Under the pieces are notes generated by a model that saw only the letters and a list, made by a program, of their open reading frames with translations, ran no database searches and was not told the origin of the DNA. This document shows, one piece after another, positions 1 through 64,000 of a stretch of 64,000 nucleotides of DNA. Position numbers and translations under genes: made by a program. The DNA comes from Klebsormidium nitens (taxonomy: Eukaryota; Plantae; Klebsormidiophyceae), in NCBI GenBank assembly GCA_000708835.1, contig DF236985.1:186001-250000 (forward strand), given 5' to 3'. Each line of letters begins with the position of its first letter. The stretch's first letter is position 1.

Positions 1-2
1 GT

Positions 3-791
3 CCTTCCGCGGCTGCTCTGAAGCTCGGCCGCAAAGGACGCGCCAGATCGGGTTCGAGCCCAAACCCATCTTCGAGCCCTAGCCCATCCGCCAGCCCTTC
101 TCCGAGCCTTAACCCGAGTCCTAACCCGAGCCCTGACCCGAGCGTTAACCCGAGTCCCAGCGCTTCTCCAGTCTCAAGCCCCGAGCCAAGCGCTAGCCCG
201 TCCCCGAGCGCCGCCAGCCCTAGCCCCTCTCCTAACCCGAGCCCTAACCCGAGCCCTAACGCGAGCCCGGCTCTGACTCCCGCCCCCACCCCGGTACCAA
301 CCGCGCAGGGAATGACCCCTTGGGGAAACGCCTTCGAGCCGTTCCAAGACCCCGGGTCAGATTACACCGAGACCGACTGCTCGACTCTCAAGAGCAGCGG
401 TAACCTGCAGACCAGCACCTCTGGCAGCGTTACGCTCTCGCTGTTCTTAACCAAGTGCTGGGTTAGCACGTCGGGGGGGAGCCCGCTCCTGCAATACCAG
501 GCCAAGATTGTGAACAGCGACCGGGAGAATTCGGTAACCGGGTTAGATCTGGACTGCTCGGCGTTGCAGCTTTGGAACCAAGAAATCTGGAACGTACAGG
601 TGTCGGCTGGAGGCGCGTGCACGCTGCCCGCGTCGCGCGTGGCCATAAACCCCGGCGGGTTTTACCACGTGTTCGGGTTCCTGACGACGGCCGCGGCCGC
701 GCCCGACGTCATCAAGATCCAAAACGTGGTGTACAGCAGTACGGTGTTGGATCCAGACTGCTCGGAGGGAAACCCGCATCCTAAGCACTGA
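3..791 (+). CDS. 3' part of a Ser/Pro-rich (SPNP/SPSP) putative cell-wall glycoprotein with a C-terminal CBM49/CBM2-like beta-sandwich; truncated at the window start
   Basis: The frame of ORF 312..791 is open from nt 3, so the listed Met is internal. It reads ...SSPNPSSSPSPSASPSPSLNPSPNPSPDPS...PSPNPSPNASPALTPAPTPVPT, then CWV...YQAKIVN...LDLD...IWNV...LP...INPG...FGFL, which matches the recalled residue spacing of plant GH9/Dictyostelium cellulose-binding modules. Stop TGA at 789-791. Confidence 0.7.
   Translation, partial: PSAAALKLGRKGRARSGSSPNPSSSPSPSASPSPSLNPSPNPSPDPSVNPSPSASPVSSPEPSASPSPSAASPSPSPNPSPNPSPNASPALTPAPTPVPTAQGMTPWGNAFEPFQDPGSDYTETDCSTLKSSGNLQTSTSGSVTLSLFLTKCWVSTSGGSPLLQYQAKIVNSDRENSVTGLDLDCSALQLWNQEIWNVQVSAGGACTLPASRVAINPGGFYHVFGFLTTAAAAPDVIKIQNVVYSSTVLDPDCSEGNPHPKH
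100..265 (+). repeat. Coding 12-bp tandem repeat (CCTAACCCGAGC-like) encoding Pro-Asn-Pro-Ser
   Basis: Repeated cctaacccgagc / ccctaacccgag units lie in frame within the SP-rich ORF. Confidence 0.75.
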
Positions 792-1836
792 CCGGATAAG
801 GGTTAAACACTGGTTTAGTGAGGTCTGACTGGCGTAGAACAGGGTAACTTATATTGACTGAAGCGCGCAAGTTGGTCAGGGATAGGGGCACAATCTCGGT
901 GCCAATTTGGCGAAGTAGGGGCTAGGACGGTTACCGTATCTCAGGTTGGTGAAAGATGAGTTTGATGTGGACGGTACCGGCGATAACTTATAGGTGGTTC
1001 GGTTTTGGAACTCTGGCCAGCGCGCTCTCCAACTGGTACGTCCCAAAGTGGAATCGTGAGTAATGTGTGACACTGCTACTGGCGGTAGGGAAGAGTATAG
1101 GAAAGACGATTGACGGGTTTCGTAGGGCAAATCCGTACGTTTATGAACTTCTGTGGAAGTTCAGCGCCGCACTGCATGGAATTGTGGCACGCACAAGGAG
1201 CTAGCCCGTTTCCTTCCTCAGACGATAGCATGCGACAACGTGAACTCAGCAATAAGCTAGAATCGTGGCTCAACTGTTTGCACATTGTCTTCACAACGGC
1301 GATCCCTGGCCTGGCTCGTTAATAGGTAGCTAGTGATTTCAATAAGAATGTTGGGGCCGTCGATGACTCATGCATGCACGTAATATGTTGAAGTAAACTC
1401 ATGGATGTCGTAATCTGAGGGTACAGGCTAGCTAAGCCTATTTAGGCCGCTTCAATGCATACACAGTACTAGAACCATCATGGTTATCTGGGCGATCACC
1501 TTTGATCATGCCGCGTATGGCGCTAACAGTATACATGCAAACGTACAGACATAACTAATCAGGATCACTATCATGCTCGACAATATTCATACGTTTTCCA
1601 TACCGCATGAAAGTAGCGCTTGGCCGGCCCGACCACAGAAAACGTGGACCGAATCGGACCGGAATCTCATCAGTGGTCAGGACGTGACGACGTACCAAGC
1701 ATCAGCACTCACGCTCAAACCTAAACGCATGACTTGGTCAAAGTGTCACACAAACGCAACAGATGAAGCGCGATGCCGAAAGGAACACAACACCGTTTAG
1801 CCAAAAAAAAAAAAGTATTTGCTGATGCTCGTTCTA

Positions 1837-4800
1837 CTATGATACTGCTGCTAGCGACTCCTGCCCCTCTCTCCGTCTCGAGATCTCAGACTCGTCAGCT
1901 ACTTTTCCCTTCAAAGAAAAGGTAAACGTGTCGACGATGTCGACATCGACGATCTTTCCGATGAGGTCTATCCCGCCCGGAATGTGGCACAGCCGATTGC
2001 CGTCAGTCCGACCAATCACCTGGCAACAGAACGAAGTGTCATGTCAAAAACTCGGTGCAAAAGCGTTGAACACTCTCGGTACTGAACACGACATTGTTGG
2101 AGGACACTGTCACCTGCCAGGTATTTCAGCGGAAGGCCTTCTTGATCGGAAACCCTGGACAATCAACGTCAACCACGAAGAAAGAACCGGCCTTGAAATG
2201 TTTCCTATTGAAGCACGCCTTTTCAGTGCGCTTGCACGGATATCCTGACGCTGGGATGGGCGCTCTTGAGGTTTGATGGTGTGCGAAAGTACCCGCCGAA
2301 AGAGCGGTCCGGATGCCAAAGAGAAGGGCTCCTCAACGCCCCTAAAACGTCACGATTGTCCGCAGGTGACAACCGGCGATTGGATTTGAGGGCCGCACAC
2401 AATGCACAAGCCGCTTGCCGATACTGCTGACCGACAATAAAACATTTTCGACAAAAGAACGCTTTCCAAGTCAACTATCTTTCCTATGTGATCCGCAACG
2501 CTTTTCAAACCATGAGAAGGAATGCGCCGCAAAGTCAAGGCTCATCCCCTGGGAACTCACCACGCCTTCCGTTTTTGGGTCCACTGCCTCCACGAGCACT
2601 TTTTCGCGCCGCCCTAGATAGCGGCGCGTCCGCTTCTCCGCCTCCTCTCGCACCACCCTGCAAACGGGTCTTATCTACCATGATTCTTATTCTGAGTGTC
2701 TAATGCTATTGATTACATTTCAAACTCTAATTCTGAAATCAGGTTCCGAAATGTAGGGGTTTCGCACCGCCTCGCAACAAAGTCTTCACGCGTTGAGATT
2801 CCTAGGTACCGGTATTTGAGATGAGGTATCAGGGAGTTTCGAAGTCTTCAGGCCGGGTCACAAGTGAAATCTGCTCGGGACTCCAACAGTTCGGGGCGAT
2901 CAAGGAAAGTGAATGCTGAAGAGGTCGATCGCTTCGTACCTCGTCTCTGAAGCTTTTCTCAGAGAACCTTCGCACCGAAGGGGCTCGAGATGACTACAAC
3001 CGCAAGCGCTTTTGAAAGGCTTCTCTTTCGAAGGCAATTGGGGTCCGAGAGAACAAACCTCACCAAGCTTGCGGGCTTTACTTCCGAGTACGTATATCAA
3101 CAGCATTGCGATGTTGTGGTGTCAAACTGGTCAGCCGCACGCACCTGTTGATCCGTTGGAGCCGGTCGGCCTTTATGAGGTCCGCGACTTGACACTCCCA
3201 ATCCGCTGCGGGCGTGTTTGGCCGTTGGGAGTAGGCTGCCGTGTTGACGGTGTCAAAGCCGAGCTCGCGCACCACCTTGACACTGTTCTGGAACTGCTCC
3301 TCCGTCTCGCCTGCACACAGGGGCGAGGAATCTTCCTTATAAGCCAAAAGTACAGAACTTTGCAATATGAAATGAAAGGACGTATAAAGCGCCGATATTG
3401 ATCTAAAGGAAGGCGAGACCACCGCTCCTCAGCCGTGGCATCGTGCGCCGTTCTTTTAGGCGGGATGAGGATACACTTGAACAGTAACGAGGAAGTTGAG
3501 GTACAGGAAGGCAGGCGGGGTTAATTCGGTGGTCAGGGCGGGTCCGGGTGCGGAGCATGTCATTTTGTCCTTAACCTTTCAGTGTTGGTTAAATCGAGGA
3601 ATCTAGCACTTCAGTCTTGAGATCCTTATCACTTATGAGGCTTATGGTTATGAGCGGGGACGCACTCAGGATGCCGAGCACTTTCAGAAGCTGGCCGCAC
3701 AAAAGGACAGTTTCCAGGCTGCCGCTGCCGCTCGTTGCGACGGTGACCTCAAGATGAGTCGCTCGCGGAACAGATTCCTCGGAAGGCCCGAAAGGTCACT
3801 TCCTTGAAAAACGCCAAAAGAGGGAACAACAACAACAAATGCTCTCCGGGGTTTGCCACTGAGAACGATAAGTTGGACTCCGATTGGACGGTGATACGCG
3901 TAAGTCGCCCAGATAGATTGTGGTCCACTCTAGCGATACGGGCCGTAGCTGTGGTTACACACTTCGTCGATCGTGCCGGCAAATAAGTTCTGGCTCGTAG
4001 AATCTGGTGGGTGTGGTTTGATGGTTTCGAAAGCTTACCCGGAAAGCCGACGATGATGTCAGTGCTGAAGGAGGCGTCCGGGATGTAGCGCCGCACCTTG
4101 GCAATGATCTCGCAATACCGCTCGATCGTGTAGCCGCGTTTCATGTCCTGGGCGCAGGCGCAACAGAAACCGTCAGCGGAGTCAAACCGAGAAAGAAGTC
4201 TGCGATTGGCAAAGAAGCATGTATCTTGCAATGAGGAGAAGGGCCCCACAATGCCAGAACGGACTTTCGTGAGCCACACTCCATCCCCATCAAACTTTTT
4301 GGAGGACGGTGACGTTTTCGTCGGTGATACGTTCGATAAGGTGTATCACGCTGAGCAGCCAAAAATGATGGTTGACAAATATCAATTGTCAGGAAAATAA
4401 AGCGGCAGGGTCATCATGGGTTGCGCTCACCTTAAGGATCTGGTTGTCGCCGGACTGGAAAGGGATGTTGAAGAACTTGCACACCTTGGGCAGCTCTGAG
4501 ATTGCCTTAATGAGCCGCTCCGAAAAGTAGCGCGGCTGGAAGGGGCATAGAGGCGCGGGATGAGCTTTCGTGGCGTTCTCTCCGGTTCGAACCCTCGACA
4601 GGCTTTGATCAGGTTTGGACGCGCAGTGGGTGAAACTTTCACTTCAGCGCTTGAAAGCGGGCCGGAAAGATGCTTCGGTTAAGTACTCCGGACCATGTTA
4701 TGCACTTTTCGATAACGATCGAGTCCCCTGCACCTCAAACCAAGCCCATAAAAACGCCATAACCCCCGAATCAACGTCAGGGCGTCTCGTCAGAAACCGT

Positions 4801-7522
4801 AAAATCGCGAGCCCCTGAACTCACATGCGAGGTGGTGAAGCGGATTCTCTCAATGCCCGGCACGTCGTGCACGTATCGCAGCAGGTCGGTGAAGGTCCAC
4901 CGCCGGCGCCCCGAGCCGTCCTCCGCGAGACCCGGCAAGTCTCGGCCGTACGCGTCGATGTTTTGGCCCAAGAGCGTCACCTCCTTGTACCTGCGCGTTC
5001 CACAATCTGTGGTCAGCCTCTGGAAAAATAAACCAGCGATATTGCCCCCCACTTTCACTCCTTCCACAAAATTTGGACCCTTGCGACTTGTCCTCTTTTG
5101 GTACAGCAGAGCTTCAATAATCCGCTCGGACGATGCTCGCAGCGAGCGTCTCTGTGAGACTGCAGTCGAAGACCAGCTTATCGCGTCACTTCGTCCGGTT
5201 GAGTCAGGGAGAACAACGCTGAACAAGCACTGCTTGATCCAAGTGATAGACTCGGTCGCACGTTCTCCCAGGCAATGGAGTTTCAAGACCGGTTTCCTCC
5301 AGCCCTGCTGTACGCAGAGGAGCACACTTTGACGACACCCAAACGAAAGCACCCATTAACCAAAAACCAGCCCCACTCAGGCTTCATCTGCATACCCTCA
5401 AGTTACGCAAGAGGGTCAGCTTCTGAACGTCAGAAAGAAAAGGTCGTAAAGCTGGCCTCACCCTGCCTCTCCAAGCGCCAGCATCTCGCGCCGGATGGCC
5501 TCGGGCTCGCGTGACTGCTCCTTGCCGCGCACCCCCGGCACTACACAATAGGTACAGCACTCGTTGCAGCCATAGATAACGTTCACCCACGCCGTCACCG
5601 CAGAGTCGCGCTTCGGCTTGGCAATGTCCTCGATGATGTGAATGGGCTCCGTCGCGCAAATCTGACTGCCCAGGTCGACCTGCAACACGAAGGTTTGCGC
5701 CTCAAAGTCGGCAGGAAAGCTGCCTCTTTCTGGTAGGCGTTATCATGCACTAAAATCCCCACGGATCTTGATTCCTTACAAGCAGATGGCAACAAGGTAC
5801 CCTTTGTATATATATGTTCCTGAAGATAACACTCAGTCCGCTAGTCACTTTCAGAAGTACCGAAAAATGCGAGAAAAACCACATGCTTTGAAACCGGAAT
5901 CTCCTTTCACAGTCCAACCGCAAACTATGCAAAAATAGAGGTCGTAACACCAGAGCACGGATCCCAATATTATAGAGACAAAATACTGCGCAGAGGCTTC
6001 TCTGGATTTTCGAACGAGACTTTTCCATGAACACGAAAATCGGGAGGAAGCCCCAGGTCTCAACAACTAAAAACAGCAGATACCACCAGTTGTGCCCTCA
6101 ATCACCCTACTGCAGAGGCTTGTTACTGCCACCCCACTGCTAAATTCTGAACGCAGGCGGGCGGGCGTGGGGGTGGCGGCGGGCTTGCCTGTTCTAGCAG
6201 CTCCTGAAGGCGGTTGGCGTGCTGCGGCCCCATGACGAGGTCCACTTGCGGAACGCGCCGCAGCAGCTGTTCGCCCTCCTGCTGCGCCACGCACCCAGCC
6301 ACAATGATGCGCATGCTCGGGTCCGTCTTCTTGCGCGGAGTCACGCGCCCGAGGTGGCTGTACACCTGAGGGAAAGAGGGTTCGAGTATTTGGGTGTAAG
6401 CGGAAGTCGTTTCCAGGTAGATGGGGGGCATTCATGGGTAAGCGGAAGTCATTTCCAGGCGGAGTGGGGGGCAGACAGCAGCATGATGGAGAACTGTGAG
6501 TGCCAGCGGAAGTCGGTTCAGGCGGAGTGGGGGGCAAAGAGCAGCATAATGGAGGACTGTGAGGGTCAGCAGAAGGGGTTGCTCGGCAGGAATGGGGTCG
6601 AGAAAGTGGCGCGATGGAAGATGGTGGACTGGGGGGACAAAGTCGAGAGCCGCGGGGCATAGCGGCAATGTGGGTGCAGATTGGGTGCAGGTGGTTGAAA
6701 TGCTGCAAGTGCGTGCACTTCCTCTGCGAGGCTGAGGGTCGAAAGCAAGGAGTGCTCCCCATCATTTCACAATTCTGCGACTTGGTGAGGGCAACAGTTC
6801 AGAATTGATAACGATGTGCCGCTGGCCCATACTACAGGTGATTGAGTACCACCTTGGCCATGCCAGCTTTCGAGGGCCTAGACCCCACGAACTTCAGTGT
6901 GGCACTTACACCACCTTCACAAACTCGACATCATGACATTGTGACCTAGAATTCTGACGTGCAGCTTCGACTTGCAGTAAGGGTTACATCGAAGACAATC
7001 TAGGGGCCTTGCGGCGCCCACCTTTTGCTCGGCCTTGTCGCGGATGCTACACGTGTTGTACACAATCACATTCGCCGTGTCCAGGTCATCCGTACTGCTG
7101 TAGCCCATGCCCTCGAGCACCCCCGCCATGCGCTCGCTGTCGGCCGAATTCATCTGACAGCCAAACGTGTGGATGAGATACTTTTTGTCGGCGGCCCCCT
7201 CCTGCACGGCAGGCCGCTGGAGCACGGTGCCCTCCTCCCCACAGAAACCGGAGCCGTCTTCCGCAGAGTTTGCAGGTGGGGCGTCAGCGAGAGTGGCCGC
7301 CGAACACCGCACGCTGTGGGTGCGCTCCGGTTTCGCCTCTCCCCCCCATTGATGGGGGAAACCGTCAGGCTGCCTCGTTCTCAGGCACTGGTTGCTCACA
7401 ATTGGGCGGAGAGGGGGCAGAAGAGACGAGACGACGGCAGTCCTGCGCGCGCCAACCGTCTTTTCCAGGCTGCCACTCCAGGCAGTCAGGCCCGGACCGC
7501 ACCGGGTGGCGGCACCTGCCAT
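1837..7522 (-). CDS. miaB: tRNA-2-methylthio-N6-dimethylallyladenosine synthase (radical SAM methylthiotransferase) with an N-terminal organellar-targeting-like extension
   Basis: Nine exons splice in frame: 7522-7022, 6365-6189, 5679-5462, 4990-4825, 4535-4431, 4147-4039, 3310-3145, 2657-2561, 2019-1837. Motifs: TFGCQMN, NTCSIR and AGCVAQ (auxiliary cluster Cys); [10 protein letters not shown] (CxxxCxxC); [10 protein letters not shown]; IPFQSGD; [10 protein letters not shown]; C-terminal TRAM (GRTDGNR...GKIVDVDI). Confidence 0.95.
6399..6575. repeat. Imperfect intronic minisatellite (units starting AGCGGAAGTC, periods about 42/64/63 bp) in miaB intron 1
   Basis: agcggaagtc..ttccagg..ggggggca recurs at about 6399, 6441 and 6505, with a partial copy at 6568. 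Confidence 0.7.
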
Positions 7523-8141
7523 TGCAAATGATCAGTGTTCGAGAGAGAGGTCTTGTCAGAATGCGGGCAAGAGAATGGAGGGGAGAACAAGGAAAGGGCA
7601 GGAACCACGACCTGGGATGACAGCCTCCCTGCAAATTCTGGTGAGTGACAAGCTGCTTTCAGAAAACCCTAATGCCGAGCCCGTAACGGTACCTATTAGA
7701 AGCAAAGAAGATGGTAATGGTCCAAGGATTGGGTACGTTACAGCAGACCCGTTAACGCCTTTTCTTGGCAACCACGTCGCCTTTCCTAATCACGTGACCC
7801 AACTTCTACGCGCGCGCTTTTAAACTCCTATTGCGAGAAACTCGTATATAACGTTTCTCAAGGGTTATATTGGGGAATTGTCGGTAATGCTGGCAGGTTC
7901 GCCGCAGGCCGGACATGTATAAAGTTATAAACCCGCTTTGTTACAACCACTTTGTCCATAACCAGATGTATTCGCACAGGATTTTACGGTCAAGCTGCGT
8001 GGCACTATAATCCCTGAATGTGAACACGCTCTGAAACATCTCTGTTTGCATGCGAAGGCGCGAGCGGGTCTCCCAGGGCCTGAGGGAGCTCCGGACATAT
8101 TCACACTTCTGCGGTCCATTGACACACAGTTTCAGCCACAG

Positions 8142-11100
8142 ATGAGAAATGGAGATGAGAGAAGAGATTCAGAAGCACAAAGCTCTTCACAGCCACCTTT
8201 GCTGCAGAAGGTTCTGTTGGCTGTAGAGTGGTGGACGGCTCAACAAGGAGGAAGCTCTGCTACAGGGGTTTCCTTCTCCCTTGAAGCCTGACGTTCAGTA
8301 GAATGTGAAGGGGGAGAGACAAATGTCAAACTTGTGGCACCGTTGCTAAAGAGTGACTCTTTGCATTCCCGACCACCTTGTTTGACCAATCTTTTGCTCT
8401 GTATTGAAAACCTGACAAACAACTTCACCTATTTGTAAACCAAGCTTGGGTTTCTAAGAGCTGTGGGCAGGTGGTCTGCGCTCGTTGCTTCCATGGACGC
8501 TGCGAGAGCTCAGCTCGATGAGGCCCTGTATTCTTCTGGTCTGCGCACTCAAGAGCAGATATGCAGACTGGTCGAGGAAAGCCGAGTCAGAAACGGGGCT
8601 TCAGCAGGTGCCCCTGGCACATCCGCTCAGGGTTCAACCAAGAAGGAGGCCTTTGCTCTTGACAAGAAAAGTGCAGAGGTTTGGGCTTTCCTGGAGGGTT
8701 TGCGAGGTGTGGCATGGAAGGAAGGGGCTGCTGATGTCAGCGGTGGTTCCGGGGCAAGCGAGTGGAAGGTTTGTCTTCAGGCCTTTTGTCGCAACCCTGT
8801 TGTGTTCCTTCTGAGACTGAGCAAAGGAGGTTACTGACCTACGTCAAGGTTGACTAGATAGAAGATTGGTGTTTTGCTGTGATTTGCCGTGGAGTGCATC
8901 TGGATAATGCTGCCATTTTGGAGCATGATATTGGAGGTCTTTTGCATTGACCACATTGTGTCTTGCGTTCTCGATTGAGATGACCAGTTGTGTTCATGTT
9001 CGACCACATCCAGATATTGGTGCGGATTGGCAGATGGTGGGGTTTTTGACGCCTCAGTCAGCATCATGCACATGGGGCTTTGATTAGCACTTCTTTGGCA
9101 GCTGCATTGCTTCGCTCGCTCTTTGCAAGCAGGTGTCAGAATAGACATGAAACAGTGTATCTTGGTTGCGTCGCTTGGGCGTCTTGACGTGAGATGATTG
9201 CACATTGTTGCAAGAGGCATAAGAAATGGAGGTCCCTCTTGCAAGAATAAAAGCAGTGCGCTCTCAGCATTGCCTTTCCTCATCATCGAGTTGAGCTTCT
9301 GCGTGTTTTAAATTCCTTGGATAAGCCTACGTAGTTGCTTAGGGTCATAGAGGCACCATTCTACGCTGATGCGGCCACTTAAGTTTATTCATTTGAAGTT
9401 AAAAAGCTATCGTAAAAGTCTGAAGAAAGAAGAACGTTAGAAGAAGAACGTTAACTGAGTATCTGTATCGTGTGACCAAGGAGGAGGTGGAAATATAAAA
9501 GTGTGGCCTAAATTGTGTTTTTAAATAAGCATAACTCGGCCCTATCCATTCCAGCATCCAGGAATTGGTAAGCAGTAGAGCAAATGTTAACATGACCTCA
9601 AAGCACTTCTTCATCAATTTGATTAGATTGGTACGTAGTAAGCACGCTGCACGCACAGTCCTCTGACTTGCTCTTTGTTAGAGCATTCCAGCCAGATCGA
9701 TCCCGAACTTGACTCCTTGAGCAGATACCTCTGAAACCAGTCTTGCTCACCTGAATGATGGCCCTGAATGATGGCCCTGAATGATGGCGCATGCTGTTGT
9801 TCTCAGGTGCACGAAAATGCTGGTGACTTCCATGTGACATACAGAGAAGCACCGGGGGACATGGCAGCGCACAATATCTGTGTTGAGGGCATGTTAAACG
9901 AGGCCACAAAGTCAGGTAAGGAAACCGGCTGTCCTACTCTACATCTGGCAAGAAGTACTTGGGGCAGATTTCTGAGACAGCCTCTACTCATCAGATGGAC
10001 CATTTTTTGCACAGTTGTTGCATGCACGTCTTGTATTTTCTCGGGAACCGGCGCTGTGAAATGCCTGCGGCATGATGCTCCAGTGGTTGCTATGCTTAGG
10101 ATGCGCCAAGAATCTACTATCTAGTGTAGTTCCTCTCTTCGACAACGCTCACAAAATGCCCTAGCTGGGTAAGCTTCATTCTGGAAGGACTGACCTCCAG
10201 AGGATTCCCAGGATTGGCAGTGCGCCAGATCGTCTGCGGTTGTAGTTCTTTTGACGCTTGCCAAAAGCTCGAGGCATGCGTCATTCTATTGAAGCGTTCA
10301 CCGCTATATTGACAGATTTTGGAAGCAGCTGGGTGGCTTCTCATGGTGATGCGGAGGGGCATCAGGTGCGTCTGCATTGTTCTGCCTATAACAAATTGCC
10401 AGATTGTTGAAGTGGAGGGGTGAAGGGAAGAGTGCAATTCACTTGGGATAGAAACCACGTCTGTCAGTAAGGATAAATAAGGTTGGTGAAAATCAAAATT
10501 GACTCCCCTTTTCTTCCCTCGATTATCCTGCTAATCATCGACACTCTGTGACAAGCTTGGTTGGGGGACTGAACCGCTCACTAGTAGGGCACTGGTTTCT
10601 GGGATCATGGTTGCATATCTATGTCCTCATCAGAATTGTTCAATGAATCCAAAAGAGGGCGTGTGGAGCGCATGCTGTTCTTTTCCAGAGAGAGCCCTCT
10701 TGATGTACCATCTCATCATACGTTTGTCTTCTTTCAAATGCATGAAGGTTGTAGACAAGAGCCGAGACTTTGCACGTTTGTTTAACGTGCTTTAGGACAG
10801 TGGGAACATGTTTTATGCCCTTGTCTTCATTGAACTTAACTGCTCGTTCTTTCTTCTCTTCAGTCGATTGTGCACACATTGAAGGCAGCACGGGCACAGA
10901 AACAGTCAGGGTGAGTTACAACTGTACAGGACAATATAGATCACACTCACAAGTAGGTAATGTAGGAAGGGGGGGCACTAAAAATGGCCTACACAGCAAA
11001 TTAGGTCAACCGACGCCATACCCAATTGTTGCTCTGGTTCGTTTGGCATGGAATTCTCAATTGCAGACACCGAATGGTTGAGCTCTTGCGCTTGGTTGAC

Positions 11101-14100
11101 AGACCTGGCAGAGATGCTCCTCACGTTCTCTGATGCATATATGCAGTCCCCTGTTAGAACCCCAAATCTCTGCCTTTTTCTCAGTCCCGTCTGGTTTCTG
11201 CCCCAGGTCGAACCGTCCGCACCCGTTCAACGCTGCAGAGGTCCTGGTGGAAGAGTTTCTCCTGGGGAATGACGCCACTCTTTTGCTCGTGGGGGCGGTG
11301 AGTCTCATGGTCTGCCGATTCAGAGTTTACATTTTGCTCTACAGTTACGTTGGAAAATCAGTCATTGTGGAGACTTCCCTTATGCGGGAGATGTTTGTCT
11401 GGCCCTTTAAAGGAAGGATGTGGGATACTTTTCCTTGGTGCCAAATAGCTGTTACTGTACGTGCTATTAGGTGACAGTGCTCTTTTGCACCGGTTATCTA
11501 GGTTAATGTGCTCTGCTACAACATTAGCGCCTGGCAAGACGCTCTTCAATGTCATGCGCAAGTCGCTGGAAGGCTTCTCTTGTCAACGTCATCTTTTGGC
11601 ATCTGCAGCCTTCTTCTAAGAACGGCTCTCATCCGCCATCAAATGACAAGCACCCGCTTGCAAAGAGGCCTTTTGGGTGCTTCCTCTTCAAGCGGACAAG
11701 TGCCTCTCAGTGCTACTTCCGTGCACTTGCGGATATCGCTCCGGCCCAAGGCGAGGAGGCGCGGGCTTTTGTCGCTGCGGTCGCACGCCAGTTGGCAGGA
11801 CTGGGGACAGCCGTCTTTGGAAAGGTGAGGCCGGTTTGGTACTTGAGTTCAAGTCAACTCTGTCCACAGAGGGCATGCGGAAGTTAGGCGTGACACAAAT
11901 TCCGCGTTGGCTGCACGACTTTGACCCAGACGATACCCGGGCATTTCCTACGCCATGTGGCCACGATTGAAGCGAATCAAAGTCCCTGGTTTGCCTTGAT
12001 CAGCAGCACATTGCAGTCTCCGATGTACAGCAGAGCGTGAGCTGCGATTCTTCGTCCGTCAAGAGGCAGACTGGCACCATGTCATCTTTGACATCCAGGC
12101 TCGAGTTCTCTCGTTTGTGTCAGGAGTGAGGCAGGACAAGCGTGTGTGCGGGGCATCTTGTCATCTCAGGGGGATTTTCTAGTGGTGACGTCGTTGTCTC
12201 CGATGGAATCCCTTGTCCGTTTCAGTGTGCGCGTTGTTTTGCTGCTCACTGGCATCTTCTCTGTTTCTCACCAGAACTGTCTTGTTTGACACACTGGCAT
12301 TCCCTTTGCGATCCTTTTTGCTTTGCATTACGAAGAGTTTACTTCTCTCTCAATTTACGCTCTTCGTACTTAGTGGATCTGCAGGTCATTATTTTTCCTC
12401 CTTGTGAATAGCACAGCGCACTGCGCTATTAGTGACGTCTCCTCTTTCTATCAGTGCACCATTCCTGACAGGCGCCGTCTCTTTGGGCGCAGATCTCCGC
12501 TCGGGACTTCCGGGACCCGTCCGAGACGGCCATCCGCGTCACCCTCAAGAAGGGCGACGCCGAGCTGGGGTCGGTGGTAATCACCGCCTTTGAGAAAATC
12601 AAGCACGACCTGGGCGAGCGACTTCGCAAGCCTGGGGTGGTTGACCGGGACGCTCTTAGCGCATGGCTCAAGGCCGCCAAGATGGACGTGGCCGGGGAGC
12701 CCAAAGTGGAGTTCCGGCCGGTGGAGGGGTGCAGCTCCGAGGAGCTGTCGAAGGTGAGCCACTGTTCGTAGCATGCCTCGTTTCTGATATTACTATATAA
12801 GCCAGGCGGATCCTGCTGCTTGCCATAAGTTTGCTGTGTCTTTAGAACGTAGCAGGACTGCGTTTATTAGTGGGCTGTGCCGCTTTGATGACGATTGCGC
12901 TCAGGACGGTCCCCTGATGCTCGCCGAACGGTGTCGAGATGCATCGGACCCCTCGCTACGTCTTACCCATGGATTCTTTTATCTCCGATGTTGTGACTCT
13001 CAAGGAAGTCGCCGTGAAACATCAGTGAGCGCCATCTGGGGACCTGAAAGCGTGCAACAACGTTCAAGCTACAATTTGACCGCATTACAGGCACTCCTCG
13101 AGTTGGAGAGCTGTGGTTCCAACCTTGACAACGTCACAACGCCCGGTGGTGTCCATCTCGAAGTCAGTATCGGGGAAGTGAAGCAGTCAGGGGGCGGCCA
13201 ATTCCATACCGACACGTCATCTCCTCCTCTTGCGGTTGGGGACGACTCGGAGTCCGAAGCCGAGTTTCTGGACTCAGCGGAGGAGCTCAAGCAGGAAGAG
13301 GACAGCGAAAGCGACGCATCCACTCGCGAGAGGGGTGTCCGAAACTCGGAGAGTGGCGGGTCTAGCAGGAGCAAGTCGCCTAGAAAGCTCGAGAGTCGGC
13401 CCGTGGACGCGCACGCGCCGTCTTCCAAGCCGGAGAGGAACGCTTCCAAGGACAAAGCGTCGGGAGGAGCGGCAATGGTGGGTCGCGCGGCGGTAACGGC
13501 GCGCGGGGGGAGTGCCTCGAAGAAGATGACCGGGCGGAAGAGGCCTGCGGAGGCGCTCGAGTCGGTCGAGGACGTTTTGGCGAAGCTCGCGAGCGCCGTG
13601 CGGGAGGTCGAGTCGGAGCCTTCCACGTCGCACGGGCACCCCCCCAAAACGGGGGCCGGGCCCGCGCACGGTTCCGACAAGAAGGAGAAGGAGCGGGACG
13701 TGGTCCTTGGCTTGGGCCCGGGCATCTCGCACCGGCAGGGGGGGGCGAAGGCTCCGTACCCCCCTAGAAAGGAAGACACGCCGACGGCGGGTTTCATAGA
13801 CATTGACGGGAGTCCTACCCGCGGCTCTGATTACCCAGCTGCAGGAGGTGTGCCTAGCATGGAGATTAACCCGCTGGAGAGGGGGGGGGACAGTGTGGCG
13901 AGCGCAGCGGATGAGGACTCGGACGGCCCGCCGTCAATGGTGGGGTCGGAGGAAGAAAGCGAGGACGAGCTCCCGCCTCCGCGGCAGGATTTTATGACCG
14001 TTACTGACCCGGACATCCTTCGGGCCAGGTGTGTTTAAGAAGACTGCCTTCAGAGTGTCGTCGCAGCTTTCGTGCAACCTTGCGTTGATGCTGTGTCTCG

Positions 14101-15990
14101 AGTTTAGCGTGATGAGCATTCCAAAGTCGATCAGTTTCAAAAGTCTCAACTATTTTTATCAGGTCCTTCCAGTCTTAAGGTATCCGGGACGGACTGTCAG
14201 CATAGGCCCCTAATTTACGTCCGATCTGGGATTAGCGGTTTTACGCCTGGTAAATTGTCTGCATCGATTTTCCAATGTGCACAGAAAACAAAAGTAGGGC
14301 ATCAACGCTCCAGCTTTCATTCTAGAAGCTGAGCCGTCCGAACTCGTTCAGGCTCTTTGGGCCGTGCTCTAAGCCGTCCGATCTTGCCAAGATATTCGAG
14401 CCATCCTCTGAGCCGTCCGTTTCCGCGCTCAGGATCCTGGAGCTGACCGCACGCGCGGAGCAGCTGGAGGCCAAGTCGCGGCAGAGCACCGAGTGGGCGC
14501 ACGAGAAGGTGATGCAGGCGGCGCGCAAGGGCCAGAACGACAGCAAGGAGCTGAAAGGGCTGCGAGCGGAGGTGGAGGCCGCCAAGCAGCGGCAGCGCGA
14601 CGGCGAGGACCGGGAGCGGGGGCTGACCAAGAAGCTGCGGGACAGCGAGGACATGGTCAAGTGAGTGGGGAGGAGGATCGTGGCGGGCAGCTTTTGCTGA
14701 GAAGTCTGCCTGGGCCGGTTGTTGCGGAAGTTGGATGGGGCGAGTTGTCAGCGACTGTTCTTTTGTAGCGACTGGAAGCACTTGATGGCCGCACGTTATG
14801 GGGGCTAAGCTTGCAGACTACGTTTCGTGACAGTTTGGAGGGGTACTGAATTGAGTCCTCCGGTGGACCGTGTCGCCCGTCATGTTCTCCTTTCTGACGA
14901 AACTCGTTCACGACTTAGTTCTAGCCGGTTCTCAACTGCACCAATCTGTTGGTTCGCTTGCAGCATCATCTATTGTGATCTTCTAAAGGATCGAATGCAT
15001 CTTGAGACGTGCTTGTTTTGAACGAAAGCTCTGTCTGTAGCCTTTTCACGAAGTTGGCAGCAGGAGGATGGCATGGATTGCCTCAAAACCAAACCGTTTC
15101 CAGCCAAAGGGTGGTGAACTCAGGTACTGTACTTCTGCCATAATCACGGGGCATCTTTTGCCAACTGCGTGCCTAACCCCCTGATTCGTCTTCGCAGGCG
15201 GACCCAGGACTACGCCAAGGGCCTGGAGAAGAAGCTCTTCATGCTGGAGAAGCACCTCAAGGAGGTGCGCTCCGAACTAGAGGCGAGCCTTCTCAAGGAG
15301 TCTGAGACGGCAGCCCGTGAGGCCAAGGCGCTGAAGGCGGAAAAAGTGCTCCAGAAAAAGACGGCCGCCTGGGAGAAGCAGCGCAAGGCGATGCAGGAGG
15401 AGATCAATGGCGAGCGCGCGCGCGCCAACGGGCTCGCGGCCGCGGCCGAGCGCGCCGAGGAGAGCGCGCGTCAGGCGAGCGTGCGCGCGCGGCAGGAGCG
15501 CGCGGCGCGCGAGGCGGGGGACCGTGCGGCCGCGGAGAAGCGCGCGCGCGAGCTCGCGGAGAAGGACCACAAGCGCAAGGACGCGGCCGCGAAGAAGGTG
15601 TCCGACACGGCGGCCGAGAAGTTCCGCGCCGAGATCGCGCGGCTCGAGCGGGAGGTCGCGCGCCTCAAGCTCGCGGAGCACGGGACGGTGTACGGGTTCG
15701 AGGCGCCGCCGCCCGTGTACGACGTGCTGACGTCACCTCCCCGGGAGGTGACGCTGCGGGAGGAGAACGCGCGGCTGCGGCGGGAGGTGGCGGGGCTGGC
15801 GGGCGCGAGCGTGCGGCGGGAGCGCGAGTGCGTGATGTGCATGAGCGAGGAGCAGAGCGTGGTGTTCCTGCCGTGTGCGCACCAGGTCCTCTGCGAGGAG
15901 TGCAACGAGGAGCACGAGAAGAAGGGGCACAAGGACTGCCCGTCGTGCAGGACGGCGATCGTGCAGAGGATCAAGGTCTATGGGAAGTGA
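8142..15990 (+). CDS. Multi-exon gene: START/SRPBCC-like domain + acidic low-complexity linker + RF298/RF4/MIP1-type coiled coil + C-terminal RING (putative E3 ligase); 5' start and exon(s) between 9916 and 11206 unresolved
   Basis: Exons 8471-8768 (WSALVASMDAARAQL...SEWK), 9807-9915 (VHENAGDFHVTYREAPGD...VEGML), 11207-11297 (PHPFNAAEVLVEEF), 11609-11824 (GCFLFKRTSASQCYFRALADI...ARQLAG), 12472-12753, 13091-14028, 14433-14660 (ILELTARAEQLE...STEWAHEKVMQAARK) and 15198-15990 (RERECVMCMSEEQSVVFLPCAHQVLCEECNEEHEKKGHKDCPSCR). Splice phases are compatible with GT-AG at every junction from 11207 to the stop. The ATG at 8142 is tentative. Confidence 0.72.
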
Positions 15991-17130
15991 GGTCCTCCGT
16001 GGGTGACATGATGGGCCACGGTAGACTGCTGCGTGTTGAAATTCTTGCATAGTGTCTAGAAAGTCTGTAGACATTGTTTGAGCGATTCATTGGCACCTCC
16101 ATGCATCGTAGAGTCAAAAGTACCAGCACATTCTTGCAGGCATTTATATGTACATGCGGTGTCGAATCAAGCCAATCACCCCTCAACGACAAATCCTTGT
16201 GACCTGCTCTGGCGAAGTTTTGAGGATCCTAGTTTCTTCCTCGTATGACAACGCACATTGACAGTTGACCAATCGGCAGAATGCGTTAGGGCGTTTGCAC
16301 TCGTGACAAAAGTGCTCTGCTAAATGCCTGTTTCAGGCGGGGCCTGCGGTACATGCACAGTATAAATGTGCAGGGCCGCGCCTCATGTTACATTGCTTTT
16401 CAACGCGCTGGCACCGATTGCACATGAACGGTAAGATGCTACATGGTGGCGGCTGCATTAATCTTCCGTCTCGCACGATATTACAGAATGTAGCCCATAT
16501 AGCGGCAAAGGCGCACATGACATACCAGATAAAGATCCATGCAATAGCTTTCGATGGAGCTTCACATTTTACGGAGCATGTAAACGTGAACACCGTGGCC
16601 TGCAATGGACTCACCGCATCCATCTTAATCATGCTCGCAGGGCGTTTAATTCCGATTTATTGGCCGAATAAAGAGTGTCAAGTTGAGCGGCAACTTAATT
16701 AGCGATTGGCGTTCTAGGCTAGCAATTGCGTCAGCTGAACTGCGATGGTTAGACATGGATAGTGTCGGTCGCTTGCAACGAGATCGATAAGGCTCAAGGT
16801 TATATAGCCGCCTGCTGCAAGATCCATCTACCGAGGCAGGCAGGTTGACAATGTCAATGACTTCCGGCCAGCAAAATGCGGCCGGGCAGTCTAAGGCTGT
16901 CTAGCTCTTTGTTGGCCGTGAATGTAAGGTTGACCTCCTATCTACCGCAGCAGATTGCTGCCTTGCGCTGTATTATTCGCCCAGGAATCATGGTGTCCTG
17001 GCGTGTTTATTGTACCACACGCGCACCAATGTCAAGGCGTCACCCACCTTGAGGAGCCGCCTATAAGTTCCGGCTGAGAAGCTATGTTGCTCTTAGAAAA
17101 AACAAAAAACCAACACAAATGGCTCGCCCT

Positions 17131-20100
17131 TCACCGGAAATCTAATCTTGGCCCCTGAAGCGACTCGTTGGGCAGAGCAGTCAGCGTCTCTTCCCCGGTT
17201 CCCTCCGCAATCATGGGCAGAATCTGGCTCCCCGCCCGGGGATATCCCCCGAGGGAGCTGCTCGCGCGCTCGCGCGCCTCGTCTTGCATGAGGTCGACCA
17301 GAGTCCGCAGGGAGTCCTCCAGGCTGATTTTCCGGCGGATCAGGTCGTCTCGGGCGGACGGATCGCTGGTTTGCAGGTCGTACTTCAGCTGAGACAGCGC
17401 CTCCTCGCACGCCACTTTCTTCATGGCGAACTCGCCCTGTTGGAAAGGAGAGGAATCAGTGGGTTGGACGGAGGTTATATTGATGGTTGAGTGGTTAATA
17501 GGAGGGGTTCGCTATAAGGTGAGGAGTAGAAGGCGGTCGACTGGTTGTCCCTCTGAGAGCACGCCTCTCGGCAATTGGTACATAATGTTTTCAATTTTTT
17601 TTGGCCAAAGGTATTTATTGCAGAGATGCGACGCTTGTTGGCCGCTAGCCTATGGAGCGGGATCGATCTTCGGTGCATTCTGAGTTCTGTCTTCTCGCAG
17701 ACCTCTACGTGGAAGATCTGATTGTTGTTAGTAACTTCCTTCGGATAAACCCTCCGCATCACCGTTCGTGCACGAAGCCGTAAAATCGCTCGCAAAATTT
17801 TACGAGCAGCGCACCGGTTCGAGAAGAGTTCTTTCTCGATCCTTTCAATGACCGCGAAGAGAAGCGCCATCCGAATCAGTACCCTTCGCAGAATCCTTCC
17901 GCAAAACATTCGAAACGACCGCTTCATACGATGCGTCTTTCTCCGAAAGCGGTGCTGTCACTCTCAAACCTCCTATAGGCACTCGACGTGACATTCAACA
18001 CAACCTCAAATCAATCAAAACGCTTTCCTTAAAACTTACACACACTATTTTCCATCATAATCCTTTAGCACTGCTTAAACCTAAACCCGCCGCGCGGCCG
18101 CGCTGACCTGCTGGTGCAGCCGCTTGTTCTTGCGGCGCTCCTCCTTCTGCGCCTCCACGAGCCGCCGCTGCTGCCGCTCCCACAGGAAATACGCAACGGC
18201 TAGAACGACCACCAAAAACACGGCCACCGGGGCGACGATGTAAAGCGGGAGAAGCTTGGGAGGGCCGCCGCCCGCTGTAAGAGTAGAGAAAATCCGATCA
18301 GTCTTACGGAATCTAGGGGCATATGGCTTCAAATAGGAACCCGGATGGGGTTCGTATGGCGGTTAAAGTGGGTTCAGAAGCGGAGCGCGTAGGTTGTTGG
18401 GTTAGGGCGACGAGGTAGAGCGGAAGAAAGTTGGGAGCGCCGCCGCCCGCTGTACGAGGAGAGAACCTTCTGACAAATCTCATGGACTTTGTAGGTGTTG
18501 ACTTTGGATAGGCAACCGGAGACGGGTGGGGTTAGTCTGACGGTCAGGGTGGGTTTGGAAGCGGAGCGCGTCAGACTTTGGGTTAGACTTCTGTGGTTTA
18601 GCACCCGGGTACCTCGCACCCGGGAATCAGGTCAAACGCCCGTTAGGTCACGGGAATTATACCAGTATGTAAAGAAAATATTGTGCAGCGGAGCAACCAT
18701 TGGTGGAAGAATGTGGCTGCCAGATAGAAGGTAGACTCACAGCAAGACTTGCTTCGGGAAGGACTTGGTTGTCAGTCGACCGATCGAAGTGCGGATCCCG
18801 GTCGCAGGGTGCATAGCAATGTGCTAGAACGCCACTTTCGGCATCTCCGTAGGAACGTAAAGCTCATTCTATAGTAGAATACCATACTGCTTTCTTTTGG
18901 CGTTGAGAGCTGATGACTTCAAGGGCAAGCTTCAAGTCGAGATGCATCTCGAGTCGTCTAGCTGGCAGAGCCGATGGCTTCCGTAGCTTGAGCCCTTCCG
19001 CAGAACCAAGATCAGACTTGCCCCAGAAAGCTGCGTGTCTATCAACAAAATTAGGAAACCCTTTTCCTCTGTACTTCGTAGTATAGAGGGCACACCAACG
19101 AAAACATAAACCAATAAAAGCGAAATCTGGAGATGAGGGCGAGAAAAGCTCTAGCGCTCTCCGCTCCAATCCTTACGGGATTGGTAAGGTATGGGCTGGG
19201 TGATTGCGACAGACTGCCGTCTCTCACTTCAAAGCCAACTAGTTTTCCAGGAAGGTGGAAATCAACAGAGCCGAACCATATCCGCCCACCAGACTTGACG
19301 GTCATGTCCCCCGCCCGGCTGCCCGCCCCCCCTGCCGCCAGGTTTTGCGGGCACCCCGCGCTCAGCCGCTGCCTCGCGTTGAGCGCGCACGCCGCGCGCG
19401 CGGCTGCGCTGCCGCCCTGCGCGGCCCCGCCCGCCAGAACGTCAAATGCCTGGAGGGTGCCCGCGTCGACGCTATAGAGGCGGGAACCGCTGGGAGCGAA
19501 GGCGGTCGGCCGTGCGGCTGTTGGAAGTCAAAAAGGAACGGCGTTAGTGGTTGGGTTGAGGCCTTACAACCCAGTTACTCAGGGGTTTTTCAGGACTATT
19601 CACCCGTAACCGGTGTATGGCCCCTCGTTCCCATAAAAGCCGTGCACTTCCTCAGATAAGGATACTGAACCACGCTTCCGCTCTCATAACCCGCTCGGAA
19701 GAAGAGGTGGCATGCTCTCTGAACGAGCTTGCTTTTTTACATTTCATTCAACTTCGAGAACGAATCGAGGGGTATGCAGAAGGGACATTCCCCTACCTGC
19801 TGATGCGTTGTACTGGAGCGCAACTTTCACCGCGCCAGAGCCGTCGATGGCGGCAACGGTCACCGCAGCGCCGTTGATCGCCGCCCAAGCCACCCAGACC
19901 GCGCTCCCCGAGCAGTCCAAGACGGGAGGCGAGGTTATAGTTCCGGCCTGGTTGGTTCCGCCAGGCACAGAGGAGTAGGCGGAAACGGAAGAACCGGACG
20001 CGTCGACCACGTACACACTACCGTCCGAAGAGCCGACGAGAACGGTACCTGGAAATATGGTTCCGGAGGAAGTGAATTTGAATTTTCTGCGCTATTTTCA

Positions 20101-23074
20101 TGATTGCGTGCACCTTTTAGAAATATATGGCGTGACACTTGATGATGGCTCCTGCGGCAAGACTTGAAAACCCAGCGCCTCCCCTTCACTCCGGCCTGTC
20201 AAGAAACTCCTCCTGCAAATTTTTTTTATTTTGATCGGTGATCTTCGAGATCTCGATGGTTTCATTCTCGAAACTTTTCTTGTTAACGATATGAAAAGCC
20301 AACAATAGCTGCTTCTGCTCGGACAACGAGCATTTTCCCAAGAGTTTTTAGAAGAACATAGCGAATGCGGTGTCGAAAAACCTCATTTGTTCAAGAGCCT
20401 TACCTCCTGGCCCCACAATCGGGGCGGGGCTCCTATAGTCCAGGGAGCCAAAGGCATACCCCCCGGTCTGAGTCCAGGCAGCACCCCCGTTTGTCGAGAA
20501 GGCCATGATGCGCCCGGGGGTCGCCGCGGCCGCGTAAACCGTCCCCCCCGAAACGGTCACCCCGACTTGGGTGGCGCTCGCGAGCGGGAGGCGCACGCGC
20601 CAGCGGAGCGCGGCCGCGGCGAGCGAGAGGCTGTAGAGGTAGCCGTCGGAGTTGGCAATCTGGAAGAAAGCGAGCTTGTCGTGAGAGTTGAGTTCAAGCG
20701 AGAGTTGGATTCAACACCGTGTGTAAATGAAGCGGGAAACCTGCTTCTGACACGAAGCGAAGTAGCTTCTACTCTTGTGAACGACTGACAGAAGGCGAGT
20801 TTAACTCCGAGTTTGTTTCACACTTCGCATTGCTTTCAACGCTTCGGTGGCCAGGTCCTTATGCTTGTAAGCTGATTGTATGGTTCATGTACCTCTTGAT
20901 CTATGTTTGGCAACCTTCTTGATCTTTGAGAGCTGCTAATAAAAGCTGTGAAGAGATTGCTTACGTAAAGGTCTCCCGTGCACACGTCGACGCTCGGCGA
21001 GCTGTAAAAGTAGCACGGGTTGTCGGCGCTTCCGCAGGTGACGTCAGCCCGCCCGTCCGCGGCCACAGTAAACGGCAGCGCGCTGCCAATAGAGAGGCAA
21101 GAGGAACGTCAGCAAAAGTTGCAGAACGTCCTTCGATATCAAATGCTGAATCCTTGTATGAAAAGTTTCCCTACTTTATGATGAAAGGGAGGCACTTGAA
21201 GCACGGTAACCGGTGGAGTCTCGATCCGATGTCGCTAAACTTCGTTACATGACAGCTGGCAGCAGTGGTAGCTCGCAGCTCCTGTCCGTGCTTTCACATC
21301 TCGTTTGCAGGAACTTGGTAGTTTCCTTGCAGTAAGCGGCCATTTTAAGCCCTTCCGTAATGAACACCGCCCAATTCAGCGAGGTTGCTTTGACCCGAAT
21401 CATAATTCTGATCTTGGATGAGATTCTTGTTACCCTTCGGAGTGATGGGAGATCCGCTCAACGCAAAAGCCTAGTTATCGTCCAAAATGCCTCATCTTGT
21501 AGAACCCCTTGTTGCGAAGCACCTGCGTTCCACGAAGATCAGAAACCTGCCGGAAATCCAGCGCCATAAGTTTCTGGGATGAGTTCTTTTTCTTTTCATA
21601 CTTTCTTATGACGCTCCTTACCTGCCGGTTGCATTCTTCCAGACCGGGGTGCCGTCCAATCTGATCGCAAACAGCCCCTGCGTCGCCCCGTTTATGTACA
21701 GAACCGAACCGTCCGCACTCGGGGTGACGCCCAATACCCCGACTCCTCTTTGCCCGGCGTTGGGCACTGTAAAGACGGTGGTCACGGTCGGAGTACTTCT
21801 CCCGGTCGCACTTACTTGCAGCAAGCTCGCCCCGGCTGCCACGTAGACCTGGAGGAATGGCGGTCGGTTGAAGACGCCGGTCCGTTCAAGATACTGTGGA
21901 TTTGCAAACTCGAGTTCGGTGCGGCTGGGCAGACAGAGGCAGGTGCAGCGTCGGTTGTGGAAGTACTTGGGGAAAGGGATGCGAGCCTCTTGCGGGTAGC
22001 TCAGCATTGTCAGCAACGGGCACGATCTCTGGGCGGCGTCGGTTGTGGAAGTAATCGAGGAAAGGGGATGCGAGCCTCTTGCGGGGAGCTCAGCATTGTC
22101 AGGAAGGGGCACGATCTCTCGTTATGATTGTCGTCTCTGCAGACCGGTAAGCTAAGCGAATCTGACCGCGTTACGAATTGATGCTCAGTGAACGCTGATT
22201 ACGTGTGGATTCTTATTCAAAGTCCATAATGCGAAGCCCTCTGTTACAATCCTCACGTTTCCTCGGCTGTCCGGGAAGGGCGCCACCAGGGTTTGACACT
22301 GAGACCCCCCTGGAAGGGCTGCGTTCCACTCCAGGCGCCCATCCGTGTCAAAGGCCAGTAGCGACCGACCGCTGCAAACATATACCTGCACAGAAGCCCA
22401 CTTACACTTTCACTCGAGCACTGAAAATCCATTCTCAAAGCGCTAGAAGCACCATGATTCTTGACAGCAGCTTCAATGCTACAACAGTGCAACCGCCTAC
22501 CACTATTCTCTTGGTGGATTCGATGCATGTTGCGGCCATTAGCGAATGAACCTTGTCCCGCATTCAGAGTTCGAAGTTGCTTGCGAGCGTATTCTCACCT
22601 GCCCATCTGGGCCCGCCACTGGGGCGGCTGTGAAACTGTCCAGCAGGGGGGTGCGGGTCTGCCAGAGCAGCGACTGGGCACGTGCCCCCCCCAAAAGAGC
22701 TGCAAACACATCGGCATCTATGAATCTTCTTCTGTCGAGGTCAGTGATTCGCGGAACACAAGGGGGGCCACGCGATTCTAAACTCAACGAAAGCAATCTC
22801 GTTCATATGGAGTTTTTTCTACACCTCGAGCAGCTTCCAAGTGACGTCTTTTTAAGAGTACGGTATTGTGGTCTGGAGCTCGGCTTCCGCTGGACCTTCT
22901 CACGTTACATGCTGGCACCTTCGTACTCTTCAACATTTTGTTCTCGTCATGACCGCTAATCTAAATGGGCTGCACTCGCTCCATTCACCAGCAAGTCTAG
23001 CTTTCTGAAAATGGCCTCGGAGGGATCTTACCTACGAGCAATATGATTTGCAGTGGCCTACAAAGGCCGGCCAT
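17131..23074 (-). CDS. Type I membrane protein: signal peptide, PQQ/BamB-like beta-propeller ectodomain, one TM helix, cytoplasmic helical tail without a kinase
   Basis: Exons 23074-23032 (MAGLCRPLQIILLV), 22699-22599 (ALLGGARA/QSLLW), 22385-22257, 21848-21622, 21082-20965, 20659-20404 (IANSDGYLYSLSLAAAALRW), 20048-19797 (TVLVGSSDGSVYVVDA), 19517-~19176, 18274-18108 (LYIVAPVAVFLVVVLAVAYFLW then ERQQRR) and 17436-17131. The junction between ~19176 and 18274 is unresolved (phase mismatch; a small exon or another donor is probable). Confidence 0.8.
18231..18571. repeat. Diverged ~175-bp tandem duplication spanning an intron 3' end and the start of the TM exon
   Basis: ggcgacga...gccgccgcccgctgta...gaagcggagcgcgt occurs at 18231-18390 and 18406-18571. 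Each copy carries a minus-strand TACAG acceptor. Confidence 0.85.
21948..22119. repeat. 88-bp intronic tandem duplication (2 copies)
   Basis: gcgtcggttgtggaagta...gggatgcgagcctcttgcggg.agctcagcattgtcag...gggcacgatctct starts at 21948 and again at 22036. Confidence 0.85.
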
Positions 23075-24810
23075 GGCTCCGAAAACGCAGATTCAGCAAT
23101 GCTGTCACCAACCTACGTCCTCTACGTTTTGATGGCGGCTTCTAAGATTTGAAAATACTTGATCTGCAAGTGAACCCGAAGGATGAGATTCTTCAGTGCT
23201 GACTTAGAACACGCTTGTCCCGCTAAAAAAGACCTTCGGCGTTTTGCTTCTGACTGCTCTGGATGTGTCCTAAGTTCACCCCGTGAAAATGTTGGAGAAG
23301 AAAGCTATGGTGGCACTATGCATCTAACAGACTCTTTATCTCGAAGCGCTGGGCAAAACCGTTTCTTGCGTCTTGCGGTATGATCGTTTTCCCGGTCGAC
23401 TTTCGCGGAGGCTCCACCATTTGCCACTGTCAGGATGATCAAGATAGTCAGCATTGCTGCTCCTATCTTGAGTGTTCCTGTCAGGCTGGATGTGCGGAAA
23501 CTTGAGAATAGCAATTGCTTTAGGCCGCCGAGCGGCCTGCATGATGCAGAATGTATAAGGCAGCTGCCGCTCATGACAAGCTTTTGTGTCAAGATGAATC
23601 AGCTGCCTCGGTCGGCAATTCAGCCCTGACGACTTTGTGAAGCCTTCTACTGCACAGTGACAGGGTCCAATCAGCCGAGCCGTGAATCAAGCAGACGAGC
23701 ATAAGGACCAGTATAGTACCAGACTCCAAGGGACTTGGGAGCGGATCACAACAATGACGCGTGACTAGTGAAGGCAGCCTCACCCCGCAGAGGGTTCGGC
23801 GGAAGCACTGGCAGACGTTTCGAACTGGGGGAAGACGAACAGGCGCGACTTCATTGGGCCCGCGGCCGCGTCGCACGGTGACCACGGTACCGTCGGTAAT
23901 CGGTATAGGTGGTCGGTATACATACGGTATGTACCGAGTGCAGAAAATGAGTCCGGTTACCCGGTAACCTGGAACTAGTTACTGCAAAAAGTAAACCTCC
24001 TCTAACCCCGGCGGCCGTCCGACCAGACAAACGCGGCCGGGCCGCCGTGCTCACGGGCTCGCAGCCGGCGCGCGGCGCCGGCCGGCCGGGCCGCCCTCAA
24101 CTAAGTGGCGGCGGGCCCGTACGGTGGTCGACGTACGAGGCTGGGCCGCATAGCAAAAACCCATTTGATTACAGGATTGGGCTTGGTTGGATTTCCGGAG
24201 CGAGTAGCCCGTTCCTTCAAAATTCAAATATTGTGCATCGCTTTACCTACATTCGACTTGGAAACATCGGGCGCAGCACGGCAGCGTGACAGTTGAGCAG
24301 CTGTCCCAAGTTCGTCGATAAATGCATTCGGTGCTTCGATTCGAAGAGAGCTTGTATTTTACTTCTACGCAAATGGGCCTGCTTCACGTTCAACGGTCAA
24401 AGTCATGGTACACGCCAATGGGATTCAATAACGCAGGTCCATGTTCGAGAATCAGAACGTCTTGTCCTTTTAACAACAGATGGTTCAGCATTGCCTTGGT
24501 ACGAACAGAGGGCACCAAATTCTCTCTACTCGTGACTTCCTTGTCATGATAGTTTTCTGAATCATTTCGATTCAAAGTAGGCAGCGCATGGCGTGGGATG
24601 AAAGCATGCGACTGCCTAACTCTATGCAGGCCCTAAAATGCTTACTATGCAGGCCCTTATATGCTTACAATCTGTACAGGATAAAGATGTTCCTTCACAT
24701 CCAACTTATTCTCCCTCAAAAGTAATATAGAATTCAGTCCGTCACTACTTTGCCAGCCGTGTCTATACTGATATACAAACTTTTGTCGTAGTGCATTGGA
24801 TTGTACGCTC

Positions 24811-27800
24811 CTATGGAGAGTGCAATTTGGTCTCATAGATCGGAAGAGCATCGTGCAGTAGCCTTGAGTTGAGCGTGCGTTCGGTTGGGCTCATGAAGAT
24901 TCCGTCCTTAGCGTGCTGCTCGGCGGTATCCCTGTGGGCGACAAGACGGTGTTAGAAGCTTTGCCTTCAGATCTCCCTTTGTTCTACACCTCGGTTGCAT
25001 TTGGCAATTCTTGAAGCCAAGAAGTTTCGCAAATGAAGTTATCCTAAAGGATAAAAGAATCATTGAACGCGCACGTGGAGGACTTCGGAGAGAATGTCTG
25101 TGGCCAAAGCCATCGATTTCGGAACGGCGTTTTTCTCAAACAGTCCAGCCCAAACCCTTTCGCACTCAAACCGACCTGAGGCATAAGTTCCTACGTGTCG
25201 TTCCAAGGCCCCAGCGAGGTAGAACGCTCCGCAGCGATGTTGTAATCTCTTCACTCTGACCGCATTTCTATGTTCTCAAAAGCATACCTGATCTGGCGCT
25301 CCAGCTCTAGCCTGTACTGCAGGCTCTTCTCCCTCTTCTTGATCCTGTTGAGCGCCTGCTCTGCCAAGACCTGTGCGGCTTCAGCGGTAGCCTGCTCTTG
25401 GAACCTCCGGTTCTCGTTGGCCTCCCTGTCGATGCGATCCTGCAGAGGAACACGTGGGCAACACTCTTTAGGCTCATGCTCACCCGCTCCGTCTGTATTC
25501 TCCGACGGAACCGAACCGCCGATGCAATAAAGTGGCGCGTCTTCCGTTCGATAGAGACTGGATCAAGCATTAAAACTACTATGTGAACAGCAATCAAGCA
25601 ACTTTTCTCAGCTTCTTTTTGCCAAGTTACAATCTGGGTCCACTTCAGGAAAACTTGCGGACCTCGTGGGTACACCATGCGGTCGCTTGTCACAAAGACA
25701 GTTGTTGTCAGAAGTTGCAGATTAGCGCTTCTAGAAAACCTTCCGGAGTGCGCCGTTTCAGAAAGCCTCATCAGAATCGACGTCGAGGGCAAATAAATAC
25801 CCGGAGCTCTTCTTTCTGTTGCTGGAGAGTCGCCAGGATTCTCGTATTGTCATTCTGGCGCCTGCGCCGGTTCGCCGCCTCCTTCTCGCGCTCCATCTGC
25901 TCGCGGCGTCGCTCGTGCTCAGCAATCTGGTCGTCCAGCTGCACAAACAAAGAGAAGGGAGCCAGTCAGCCTTTTACCCCATATGGCTCTTTGCTCTTGA
26001 TATTCCACAGCAAGAGGAAATGCAGACAGGTCCATCAAAGAGCACCTTAAAGAGACTCCTTCAAGCCCCCTAAGAGATTGTCGTACAGTGAGCAGAATTC
26101 AAGTACAGCAGACAGCCTGGCAAGACCTCGAATATACCTGCTTCATCTTCTCGTCGTTCTGCTTCTGCGTCAGTTCCCCAATGCGCATGCGCTTCATGAT
26201 CATATTTTGTTGCTCTTTCAACCTTTGCTGACGCGCTCGGTCCTGCGATCACAAGAAACGGGGGCAAACACGTTTTCCCTTCACCTTTTCGTAGTCGGTG
26301 GTTAGATGTCTCTGTTTTGAACGCTATGAGAAGCAGGTAAAGAAGAATAAGAGCTATAAAAAATGATGTCAACTCCACAGAATCTGGTGTCAACTCCACA
26401 AAATTTTGAGTCAGATATTACTTTGTACGCAAGTATCTGTAGATTATCCCAACCTGCGCTTCAAGAAGTGCGTTGTAATCCTCCATGAGCTTCTTGTCCT
26501 TCTCCCCCTCAATCAGCTTCTGACGGCGCGCCTCAGCGCGCTGTGCCTCGTTCTCCAACTGTGTTTGCTGCAGCTGGTGCCGCTGCGCCTCCTTCCTTGT
26601 AGAGTCACGCAGCCTCTCCTCCTGTGCAGATTACAGCACTGTATCAGGATCGTGTTTCAAAGGTTCCTTTGCGTGCCATGCAGCTTGTCTTCTTTTAAGG
26701 TAGGACCGTACCCTGTCTCAGAGATATACCGTCTTGAAATGAACAGATGAAAAACTCGACAGCTTCTCACAAGCACTCTGACCTCCACGCATCTCAGCAA
26801 TTCAAAGCCTGCAAAAGCCGACGGCGTCGACTGAAGAATTTGCAAATCCTTCGTACGGATAGAAAAACCTATGAAACCCCCTAAGACTAGGTTTGGTGGC
26901 AAGCAGGACAGTCCCGGCGTTTCGAAGCGGCGGTGATGGATGTAGGGTTCTTACTTCGAGTGCTTGTTGTATTCTTCTAATCTCCTCTTGCTCCTCGTAT
27001 CTATGCTGTTCCACCTCTGCTTGTCTCTGGGCCTGCATATCATTCCAACTGCACACTTCAGGAGAAAGATAATCTAAAGCAACAGACTAAGAATCAAATT
27101 GATGTAGGGAAGAGCCTGGTTTTGAGAGGCACCTATGAACGACCCGGGTCACACAAAATATCATACTTGAGATGGATGGCGAGTAGCTCAGTACTAAAGT
27201 GGAAGTGACGTGGATATCACAAAGTGAACTGGCTTACCTTGGTGATTGCCAGGTGAGTGTCTCGATCCAACTTCTCAAGCTCTGCTTTTCTCCTCCGATC
27301 GATCTGCACTATGTTTGGAGGGCATGAGGCAACACCACAGGAGATCTAACTGCACTGTCGAGTCGAATCAGAGGAACACGTTTGTGACCTGATTTCACAG
27401 AAAAAAATCCAATATGATTCTGTCTTTTGAAGCAAAGCTTCGGAAATATTATCGAGTGTCCATTGCTATGGAAAGACCGTGGACAGCAGAGGAAATGTTT
27501 CCAATGTAAAGAGGCCGTGGAAGAGAAACTGAGAGAAGAACTCACTTCTTTCTGTTTCTCGACCTCCTTATGCTGCTGTAACTCCTGAGCGATACGCTGC
27601 GCTTCCCGTCCGCGCTCTCGAATAATTTCCTGCCGCTTCTCCTCCAGCTCTCGCCTCTGAGGAGAATGAGAAACATCAGAAGATGTTTTTGTGGTGCCAA
27701 CATCGTGTCTGCAATTGGAAGTATCCTCAAGGCTTTCCGAAAGGCAATGGCTGCCACGAAGGGAGCAGCTTGGCAAATGGCACGAGACACAACTAGTAAA

Positions 27801-29493
27801 ACCTGAAAACAATCCATGCTTTTGACGTACGAACTTCAAGAGGCCGAAAGCTCCAGGCTGAGAAGTCGCACCTGTTCATCAAGGATTGCCCTTTGCTTGT
27901 CAGTTGCCGTCTTATGCTTCTCAGCCAAGGCTTTCTTGTGCTGTGCAAACACCTCTTGGTCGTACGCCGAAAGTGCTGCCCACTCGCTGAGCGCTTTGCT
28001 CGTACGGTTGATCACCTGGACCGTGCGTCGGCTTGGCAGTCCGCTTGCTGAAAATGAAATAGGAGGTGATAAGCACACGAGGTTGAGTGGCCATGTTGGG
28101 GAAGCAGCTAGTGACCGTGAAACAGCTGACCAAACCCCTTACCTCGCGGCATGCTTGGATGCGATGTGAAAGCAAGAGCTTCAAAAGCACGTAATTTACC
28201 AGAATGGTATTGGCTAAAAACATTCTCCTTGCTGTTGAAACCTGCGACTTAGGCAGCATGACAGAAGGAATTTAAAATCTAACTCAATCCTTTTAAGATC
28301 CTTATGCCAGCAATAACGAAAAGCTAGCACATATGGAGGCAGCTTTGGCCCAGCAGACCTGGGGAAAGCTTTCATCACAGTGGTTCTTAAGGCTCGCTGT
28401 CGAACGCCTTTAACCAGGTGAAGCTGATCCTAAGATTGAAAAGCTTCGTGGTAGTCTACATCTGCAAAAGTCGAAGGAAGAAATGAAGCTCTCCGTGACT
28501 CCATGCTCACGTTCGAGGATGTCGAGCACGTGCTCGTTCTCCAGCTTGTGCAGAGTGCTCAGATCCAACGCCAGTGTTGCCTTGGATGGCATCTTTGCGG
28601 TGTTTCCAATCTTCCTTGACTCCTGTCCCCACTTAGAGCTGGATTGGTTTGCGAAGGCTTGCGAAGTAAGTGCGGACTCTGTATGCCTCTCGGTTGGACC
28701 CATGTTTTCATCAGTTAAGGCTTCTACGCTTCTTGAGACAAACGTATTGCTCTTTGATGATCTTCTTCGAGATTTCACCACTTTCCATTCTCCAACCCCT
28801 GAATCTGACTGAGGTGAAATGGCGTCGACAGGGGATTTTGGTGACGCTTCGACCCGGGAACCATGGCTGCTCAGCATGAGAGATCTGAATTTCGCTTCTG
28901 ACTGGTTTGTATTATACACCTGCACAAAGTAGCAAGATAATTGTAAGACCTACTCCAAATTTGTTTGTAACATCTTAGAAAGCTGACAGCTTTTGTTTTA
29001 GACGATAAGTATGTATCAGCATGGCAATCAGTCGTCTCTTTGAGTACAAATTTGACAAGGAGAGGACGAAGGCAGAAGCGAATGACGAAAGCAGAAGGAA
29101 GGGAAGTACATGCATAAACGTAAGCTTTTGGCTAAACGCTTGATTGTTTACAAGCTCTCATTTCTGTGGAATTTTCTGTACCTGGACAATAATAGGGGCT
29201 TTACGAGGTTTACCAACTCAGAACAGCGTCCATTCTGCACTACATTGGATATCCCGACATCAGCATGGACTTCGCTTTTACCAACACCACGATTTGTACA
29301 GGCTCGACAAGCTCGTGGTAATCTTCGTCCTTGCTAAGGCAAGGGAAATTCACGAAACACTCGCCTTGTTTGGTAATGCATCTTTCTCAAGTTCCTTCTG
29401 GAGGATCTTTTGCAATCGCTCCCTTCTGCGTATCTCATCCGCACCATTACGAGTGCCAGCCATTATGCCGTTTCCCCTTGCCTGCTCAGCCAT
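24811..29493 (-). CDS. Long E/R/K/Q-rich coiled-coil protein, trichohyalin-plectin-homology (TPH)-like, candidate ciliary microtubule inner protein; 5' end uncertain
   Basis: In-phase exons 28919-28511, 28047-27872 (SEWAALSAYDQE...AILDEQ), 27656-27546, 27303-27238, 27032-26955, 26621-26454, 26242-26138, 25938-25801 (LDDQIAE), 25439-25288 (YRLELERQI) and 24931-24811 (MSPTERTLNSRLL...stop). A probable upstream exon lies at ~29493-29365. Confidence 0.7.
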
Positions 29494-31162
29494 CACCTGG
29501 CCTGTAATCTTCTTTCCTTCTGCACTTAAAATCTCAGCGCGTTACGCCTTGGACGCAATGCTTCGTCCTTTAGACATTGCTTTATATTTCTCGTATTTAG
29601 CCACGTCTATGCTGCGGGCCTACGCCTTCTCTTTCAATGTCACTGCCCTTTCGATCGCCCCTCTTCAGAATTTGTATCTTCTTGGGACATTGCTGGCGCC
29701 ACAGGGTCAGTACCTAAGGACTGCAACTGCCACAACCTCTCCTCGAACCCTCCTCTCTCCTTATCCTCGTAAAATTGCCTAAACGTCACCAGCATCAACT
29801 TTGACCAATGCTGTCCTTTGCAATGCAACAACGACTGGTTTCTGACCGGGCTAACCTGGCAAAATTAGCTTCAATCTCTTAGCCGGCGGGCTTTGAAAGG
29901 CAGGGGATCCAGATTGAGGCAGTGTCACTCTACGATCACAGCAAAATTACAACGCCTGAGGGCCAATTGGCGGTCTTAGTTACACGAGTAGGATCAGTAT
30001 CCGGTCAACTTCGGTCATGATTCAGTGGCTTTGAAGGCCTTTTGACGGCCAGCTCCGTTTTGCTCAGTCAAAAGGACATCATCTAAAGTTCATAATCATA
30101 GTCCTTTCGCGCCCCTTAACTTACTTCCAAGCCGGTGCTCACTGCTGTCCATGCAGGTTCTGAAGCCGGATACGTGGCAGAGTTGGCGAGCAGGCCCTGC
30201 ATGGTAATCTTAGTATTGGCAGGCTTTCTGCAGGCTCTTGAGCAGATCGCAGCATTAGTCATGTCGAGTCAACAAGTTCAACACCCCTTCAACACAACCC
30301 GCCAGCTACAAACACTGGATGCTAATAAGTAAAACTCTAATTTTCGCTGCTAGGCTGGTCCTTTTCTAAAATCTTACTGCCATCTTACTAAGTGACGTCA
30401 GACTCGGGTAATGAATGTTTGGTAGCCCCAGCGCGCCGACGGCGGCTAGATGATTGCCATAGACTGCTCTGGCTTTCCTGAAATCCAACTACCGCCCTGA
30501 CTCAAAGTAAGCCAACCGACAAAAAGATTACTGTACCGTCGATGAGATTATCGGCGGCAGCATCTGCTTTCAATCCAAAGTCCCAGAAGGAGTCGATGCC
30601 AATTGGAGTTCGAAGGCCGTCCGATAAACGAACCCAATCAGTTTTCAGTGAAACAGATATACGAGATCTGAAAGGTGCTTTCCTATTGCTCCGCCCACGT
30701 CAGCTCGCATGAATGAGGGCACTCGCCCCCGGTACATCGCAAATTTCCAGCTCGGGCTATAACAATGGCTTTGAGAACTCTGCTGAAATGCCCGGGCGAG
30801 CGCTGCCTCGGGCACTCGCACTAGGTAGGTACGGTAGGTACTCACGACCAGTGTGCACTCACTGTCAGCACTGCAGTGTGCACGAGTCAGCACTGCAGAC
30901 TCATCGACTCAGGAGTCAGAGGTACTCCAGAGTCCAATGCACTGCACTGTGCAGAGCACCTGCCGCGCTGCATTGTCCAGCGCAACTTCGCAGAGTTCAT
31001 GAAGGTGGGCAGAATTCCGTGACGGTGCATTCAATCTCTCCCACATTGCACTTTGTTCCTCGTTTTCCTGCTGCCACTGCCAGCTTCGCTCTTCTTCACA
31101 GCAGGTCAGGCGCCCGCACTATCTTCTGTACCTCATCAATCAGCCCGAATACTCGAGTCGAG

Positions 31163-32747
31163 ATGGCTTCCTCGTCGCTCTGCGCATCAGCATTCAAGGG
31201 TGCTTCCCTGATTGTTGCACCTCAATCGAGGGTTACCAGGAGTCTCCCGGCTGCAAGCCAGCCGCGGACTATCGTCTGCTCAGCTCAGCAGAGCAGGAGG
31301 GACGTGTTGAAGTTCGCGGCAATCTTTGTTGCCTCAGGCGCGCTGACTGCACAGCAGGCTTTGGCAGAAGGAGCTACCGGTTTGACTGCTAGCCTCTTGG
31401 CTAAGAGCGAGACGAACAAGGTAGGTATTAATTCCAAATGAGGGCTTGCGGGTATATCAATCTCCTGAAGTCATATTGCCACTTTTGTTCAGCTCTCTCT
31501 AAGGAGTTTCACTAATCCTTGAATTTAGTGCCAGCGTTTCTGCACAAGCTAGTCAAGGATGGCCAAATCTGGGATGCCATTGGAATCCACAAAAAGCCAC
31601 CGGCTAGAACATTGAACTGGAGATTTGACAGAATCGCCTCCACTGTGGGGGAAGGGGAGAGGCTTTGTTGGAGAGCTTGATGTGCATAGAAGTTGCTTAG
31701 TAGCTTAGCCATAGCAAGTTTGTAAGTACGAGTTTGTGGGACAAACGGTGAACTTAAGGCGTGTGTGGCACCTTTGGGGCAGGTTGTGAATGCACTCTGG
31801 AAGGAAGTATGCAAACCAAACCTCCTTTGTGCCCTTAACATCCCGCGATTTGGATAGCTTGCAATCCATAAATCTTCAAGTGACTAAGAGAAGATTTCTC
31901 CATTCTCAGATGGGTGAAGACTTTGGAAAGAGGTCATTGACAGCCTTTAGTTCCTCAAACCCTCAGATACTTGATACGACCAGCAATGCCTATGAAGGAA
32001 GCCTCCATGCCCCTGAACTTGACAGCAGCTTTCTTTTTGGGACACTGCAAAGCTGTTCCATCAGTTGAGCAACATGCTAGGTCACAAGGAGCTCTCCTAC
32101 CTGTAGTTGGCATCAGTGGGGGAAAATAATGGCTTCTTGAAAGTTAAAATTCTGTCAGAGCCTTCCGTTATGCAATTTGCTATTAGTGACCAGTTCAACC
32201 AGTGTCTGGGTCTTGCATCAATTTCCTTGCCTTCTCATGCAGGCTGCAAACGATAGGGCTAGACTGAACACAAGCTACGCAAACCAGGGCCGGGCCTACA
32301 CAGTCCAGAATGGTACCTGCAAGTTCCCAGACAATTTCACGGGTTGCCAGGATCTCGCCAGGAGACAGGTGAGGACTCCTGAGAGCAAAGTGCGAGTTAA
32401 ATCGTTTAGATGTTCAATATCGACATGGATTCTTTGAAAGTTGGAGCCGATTCACCAAAGAGAATCTTATGTAGTCTGTCACAAGCATTGTTAAGGCTTC
32501 ATTGAGCGATACCTACTCCCACACATCAATACTATCGATCAAATTCTCAAGAGCCTGTGTCCAGCATCTCTACCTTGTTTGCCATATACCGATGCTAAGA
32601 AGCATGAAACAATGCGGCTCAATTCTAAGCCGCCTTCTAAGCCGCCTTCTTTACCCTGTGCAGGATGTCAAGTTCCTTTCTGCAGACCTCAAGACTGAAT
32701 GTGCAGGCAAGGAGAAGGGCAAGTGTGCTTCCAACAACCTGTACTGA
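31163..32747 (+). CDS. psaN: Photosystem I reaction centre subunit N, chloroplast precursor
   Basis: Exons 31163-31420, 32243-32368 and 32664-32747. A transit peptide and twin-arginine lumen signal (SRRDVLKFAA...ALA) precede the mature LLAKSETNKAANDRARLNTSYANQGRAYTVQNGTCKFPDNFTGCQDLA...KFLSADLKTECAGK, with the four conserved Cys. Confidence 0.95.
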
Positions 32748-33914
32748 GCTGCTTTGGTCCGGAAACCCGTTGTAAGAGTGTAGCATCATTGTAAAATTGT
32801 ACAATATTGTTGATCAACAACCAAAGGCTGTTGACAAGCCAAGATTGTTTCAAGGCAAACTTCTTGCTTTATTGACGTTTTCTTCCGAGTTTTAATGATC
32901 TTGCAATGTCGCTTACCAAATCCTAGCCTCAGAAGCTGTACACAAACGTATGGACGGTGGGACTGAGGACCTTCAATACTGGGAAACCGGGGCTTGAGCA
33001 ATTTGCAGCGCATGGGCGCTTTTCTGTCAAGCTCGCACGATTCATGATTCGGGGTGCTAAGCTGTGACACTCCAATCTACCTTTTAATGATTCTGGTTCG
33101 TGAAATCAGTTCCATATTCCGCGTTTTAGTAAGCAACAAAATTCCTTCCAGAGCGCATATGGCAACGTCTAGATCCGCTTTTCTTTCCAGAAGATGATTC
33201 AGTATGCGAGACTGCGCGAACGACCCCGCTTCTGAGAATGTCTCGGCCCAAGGCCAATTCCATGTGCCAGACTTCTAGCTTTTGTTGTTTACGCATGGAT
33301 CCGAGTTCAACGCGCACAACGTTTGACGTATGTTCACACCGTCATCACCAGTGGCTCGGATCCCGTGACAAACCAGTGAGCAGGTATAACTCGAGGTTGC
33401 TCTCACCAAGTAATTCATTAAGGATCAATACCCATATTGTCTACGTACGTTGCGTTGCCGCCATGGACTTTATGTAGTCACGACTCTATCCGTCCCTCTA
33501 GCTGGACTAGCTTCAGTCTTCAGCGGACGCCCTACGCCGCCATATAAGGCATGCGTCTTACGAAAGGGTCCACAGAATACATGGTGAGTTGAACATCGCG
33601 CATGCCATGCATGGTGGTTGTGTCGAATTGGAGAAGGCTCCATCCGGTAAGGTTTCATAGTACTAGTCTGCATCTGCAATTGCAGCGGCTTGCAAATTTG
33701 CAATCAATACGATCGCTCGACTGTAGCTCTCATGCAGATATGCATGATGCTACTCGACCAGGAGGCATAGAATTATGAACGTGATCGTGGTTGATTGGCG
33801 AAGTATATACCGTCGTGAACCTCCCGCATAATGCCCACCAGCGCTGCAAACAAGAAGGGAGATCTATCGGGCTACGTCTGGATCCCCGGGCCCCTCTACA
33901 TATGTATGCAAGCA

Positions 33915-36900
33915 TTATCTTTGAAAGGCGAAGGTCTGCAGGGACGGTTTCAAGACCTGACTCTTTGACTGACTCTTGCGTGCAGCACCTCTCGTATCTG
34001 AACCAGCGTACTTGGAAGATCGTGTCGACTTGCTAATTAATGTTGAGGCGTTCTCGGAGGGACTGACGTTAGTTGACTCTGTTCTTTTCGGCGCAAAGTC
34101 ACGACTCCGGCTTTGGCTAGACCGACCAGCAGTTGCTTCCGTGAGCGCCGCTCTTAAGGTAGTCTCTTCTGTCCGGCAATTCTGCGCGCACAGGAAGATC
34201 AGAAAGCTTAGGAAGTCCAGCCATATCGTGTAACTTGGTAGCTTCATCGATGGCCACTGATATGGACGGATCAATCTTCCTGCATGAGTGACTCGCTTTG
34301 CGCCGTCCCGACTTGCATCACGCCTTAGCTGGTTTCTGGGGCGACCATCGTGAGATTGTTCAATTGATTTTTTGCGAAGGGCATCGGTTGTTGGAAAAGG
34401 CTGCAAGAGGTTTCAACGACGAAAGAAACTATTAAAACACTTCAAGCTGGCAAAGGTCATAGGGTAAGAAGGAGCCCTGCCGTTGCAACTGGACGATGAA
34501 CGCGGTCACTCCAAAAAATAGCGGAGAATGAACCAACCTCTAGCTCCTGCCTGAGAGCCGCATTCTCGTCCTCCTTCGTCCGCACCAAACCGCTGAGCTT
34601 GACAAGGCGTTCCTCCATCATGTCACACACTTCCTGCTGGCTTGCACACGCAAGAAGCGACTCGAGCTCGCGTACCCTATTCGTCAAGTACACCTGCAAG
34701 CAAGGGCAACGACTCTTAGAGAGGCCCTCGAACAAACTGGGTGCTTGATTTTAACCACTTCGTGACCGGCAAGGGTTTAGAGAAGGCGATTTGCCAGACG
34801 GAAGTAACTAGAGCGGTTTCGACGTTCTGCAGTAAGCCTCTACGACTTTCAAATCGCAGCAAGGCGTGCTTCGAAAGTTTCTCGCACCATGATGGGTAGT
34901 CCCTTCATGCGTCAAAAGGGCAGACGGCAATCGTCAGATAGTGTTGGTCAGGTCGAGCTCGAGTCTGCAACACCTTGCTTCGTCTACGATGCAATGGTTC
35001 GAAATCATCCAAAGGTTGAAGCGATGGCCAAGCATACGCTACAAGTAAAGCGAAGATCGAGCCCACCTGCCGCTCTTCCAGCTGACGACAAGTGGCGGTG
35101 CACCCGTTCAACTGCTCAATCAAACGAACCCTCTCGCCGTCCCGCACGCGCAACTTGTCTTCGTATGCTTGCTCCATCTCCTGACGCTTCCTTTCCAGGA
35201 GAGCTTCAGCATCTCGCAACCTGTCACCGCAGTCGCACGTAAATCGGTCAGCAAGGCCGGCAAGAATTCATTTTGCTGTAGTTCATGACGGTCATTCCTC
35301 TGCTGCTGGTTCCACCGTCAAATTCAATCTACGTTTCGTGGGTTGCATTGCGATAAGCGCTTTGATCAATGGACGGATAATTCCGATAATTCGACGTTAT
35401 TAATGAGTTCTTGCTTTCTCCTTTCAACGTCGTATGTTTTCTTGACTACCTGAATTGCGCAGGGAGCGTTCCTGTTTTGATCATCTCAACATGACAGAGA
35501 ACTTTACAAGCCCACGAGAGACACCGGACTCAAAGCTGGTCAGTAGTGAGAAGCACGGAGAACCTCAAGTCGGGCGTTCTCACCGGTTCGCAGCGTCCTG
35601 CTCCGCCTTGCTTATCCGAACCGCGAAGTCCGCCTGCAACTCTAGGACGGTCGCCTCGTGACCTTTACGCAGGTCGGCAACTTTACGGTGGCAGTTCTCC
35701 TCCATCTCCAGCATCCTCTGTCCGTACTCTGCCGTTTGGGTCGCACTGAACGAGAACCAAACGAGTCGAAGTTAGTCAGGGGGTTCGTCAGACCATTAGA
35801 AAATAGGGATGGTACTGCCTGCTTGGGATGCGAAGCGACTAAAGAAGGGCCGACAGATTTTGGTCCAAGTTGGCGGGTGACTGACCATTTCGCAGAAAGT
35901 CGTACGGATGACATGAGACTCTTTGCAACTGTTCCCATTCTCTCCGACAGCGGCTTGTTGAGATCAGAGTGCCCCTTATTCTATTTTTGAAGTCCAGAGT
36001 TTCACAGACTCTAAGAAGGCGGTCCCTTGCTCTTGTTTTGTCTAGGACCCTTTCGTTCCTTCCTTCTGTTTTGCAAAGCTCGCCAGCGTCTTATCACGAC
36101 GTACCCTGCTACAGACCGCAGCTTCGACACTTTGCTTCTGCGCTTACCATTCGCTCTGGAGTCGCTTGAGCTCCGCCGTGAGGGCTGCGCACCGGCCACT
36201 GAGCTGGTTGACGTCATGCTGGGGCGCGCTCTGAACCGGGGGTTGCGAGGATCGCCCTTCCTTGGCACTCGAGTACCGCTTCTCATCCAGCAGCTCCTCA
36301 ACTTGGCCCTCGAGAGCACGCCTCACGGCCTCAGCGGCCGCCAGCTAGACAGGAAACAGAATCGGAATTAAAATTGCCTTCGAGCCTGGTCATTATGAAT
36401 CAGAACAGGGGTTGCAGGTGCTTGCAGATACGGGAACGCTGGCGAAGGTTCACACACTTGTCTCTGGTAGCCGAATCTCAGTCGGTTTGGTGTTAAAATT
36501 TACAGGGGCAGAATCTACGATCTTTCACTTGGTTCTTTCGCAATTATGTCTGGTCATATTGTTTCCTCCTCAAGATCGTCAATTCGTCTGAAAATGTTAC
36601 CCACCAGTGTCGTTACTTCATTCGCGTGTGGGGGGATGCAGTTCGTAGCTGCTCCTGAGCACATTCTCGAACTGTTTATTGTCGACTCAGTTCTCTCTAT
36701 CCTGAGAGTTGTGGTCAGCCTAGCACCTAAAAATTGATGTGTGGCTCACTCTCTGCTGCAGGCTTTTCTCCCCTGCGATGGTGCTGGCTCGATCCCCCAC
36801 AGTTGCGAGCTGGTGACGCAAACTGGCAATCAATTTGTCCTTGTCCAGTAAGGACTGCTCCAACATGTTCCTGTCTCGACCTTCCGCATCTCGGTTTAGT

Positions 36901-37450
36901 GCAAGAGTCACCAGAGCTCGTGAAGCTGCACTGCAGTCAGCCTGAAGGGCTGAGAATCTGCAAGCAAGATCAGTGGGTTAGCAACTCACTTGGACTCGAT
37001 TTGGAGAGTGGCAAGAATTAGGAAATCAAGATCCAAGAAAATGAGATTCAGGAAATTTGAAGCTGCATGATCACGCTTCACCGACTAGCTATTCGTGAGC
37101 AGCTCTTGAGGATGACTTGTTTGTCTGAGTTGGTCTTCCTTGTCTTCAAACCGCCGGATGAAATTCATGTTTGACTTTTGAAGCTAAACCCTCTTCATGT
37201 CGAAAATTCATCAGAGCTCGAATCACAGACCTAGCGCTTCCCTTCCTTCCTTCAGTAGTCCATACCAGCAGAGGCAAAATCGTCGCATCAAAGCACCGTT
37301 TTTTACCAATGCGTGAACAGAACTTTGGAATGTGCCGGTTGCGCTCGAGACGACTTACTGCATGCTGATCTCATGCCGCAAGTTGTCCATGCTGAGGTGA
37401 AGGTGTCGACTAGCGCTTTTGATGTCCTCGGCCAGCAGCGCGTTTTCCAT
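33915..37450 (-). CDS. Uncharacterised coiled-coil protein (7 exons; may extend further 5')
   Basis: Phase-compatible GT-AG exons 37450-37359, 36957-36750, 36344-36148, 35745-35584, 35220-35067, 34693-34538 and 34181-33915. The ATG sits in a gccaccATGG context. Heptad-like content (RVRELESLL, LVRTKEDENAALRQELE). Possible extra upstream exons at ~37900-38340 are unresolved. Confidence 0.72.
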
Positions 37451-38633
37451 GGTGGCAATTAAAAGACGACTAAGCTGCTCGGCCCGTGCTCAGTGTCGTC
37501 CAAAGATGTACCACTACTTTCAATGGTGCTCAAAGTCAGATTACTTCAATGGTGGCCCACAGTTTTCTGGGGCGTTCTGGCTGCGTCCACGATCGGACCT
37601 GATTGCCCAATCTGAGCGCCGGTTCCCCTCCTTCGATGGTATGCATTATATTTCAAACACAAAACTTGATTTGTCATCAGAGTCTAAACCACCTGCCTCT
37701 GCGAATGCCACTGTCTGCAATTGTCCTACAATTGCGTACCAACTTCGCTCTGTGAACAATAGATGAGCAATCGCTGGTGACTTTCCGGCTTGGAACTCCT
37801 GCCTGCAGCCTACAGAGATAGACACCACACGTCTTGCCAGGCACTTTGCTATTCGAGCATCCAAATAATTTATCCAACAAAACCTCGTGCATTCGAAACT
37901 TCTGCTAATCAAGCTTATGGAGACACAGTGATGTCGGGCTCAGCCCACTCGCCGCGCTACGGCACGTCAAGTGCTGCAACAATGACCCGGTACTGCTCTG
38001 AAATGAAACAACGACAACCTTTCCGCTGAGCATTCACATACACTGATGTATGTGAGTGACCTCAGAAGTGCAGAGGCCGTCTCTGTCATCATATTAAAGT
38101 TGACGGGTATCTGTCATCGCACTGATCGATGCAATGTCGGCCAGGGGTCTGGCTCGCAGATTTTGGCGTTTATGAAGAACCGGTCACTCACGGAGTACAC
38201 GCGCGAATGAAGGATCACATTGAAGTGTCCGATGAGCTCGCTCAATAAGCATCGACGGTTGCTGGCCTTTCTGCTGAAGTCCTCGCGCGCAACTGCAGGA
38301 AGCAGGTCGTACCGGTTCTATAATGATGTTGCAGCAAAACAATGAGTCAAGCGGGTCAAGCTTCTGCAAGAAACTTTTCCAACATACGGTAGATCATCAG
38401 ATGGCAGCGCAACGCAGCAAAGCTCTCAGATGAATGCATAAGGGCAGCGCTCGACAGATATCAGCGCGTTTGGCCTTCAGCGCGTTTGGCTTCCAGCAAA
38501 GCAGCGTTGCCAGATGTAGCGAAGCCTTATCAAGGCGATGCTGTACAGATGTCACCAAAGGGATGATCAATGCAGCAGAGAGGAGCCACCAAGAGTGATT
38601 ACTGAGGGATGGCCTTTCTGACACTGGGTGCCT

Positions 38634-41070
38634 ATGGAATTGCCTTCTGCTCCTCACAGCTTCCATTCTCTAGCCGGCGTTCAGGTGTCCAGATGGGATG
38701 CAGAGAGCCTGCGCCGGCTGCCGGCATTGGAGAGAGGACCGTTGAAGTCCATTCTGGACGCTCTCGGCAGGAGTTCTGCAATTGCACAGGCAGGTTCCTA
38801 GATGGCTCCAAGTTCTGGTTCACTTCATCGCAGTCATGTGGACGCTTCAAAAGAAAGTCACTTGGTTGGTTGTTCACCAGAAATGCTGGCTGCCTCATAC
38901 CAACAAGCTGGGGTCTCCTTAGCTACACCTGAAAAGGGTTTCTTTCATCTTTATCCTTCTCACACATGCAAGTTGGGGCGACAACACTATGAAATCATGA
39001 CATCAAGATCTGCGTGTCCGCTCGTGGTGCGCTCTCTGTGCTGTGGTTAAAGGCTCAACTTTGTGCCTCAGTGAAACACTCAGCCTGTATCATTCTATTG
39101 CCGTCCCCCATGACGCTCGGCGACTTTCTATAGAAGCAGCAGCTGGATTCTCCTACTTTTGCCTGCAAGGTTTGATAAGCCCTCTCTAAGTGCACCTGGC
39201 TGTCCAATCTGCAGGGTTTGAGAGCTATCATCACAACATATGAGAAAATGTTGGGTGCAGACCACCGTGTGTATATCGCAACTGCTGGGTATGGGAACAG
39301 AGTGCAGGTCAAGGGTTTTCTCAAGGTATGACTTTCCTTCACCTCATTAACACTTGTTTGAGGATTAGCCATGATTGAGGCAAAGTAACATTGCTGAATA
39401 ACAGAGCCGCTGGTGGCTGATTGTTTCTCATGCTTGAGAAGTGGATGCAAGTCAGCTGTACTTCTGTTTTGGACGCAAATTGTAGCCTAGGTCAGAACTT
39501 GACCATTGCTACTGGCGCTCCAAACAGTGCTTGGAAGAAGGAAGTTTGCAACTCTTTGAAAAGCAATAACTCGGTAGCTTACTCACTCATGCGGTAGCTT
39601 CTGTTTTACGTGACTCTTCGTCCTTTGGGGATTTACCAACGTGCAAATAGTTAGCAACTATGCTCGTTCCTTATCCAGGTTGGCAGCAAGACCCTGTTTG
39701 TCACCAGCGAGGGCAGCCCCCAGCTGCGAGAGATCCGGCCCCTGAGCGTCCTTGACTTTTACGTGCACGAGACCTGCCAGCGCACGGGCGTTGGTCGCCT
39801 CCTCTTTGACCGCATGCTTCTGGAAGAGTCAGCACACCCAGCCAAACTGGCATACGACCGGCCCTCCCCAAAGCTCTTGGCTTTCCTGAGGAAGCACTTT
39901 GGGTTGTCTAAGTACATACCGCAGACCAACAACTTTGTTGTGTTCAATCAGTACTTTGAAAATGGGGAGAGGGGCGGGAAGGTCAACCAGACAGACAAGG
40001 GCGCCTATGGCTCTGGAGAGGGATCACTGGAAAGTAGAAACGGGCTTGACAGTGCCCCAAGCAGGACTCGCTCGGGGGCCCTTTTCTCCAAACGGACTCC
40101 GGCCAATCAGGAGGCTAGCACGGCCGCCATAGAGAACGAGAGCATGAGACTGAGTGGCAGGAGAAACAGTGAGGGGGTCCGAATCTTTGGAATAATGGAT
40201 GAGAATGCTAGGGGCGGGTCCGATCGGCAAGCGGCCGGGGACGCGCCACCTAGCGCCTCACCAATGGCAATTGACAGTGGCTCGTGCGGACACGACCAGC
40301 AGCGCCCCCCTCTTCCAATGCACGGCAGGCGCAGCCGGCGGGGGACGTCAGAAACAGGTATGCGGACAATACAAACCCTGGTCGCATGTGGCTGCTGTTT
40401 GTGACGTCCGATCTTCTTGTTCCAAATGCACGTCTCTGGTACTTTTTGGCATCTTTTACATTGATGAGGCGCCACCTTTTCCCAAAGTTCGCCAAATTGC
40501 TACTGTCCAGGTTATCACAAGATGGGGCCTGTGTTGAAGCAGACAACCATTTATAAGAATATTTTTCGAATGGCTAATCAGTACTTCTGCTTTATTCACG
40601 CTGAAAAGGATTTGACGAGTCGCTCGTTCTCCCAAAACCCGCCCATTTGTTCTTTCATGGTGTGTCCAGATATATTTTCGGGACAATGTGACGCTTCTAG
40701 CGGCTTTGAGGAGCCCGTACCGCATGGCCCGACCTTTGGAAGGCGTGCTTCTAACCAAGGCAACGCTCCAAAGAACCCGTTCTTCACAACAGCCCCCTCA
40801 GCTGTCGGCCTTCCTCCACTCGAGGCACATTCAAACTGGACTCGGGCTGAAGCAAATAATCAGGAAAACTCAGGGAAACAGGGTTCCGCGACGTTGAAGC
40901 GCAGTGAAGAAGCGCGCAGCGTTGGCGCGGTTGCTTGGACGGTGAGGACGTTACAAATGTCCGGAAAAGGCGCCGCAGAAGTGTTGGGAGCCGACAGTGG
41001 CCTTCTTGGAGAGGCATACAAGGATGCTTACAGGCAAGCTCTGCCAAGATCAAGGCAGCGTGTTCAGTAA
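38634..41070 (+). CDS. ATAT1: Alpha-tubulin N-acetyltransferase 1 (MEC-17 family GNAT) with a long disordered C-terminal tail
   Basis: Exons 38634-38789 (SILDALGRSSAIAQ), 39215-39325 (GLRAIITT...HRVYI...GFLK), 39679-40357 (VGSKTLF...LSVLDFYVHETCQRTGVGRLLF...LAYDRPSPKLLAFLRKHF...PQTNNFVVF) and 40670-41070. Confidence 0.92.
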
Positions 41071-42458
41071 CTTATATTGCACTTTGACCGTCTAGAGTTG
41101 TTCAAAATCAGAGCAGCAGTTACTGCAGTTGAGGACTATCCAACCGACCCGCGCTTACGCTGCAGCTGTTGCCGCCACTTTGCAGCCACATCTATGCTTC
41201 AACTTAAAAGGCGATACGCGTGAGCTTGTGGTTGCACATGGAGGCCATAAGGCCGGCTTCGTGCTAAGGCTTGCTGCTACAAGATTCCAGGTGATAGAGT
41301 GTAATCTGAAGAAGAAGTTCACATGTCTCCGATTAGTCTTATCACGGTGTTAAATACTTACTATGCGCAATCAACCAAGCCTGTCGGGGTGATCGGCATG
41401 GGCGACAAATTACTACGAATTCAAATATAGCCGCATAGTGTTCACTGTTGATCGACTTTGTTCGGAACGCAGGAAAGTAGGGCGGCCCTTGATATTCTGA
41501 TTAAATATAGGTCAATCATGCGCCGATCATGCAAAATGGAGTCATGGTCATGCGGTCCTGTACCGGTGCATGTGCTCATGGGCCCAACTGGCATATGCAT
41601 GGGCCGCCGGGCTGCCCCGGGCTCGATATGCCGCAGCTGCATGACTGGCCATGCAATCTCGTGCATGCTGCGCGTAAGCTGCCCCAGCTGATGCATTAGA
41701 GCCGGGGTCGGTTTCAAGCTAAATAAAACGTTCTGCACTTTCGCTTCTCAGCTGGTCGAGGCTGGCAAATGATGCTGTTCTCAGTACACCTAATAGGAAA
41801 ATCAGAGAATCAAGCTGCTCAAAAGTTAGCAAACGGCCGCCGGCATCCCGTGCAGAAGTCATCACAAACATATGCTCCGTGCGCAGAACCTAGATAGCAA
41901 AGATATGAGTAGGTTGTGCAACGAGTTGCTAAACAAGAAACTTGCTCGCGAAAATCCAGTTTTTGGTTCTTTTCAAATATAGCTATAAGAGCTTCAGTGT
42001 GTTTATGTTGGCGTGGGCGAAATGTACTTAAGCTCTGGACAACACGTGCTATGATTATTCTATGCGATGTACTTGTAGCTGCTCCATGTAACTGCCACAA
42101 CGAAGGAAGCTCCAGCCGAAAGCCGTGAATCTAAGACCCGCTGCCGAGTATCTCCAGGTTTGTTAAGAACAAACTACAGGCAACCAGACCAAAACGTTTC
42201 ATTGTTTCTCCACCTTCTCTTACAAGGAAAGGCTTAACTCGTTGTCACACAAACGAAACGGACCCATAAACTACACCGGATCCCCATAAACTACATCGGA
42301 TGATTGCCTACAGAAGCCCTTGGTTAAGCTCCACCCTTTCTCAGACACAGTCAACCTAAAGTACAAGCCCATTTCCCGAGCTCTCAATTCCGCCTCGCTT
42401 TTAAATCAACGGCTTTGGGCAGATTGAACTCAAATCCCACCACTCCTTCGAGCGCCCC

Positions 42459-45400
42459 TTAGGCCGTGCTCGCCCGCACCTTCTGCAGCTCCGCGTCTAG
42501 TTCCTCCGTCCTCCCTTTGTCCACGTCCATCTGCTCAAGCGTCGCGCACCGCACCATGAAGCGCGCGAGCGCGGGCGTACTGATTTCCCGACAGTGCCGC
42601 ACGTCCACCGATCGCAAAGAGAACGAATCTTGGCCCGCAAGCGACATAAGGCCCTTGTCGGTTATATAAGGGCACCCCGCAAGTACTATCCGCTTTAAGG
42701 CGGGGCTGCCCCCCGCGGCGGCCAGGTGTGAGAACGCGCGGTCTGTGATGATCAGGCTCCGCAGCTCCAAAATCTCCAGACTAGTTGCCAGCCGGCCGAT
42801 CAGGTCCAGGGACACGTCCTTGACCTGCGGATGGGGCACGGAAGTAAGATTGAAGGCGTGTTACAACCAATATTTGTTTAAAAATACAACAAGTCAATTG
42901 GTCGTAATCAGATACAACGTTCATCAAAGGTGCCGCCGGTACAGAAGCAATTCTCAAGAGACAAATATTCTTACAACGGCCTTAAAAGCAACGCGCAACC
43001 CGTCTCCTCCATTCGAAAGATGGTATAGCAGTGGTCAGCGAACAGATAGTTGGTTGACCGGACTGTGCCTTTACAGGTTCCTGCAAACCAGATTGTTTGT
43101 GGGCAGCCCTAAAATCCGAAAATCGCTTTCTTATCATTGCTTTGCAAATACTTCACGAGCATTCAGATCAGCCCTTCAGGACGATTATGACGACATCAGC
43201 CTCCACACAGACTTCCCACACGATTTCACTACTCACTAGTCATTTGACTGCCTCTGATCTGAATCAACTTTCTCCTTCTGAGTCCAAGCTTGAGCTCTTT
43301 CTAAAAGGTAATTCTGCTTCTTAATCGCAGCCTAAGGCAGACAACGCCCAACGTCAAGCACAATTCTGACATGGTCGACTAAACACAGTAGAAAAAGGCC
43401 CTGTTCTTGGCCGCAGGTCTGGATTAGCGTTTGATACCATACCTGCCTACCATATTCTGACAGAACTAGAACTATCTTCGGACGCATAACTTCCCAAGAC
43501 ATCCCCACCACTCCGGTACCCAAAAGTACCCATCACACCAATCATCGTTCTGAAGTCCCGTAAGTTCCTTTCCAGTGAGTGTCTAGGGTGCCGACAATGT
43601 TTCAAGGAATGCTTATCAATGCACACTTCTGCTGGTTGACCCCCCAATTTTTCCCGAGCTTAACCCTCCTCACCTGCAGGCACGCCGTAATCTTCAAGAT
43701 CCGCAGCCATTTGCAGCGCCGCACCACCGTCCGAACTCCCGCGTCCGTCATGTTGTTGCAGTCCGAGACCGCCAGCAACTCCAGGTTTGGGCAGCTCGTT
43801 GCAAGGGCGCGCATGCCGCGGTCATGCACCTCGGTGTGGAACCCGAGGCTTAAGAACTTGATGGTCGCCCCACAGCCCTCTCCAATTGCAGCCAGGCCCT
43901 TGTCGGTCACGCGCCAGCAGCGCACAACATTCAAGTCCTGAAAGCGGCGTTTGGGGGTGTGAATGGTGGCATCTGTCAACATTCAAGTCCTGAAAACGGA
44001 GTTTGGGGGTGTGAAAGCGGCATCTGTCAAAGTTTACTGCGGATACGTTTGATTCAGACCTCAGGGCGAGATGGCCACAGACTTGACGAGCGGTCTCACA
44101 GTATTGCTCCAGTTCTGGATACTGCGAGCAACACAGAAAGTACAGACTAAAGTATGGTGGAGACTGCACCAGGCTCTGTTTAGAAACAGTAAAGTCAGAG
44201 GACAGCAAACCAAAAAGGATTACGTTGAAGTTCCCGATAAATCAAGAGTTATTGTACAACTGATGCAAGTGATCAAAAGCCACTCAGTGCCCGCAACTGA
44301 TGCGCAGATCCCAGAAACTAGAAGTGTGCAGGATTTCAGGCTCAATGACACCAATGTGGTCATCTTCATAATGGACTGTTTGCTGTTTAAACCAGAGGGC
44401 CGCAGCTACTAACAGGCACCTTAGTCATATCTAGTCGCGCAAACCAGTCTTTGTACATTGTAAACAAATCCGCCTATTGCTGTCGACCCCAACATAACGG
44501 AGCCGACAAGCCTTGCTCCAACTGAATGATAAGCGAATTTTTTTCAGTGCGCACTCTCAATGATTGGACTTTCTGAAAACGGCACATTGCTCTTCACACA
44601 CTCCTTTTGAAAAAATATGTGCCTGTTTCTTCTAAACCAGTGGTCGAAGGCGCTCCCTCTGTTTCCAGGGGGCGCAATTGCCTTCCCAAAGAACCCTCTC
44701 ACCTGCAGCCTTTTGCACCCCTCCCCAAGCAGCTTCAGCCCCGAGTCCGTGACGTCATGGCAGCCCGCCAGGCTGAGTCTCTCCAACCCCTTGCAATAGC
44801 GCCCAATTGCCGCAACCGCGGTGTCGTCCACGCCTGTGCCATACAGATTGAGTTGCACCAGATTGTTGGCGCATGCCGTCATGAAGTGTGGAGACACCAT
44901 CTCAGGGCTCTGGTTCTTTGACTCGGGCTCCGACGCCCCCGACTTGAACCGCTTCTTATGCGACTTGCCCACTTTCTCGCACCGCACGAGGCGGAGGGAT
45001 CGCAGGGAGGGGCACTCGGCCACCACGTATTGCAGCATCTTGTCGGTGAGGGCCGTACAGCTGTAAAAGTTGAGCTTCTCTAGAGTCGCACAGGAGTGCG
45101 ACACCTGGCGCATGGCCGCCTCCATCGCGCCCTTGCTCGCGTTGCCCCTGCGCCAGAAGCTCTTCTTCACTGCGCGCTCGTCCACCGTCACTTCGACTAG
45201 GTTAGGAAACCGCGTTAGGGCCTGGGTCACATGCTCCGCCAGCTGCTTACCCCCAGGGAAACGAATTTTCGTGTGCAGCGCTCCCTCAAGATCGCACCAT
45301 CGCTTGCAAACCTGGGAAAAGGCGGCCCGGTCTTTGCTGTTGGTCAGGCACGAAAGAACGCTGGCAAGCAAGTCATCAGAGAGTGCTGGGTTGATGAAAT

Positions 45401-45641
45401 CCTTGACAGGGGGTTTCACAACAGCCGCTGGGTGCATGCGCAGGACTACGGGGGCGTTAGTTGAAAAAGCTGGTTCAGGGGTTTTGTGACCGTGGGGGCT
45501 TCTACAGCTCTCAGGGCTCTCCAAACCAGAGGGCAAATCCAGAACGGCTGGCCGGCGCAGCGAGACTATTTCCCGGTCTTTGGCCTTCTTGGATTGGACA
45601 CTATTGACGCGGTGCCACATTCCGCCTTCCGCAGAAGCCAT
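42459..45641 (-). CDS. F-box/LRR-repeat protein (SCF substrate receptor; FBL/TIR1-COI1-like architecture)
   Basis: Exons 45641-44703, 43937-43674 and 42824-42459. F-box LSDDLLASVLSCLTNSKDRAAFSQVCKRW is followed by Cys-containing LRRs (LERLSLAGCHDVTDSGL, LNVVRCWRVTDKGL, LAGCPYITDKGL). Confidence 0.9.
43925..44031. repeat. 52-bp tandem duplication covering the exon-2 acceptor of the F-box gene
   Basis: caacattcaagtcctgaaa.cgg.gtttgggggtgtgaa..gtggcatctgt starts at 43925 and again at 43977. Confidence 0.9.
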
Positions 45642-47027
45642 TGGAGCGCAGACTATCACAACGATGCCCTGTATTGTCCTTGTGAACCACAATTGCCTGA
45701 CGCCCGATGTATGAAGCCCAGATCACAGCAATAACCACAAAACTCCCGTCTTACTTTTCAGACACTCTCGGCGCTGTTGTCATGACTCGCTAGCACCAGG
45801 ACCAGCTTCGCCATGAAAGTTCTTACAACTAGATAGGTTGCTCTCCACCAGGTGACCAGGTTCTTGAACTTCCTGTTTGTTCCCAGCAGACGGTTCGCTG
45901 CATGATGCACGTACGCGCCCCTTCTTCAGCAGAAGGGTCAGTACGCACCGAAGTCTCGTGTCGGTACAAACCGTCTTGCCAGTTGGCTGCCACGTCAGAT
46001 ACTTCCTAGCGTCACCTGACCCTGGCAGCATAGGTACCATGGCGGTAGTCCTACTGACTGCACCCGGCAATCTCCAGAAGTCGCACACATTTGCTTCCTG
46101 TGGCAGAAGCTTGCAAGCCACGGTAGTATCGGTAGCCAATAGCTTTCACGAAGATGCATATCATCGGATCTCTAGCAACAATCCCTTTCCTCCACCCGAT
46201 CTTGTTCCTCTTTTTCTATCGCACCGGCCACGGAAAGAAGGAAACATAGCGTCATTCTTCAAGCACATGGAGGACCCAATATACGGTGTTGTCATGCAGT
46301 GTCTTATCGCTCTTTGCATGATGTATGCGCAAAACGGCCATGGACGTCAAGTTGATATAACATCAGGCTTGTGGCGTATGGCTGACTCGATTGTGTCCCA
46401 TCATAGTTACCTTTGTCGCTAGCCCTCAACGTGCATCGAAATTTGTATGTTGCCTACCAGATACATCCATACTACAGCCTACAGCTACCGCGCTTATATA
46501 TATTCACGTGTGCAGGCTTGAGTTGCACGCGTACACACCCTATTTAAAACGCCTATACCCACTTGTCGGAGTCGGTAGGCAATGAACATGCATGGTCAGA
46601 TTATCATGCATCAAAATTAGGAAACGACATACTGTACATACGACCAGGCAGGATGCAGGTTACTATGGGCCCAAACCGCATGCCAGCCTTAGTATTGGTC
46701 GGACTGAAGCAAATCTGGATAACAAAGCTGTAATTATGGGCCGAGGGAATTTCAATCTCCATATTACTCTTCTTGGCAGTCTGCCATTCGTTGCTTTACG
46801 TGCGCGAGGATGAAAGGTAGTGCAGCAAGGCATCCAATGTATGCCAATGAAAATGTCCCGACCTGAATCCAGACTACCTACCACAACACTGAAAGACGGT
46901 GCACACTGAACCGTTTTGAGAAGATACGAGAACTTGATATCTGATGAACGGAATTGAACGGACTTGATCAATTAGACTCTATATGAAAATCAATCACCAA
47001 TCTGTCCAGGTGGTCTTGCTTTCAGGT

Positions 47028-50000
47028 CTACATGAAGTACGTCAAGGACACCTTCTTTCGTGATCCTCCCTCCCCGTAAAGTTCATTCCACTCTTTCAAT
47101 TCCGCGACACTGCTGCTCTCTAAAGCAAGACTGGCGGCAATCTGCAGCAAAGGTCCCCGACTGATTAGTACCTGCCATTGGCGGTAGCTACGCTTCAAAT
47201 TGTTCTAAAACAACCACATGATCACCGCGTCTGTGCAGATCATAACACGACAATACCAAGCAGGCAAACTTATCCTGAATCATCGCACACAGCACACCAA
47301 CATTGACTATGATCCTGAGCAAACCAACAGTATCTGCATAAAGGTGCAAACGAACCGCCAGACTAACCGGCAGCAACTATTGTATACCACCTATCCAAAT
47401 TGCCGGACCGCCCTTTTCGCAGTCTGCTCACCTGCGCCTTCGCCTTTCGCATGTCGTCCATCGTCAGGGCCCGAAGCTGCACCATGGGCCGCATGCCCAC
47501 CGGGCTTTTCACACCACTGCTGCCACCAGCCTCCGCAGGGCCAGTGGGCTCCGATGTAAACACGCCCGTAACAGCGGGCTGCTCCTTCTCACCGTCCGTC
47601 GATGACGTCGCCGTCTCCGCAGCGTCCGGCATCCGATCGTGGCCTTTGTGCGTGGTACCAACGGTTATCTTTTCGGCCTCGACTGCGGGCTCCGACTCAG
47701 GGCTTGACACAGAGCCTTGGGGGTTCGAATCTGTGCCAGCCGCAAGGGGCGCCTCTTCCGGTATGGCTCCGGCAACCGCCTCTTCCGTCTCCGGCTCCGT
47801 AACAGTCGCTTCGACTTCAACGTGCCTCATTGCAACGTCAGCCGAGCCCTCGTCCGCTTCCACCCCTGGTGGCTCTGCCGCGTCGTCTGATGTCGAAGGT
47901 GGAAGACAATCAGTTACGGGCACTGCTGGGACTAATTCCTTTGCAGCTGCGGAAGAGGCTTCCGTTGTGGCTGCCTCAGCGTTGGTGCTCTTCTGGGCTG
48001 AGGCCGCTCTCCGCCGCTCCGCTGCTTCGAGCTTTGCCTGCAGAACGGCAGAAGGCGTGCAGTCAATCTAATCATCGAAGTGAGATGTCTGAGATCAAGC
48101 TCTTCACATCTGCCGCAAAAGCTTCCTTGGCCTAATATTAAGCTGAGCTCAGGAACCTACTTCGTATCGTCTAGAACCAAACTGGCCTACTTTCGAGGGT
48201 GCGGAGCGCTGCTGCTCTTTTGGTCCCAAAATTTCAAGACCCGAGGAAATTGTCAAATGTCAAAAGGACCGGGTTCCAGGGCTCCGCTAACCACCTTGTG
48301 TGCAGGCACTAATTTCCGAGTTAGGGCTTGGCAGACAGATATGTAAGATCACAAGGAGTGCGCAGGGATCACAAGCGTACCTTCTTTTCTTGTTCGAGGA
48401 GCTCCCTGATGGGTTGGTAAGCCGCCGCGACGCACAGGTTCTGCCAGAAATATACGCATTGTCAGAAACACCAATCAAGCAGACCCATGTCGCAGGCTTC
48501 GCTTGCCAGGGAAATCCAAACACAGCCACAAGAAGGTGACTGTGCCTTAGGCAGAGAAACAAGACAGAGAAACAACCCAGACGTTCCTCCTTTAGAAGCG
48601 GTGAGAAAGACGTTGCTTTTGCTAGCATCCTTGTCAGTTTGCTCCCTGACGAGGGAAATAATGGGGGTTGTCGCTAACCTTGAGGTCACTCCCCGAGTAC
48701 CCGTCCGTCATGTTGGCCAGCTCGTCGAAGTCGAAGCCCGGCTCGAGGTCCTCCTTGCCCAAAATCACCCGCAGGATCTGGGTCCGGTTGGCGGCGTCCG
48801 GCAGCTCCACCATCAGCCTGCACAAAAAGAGACGGAAAGTTCCAGTTCTACTACTTTGGAAGACTTGAACTGTGTTGATGCTGGTTCAGAAGCTTCGAAT
48901 GGCAATCTCTTGGCGTACAACATGCAGGGCAGGAATATGTGGTGGTCGCCGGATAGCGAACGGCCGCTGCTGGTGCTGCCGCTTCTCTCGAACTTGGAGT
49001 ACCGGGTGCGAAGACGACTACATTGCAACCTCTGCATTGAGCACGCATTTTCTTTTAGAAATTGCGAATAAAACAAATGGATTCCGCTGTGTTCGTCACG
49101 CTCGAGGGAATATTGCATGAGCAAAAGCAGTGGTGGGTGATTAAGGATGCGAACAAACAGACAGAGTTCGTTGAGACGTACCGTCTCGGGAACCGCCGCA
49201 CGATCGCGTCGTCGAGGTCGAAGGGCCGGTTGGTCGCCGCGAGCACGAGGACGCGCTCGTCGCTGCGCGTGCGGAGGCCGTCCCAGTTGGCCATGAACTC
49301 GTTCTTGACCTTGCGCATTGTTTCGTGCTCGTTGAACTGCCCGCGCTTGCCCAGCAGGCTGTCCACCTCGTCGATGAAGATGACCGTGGGCGCGATCTTG
49401 CGCGCGATGCTGAACACCGCCTTCACGTTCTTCTCCGCCTCGCCCAGCCACTGCGGAGTTGAGAAAAAGAGGTCGGTTGAGATTGTATGACTGATGGTGG
49501 GCTTGCCATGCTCTGCAGTCGGCAGCTTCTGTGCCCTTCGTTGCTAGTTGAAATTTTTTGACTCCGTGCAAATTGTGCTTCAATCGAACCCCCTTCAGAA
49601 AGGGGGGACTTCCCCAAGACACTCTGGCAGCTCACCAACGTGCAGGACGAGCGAAAAGGGTTCAGGTTTCGGAAGGTGGGGGCAATTCAAAAGCTTCAAG
49701 AACCTTCATTGACTGAGTAGAAAACAACGATAAAAGAACTCTGAGCCAACGACGAGCGTCCTTCTAACCTGGAACGCCTATCTTCCCTCTAAGCCTCGCA
49801 ATCCAGGAGGAAATCGGACGTTTTTCAAATCGGAAAGCTGATTTGTCGAATCCGACGCTGACACGTCCGGTTTGAAAAAGATGCTCAACTTTAGCAATCA
49901 GTTGCGCTTTTGATCCTGACGCCATCCTGATTGCAAGTCGCACAAGCAAACGCACCTTGGATAAGATATCCGACATTGACAAGTTGATGAAGTTGGCGCC

Positions 50001-53000
50001 CGCCTCCGTGGCCACCGCCTTGGCGAGCATGGTCTTGCCCGTCCCTGGCGGCCCGAAGAGCAGAATGCCCTTGGTGGGCTTCGTCAGCTGGCCCTTAGTG
50101 AAGAGCTCCGGGCGCTGCAGCGGCAGCATCACCAGCTCCTTCAGCGTCTCCTTGACGTGCTCCAGGGCGCCCACGTCGTCGAAAGTGACGCCCGTCTCGC
50201 TAGGGGGGACGACTTCCGACAGGACCTGGTCCTCGAACTTGTTGGCGGTGACGATGTTCTGCGGATGGGAGAAGGAGCGGTGTCGATCGGGCTGAGAGTT
50301 CGATGACAACGAGGGGAATCGACGGAAGACTGCCCTGAAGCTAGCTGGGAAGCAACTTTTGAGTGAAAGACGGGTTTGCCAACGTTGGCGGCGGGCTCTC
50401 GCCTCGAGAATGGATTGGGCCTAGGTTGTCATGCAACTCACAAATACAGTACATCTCGTGTCGTCTAAATGGAAGTATCTCGAAGATTGTCCAACGCAGA
50501 CAGTTAGAATCTAGTCGTCGCTTGAGACAGACGAGAGGAATCACCGCTGCATGAGAGGGAATACCACTGCACCTGCTGCCAACCTCGGAAGTCTGGTTGC
50601 ATGTACCTTCAACGAGCGCCTGAGTATCAACGTACCTTGAGCCGCTTTTTGGACACGAGCGCCTGCATCTTCGTCAGCTCCTCCTCGGCGACTCTTTCCT
50701 CATCCGCCACTCCGCTACTTGCCGGCTGACCAAAAACAAAAACAGGGTTCGACGAAAGCACTGACGGAAGGTAGCATGGGAGCAACCAAAAACAAGGTGC
50801 TTTTTCGAAGGTGGTATGCTCAAGCAAAATAATGCCAGGCGGACCGTTTTGAGCGGAGCTGGCCTCACGGAAGGTTGCCGAGCAATTTGAGCAGCCGTGA
50901 CGGCTGAAAAACGAATAACGTAGATGCTGGAAACATATGACATGGCAGTTCGATAGGACATGTCTGATTGGCGACGGCAACAGGATGAGGCACTGCGCGA
51001 AAGATGGTCACCGGAACACCTGCGCTTTTTTCACTTCGACAAATCTTTGCATTCGACTCGAACATTTCCGTTCTAGCAGAACCGGCTGATGAAGGGATGA
51101 AGGAGACAAGCGACAAGCACGGCCCGAAGTAAAGATGGCCCACTTTGTCTGGTTCCACCTTAGTGGTCCCGTCGTAGATGGAATCCAAAACTCGCACCCC
51201 GTACTCGATGCTGCAAAGGAAAAGTTAGACGCTCAGCACCGTCCTCATTGCAGCAAGGGCGAGTCGCTCAAATGGATTGAAAGCACCTAACATTAGAGGC
51301 CCCCTGAGCGCAGCCGAGAGTGAGCACAGGAGCGGTGCGTCAGCAAGGGGCCTAGCAATTGGCGCGAAGAACTGTAGCAACTTTCTGCCATCTCGAGGTC
51401 CCTCGAGATTGGACCTTCGGAACTGCATTTCGTATACCTGGACGTGCGGATTGTGTCTACGCTCAGGGAAACTGAGGGAATAAGCTACCAATTGCCCGGT
51501 TGGACAACAATAAGGTATCATTTTGACTTGCCCAAAATGTTGAATGCAGAATAATTTGTAACTTCAGATTTGCAGCTAATTTTGCCCCGTAAGATAACAG
51601 ATTAAGTTCGTAGTATAGTTGCCCAGGTTTCATAGCACACGAAAGTGAACGTTGGGCAAAAATTTGCCCAACCGGACGATTGGTACGGTACTTTGGAAGG
51701 GGAAGCCCACCTCTTCGCCGAGAGCATCAATTTCTTCTCGACGACCACCGGTTCAACCGTCTCCCGCAGATAGTGACCCGTAGCATAGGCCAAGATGTTT
51801 TCGGCCTCTGTAAAAGGATAAGCACGTCATCTTGATGTGTACGCGAATCTGGGATACATGCGATACATCTGCTGAACATGTCACGTACTAGAGTTTGCAA
51901 CCGACACAAACCCTAATGGGGCGTCTGCAGAAAGAAACACGAGTGTCCACAGGGACAGCTTCTGAAAAGGCTTGATATTGAGCAAGCCTTCGTCGTCCGC
52001 AGAGGGATGGGACGAGTAGCAAACTCTTACCATCTTCCGTCAAGAACCGGTCGTCGATGTTGACATCCTCCAGCTTTTCAATGCCGACTTTCAGGTAGCT
52101 AAGGACCTGCACAAGAAAAAGGAGTATTTAGAGGCACTCTGCCGAAGATCGCAAACCTCGGTCTACATGTGAAAACAGGCTGGCTGTTTTTAGCAAAGAA
52201 ACAAACGACAGGGAAATGCTGCGGCCGACATCACAAAGAGTACGCTTCTTCAGAGGAAGCGGGTGTAAAGCAAACCCACCTCTTCCAGAACTAACCGGTT
52301 GTCGATTGCTGTCAACTCTTTGGCGTCCTTCTCCATCTGCCGGTTCCACACCGCAAGCAAGGCATCTTCCTGCAAAAACGCCGTTACCAAAATGGAAATC
52401 AGAGGACCAGAATGATTTTACTAGAATTGTACGGCTACCACCGAAACGGCCAAGTCAAATTCAAGAACATCATCTAGTCGTTTGCATAGCTTCATTGAAA
52501 CCATTCACCTGTGTGCTAAAGACGAATTGAGTGCTTGAATCTACACAACATTGCTGCAGATCAAGCACGCATTTAGGCGGACGTTTGCACTGGAGGCTAC
52601 TAAGTGCTACTCGAGATGCTCACCCTCGGGGGCTGGATTGTAACTAGGTTGGGGAACAAGTCAAGCAGAGGGTCCTCGTCCACCGCCGTGTTCGACGCGC
52701 TGTCGCTTCCCACGTCAGCAGCGGCGTCCTGAAAGGCAGAAGCTAGCTCTGAGTGAAGCAAACTTTGATTAAAGGCAGATCCCGCAACCAGAGGAGACAT
52801 GTGGTATATCGGATGGACCTCGCGTGCTAAAAACCTTGTCAAAACCCCCAAAACCCAGCCTCAAAGCACTGAGGCAAAGTTTTGAGTGGGGTTTTTTAAG
52901 CTCTGAAGGTTGTGAAAAACATGCAGAAACGCTAGACTCCGAAATCGTGTTTGCTCTCTGTTCACAAATACTAGTGACCAACGTGCAAAGACGAGAGTGG

Positions 53001-56000
53001 CGGTGACTGCCGAACGTTCCGTAAGGCATCCGACTCTATTCTTACGGCCGCAGACAAGCTACATCTTAACGGACAAGTTTTGAACCAGCTTGGTGCTGGC
53101 TTTAAGTGCTATAAGCAAGGCCCCAACACCCGCTCTCAACGAAGCAGAAAACTTGATGACTCACAACTTCGTCGTCTTCGTCGCAATCAGTGCTGGAAGC
53201 GATGATGACAACAGGTGCTTCTCCCATGGTTGTGAGCTTGCCCAAAAATGCGAGCGACGCCTTCTGGTTCTTTGCAACCTCGCCGGCATGCTTCATGAAG
53301 ACAATCAGTGGGCCGATCTTGCTGGCATCTGCCACCACCTGCATCAATGAACACGGAAGAGATTAAGGAGAAAAGACTTGATCGGACGCACAAACCGACT
53401 CCCGTCCTTGCGACAGTGAATGTTAGAAGCGAATGAAGTTGCACAATTCGGATCTTTTACACTGAGCTGCTCGAGAGTACTTCAAACTTGGAATCACTTC
53501 TGTCCAAGATGTTCATTAGTTGGACTTACCTCGAAGAAGGCTGATATTGCTGGGAACGTCTCCTTTCCTCCAGCGGTTGATGCAGGGACAAGATCACTTG
53601 CTGCAAAAGAAAAACAACGTCAACTAAGTTGCAACTCGCTACCAAATAAAGACTCATCATAGGACAGGCTTTCTTGGACCGCTCTTGGACTACGTGCCTC
53701 CTCTCCAGTGCCCTCTCGAGAAACACAGGCTAGCAAGGAAATCGGAAGGAACCGCAAGAGAAGGCTCGAACAATCTAACAAATTGCAGGGACAAACTAAC
53801 AGAGTCGACGACCGAAAAGCCAGTGCTACTCACAGTAACAGACTTGACCGCGGCCAGGCTCGCACATCCCTCGGAGATCGCTTCCCCCTGGCACCTCTTC
53901 ATCGAAACGCACTGCGTGGCTTTCGTACGAAGCCAGGATGCGACCGGTTGTCCCCGCAACAGGCTGCCTGCGATGCGTCAACAATCAATCAGTGCAGTGC
54001 TTCACGCATCAACCAGTGCAGTGCGCCAAAAGTCAATCAGAACAGAGCCCTGGAACTACATCGTGCCTCAAGGAGAACAGGGAAGGAGAAAAAGCCTTGC
54101 CCGCCTCATCGCAAGAACTTCGAGAGATATCAGACTCAAGTATGTGCACAAGCAAGTCCCATCAAAACTTTCAGTCCTTTTGAGGAGAGCACTGGAGAGT
54201 ACACGCAGCGGTACTCACTGATAGTCGTCCTGCGGAGGTGTAATATAAGCCACCCTGTCCCCGACCTTGAAACTCTTCGACAGGGGCGCAGCCATAGTCG
54301 TCGCCGTGTTGTTTTGAACCGCTGACGTCACCCCCCCCTTCGCACCGGCTGGCCGCACACCCATTTGGATGCGGATGGCCGACGAGGGGGGAGGAGCGGC
54401 AGAGGTTCCAGGGTCTTTGGGCATGTGCGGGGAGGCATGGCTGGCAGCGACGGCAGCGGCTAAGAGCGTCGTCAAACCTACGAGACTCTTGCCGATGCTG
54501 TCGTTCTGCAGAAGATGGTAGAATTCAAAAAATCAGAGGCGTGCAATCGGTGTGGTGGAACTCTGTCTTTCGGTTGATTCTCAAATGGTCAAAAAAACAT
54601 CCACGGCTTTGCCTTGCTTCGAAACCTGATCTTTATGCAACGATGCAGCTCGTGCAATAAACTTCTGAAGGCGCTCGAGAAGATAGGTAGTAGTGGTGAA
54701 CCGTGAGACAGGAGCCGTTACAAAAGGTGGACAATGCGTCCAGTCATCTCCGTAGCACTTTTCGATGTGGATATCCAGGTGGGAGTATTCCGAAGAGCCG
54801 GCTGTGAAAAGTGCAATTCCGAAGTGAGAGAGATAAGGTCGCGGCTCATCACCATTGAAAACCGTGAGCCTGCTTCAAGAACCACAAGTACTGAGACTGT
54901 TCAAATCTATGTTCTGAAAGCGCACAGATGCCATCACTTTTTCGAAAAGGCCACAAGCAAGCACCTCACCAAGGTCTCTTTTGTGTAGGCTTGTACTGAG
55001 GATGAGGCCCCAGCCCCCCTGTCCGCTCTGTATATGCTTGCTCGCCTTGGAACCTTGTCAACTTCGTCCTGCAGTGACACGTTAACAGAAAATAGGGTGA
55101 AGATACGAGTAGTCTAAGATGGAAGGCTCAGAACAATAGCCATGACGTAGAAACGCTTTCAACCGAACCAATCATTTGACGCACATCCATCGGGGAAAGA
55201 TTAGCATGTTCCACCATCAAAGTGACCCCACAACACCCGTCTGAACCAGACCAGACGAGTATAATCCTCTTAGTTCCCAGGGCAAATCATCCACTGCGAG
55301 AGGGGGGCTCACCTCCGGTAGTAGATCTGCATGACTCACAACCAGCAGGCGTGCCTTGAAGTGCCGGGCCAATGCTTCTATCAGCCTCAGCTGATAGAGG
55401 TCAGAGCCTGCGACATGAAAGACCGTTGAGAGCAATTCAAGCTGACGCAACTGAAGAACTCACGTCCCTACCGTCAAGGCGCTGAACGTTGCAACAAAGA
55501 TAGCTGACACTCCGAGCGTCTGGCGAACTTGCAGGTACAAACGTAAGTGATTTGCTCCGTCATGCTCAGGAAGTAATGCATGTATGCTAGTGGATCTGTT
55601 CGAACAGTAGTGGAGCTACCTACAGTATCGTCATATTTACCTGTAGTGCAAAGAACTGTCAAACAAATTGGACCAGAAACTCTTACAAGAACTTTCAGAT
55701 CGCAAGTCCAAAGCTTCATTCATGCCCTCACCTTCTGTGCTCTCTAGAAGAATCGCATTGCTTAACGCTTGAAAGTCGGCGGCGTACTTGATAAACTCTG
55801 GTTTTTGCAGGTAAACAAACATCGAGCGCAGAAGAAGTTCCCGGGTTCGTTCACTGCACAGACCAAAAACCTCGATTTGCCTCACTTCGATATAACAGTT
55901 GCTATCAGACTGGAAGCATTAAGATTATTCAATCTTCTTGACATAAGGCACCTGACCACGATTGTGAAAACTTACCTTCTACCACCCTTTTATAGAAAGT

Positions 56001-56905
56001 CCCCCCAACCCAAAGCAAGTGACCATATATTCTTGAAAGATGGATCAGAGCTAAAGCAACTTGCACTTGAAGTTGCGTGCGTGGAGTGGGACAGTATAAG
56101 AGGGTCCCCTGAATCAATCTCTAAAAGAGCCCGGCCCTGTCTTTCAATGGCTTAAAGGAACTGAGATGAAGCCAGCTTTATCTTTCACCAGAGGAACAAT
56201 CACATCACGAATAACCCAGATCACTAGAGGATTCCAGTAGTCCTCTAGTAGGGAAAAAGTACTGAGAACACTGATCTTATTTCAAACACCACTCAATGCC
56301 TGTAACTCAAAAAGTCCTCGGAAAAGTCTTTCTAGAAACAGAAGGGAAAGTGTTTTTTTTCCGTCAAAGTTTCTCTGTAAGGTTTCGCTTCTGATCGAGC
56401 AGCGAAAGCCTTTGTTTCACACAAATGAAACGACAAAGCACACCATCTCACAAAAATCTCTCAAAGAGCTGCAGACCAATCGACCGACAGCAAAGTCCCA
56501 GGATCAAAAACCCTTGGGATAGAACCTCTTGTCTTTCAAAAACAGGTTAAGAGCCTGCAACAACACCTGCAACGCCATTTAAGGTGCCTATTCCAATGCT
56601 GCCGGAAACCAGCTTCAGTAGGGGGAAAGCGAAGCATACCTTAGGTAATAAGGAAAGTGCTCTAGATCGGTCTTCAGCCCCTCCCAACCCTCTATTCGAG
56701 ACTCCAGCTTCCTTTTGAACTTGTCGACCAGCTCTTTCTCCAAGCCCTCAGCTGTTCCAGATGCTGACAAGGGCTCACGAACTGCCGTGCTCTCTGAAGT
56801 TCCCATCCTTGGTTGATCTTCCACGGCTCTTGCTCCCAACAGCTTTCTTAGAGCAACCCCACCTGTAACAAGAGCAAGCGCTGAAAGGAGAGCAGGTGGC
56901 GCCAT
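47028..56905 (-). CDS. MSP1/ATAD1-spastin-related plant-type AAA+ ATPase with an N-terminal hydrophobic anchor (20 exons)
   Basis: Exons 56905-56640, 55853-55732, 55407-55313, 55068-54970, 54505-54219, 53967-53834, 53600-53530, 53338-53165, 52728-52624, 52369-52280, 52106-52031, 51807-51711, 51210-51159, 50725-50636, 50258-49956, 49450-49182, 48817-48679, 48440-48381, 48037-47432 and 47141-47028, all phase compatible. Walker A GPPGTGKT, Walker [25 protein letters not shown]-terminus [20 protein letters not shown]. The N-terminus is [19 protein letters not shown]. Confidence 0.93.
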
Positions 56906-58867
56906 ACTGAGGGCTTAGGGTCCTCCAACTTTTCCCAGCTTTTCCTGTTGCCCTTCAGAATGGCTGCACTTGAAGTGCTCTTGAAGTTGAAGTGCAGGAC
57001 TCCCAAGTGCAATCTCGAGCCAGAACGTCAACCACCAAATCCGATCTTGAACTTCGTTATCTTGATGAGGTCTGGATGGGTTTTGGACAATGAGCTTGGA
57101 TAGTGTGCGCGTCAAATCCAACCAGTGAAGTCGGTTCAGAAGGGCTTAGACAGGGGGAATGTGACCGGGCAGCTATAGATTTTCGATCTACCGTAGGTTG
57201 CGAAGAATGGAATTTATCCGGTAGACTGGGCCAGCTTCCACCGGCCACCTAAAACCAAATACGGTTTGCTTAGTTTGTGAGGTTGTGTACGACACCAACA
57301 AGTTGAAGAGGTTTGGTTGGGTTGAGTTTAGGTATAGCTTTAGGGTGGGTTAATAATAAGGGGGTTCTTCCACCTAGCGGTCCGTCTTCGTTCCCTAAAT
57401 TCCCATTGGCTGAAACACCGTATTTCTGCGGTGAACCGGTCTTTAACTGACCGGTCTTCCGAATTTTAAGTGCCACGTCGGCGGTCAAGAAAATGCATTT
57501 TCGCTACCGCTGGACTCCAGCGGTAGAGAAAATGCCCCAGTGGTCTTCCGAAGCTATCGGTGCTTTCAGCCAATCAGAAGACGGTGCACCGTGGGGGCTC
57601 GAAACCAAATGATTGGGTACCCTGTCTGCACTGGTGCCTCCATTTAAACAACGAAGACCGACCGGAAGAAAGACCGGAGGCCCCTTCCATCAAGCGGTGG
57701 TCGGTCTACAGTTCTCTGGAATCCTATTGGCTACCTTCACAGTCCTCCGGTCTTTCTAGCTGGTCTTTGTTTTTCCAATTTACGAAGACCGACCGCTAGG
57801 TGGAAGAAGGGCCTAAGGGGTGGGTAAGGCTCTGAACACTTCGTCACGCCCAGCATTGGGTAGCCATGGAGGTCCACGTAAAATGGACATGTTGTTTGGC
57901 GCTAGCCTGCTGTAGCCTGTGAGGGGAGGTTAGACGCTTTTCGTGATGGTTAGCACATACCAAGAAGGAGCTGCTAGGCAGTTCTGAGGGATTGCAGGAA
58001 TGATGCCAATGATGGTCAGCATGGCGTGAAGTAAAGCGTGTCAAGGCCAGCACGGTTCGTGTAAGTTGTTGCTGCGTTTGAGACTTCTGCTGTAGAGCTG
58101 TAAGGGTGTTGGTTTGAAACTTGGCAGCGTTTGGACAATCTTGATGCCTTATTGATCTTTGTCATATGTGATGTGGGTGATTCTGCTGTGAGCTAGCTGG
58201 CTGTAAGGTCATGTCGTACGCTTTGCATTGGTTTGTTGTGGTGCTGTCTTTGTGCTGGCTGTGCCATGTTTCATCCCAGCTTGAATCCTTCAAATGTGAC
58301 TACTAGCCGTGTGCCTGATCCTTTAGATTACTCCTCTATGGCGCTTTCTTCTGAGCACAGCTGGGTCCATGCCTGATCCTTTTGGACATAGAATGCTGTG
58401 TCGCACCCCTAGATGGCTGAACCTAAGCCTTGACTTTGTGTTTCTGGACACGGGAATGTGAAGGAAGTCTGTGAATGTTGCTTGCAATTCAAGAATTTGC
58501 CTCATGTGGAGCAGACTGTGCTGGTTTCTGAGTTTGAATAAGGACCAACTGAGGTTGCTTGAGTGCAATAGTGCAGGCCTAACTGGACTTGCTGAGCTTG
58601 TTTATCTCGGCCTCCATGACTAACAGTGGCTGGCATATGTGTGCTTGTAGACCTCTTGGCTTTGGCCCTACCACTTTCTGGAAGTGCTTTCTGTTGCCGG
58701 TGCCCTTCATAGACTCAGTTCAGGTCACTCTGTCAGCTTGCGTAACCACAGTTCTTTAGCTTTTACAGTACACACGCCGCTCTGATTCAGTACTTCATCT
58801 GCAGGCATCTCATGCAGCTCCCCTTGTCCAGCTGAACCGCACGTAGCATTGCTTCCCCTGGATCAAA
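56906..58867. promoter_or_regulatory. Divergent (bidirectional) intergenic/5' region between the two AAA ATPase genes
   Basis: The start codons at 56905 (-) and 58868 (+) face away from each other, about 1.96 kb apart. Confidence 0.55.
57365..57808. mobile_element. Non-coding ~444-bp MITE/foldback-like element with 27-bp terminal inverted repeats and internal hairpins
   Basis: 57365-57391 TTCTTCCACCTAGCGGTCCGTCTTCGT matches the reverse complement of 57782-57808 at 26/27. An inner IR pairs 57405-57420 with 57558-57574, and a hairpin spans 57495-57535. No clear target-site duplication. Confidence 0.5.
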
Positions 58868-61800
58868 ATGGTGGCGACCAGGCGGTCTGGGTCAGCAGGC
58901 AAGAGTCCAAGTGACACAAATGAGGAGAGCACTGGTGGACAGGAGGAGCCTCGGAAGCTGCGTGGGAGACGGCTGTCCGCAGGCAATGCCGACAGCGGGA
59001 AGAGGAGTGCCAGCCCTGCGGAGCTGCCGGAGGTCACGAGTGCAAAGAGGCAGAAGGTGGGATTGAGACGCTGGTTCACAAGTGGACGTTGGGGTCTTAT
59101 ACTAAGAGCGCAAGGGGGAGTTGTCTTATGTGTGGCGCTTGAAATTTGTTGGCATTTGTCAAGTGAGCCCTGTGTCAATCACATTTGAGTACAATCGTTC
59201 ATCTCTGGCGGTTGACATCATGGAGTTTGTAGGTCAAGGATTCTCTGACAGGAAAGCTATTGGAGTCTCAGGACTCGTCTATACTCCTGCACCGCGGCCT
59301 TGATCAATCCTACGTCTCGAGACAGATCAGACATCATCGAGTTGCAAGGCTCTGGCAGCTGGGCTCTACGAACAGTGCAGTGTCCAACAAGGTCTCCTCC
59401 TGTAGCAACCAAGTACCTACTTTTCATACCTCTGTTAATAATGAAGCACCCGCTAAGACAATGAACATGCATATCCGTACAACTGCTTAGGCTATCATCT
59501 TTGTGACAGATTGACGAAGGGGAGCAAGCTGAGAAAGCGGCAGACAACACGGAAGCCCTGGAGCCAGAGAAGGGGGCCGAGCCAGTGGATGCAGTTCCGG
59601 CGGTGGAGGGCGCCAAACCCACTAGCCCTTTGCGGGAGGTGAAAGATGAAGTTGTCGAAGATGCGCCGGGGGCGCAGGTGAAAGAGGAAGAGGAGGCGCC
59701 GCAAGGGTTGCCGCCAGCGGAGTCCCCACGGCCGCCCAATCAGCACCTTGCAGGTGAGAAGGATCGGAGTCAAATTCTTCTGGAATAGGAGCCGCAAGCG
59801 GCGGCTGGGAACAGGTTCGCTTCACGCCCTCCCTGGAGTTTTCTGCAGCTGTAGTTGACTGGTGATAAGTCCTGAGATGGGCCTTGTCATTAAGGGTTTG
59901 AGAGACAAGAGGCACTTAGTCTGAGCGGGGCTTGAAGTTGAAGGCTTACAGAGTGGAGTTCCAAGGTTGCAATCCATCCTTCGTTGAGAGGGTATTTTAT
60001 CATGAGTGTTTGGAGAACGATTTTGGAGGAACCAGGTCGTAAGCAGCACCGTTCAAAGCTTTCGTCGGGAACGTCGTGAGACCCCAACATCAAACATGGC
60101 AAGTCAGTGAAAAATTGACTCACCAGTGCAAAAATAAGTTGTCTTTGCAGAAAAACGTGCCAACTACTCTTGACCAGCTTTGATATCGCTGACTCACAGG
60201 GTCCCCTGCGGCCCAGTTGGGCAACTATGGGGAGTTTCAATTGCGGATGCGGTTGATGCGGGCCAAGCAGCAGGCAGAGGCTGAGGCGATGCGCACGCCC
60301 CTGATGGCCCCCTCGTCGAGCCTTGCTGAACAGAAGTGGGGAGACCTCATCTCACAGTTCCCTGAGGTAAGTTGCAACAGTACACGAAAGTCCGCAAGCG
60401 CCGCTGTTTGCAACAGTGTTTTGTGTGAGCCACGTCTTGGCAGTTTGAGAATCGGGTTCGTCTGGATTTGGCCGTACTTGCCTTGCGCAAGATCTGAGTT
60501 GGACCCATGTAAGATACGACAAGTACGTAGCCACAAAGCCAAAATGAATCTTAAACGTTTAGGGACGGGGTTCGGACTTTGGAACTCAACAACAGGAGCT
60601 TGAAGCGTGAGATAGGAGGGTGACATTAGTTGGTAGGATGTGAAGGGGCTCATGGCGCTCTCTAATGCGTGTGGAAGACCGGCAGGGCTACCAAAATCGA
60701 TTCTACAAGGCCATCTAGTATTAAGCAACTTGTGGCGATTCGCTGAGTCCAGTACGGAATCCTTCCCGCAGCCTTGACACGTCTCTCGTATTGTACCGCA
60801 GAATCCGCATGCGGTTTTGTCTGGCGTCTGCTTCACGATCGGCCGCAGCAAGTCGTGCAGCTTGCGCTTGCCCGATGCTGAGGTCAGCGGGATGCTCGCC
60901 AGGATTTTCCTCAAGGTGAGGCGGCCTGACTCTTGAGGACCCTGAATTTGCATCCAAGCGGACGGTGTAAACGTTTGCCAGCCCTAGATCACGTATGATG
61001 TGAAGCGCAATTTATGATTGTTTCATTCACCTGCACAATCTCTGGATAATTGCGATGGATCCTGGGGACGTTTCCTGCGCTTCTAAGATCACCTAGTTGC
61101 TTCCATGGATTCCGCTGCCCACGGAGTAATAACCATGTTCGAAGCTCGCGCCCCCTCAGTGAACGATTTCACTTGCAGACGCCTTCCTTTGTCTTCAATC
61201 CACGGATCCTGTGCTTAATGATTGGCGACTCATGGTCTTCTTCCTGGTTTCAAAACAGGGGAACTTGGTGTACTTTGAAAACCTGGGGGGAACTGGCACT
61301 GTGAGCCTGAACGGGAGGGATGCCAAGCGGGGGGACAAGGCAGTGCTCAAGAGCGGAGACGAGCTGACGTTCTCAGGCTCCAAGCAGTTCGCTTACGTAT
61401 CCTTCCAAAAGCGCGGTCCTTGTGTTGTGCACATCTTCCATATGCTGCCCGAGATGTTGTTGGAGGGGGGTAGTTCCTTAGATTGGACCAACTTATGAAC
61501 AGGATCCCCTTCGCCTGTCACTCGGGAGGTGCCCATGTTCTCTAGCTGCGGGACGAAGATCTTCTGAAGTTGCCTATGCTTCCCAATTGCGGTTCTGAGA
61601 GCTGACCTTGTGGCAGCTCTTACGTGAGCCATGTCTCCTGTGTACCTCTTTTCCTGCATTGGCCTTTTTCTCCAACGAAAACGTCATTCTGGAGTAAGCG
61701 TCTCATTGCGCACCGGCTTCTGGGTGTTTCCTTGACCGAGTTTCCGCAACAGATTTTCCAGCAGCGAACGGATACTCCTCTACCCCTGAGGCAGGGAGGG

Positions 61801-64000
61801 GCGTTCCCTAGTGTCGACTTTGACGACAACATGGAACGCGTGATGCTGAAAATCCCCCGGCCGTCCCCTACTCCCGTCAGCGACCTCATGATTGAAACAC
61901 TGTCCAGACTGCCAAACGCACGAAGCCCACGAGAGGGTCCGAACCCAAAACCCCCGCTGCCGACGAGGGCCTTTGCGACTTCGCTTCGTGACGCTGCCAT
62001 CGCGGAAATGCGAACCCTTCAGGCAGAGAAAGAGGCGCTCGAACGGTACGTGTCGCAGTGGCAGGCGTCCAAGGATTCTGTGGTGTCAAATCCCGAGAGC
62101 TCCCAGGGGAGGGAAAAGGAGGGCGAAACGGCAGAAGCGGAGAAAGCGGGCGGTCACACACCCAAGGAGGCTGCGGGTAAAGAGGGTGTATATGCGCTCA
62201 ACCGGGCCCGGAGCTTCGAGGCGCTGCTGCAGGCTGCTGGGGAGGCGTCGAAGGGCCGGGAAGCCGTCGGAGAGGAAAAGGACGGGAATGAAGGGGGCGG
62301 TGAAGCAGAAAAAGCTGCTCCGGAGAGTGAGATGAAAGCGGATCTAGGTACGGGAGGGGTAGTCGAAGCGGGCCAAACAGATGGGGAAGGAACGAGAATC
62401 GAGCCGCAGGTTTCGAAGGAACCACAGGCTGGCGAGGCGAAGGGTTTGCGAGAAGCACCGAGCCTTCCAAACCCGGGCAAGGACGAGCCGGTAGACCTTG
62501 ACGCAAAAACCAAAGCCGCAGAGGGGGCGGTCGCGGCCAAGCGGGCCGCGCTCAAGGAGTCCTTTGCCAAGGCACTCGTCGATCCTTCGGGAGCAACCGT
62601 CTCGTTTGCGAACTTCCCGTACTATCTCAGCGAGACGACGAAGCAGCTTCTGATCGGCTCCGCGTTTGTGCACCTCAAGAAGAACGAGTATGTGAAGTAC
62701 ACGAAAGAGCTCGCGGCGCTGAGCCCGCGGATGCTGCTCGCGGGCGGCAGCGGGACGGACATCTACCAGGAGACGCTGGTGCGTGCGCTTGCGGCGCACT
62801 TTGGCGCGAAGCTGATGGTCATGGATGCTGCGGGGACGGACGAGGTGGGCCAGATGTTCGTTTGTTTGTTAACCGGAAAATTGTTGCGCACTTTCATTGA
62901 TTCACTCAATAGTTGCCACGTCAGAGGTGTCTGGTCTTCGGGCTACCTGTTCTGGAGCAGCAAACATTGGTTGTTATTCAAGGCCTTCGATCTATCTTTC
63001 AATTTGTTGTCCTGATGCACCTTTCTGTGCAACAAGAAAGCGTAGGCGATGCGCTTTTAGTCCTCTTCTGGTCGCGGCGAAGCTGTTGTTCCCGTCTTTT
63101 GATTTGACTGTAAACCTGAGTCTGTGATAGGAGCCTTCACCGACGGAAGAAGCGGAGGAGGTGGTCGAGCCTGCAGTTGAGGCTGTTCCCGAGGAGGAAA
63201 GAAAGGTGGACGCAATGTCGACCGAGGAACCAACGGTTCCCGAAACGGGGAATCATGCGGATGCTGGCGATCCCCCAAAGAAAGCACCGGCGGCAACTGA
63301 CGAGGTAAAAAGTGACCTAACCACTTCAAAGAGGACGAACTTAAAGAATGGAAGTCAGTGAACTCATCATTTTCTCGTAAAGAGTTTGAAGGCCTTGTTC
63401 TGAGTGAGACGGTTTGGAAACTCCTCCAGAGTTTCGTGTTGAGCACGTTGTAGCGAAGCAACCATATCCTTTCAAGAGTAATTCTATCCTGATTGCTTGA
63501 AACCTTGTGAAATTGCCCAGAGATATTCCTCGATGAGAGTACTGTTCCCAAGTTAGCAAAGGCAGCCCACAGACATCAGCGTCAGGAAGATTGCAAGCCC
63601 TTCACGAGTGATCAGACGCTGGATAGATCACTCAGGTGCTTCGTTTAACGCGCTTCTTCCGGATTGAGTCGGTTTGCAAAACCACTCATGAAATTTGAGA
63701 CGACGGCTTTTTTCTTGCGTCCTGATTCTTCATCTTTGCGCAGGGTGGAGATATGGTGGTAGACGAAGAGAAACCAACCGAGGCAACCCCATCAGAGCCC
63801 CCTGCTCCCGTGGTCTTGGAAAGAGAAGGCACCCCGACCGAAACAAGACCAATAGAACAGCGCGTTTCAGAAGCTGCTAAGGCCAAAGCCCTTGCTGAAA
63901 CGGACATTACTCAGGAGACGGACAACCCGACCCGACCGGCAGAAACCCCCGAAGCAAACTCACTGGAGCCAATGGAGACAGAGGCGCAGCCTAGCTCGTC
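58868..64000 (+). CDS. FHA-domain-containing plant-type AAA+ ATPase (At4g02480/At1g02890-like from recall); 5' part, runs off the window end
   Basis: Exons 58868-59056 (MVATRRS...KRQK), 59510-59753, 60200-60366 (WGDLISQFPE), 60802-60915 (NPHAVLSGVCFTIGRSKSC, FHA), 61259-61396 (LKSGDELTFSG...AY), 61753-62844 (IFQ...SFANFPYYLSETTKQLLIGSAFVHLK...DIYQETLVRALAAHF), 63131-63304 and 63744->64000. The Walker motifs lie beyond the window. Confidence 0.88.

Follow-up and report, generated by a model that had tools for sequence, protein, structure and literature searches.

A predicted RING protein of Klebsormidium nitens with an RF298/MIP1-like tail and a different, apparently lineage-restricted head

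The window (the whole stretch of 64,000 nucleotides of Klebsormidium nitens DNA that was analysed) contains ten coding exons between positions 8493 and 15990 of the + strand which, judging from the comparison with other algal genomes, probably make up a single gene for a protein of about 1002 residues, kept in at least three related algae. The features of this locus are as follows:

8493..8768, + strand: exon 1, the ATG and the first 92 codons; a helix-rich N-terminal part with EWK at its end
9807..9915, + strand: exon 2, 109 nt, with the motif DF.V.YRE.P...H.ICVEG
10316..10365, + strand: exon 3, a 50-nt micro-exon, D.GSSWVASHGDAEGHQ; new here
10864..10910, + strand: exon 4, a 47-nt micro-exon, SIVHTLKAARAQKQS; new here
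11207..11297, + strand: exon 5, 91 nt, with the PHPFNAAEVLVEEF motif
11609..11824, + strand: exon 6, 72 codons, the last START-like exon, with G.F.FKR...SQCYFR..AD followed by a helix with RQLA.L
11825..12492, + strand: intron between exons 6 and 7, 668 nt, separating the START-like half from the conserved half
12493..12753, + strand: exon 7, 87 codons, the most constrained exon, which joins the two halves
13091..14028, + strand: exon 8, about 312 codons, an acidic Ser/Gly/Pro-rich linker
14433..14660, + strand: exon 9, in which the coiled coil begins; contains the motif TEWAHEKVMQAARK
15198..15990, + strand: exon 10, coiled coil, C-terminal C3HC4 RING and stop codon
15991..16190, + strand: conserved 3' untranslated stretch, part of a blastn block with L001

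The spliced model has GT-AG at every exon border and comprises 3009 nt, that is, 1002 codons without an internal stop. The genomes used for comparison are those of two related algae, L001 and the more distant L003. Both contain the same ten exons with identical intron phases, in open frames of 995 (L001) and 1045 (L003) codons, and the differences in exon length among the three species are all multiples of three. Joining the exons bears out the single stop-free frame from 11207 to 15990 that had been proposed in a sequence-only reading of this DNA, with the stop codon at 15988-15990. Some of the borders given there had to be moved. The start of exon 7 had been placed at 12472; this position is in frame, as is 12493, but the AG preceding it is missing in L001 and L003, and the acceptor common to the three species is 12492|12493. 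The donor of exon 9 is corrected from 14661|14662 to 14660|14661, and exon 10 begins at 15198.

The stretch 9916-11206, which that reading had left open, is accounted for by the two micro-exons (10316-10365 and 10864-10910), the lengths and phases of which are kept in L001 and L003. Exon 3 lies in a tblastx block with L001, and a 50-nt counterpart flanked by AG and GT is present in both related genomes; for exon 4, the frame is kept in comparison with L001, both genomes contain a 47-nt AG/GT counterpart, and the exon restores the phase required by exon 5. An alternative frame for the micro-exon at 10864 (VDCAHIEG...) is less conserved than the chosen one and breaks the phase, and a direct join of exon 2 to 11185, which is in phase, is superseded by the conserved micro-exons. 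At the beginning of the gene, the ATG and the initial MD.A.AQLDEAL are kept in L001 and L003, and the donor of exon 1 is GT in all three species; exon 2, with amino-acid identity of 83% to L001 and 52% to L003, has its 3' border after the first base of a codon in each of them.

In the comparison with L001, dN/dS is 0.29 for exon 1, 0.19 for exon 5 and 0.04 for exon 10; the values for the START-like exons, 0.19-0.35, indicate that these exons are truly coding. Residues 1-263 (exons 1-6) form a globular N-terminal region, or head, that evolves fairly fast and yet is under selection across species between which synonymous changes have reached saturation (dS above 1). The head is followed by the conserved 87-residue segment encoded by exon 7, an acidic linker of about 310 residues (exon 8), and the coiled coil and RING (exons 9-10). 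The sequence of acidic linker, coiled coil and RING had been correctly recognized before: the acidic, Ser-rich exon 13091-14028 is followed by the coiled coil and then by a C3HC4 RING that is complete. The linker, which has no Pfam match, is 91% identical to L001 and 62% identical to L003; its indels are multiples of three in length, and its composition indicates that it is probably disordered. At the 3' end, a blastn block at 15167-16190, 90% identical to L001, extends 200 nt beyond the stop codon.

A Pfam scan of the exons detects the RING only, with zf-C3HC4_3 at 1e-13 in exon 10, where all eight zinc ligands are readable and the signature ...SVVFLPCAHQV.C... stands at the end of the protein. 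The RING was aligned to P0013, P0021, P0037, P0080, P0081 and P0088. Exon 9, with the EW..QKVMQAA motif, aligns with the corresponding part of six land-plant or plant-like proteins at E-values from 1e-7 to 5e-10 (for an 8-kb target), and is 32-45% identical to P0080, P0081, P0088, P0021 and P0037; the coiled coil and RING of exon 10 show 34-40% identity to land-plant family members over about 250 residues. The C-terminal 340 residues resemble proteins of the RF298/RF4/MIP1 kind in the order of their elements, I.(K/E)L...EW..QKVMQAA, then a long coiled coil, and then the terminal RERECVMC..EE.SVVFLPCAHQV.C...CP.CR, and a long low-complexity middle region is found both in these proteins and in the algal one. 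The assignment of the tail (exons 9-10) to the RF298/RF4/MIP1 kind, colinear with the land-plant proteins, is therefore supported by sequence comparison.

The assignment does not extend to the N-terminal part. The RF298/RF4/MIP1 proteins of land plants, for example P0080 from Sesamum (771 aa) and P0088 from Euphorbia (943 aa), contain an N-terminal PIR2-like helical domain (PF20235), detected at 2e-28 and 1e-31, respectively, whereas the algal protein has in its place the START-like exons and exon 7, which are without counterpart there. No Pfam match to PF20235 was obtained for any exon in the window or for exons 7-8 of L003, and a tblastn search with the domain is negative for the window and for both related genomes, L001 and L003. 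Hence the RF298/MIP1-type label attached by the sequence-only reading fits the coiled-coil/RING tail; by its predicted domain content, the algal protein falls short of full RF298/MIP1 membership because it is without the PF20235 domain carried by the full-length land-plant members. Among PDB sequences, the best matches of the RING are to IAP (cIAP1/2), XIAP, MEX3C and MUL1, with E-values from 1e-7 to 3e-5. These IAP-type ligases similarly have the RING at the extreme C-terminus, followed by a short tail, but only the 50-residue RING is in common, and the algal protein is without the BIR, KH and membrane parts. What is likely to be new at this locus, as far as sequence comparison goes, is an algal form of a known ligase family with a different head, together with the placement of the two micro-exons.

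The START identity of the head is a hypothesis that is based on motif resemblance and on the size of about 200 residues. The START-like strings quoted in the sequence-only reading are indeed there, PHPFNAAEV in 11207-11297 and CYFRALADI...ARQLAG in 11609-11824. The order of motifs, which we take to recall START, is W-K, a V.YRE strand, H.ICVEG, a stretch with Trp, P.PF..AE.LVEEF, G.F.FKR and a long terminal helix. The searches with the head were run exon by exon; neither single exons nor exon profiles built from three to four species gave a START/SRPBCC match in Pfam at E-values up to 10, or anything significant among PDB sequences, and searches of this kind cannot be decisive for exons as short as these (16-92 residues). 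A full-library HMMER search of 1.84 billion proteins with exon 6 (11609-11824) found two real matches, both of them exon fragments of close algal relatives, so that the land-plant START-like family named in the sequence-only reading did not emerge; P0001, P0004 and P0005 from the same search are repetitive proteins matched spuriously. Alignment A1 covers exon 6 in four sequences. The head thus appears to be lineage-restricted, insofar as exon 6, the sole START-like exon searched in this way, has no detectable relative outside these algae. Modelled on its own with AF2, the exon 6 fragment has a pLDDT of 57, with a C-terminal helix at residues 49-70 that is moderately confident (pLDDT about 80).

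These results can be read in two ways under a single fusion gene. It is plausible, if somewhat short of an even chance, that residues 1-263 make up a domain specific to this lineage and folded otherwise than START/SRPBCC, with no sensing of lipids or small molecules. The lack of START/SRPBCC matches in Pfam and PDB and the confinement of the exon 6 relatives to close algae are compatible with such a domain, as is an ESM Atlas feature search with exon 6 that returned nothing usable; weighing against it are the shortness of the exons searched, the START-like order of motifs, which serves as a lead, the fitting span of about 200 residues, and the terminal helix that the exon 6 model does predict. 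The other reading, which we put forward tentatively and consider rather doubtful, is that the head is a true, highly diverged START pocket of about 200 residues, and the protein a ligand-gated dimeric RING ligase that would link the sensing of lipids or small molecules directly to ubiquitination; such a protein would be old enough to occur in distant members of the lineage and would derive from the RF298/MIP1 family by a head swap.

In the protein of the single gene, under either reading of the head, the RING would recruit a ubiquitin-charged E2, the coiled coil would pair two chains, by analogy with other ligases of the same type with a C-terminal RING, and the N-terminal region, which replaces the PIR2-like helical domain, might select the substrate or gate the activity. 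START domains occur in multidomain proteins such as HD-ZIP III/IV and the PH-START proteins (e.g., EDR2) of plants and the STARD proteins of animals. If the algal head is START, it would follow the same logic, a pocket for a hydrophobic ligand joined to an effector module; we know of no protein among HD-ZIP III/IV, PH-START and STARD that combines START with a RING. The literature search returned nothing on an architecture with a START-like head and a RING and little on RF298/MIP1; plant ligases of the RF298/RF4/MIP1 kind are widespread and almost unstudied in the literature searched. The algal relative suggests that the coiled-coil and RING tail of this family can work with quite a different head. 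Should the head be a START pocket, it would be a natural ligand-binding domain wired straight to a ubiquitin ligase, of use as a precedent for design and for understanding how plant signalling evolved; should it be another fold, the gene would still be a clean instance, close to the origin of land plants, of a ligase family in which the head was exchanged, and would still include the almost invariant 87-residue segment of exon 7.

Exon 7 is also the main evidence that the two halves belong together. Compared with L001, it shows 99% amino-acid identity, with 18 synonymous changes and one non-synonymous change (dN/dS 0.01), which is very strong purifying selection; compared with L003, the identity is 72% and dN/dS is 0.12. 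In each of the three species, an in-frame stop codon is located 8-9 codons upstream of the acceptor that they share, and there is no ATG ahead of the conserved part of the exon. The sole Met, at 12682, is Leu in L003, the exon 7 of which contains no Met at all. Given this constraint, the upstream stop in three species and the absence of Met in L003, exon 7 must join an upstream coding exon. Two candidate start codons were discarded, ATG 12682, considered for a RING-only protein, on account of the Leu in L003 and ATG 12917, in the next intron, because the surrounding stretch is not conserved. Exon 7 has no Pfam or PDB match and a pLDDT of 52 when modelled alone with AF2; the ESM Atlas feature search with it gave noise, a word-index search found only the L001 exon, and profiles of exons 7 and 9 confirmed no relative among JGI metagenome contigs.

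From the other side, the exon 6 donor, AAG|GTGAGG (GTGATG in L003), is kept in the four sequences compared, and reading through it produces unrelated tails of 20, 10 and 72 residues, with no conserved stop; accordingly, exon 6 must join a downstream exon. The intron between exons 6 and 7 is 579-955 nt long across the species; its 668 nt in the window fall between the extremes of the gene's other introns, and no block in it is significantly conserved between the three species, every E-value being above 0.04. Counting against the single gene, a search of protein collections and JGI metagenome contigs did not find a transcript-derived protein spanning the junctions. An island at 12350-12438 is weakly conserved and shared with L001 only, and 11875-12283 allows several mini-exons to be drawn that run from ATG to GT with the phase right; these are weak and occur by chance.

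The two halves differ in composition. In all three species, the third-position GC (GC3) is 0.57 in exons 1-6 vs 0.85 in exons 7-10 (p from about 1e-10 to 1e-19), whereas the GC content of the introns is flat across the gene; dS is lower in exons 9-10, and the amino-acid identity to L001 rises at exon 7, from 76-83% before to 91-99% after. The GC3 step, the flat intron GC and the lower dS would fit two units with different expression. One way in which this might come about is a single locus with several products, the full fusion and a form that joins exon 1 to exon 7 without the START-like part and/or a short form ending in the intron between exons 6 and 7, so that the halves would be under different expression-linked codon selection. 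Skipping would keep the frame, given that exons 1, 3, 5 and 6 end in phase 0 and exon 7 starts in phase 0, and such products would explain the GC3 and dS step with no need for a start codon in exon 7; however, this scheme is pure conjecture and exons 2-6 are kept as coding (dN/dS 0.19-0.35), and we regard it as unlikely.

Somewhat less likely still, in our estimate, are two adjacent genes, the first (exons 1-6, about 270-340 residues) reading into 11825-12492 and polyadenylated there, and the second a separate RING gene whose first coding exon, short and poorly conserved, would lie hidden in that interval and be spliced to exon 7: the sharp, conserved GC3 step, the lower dS in the 3' half, the jump in identity, the several drawable mini-exons and the island would agree with this arrangement, but all the candidate mini-exons are without a good donor and none is conserved, the exon 6 donor is conserved and the read-through tails differ in sequence and length, and an interval that resembles the other introns of the gene would have to accommodate one more exon as well as a promoter and a terminator. 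Also at odds with two genes is that the arrangement survives a change of upstream neighbour. The comparison of the three genomes appears best read as a single continuous gene, as proposed in the sequence-only reading. Directly upstream, L003 has a DSPc gene in place of the UPF0004/MiaB-like gene, and the arrangement persists, so that the two halves stay paired.

The region 8493-15990 (+) of the window has the properties of an intron-rich eukaryotic gene, with exons marked by codon periodicity and by a GC content of 0.58-0.70, against 0.44-0.52 in the introns. Translation of the exons proposed in the sequence-only reading, followed by correction against two related genomic loci, yields a model in which a START-like N-terminal part (hereafter head, E1-E6) is followed by E7, an acidic linker and a RING-containing tail (E9-E10):

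8493-8768, + strand, exon E1
9807-9915, + strand, exon E2
10316-10365, + strand, exon E3, a micro-exon of 50 nt
10864-10910, + strand, exon E4, a micro-exon of 47 nt
11207-11297, + strand, exon E5
11609-11824, + strand, exon E6, carrying the CYFRALADI...ARQL motif
12493-12753, + strand, exon E7
13091-14028, + strand, exon E8, the acidic linker
14433-14660, + strand, exon E9
15198-15990, + strand, exon E10

The ten exons have GT-AG at every border and total 3009 nt (1002 codons), with no internal stops. The chain previously read in one frame from 11207 to the stop is borne out, except for shifts of one or two bases and the acceptor of E7, and the stretch 9916-11206, which had been left open, is occupied by the two micro-exons. 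In intron 1, just 5' of the E2 acceptor, a short tandem repeat of three ~11-nt units, the last one imperfect, is present at 9757-9790 (TGAATGATGGC...).

A full HMMER pass with E6 as the query over 1.84 billion representative proteins identifies only two real matches, both short exon-sized ORFs, which come from a 29.6-kb Logan contig of a closely related alga (L001, E6 76% identical) and from a 1-kb contig (L002). A word search with the ORF containing E8 finds the protein P0008 and, through it, a 68-kb JGI metagenome contig (L003) that is much more distant, with dS >1 in most exons and an amino-acid identity of 45-84% per exon. All ten exons are found in L001 and L003, in identical order and with identical intron phases and GT-AG borders, in open frames of 995 and 1045 codons, respectively; all length differences are multiples of three. 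Among the start codons, only the E1 ATG is conserved across the three species. The downstream neighbor is common to the three loci; the upstream one is a UPF0004/MiaB-like gene in the window and L001, and a DSPc phosphatase-like ORF in L003. In the window, the first exon of this MiaB-like methylthiotransferase gene (6917-7522, -) is transcribed away from the ten-exon gene, and the shared upstream region 8245-8492 (within 7523-8492), 71% identical to L001, suggests a divergent promoter between the two. The 3' untranslated stretch 15991-16190, with ~90% identity to L001, far above the intron level, may be a regulatory element.

The whole of exon E7 codes in the proposed frame: comparison with L001 shows 18 synonymous changes and one non-synonymous change (dN/dS 0.01), and the dN/dS with L003 is 0.12. 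Each of the three species has an in-frame stop 8-9 codons 5' of the shared E7 acceptor, with no ATG between this stop and the conserved part of the exon, and the sole methionine of the window E7 (12682) is a leucine in L003, where E7 contains no methionine. These features exclude E7 as a protein start; therefore, the frame that ends with the RING must begin in an upstream exon. In turn, E6 needs a downstream partner exon: its donor is AAG|GTGAGG in the window and L001, GAG|GTGAGG in L002 and GAG|GTGATG in L003, and read-through into the following intron would add unrelated tails of 20, 10 and 72 residues. The gap between E6 and E7 (668, 579 and 955 nt in the three species) is within the range of the other introns of the gene, and neither blastn (word 7) nor tblastx detects a conserved block in it among the three species (all E >0.04). 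In-phase ATG-to-GT mini-exons can be drawn in this gap, none with a good donor and none conserved. With a dN/dS of 0.19-0.35, E1-E6 are real coding exons. Because E7 is coding but lacks its own start, E6 requires a partner, the gap holds no conserved block and E1-E6 are coding, a single transcription unit is the most economical reading of the comparative evidence, and probably the correct one. Together with the conserved exon structure, these observations make the earlier proposal of a START-like head and a RING tail in one gene likely. A weakly conserved island is present ~60-140 nt 5' of the E7 acceptor (12350-12438); it matches L001 at 66% identity, has no counterpart seen in L003, and might mark a regulatory site or a branch-point region.

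The two halves of the gene differ in GC3, which rises from E1-E6 to E7-E10 from 0.57 to 0.85 in the window, from 0.60 to 0.85 in L001 and from 0.63 to 0.82 in L003 (Fisher p from 7e-10 to 2.5e-19 across the three species), despite a flat intron GC along the gene; the neighboring genes have a GC3 of 0.72-0.78. This step argues against a single transcription unit, being what one would expect of two differently expressed genes, and the lower dS in E9 (0.11) and E10 (0.24) than in E1-E6 (0.32-0.76) and the stepwise rise of amino-acid conservation at E7 point in the same direction. An extra isoform could also be the source of the step, and joining E1 directly to E7 preserves the frame.

In the preferred single gene, E7 is the most constrained piece, and no relatives of it were found in Pfam or PDB. 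A low-confidence structural model (pLDDT 52) contains two strands, two helices and a strand; E7 may pack against the head or provide a binding site. L003 also has, at 8999-9091 in the intron immediately preceding the genuine E7 (9161-9421), an incomplete and degenerate copy of the 5' part of this exon; neither the window nor L001 has such a copy.

The START-like motif strings noticed in the sequence-only reading are present in the window and conserved, and their order, as well as the ~200-residue span ending in a long helix, resembles that of START domains and makes the head a candidate START domain. Exon-by-exon searches, with single exons and with exon profiles from three to four species, give no START/SRPBCC match among Pfam or PDB sequences (E up to 10); an Atlas feature search is empty, and the E6 fragment model shows the terminal helix only. 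The land-plant START-like family named in the sequence-only reading is not among the matches (E up to 0.001) of the HMMER pass with E6. As far as this search shows, the head either occurs in this lineage of algae alone or has diverged beyond detection, and its START identity is putative.

E10 contains a complete C3HC4 RING at the extreme C-terminus (Pfam zf-C3HC4_3, 1e-13), with the RINGs of cIAP, XIAP, MEX3C and MUL1 as the best PDB sequence matches. A word search with E10 identifies land-plant proteins, some of them named putative E3 ubiquitin-protein ligase or RING/U-box protein, and a cluster look-up yields full-length members: P0080 from Sesamum (771 aa), P0081 (691 aa) and P0088 from Euphorbia (943 aa). 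These are colinear with E9, including the EW..QKVMQAA motif (32-45% identity), and with E10 (34-40% identity over ~250 residues). However, P0080 and P0088 possess an N-terminal PIR2-like helical domain, PF20235 (2e-28 and 1e-31), which is found in none of the window, L001 and L003. Thus, the tail is shared with the RF298/RF4/MIP1 family, in agreement with the pattern originally noted, but the algal protein is not a full member because one defining feature of the family is missing. The proposed fusion to an RF298/MIP1-type ligase is supported in part: a single gene is likely and the family of the tail was correctly named, but the protein belongs to that family only incompletely, and its START head is putative.

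The long open frame thus encodes an N-terminal region under selection, an acidic linker that is probably disordered, a coiled coil and, at the C-terminus, a ligase-type RING. The coiled coil would pair two chains, the RING would bind a ubiquitin-charged E2, and the head and E7 would select the substrate or gate the enzyme, with gating by a ligand conceivable only if the head forms a START pocket. The ten-exon gene, which no fewer than three related algae have conserved, appears to be a variant of a known ligase family. Outside this group, the nearest coiled-coil and RING tails are encoded in moss-like metagenome contigs (L004:8825-10561 and L006:540-2450), with no START-like or E7-like sequence upstream; the intron that interrupts their coiled coil sits at another position than the algal E9/E10 split.
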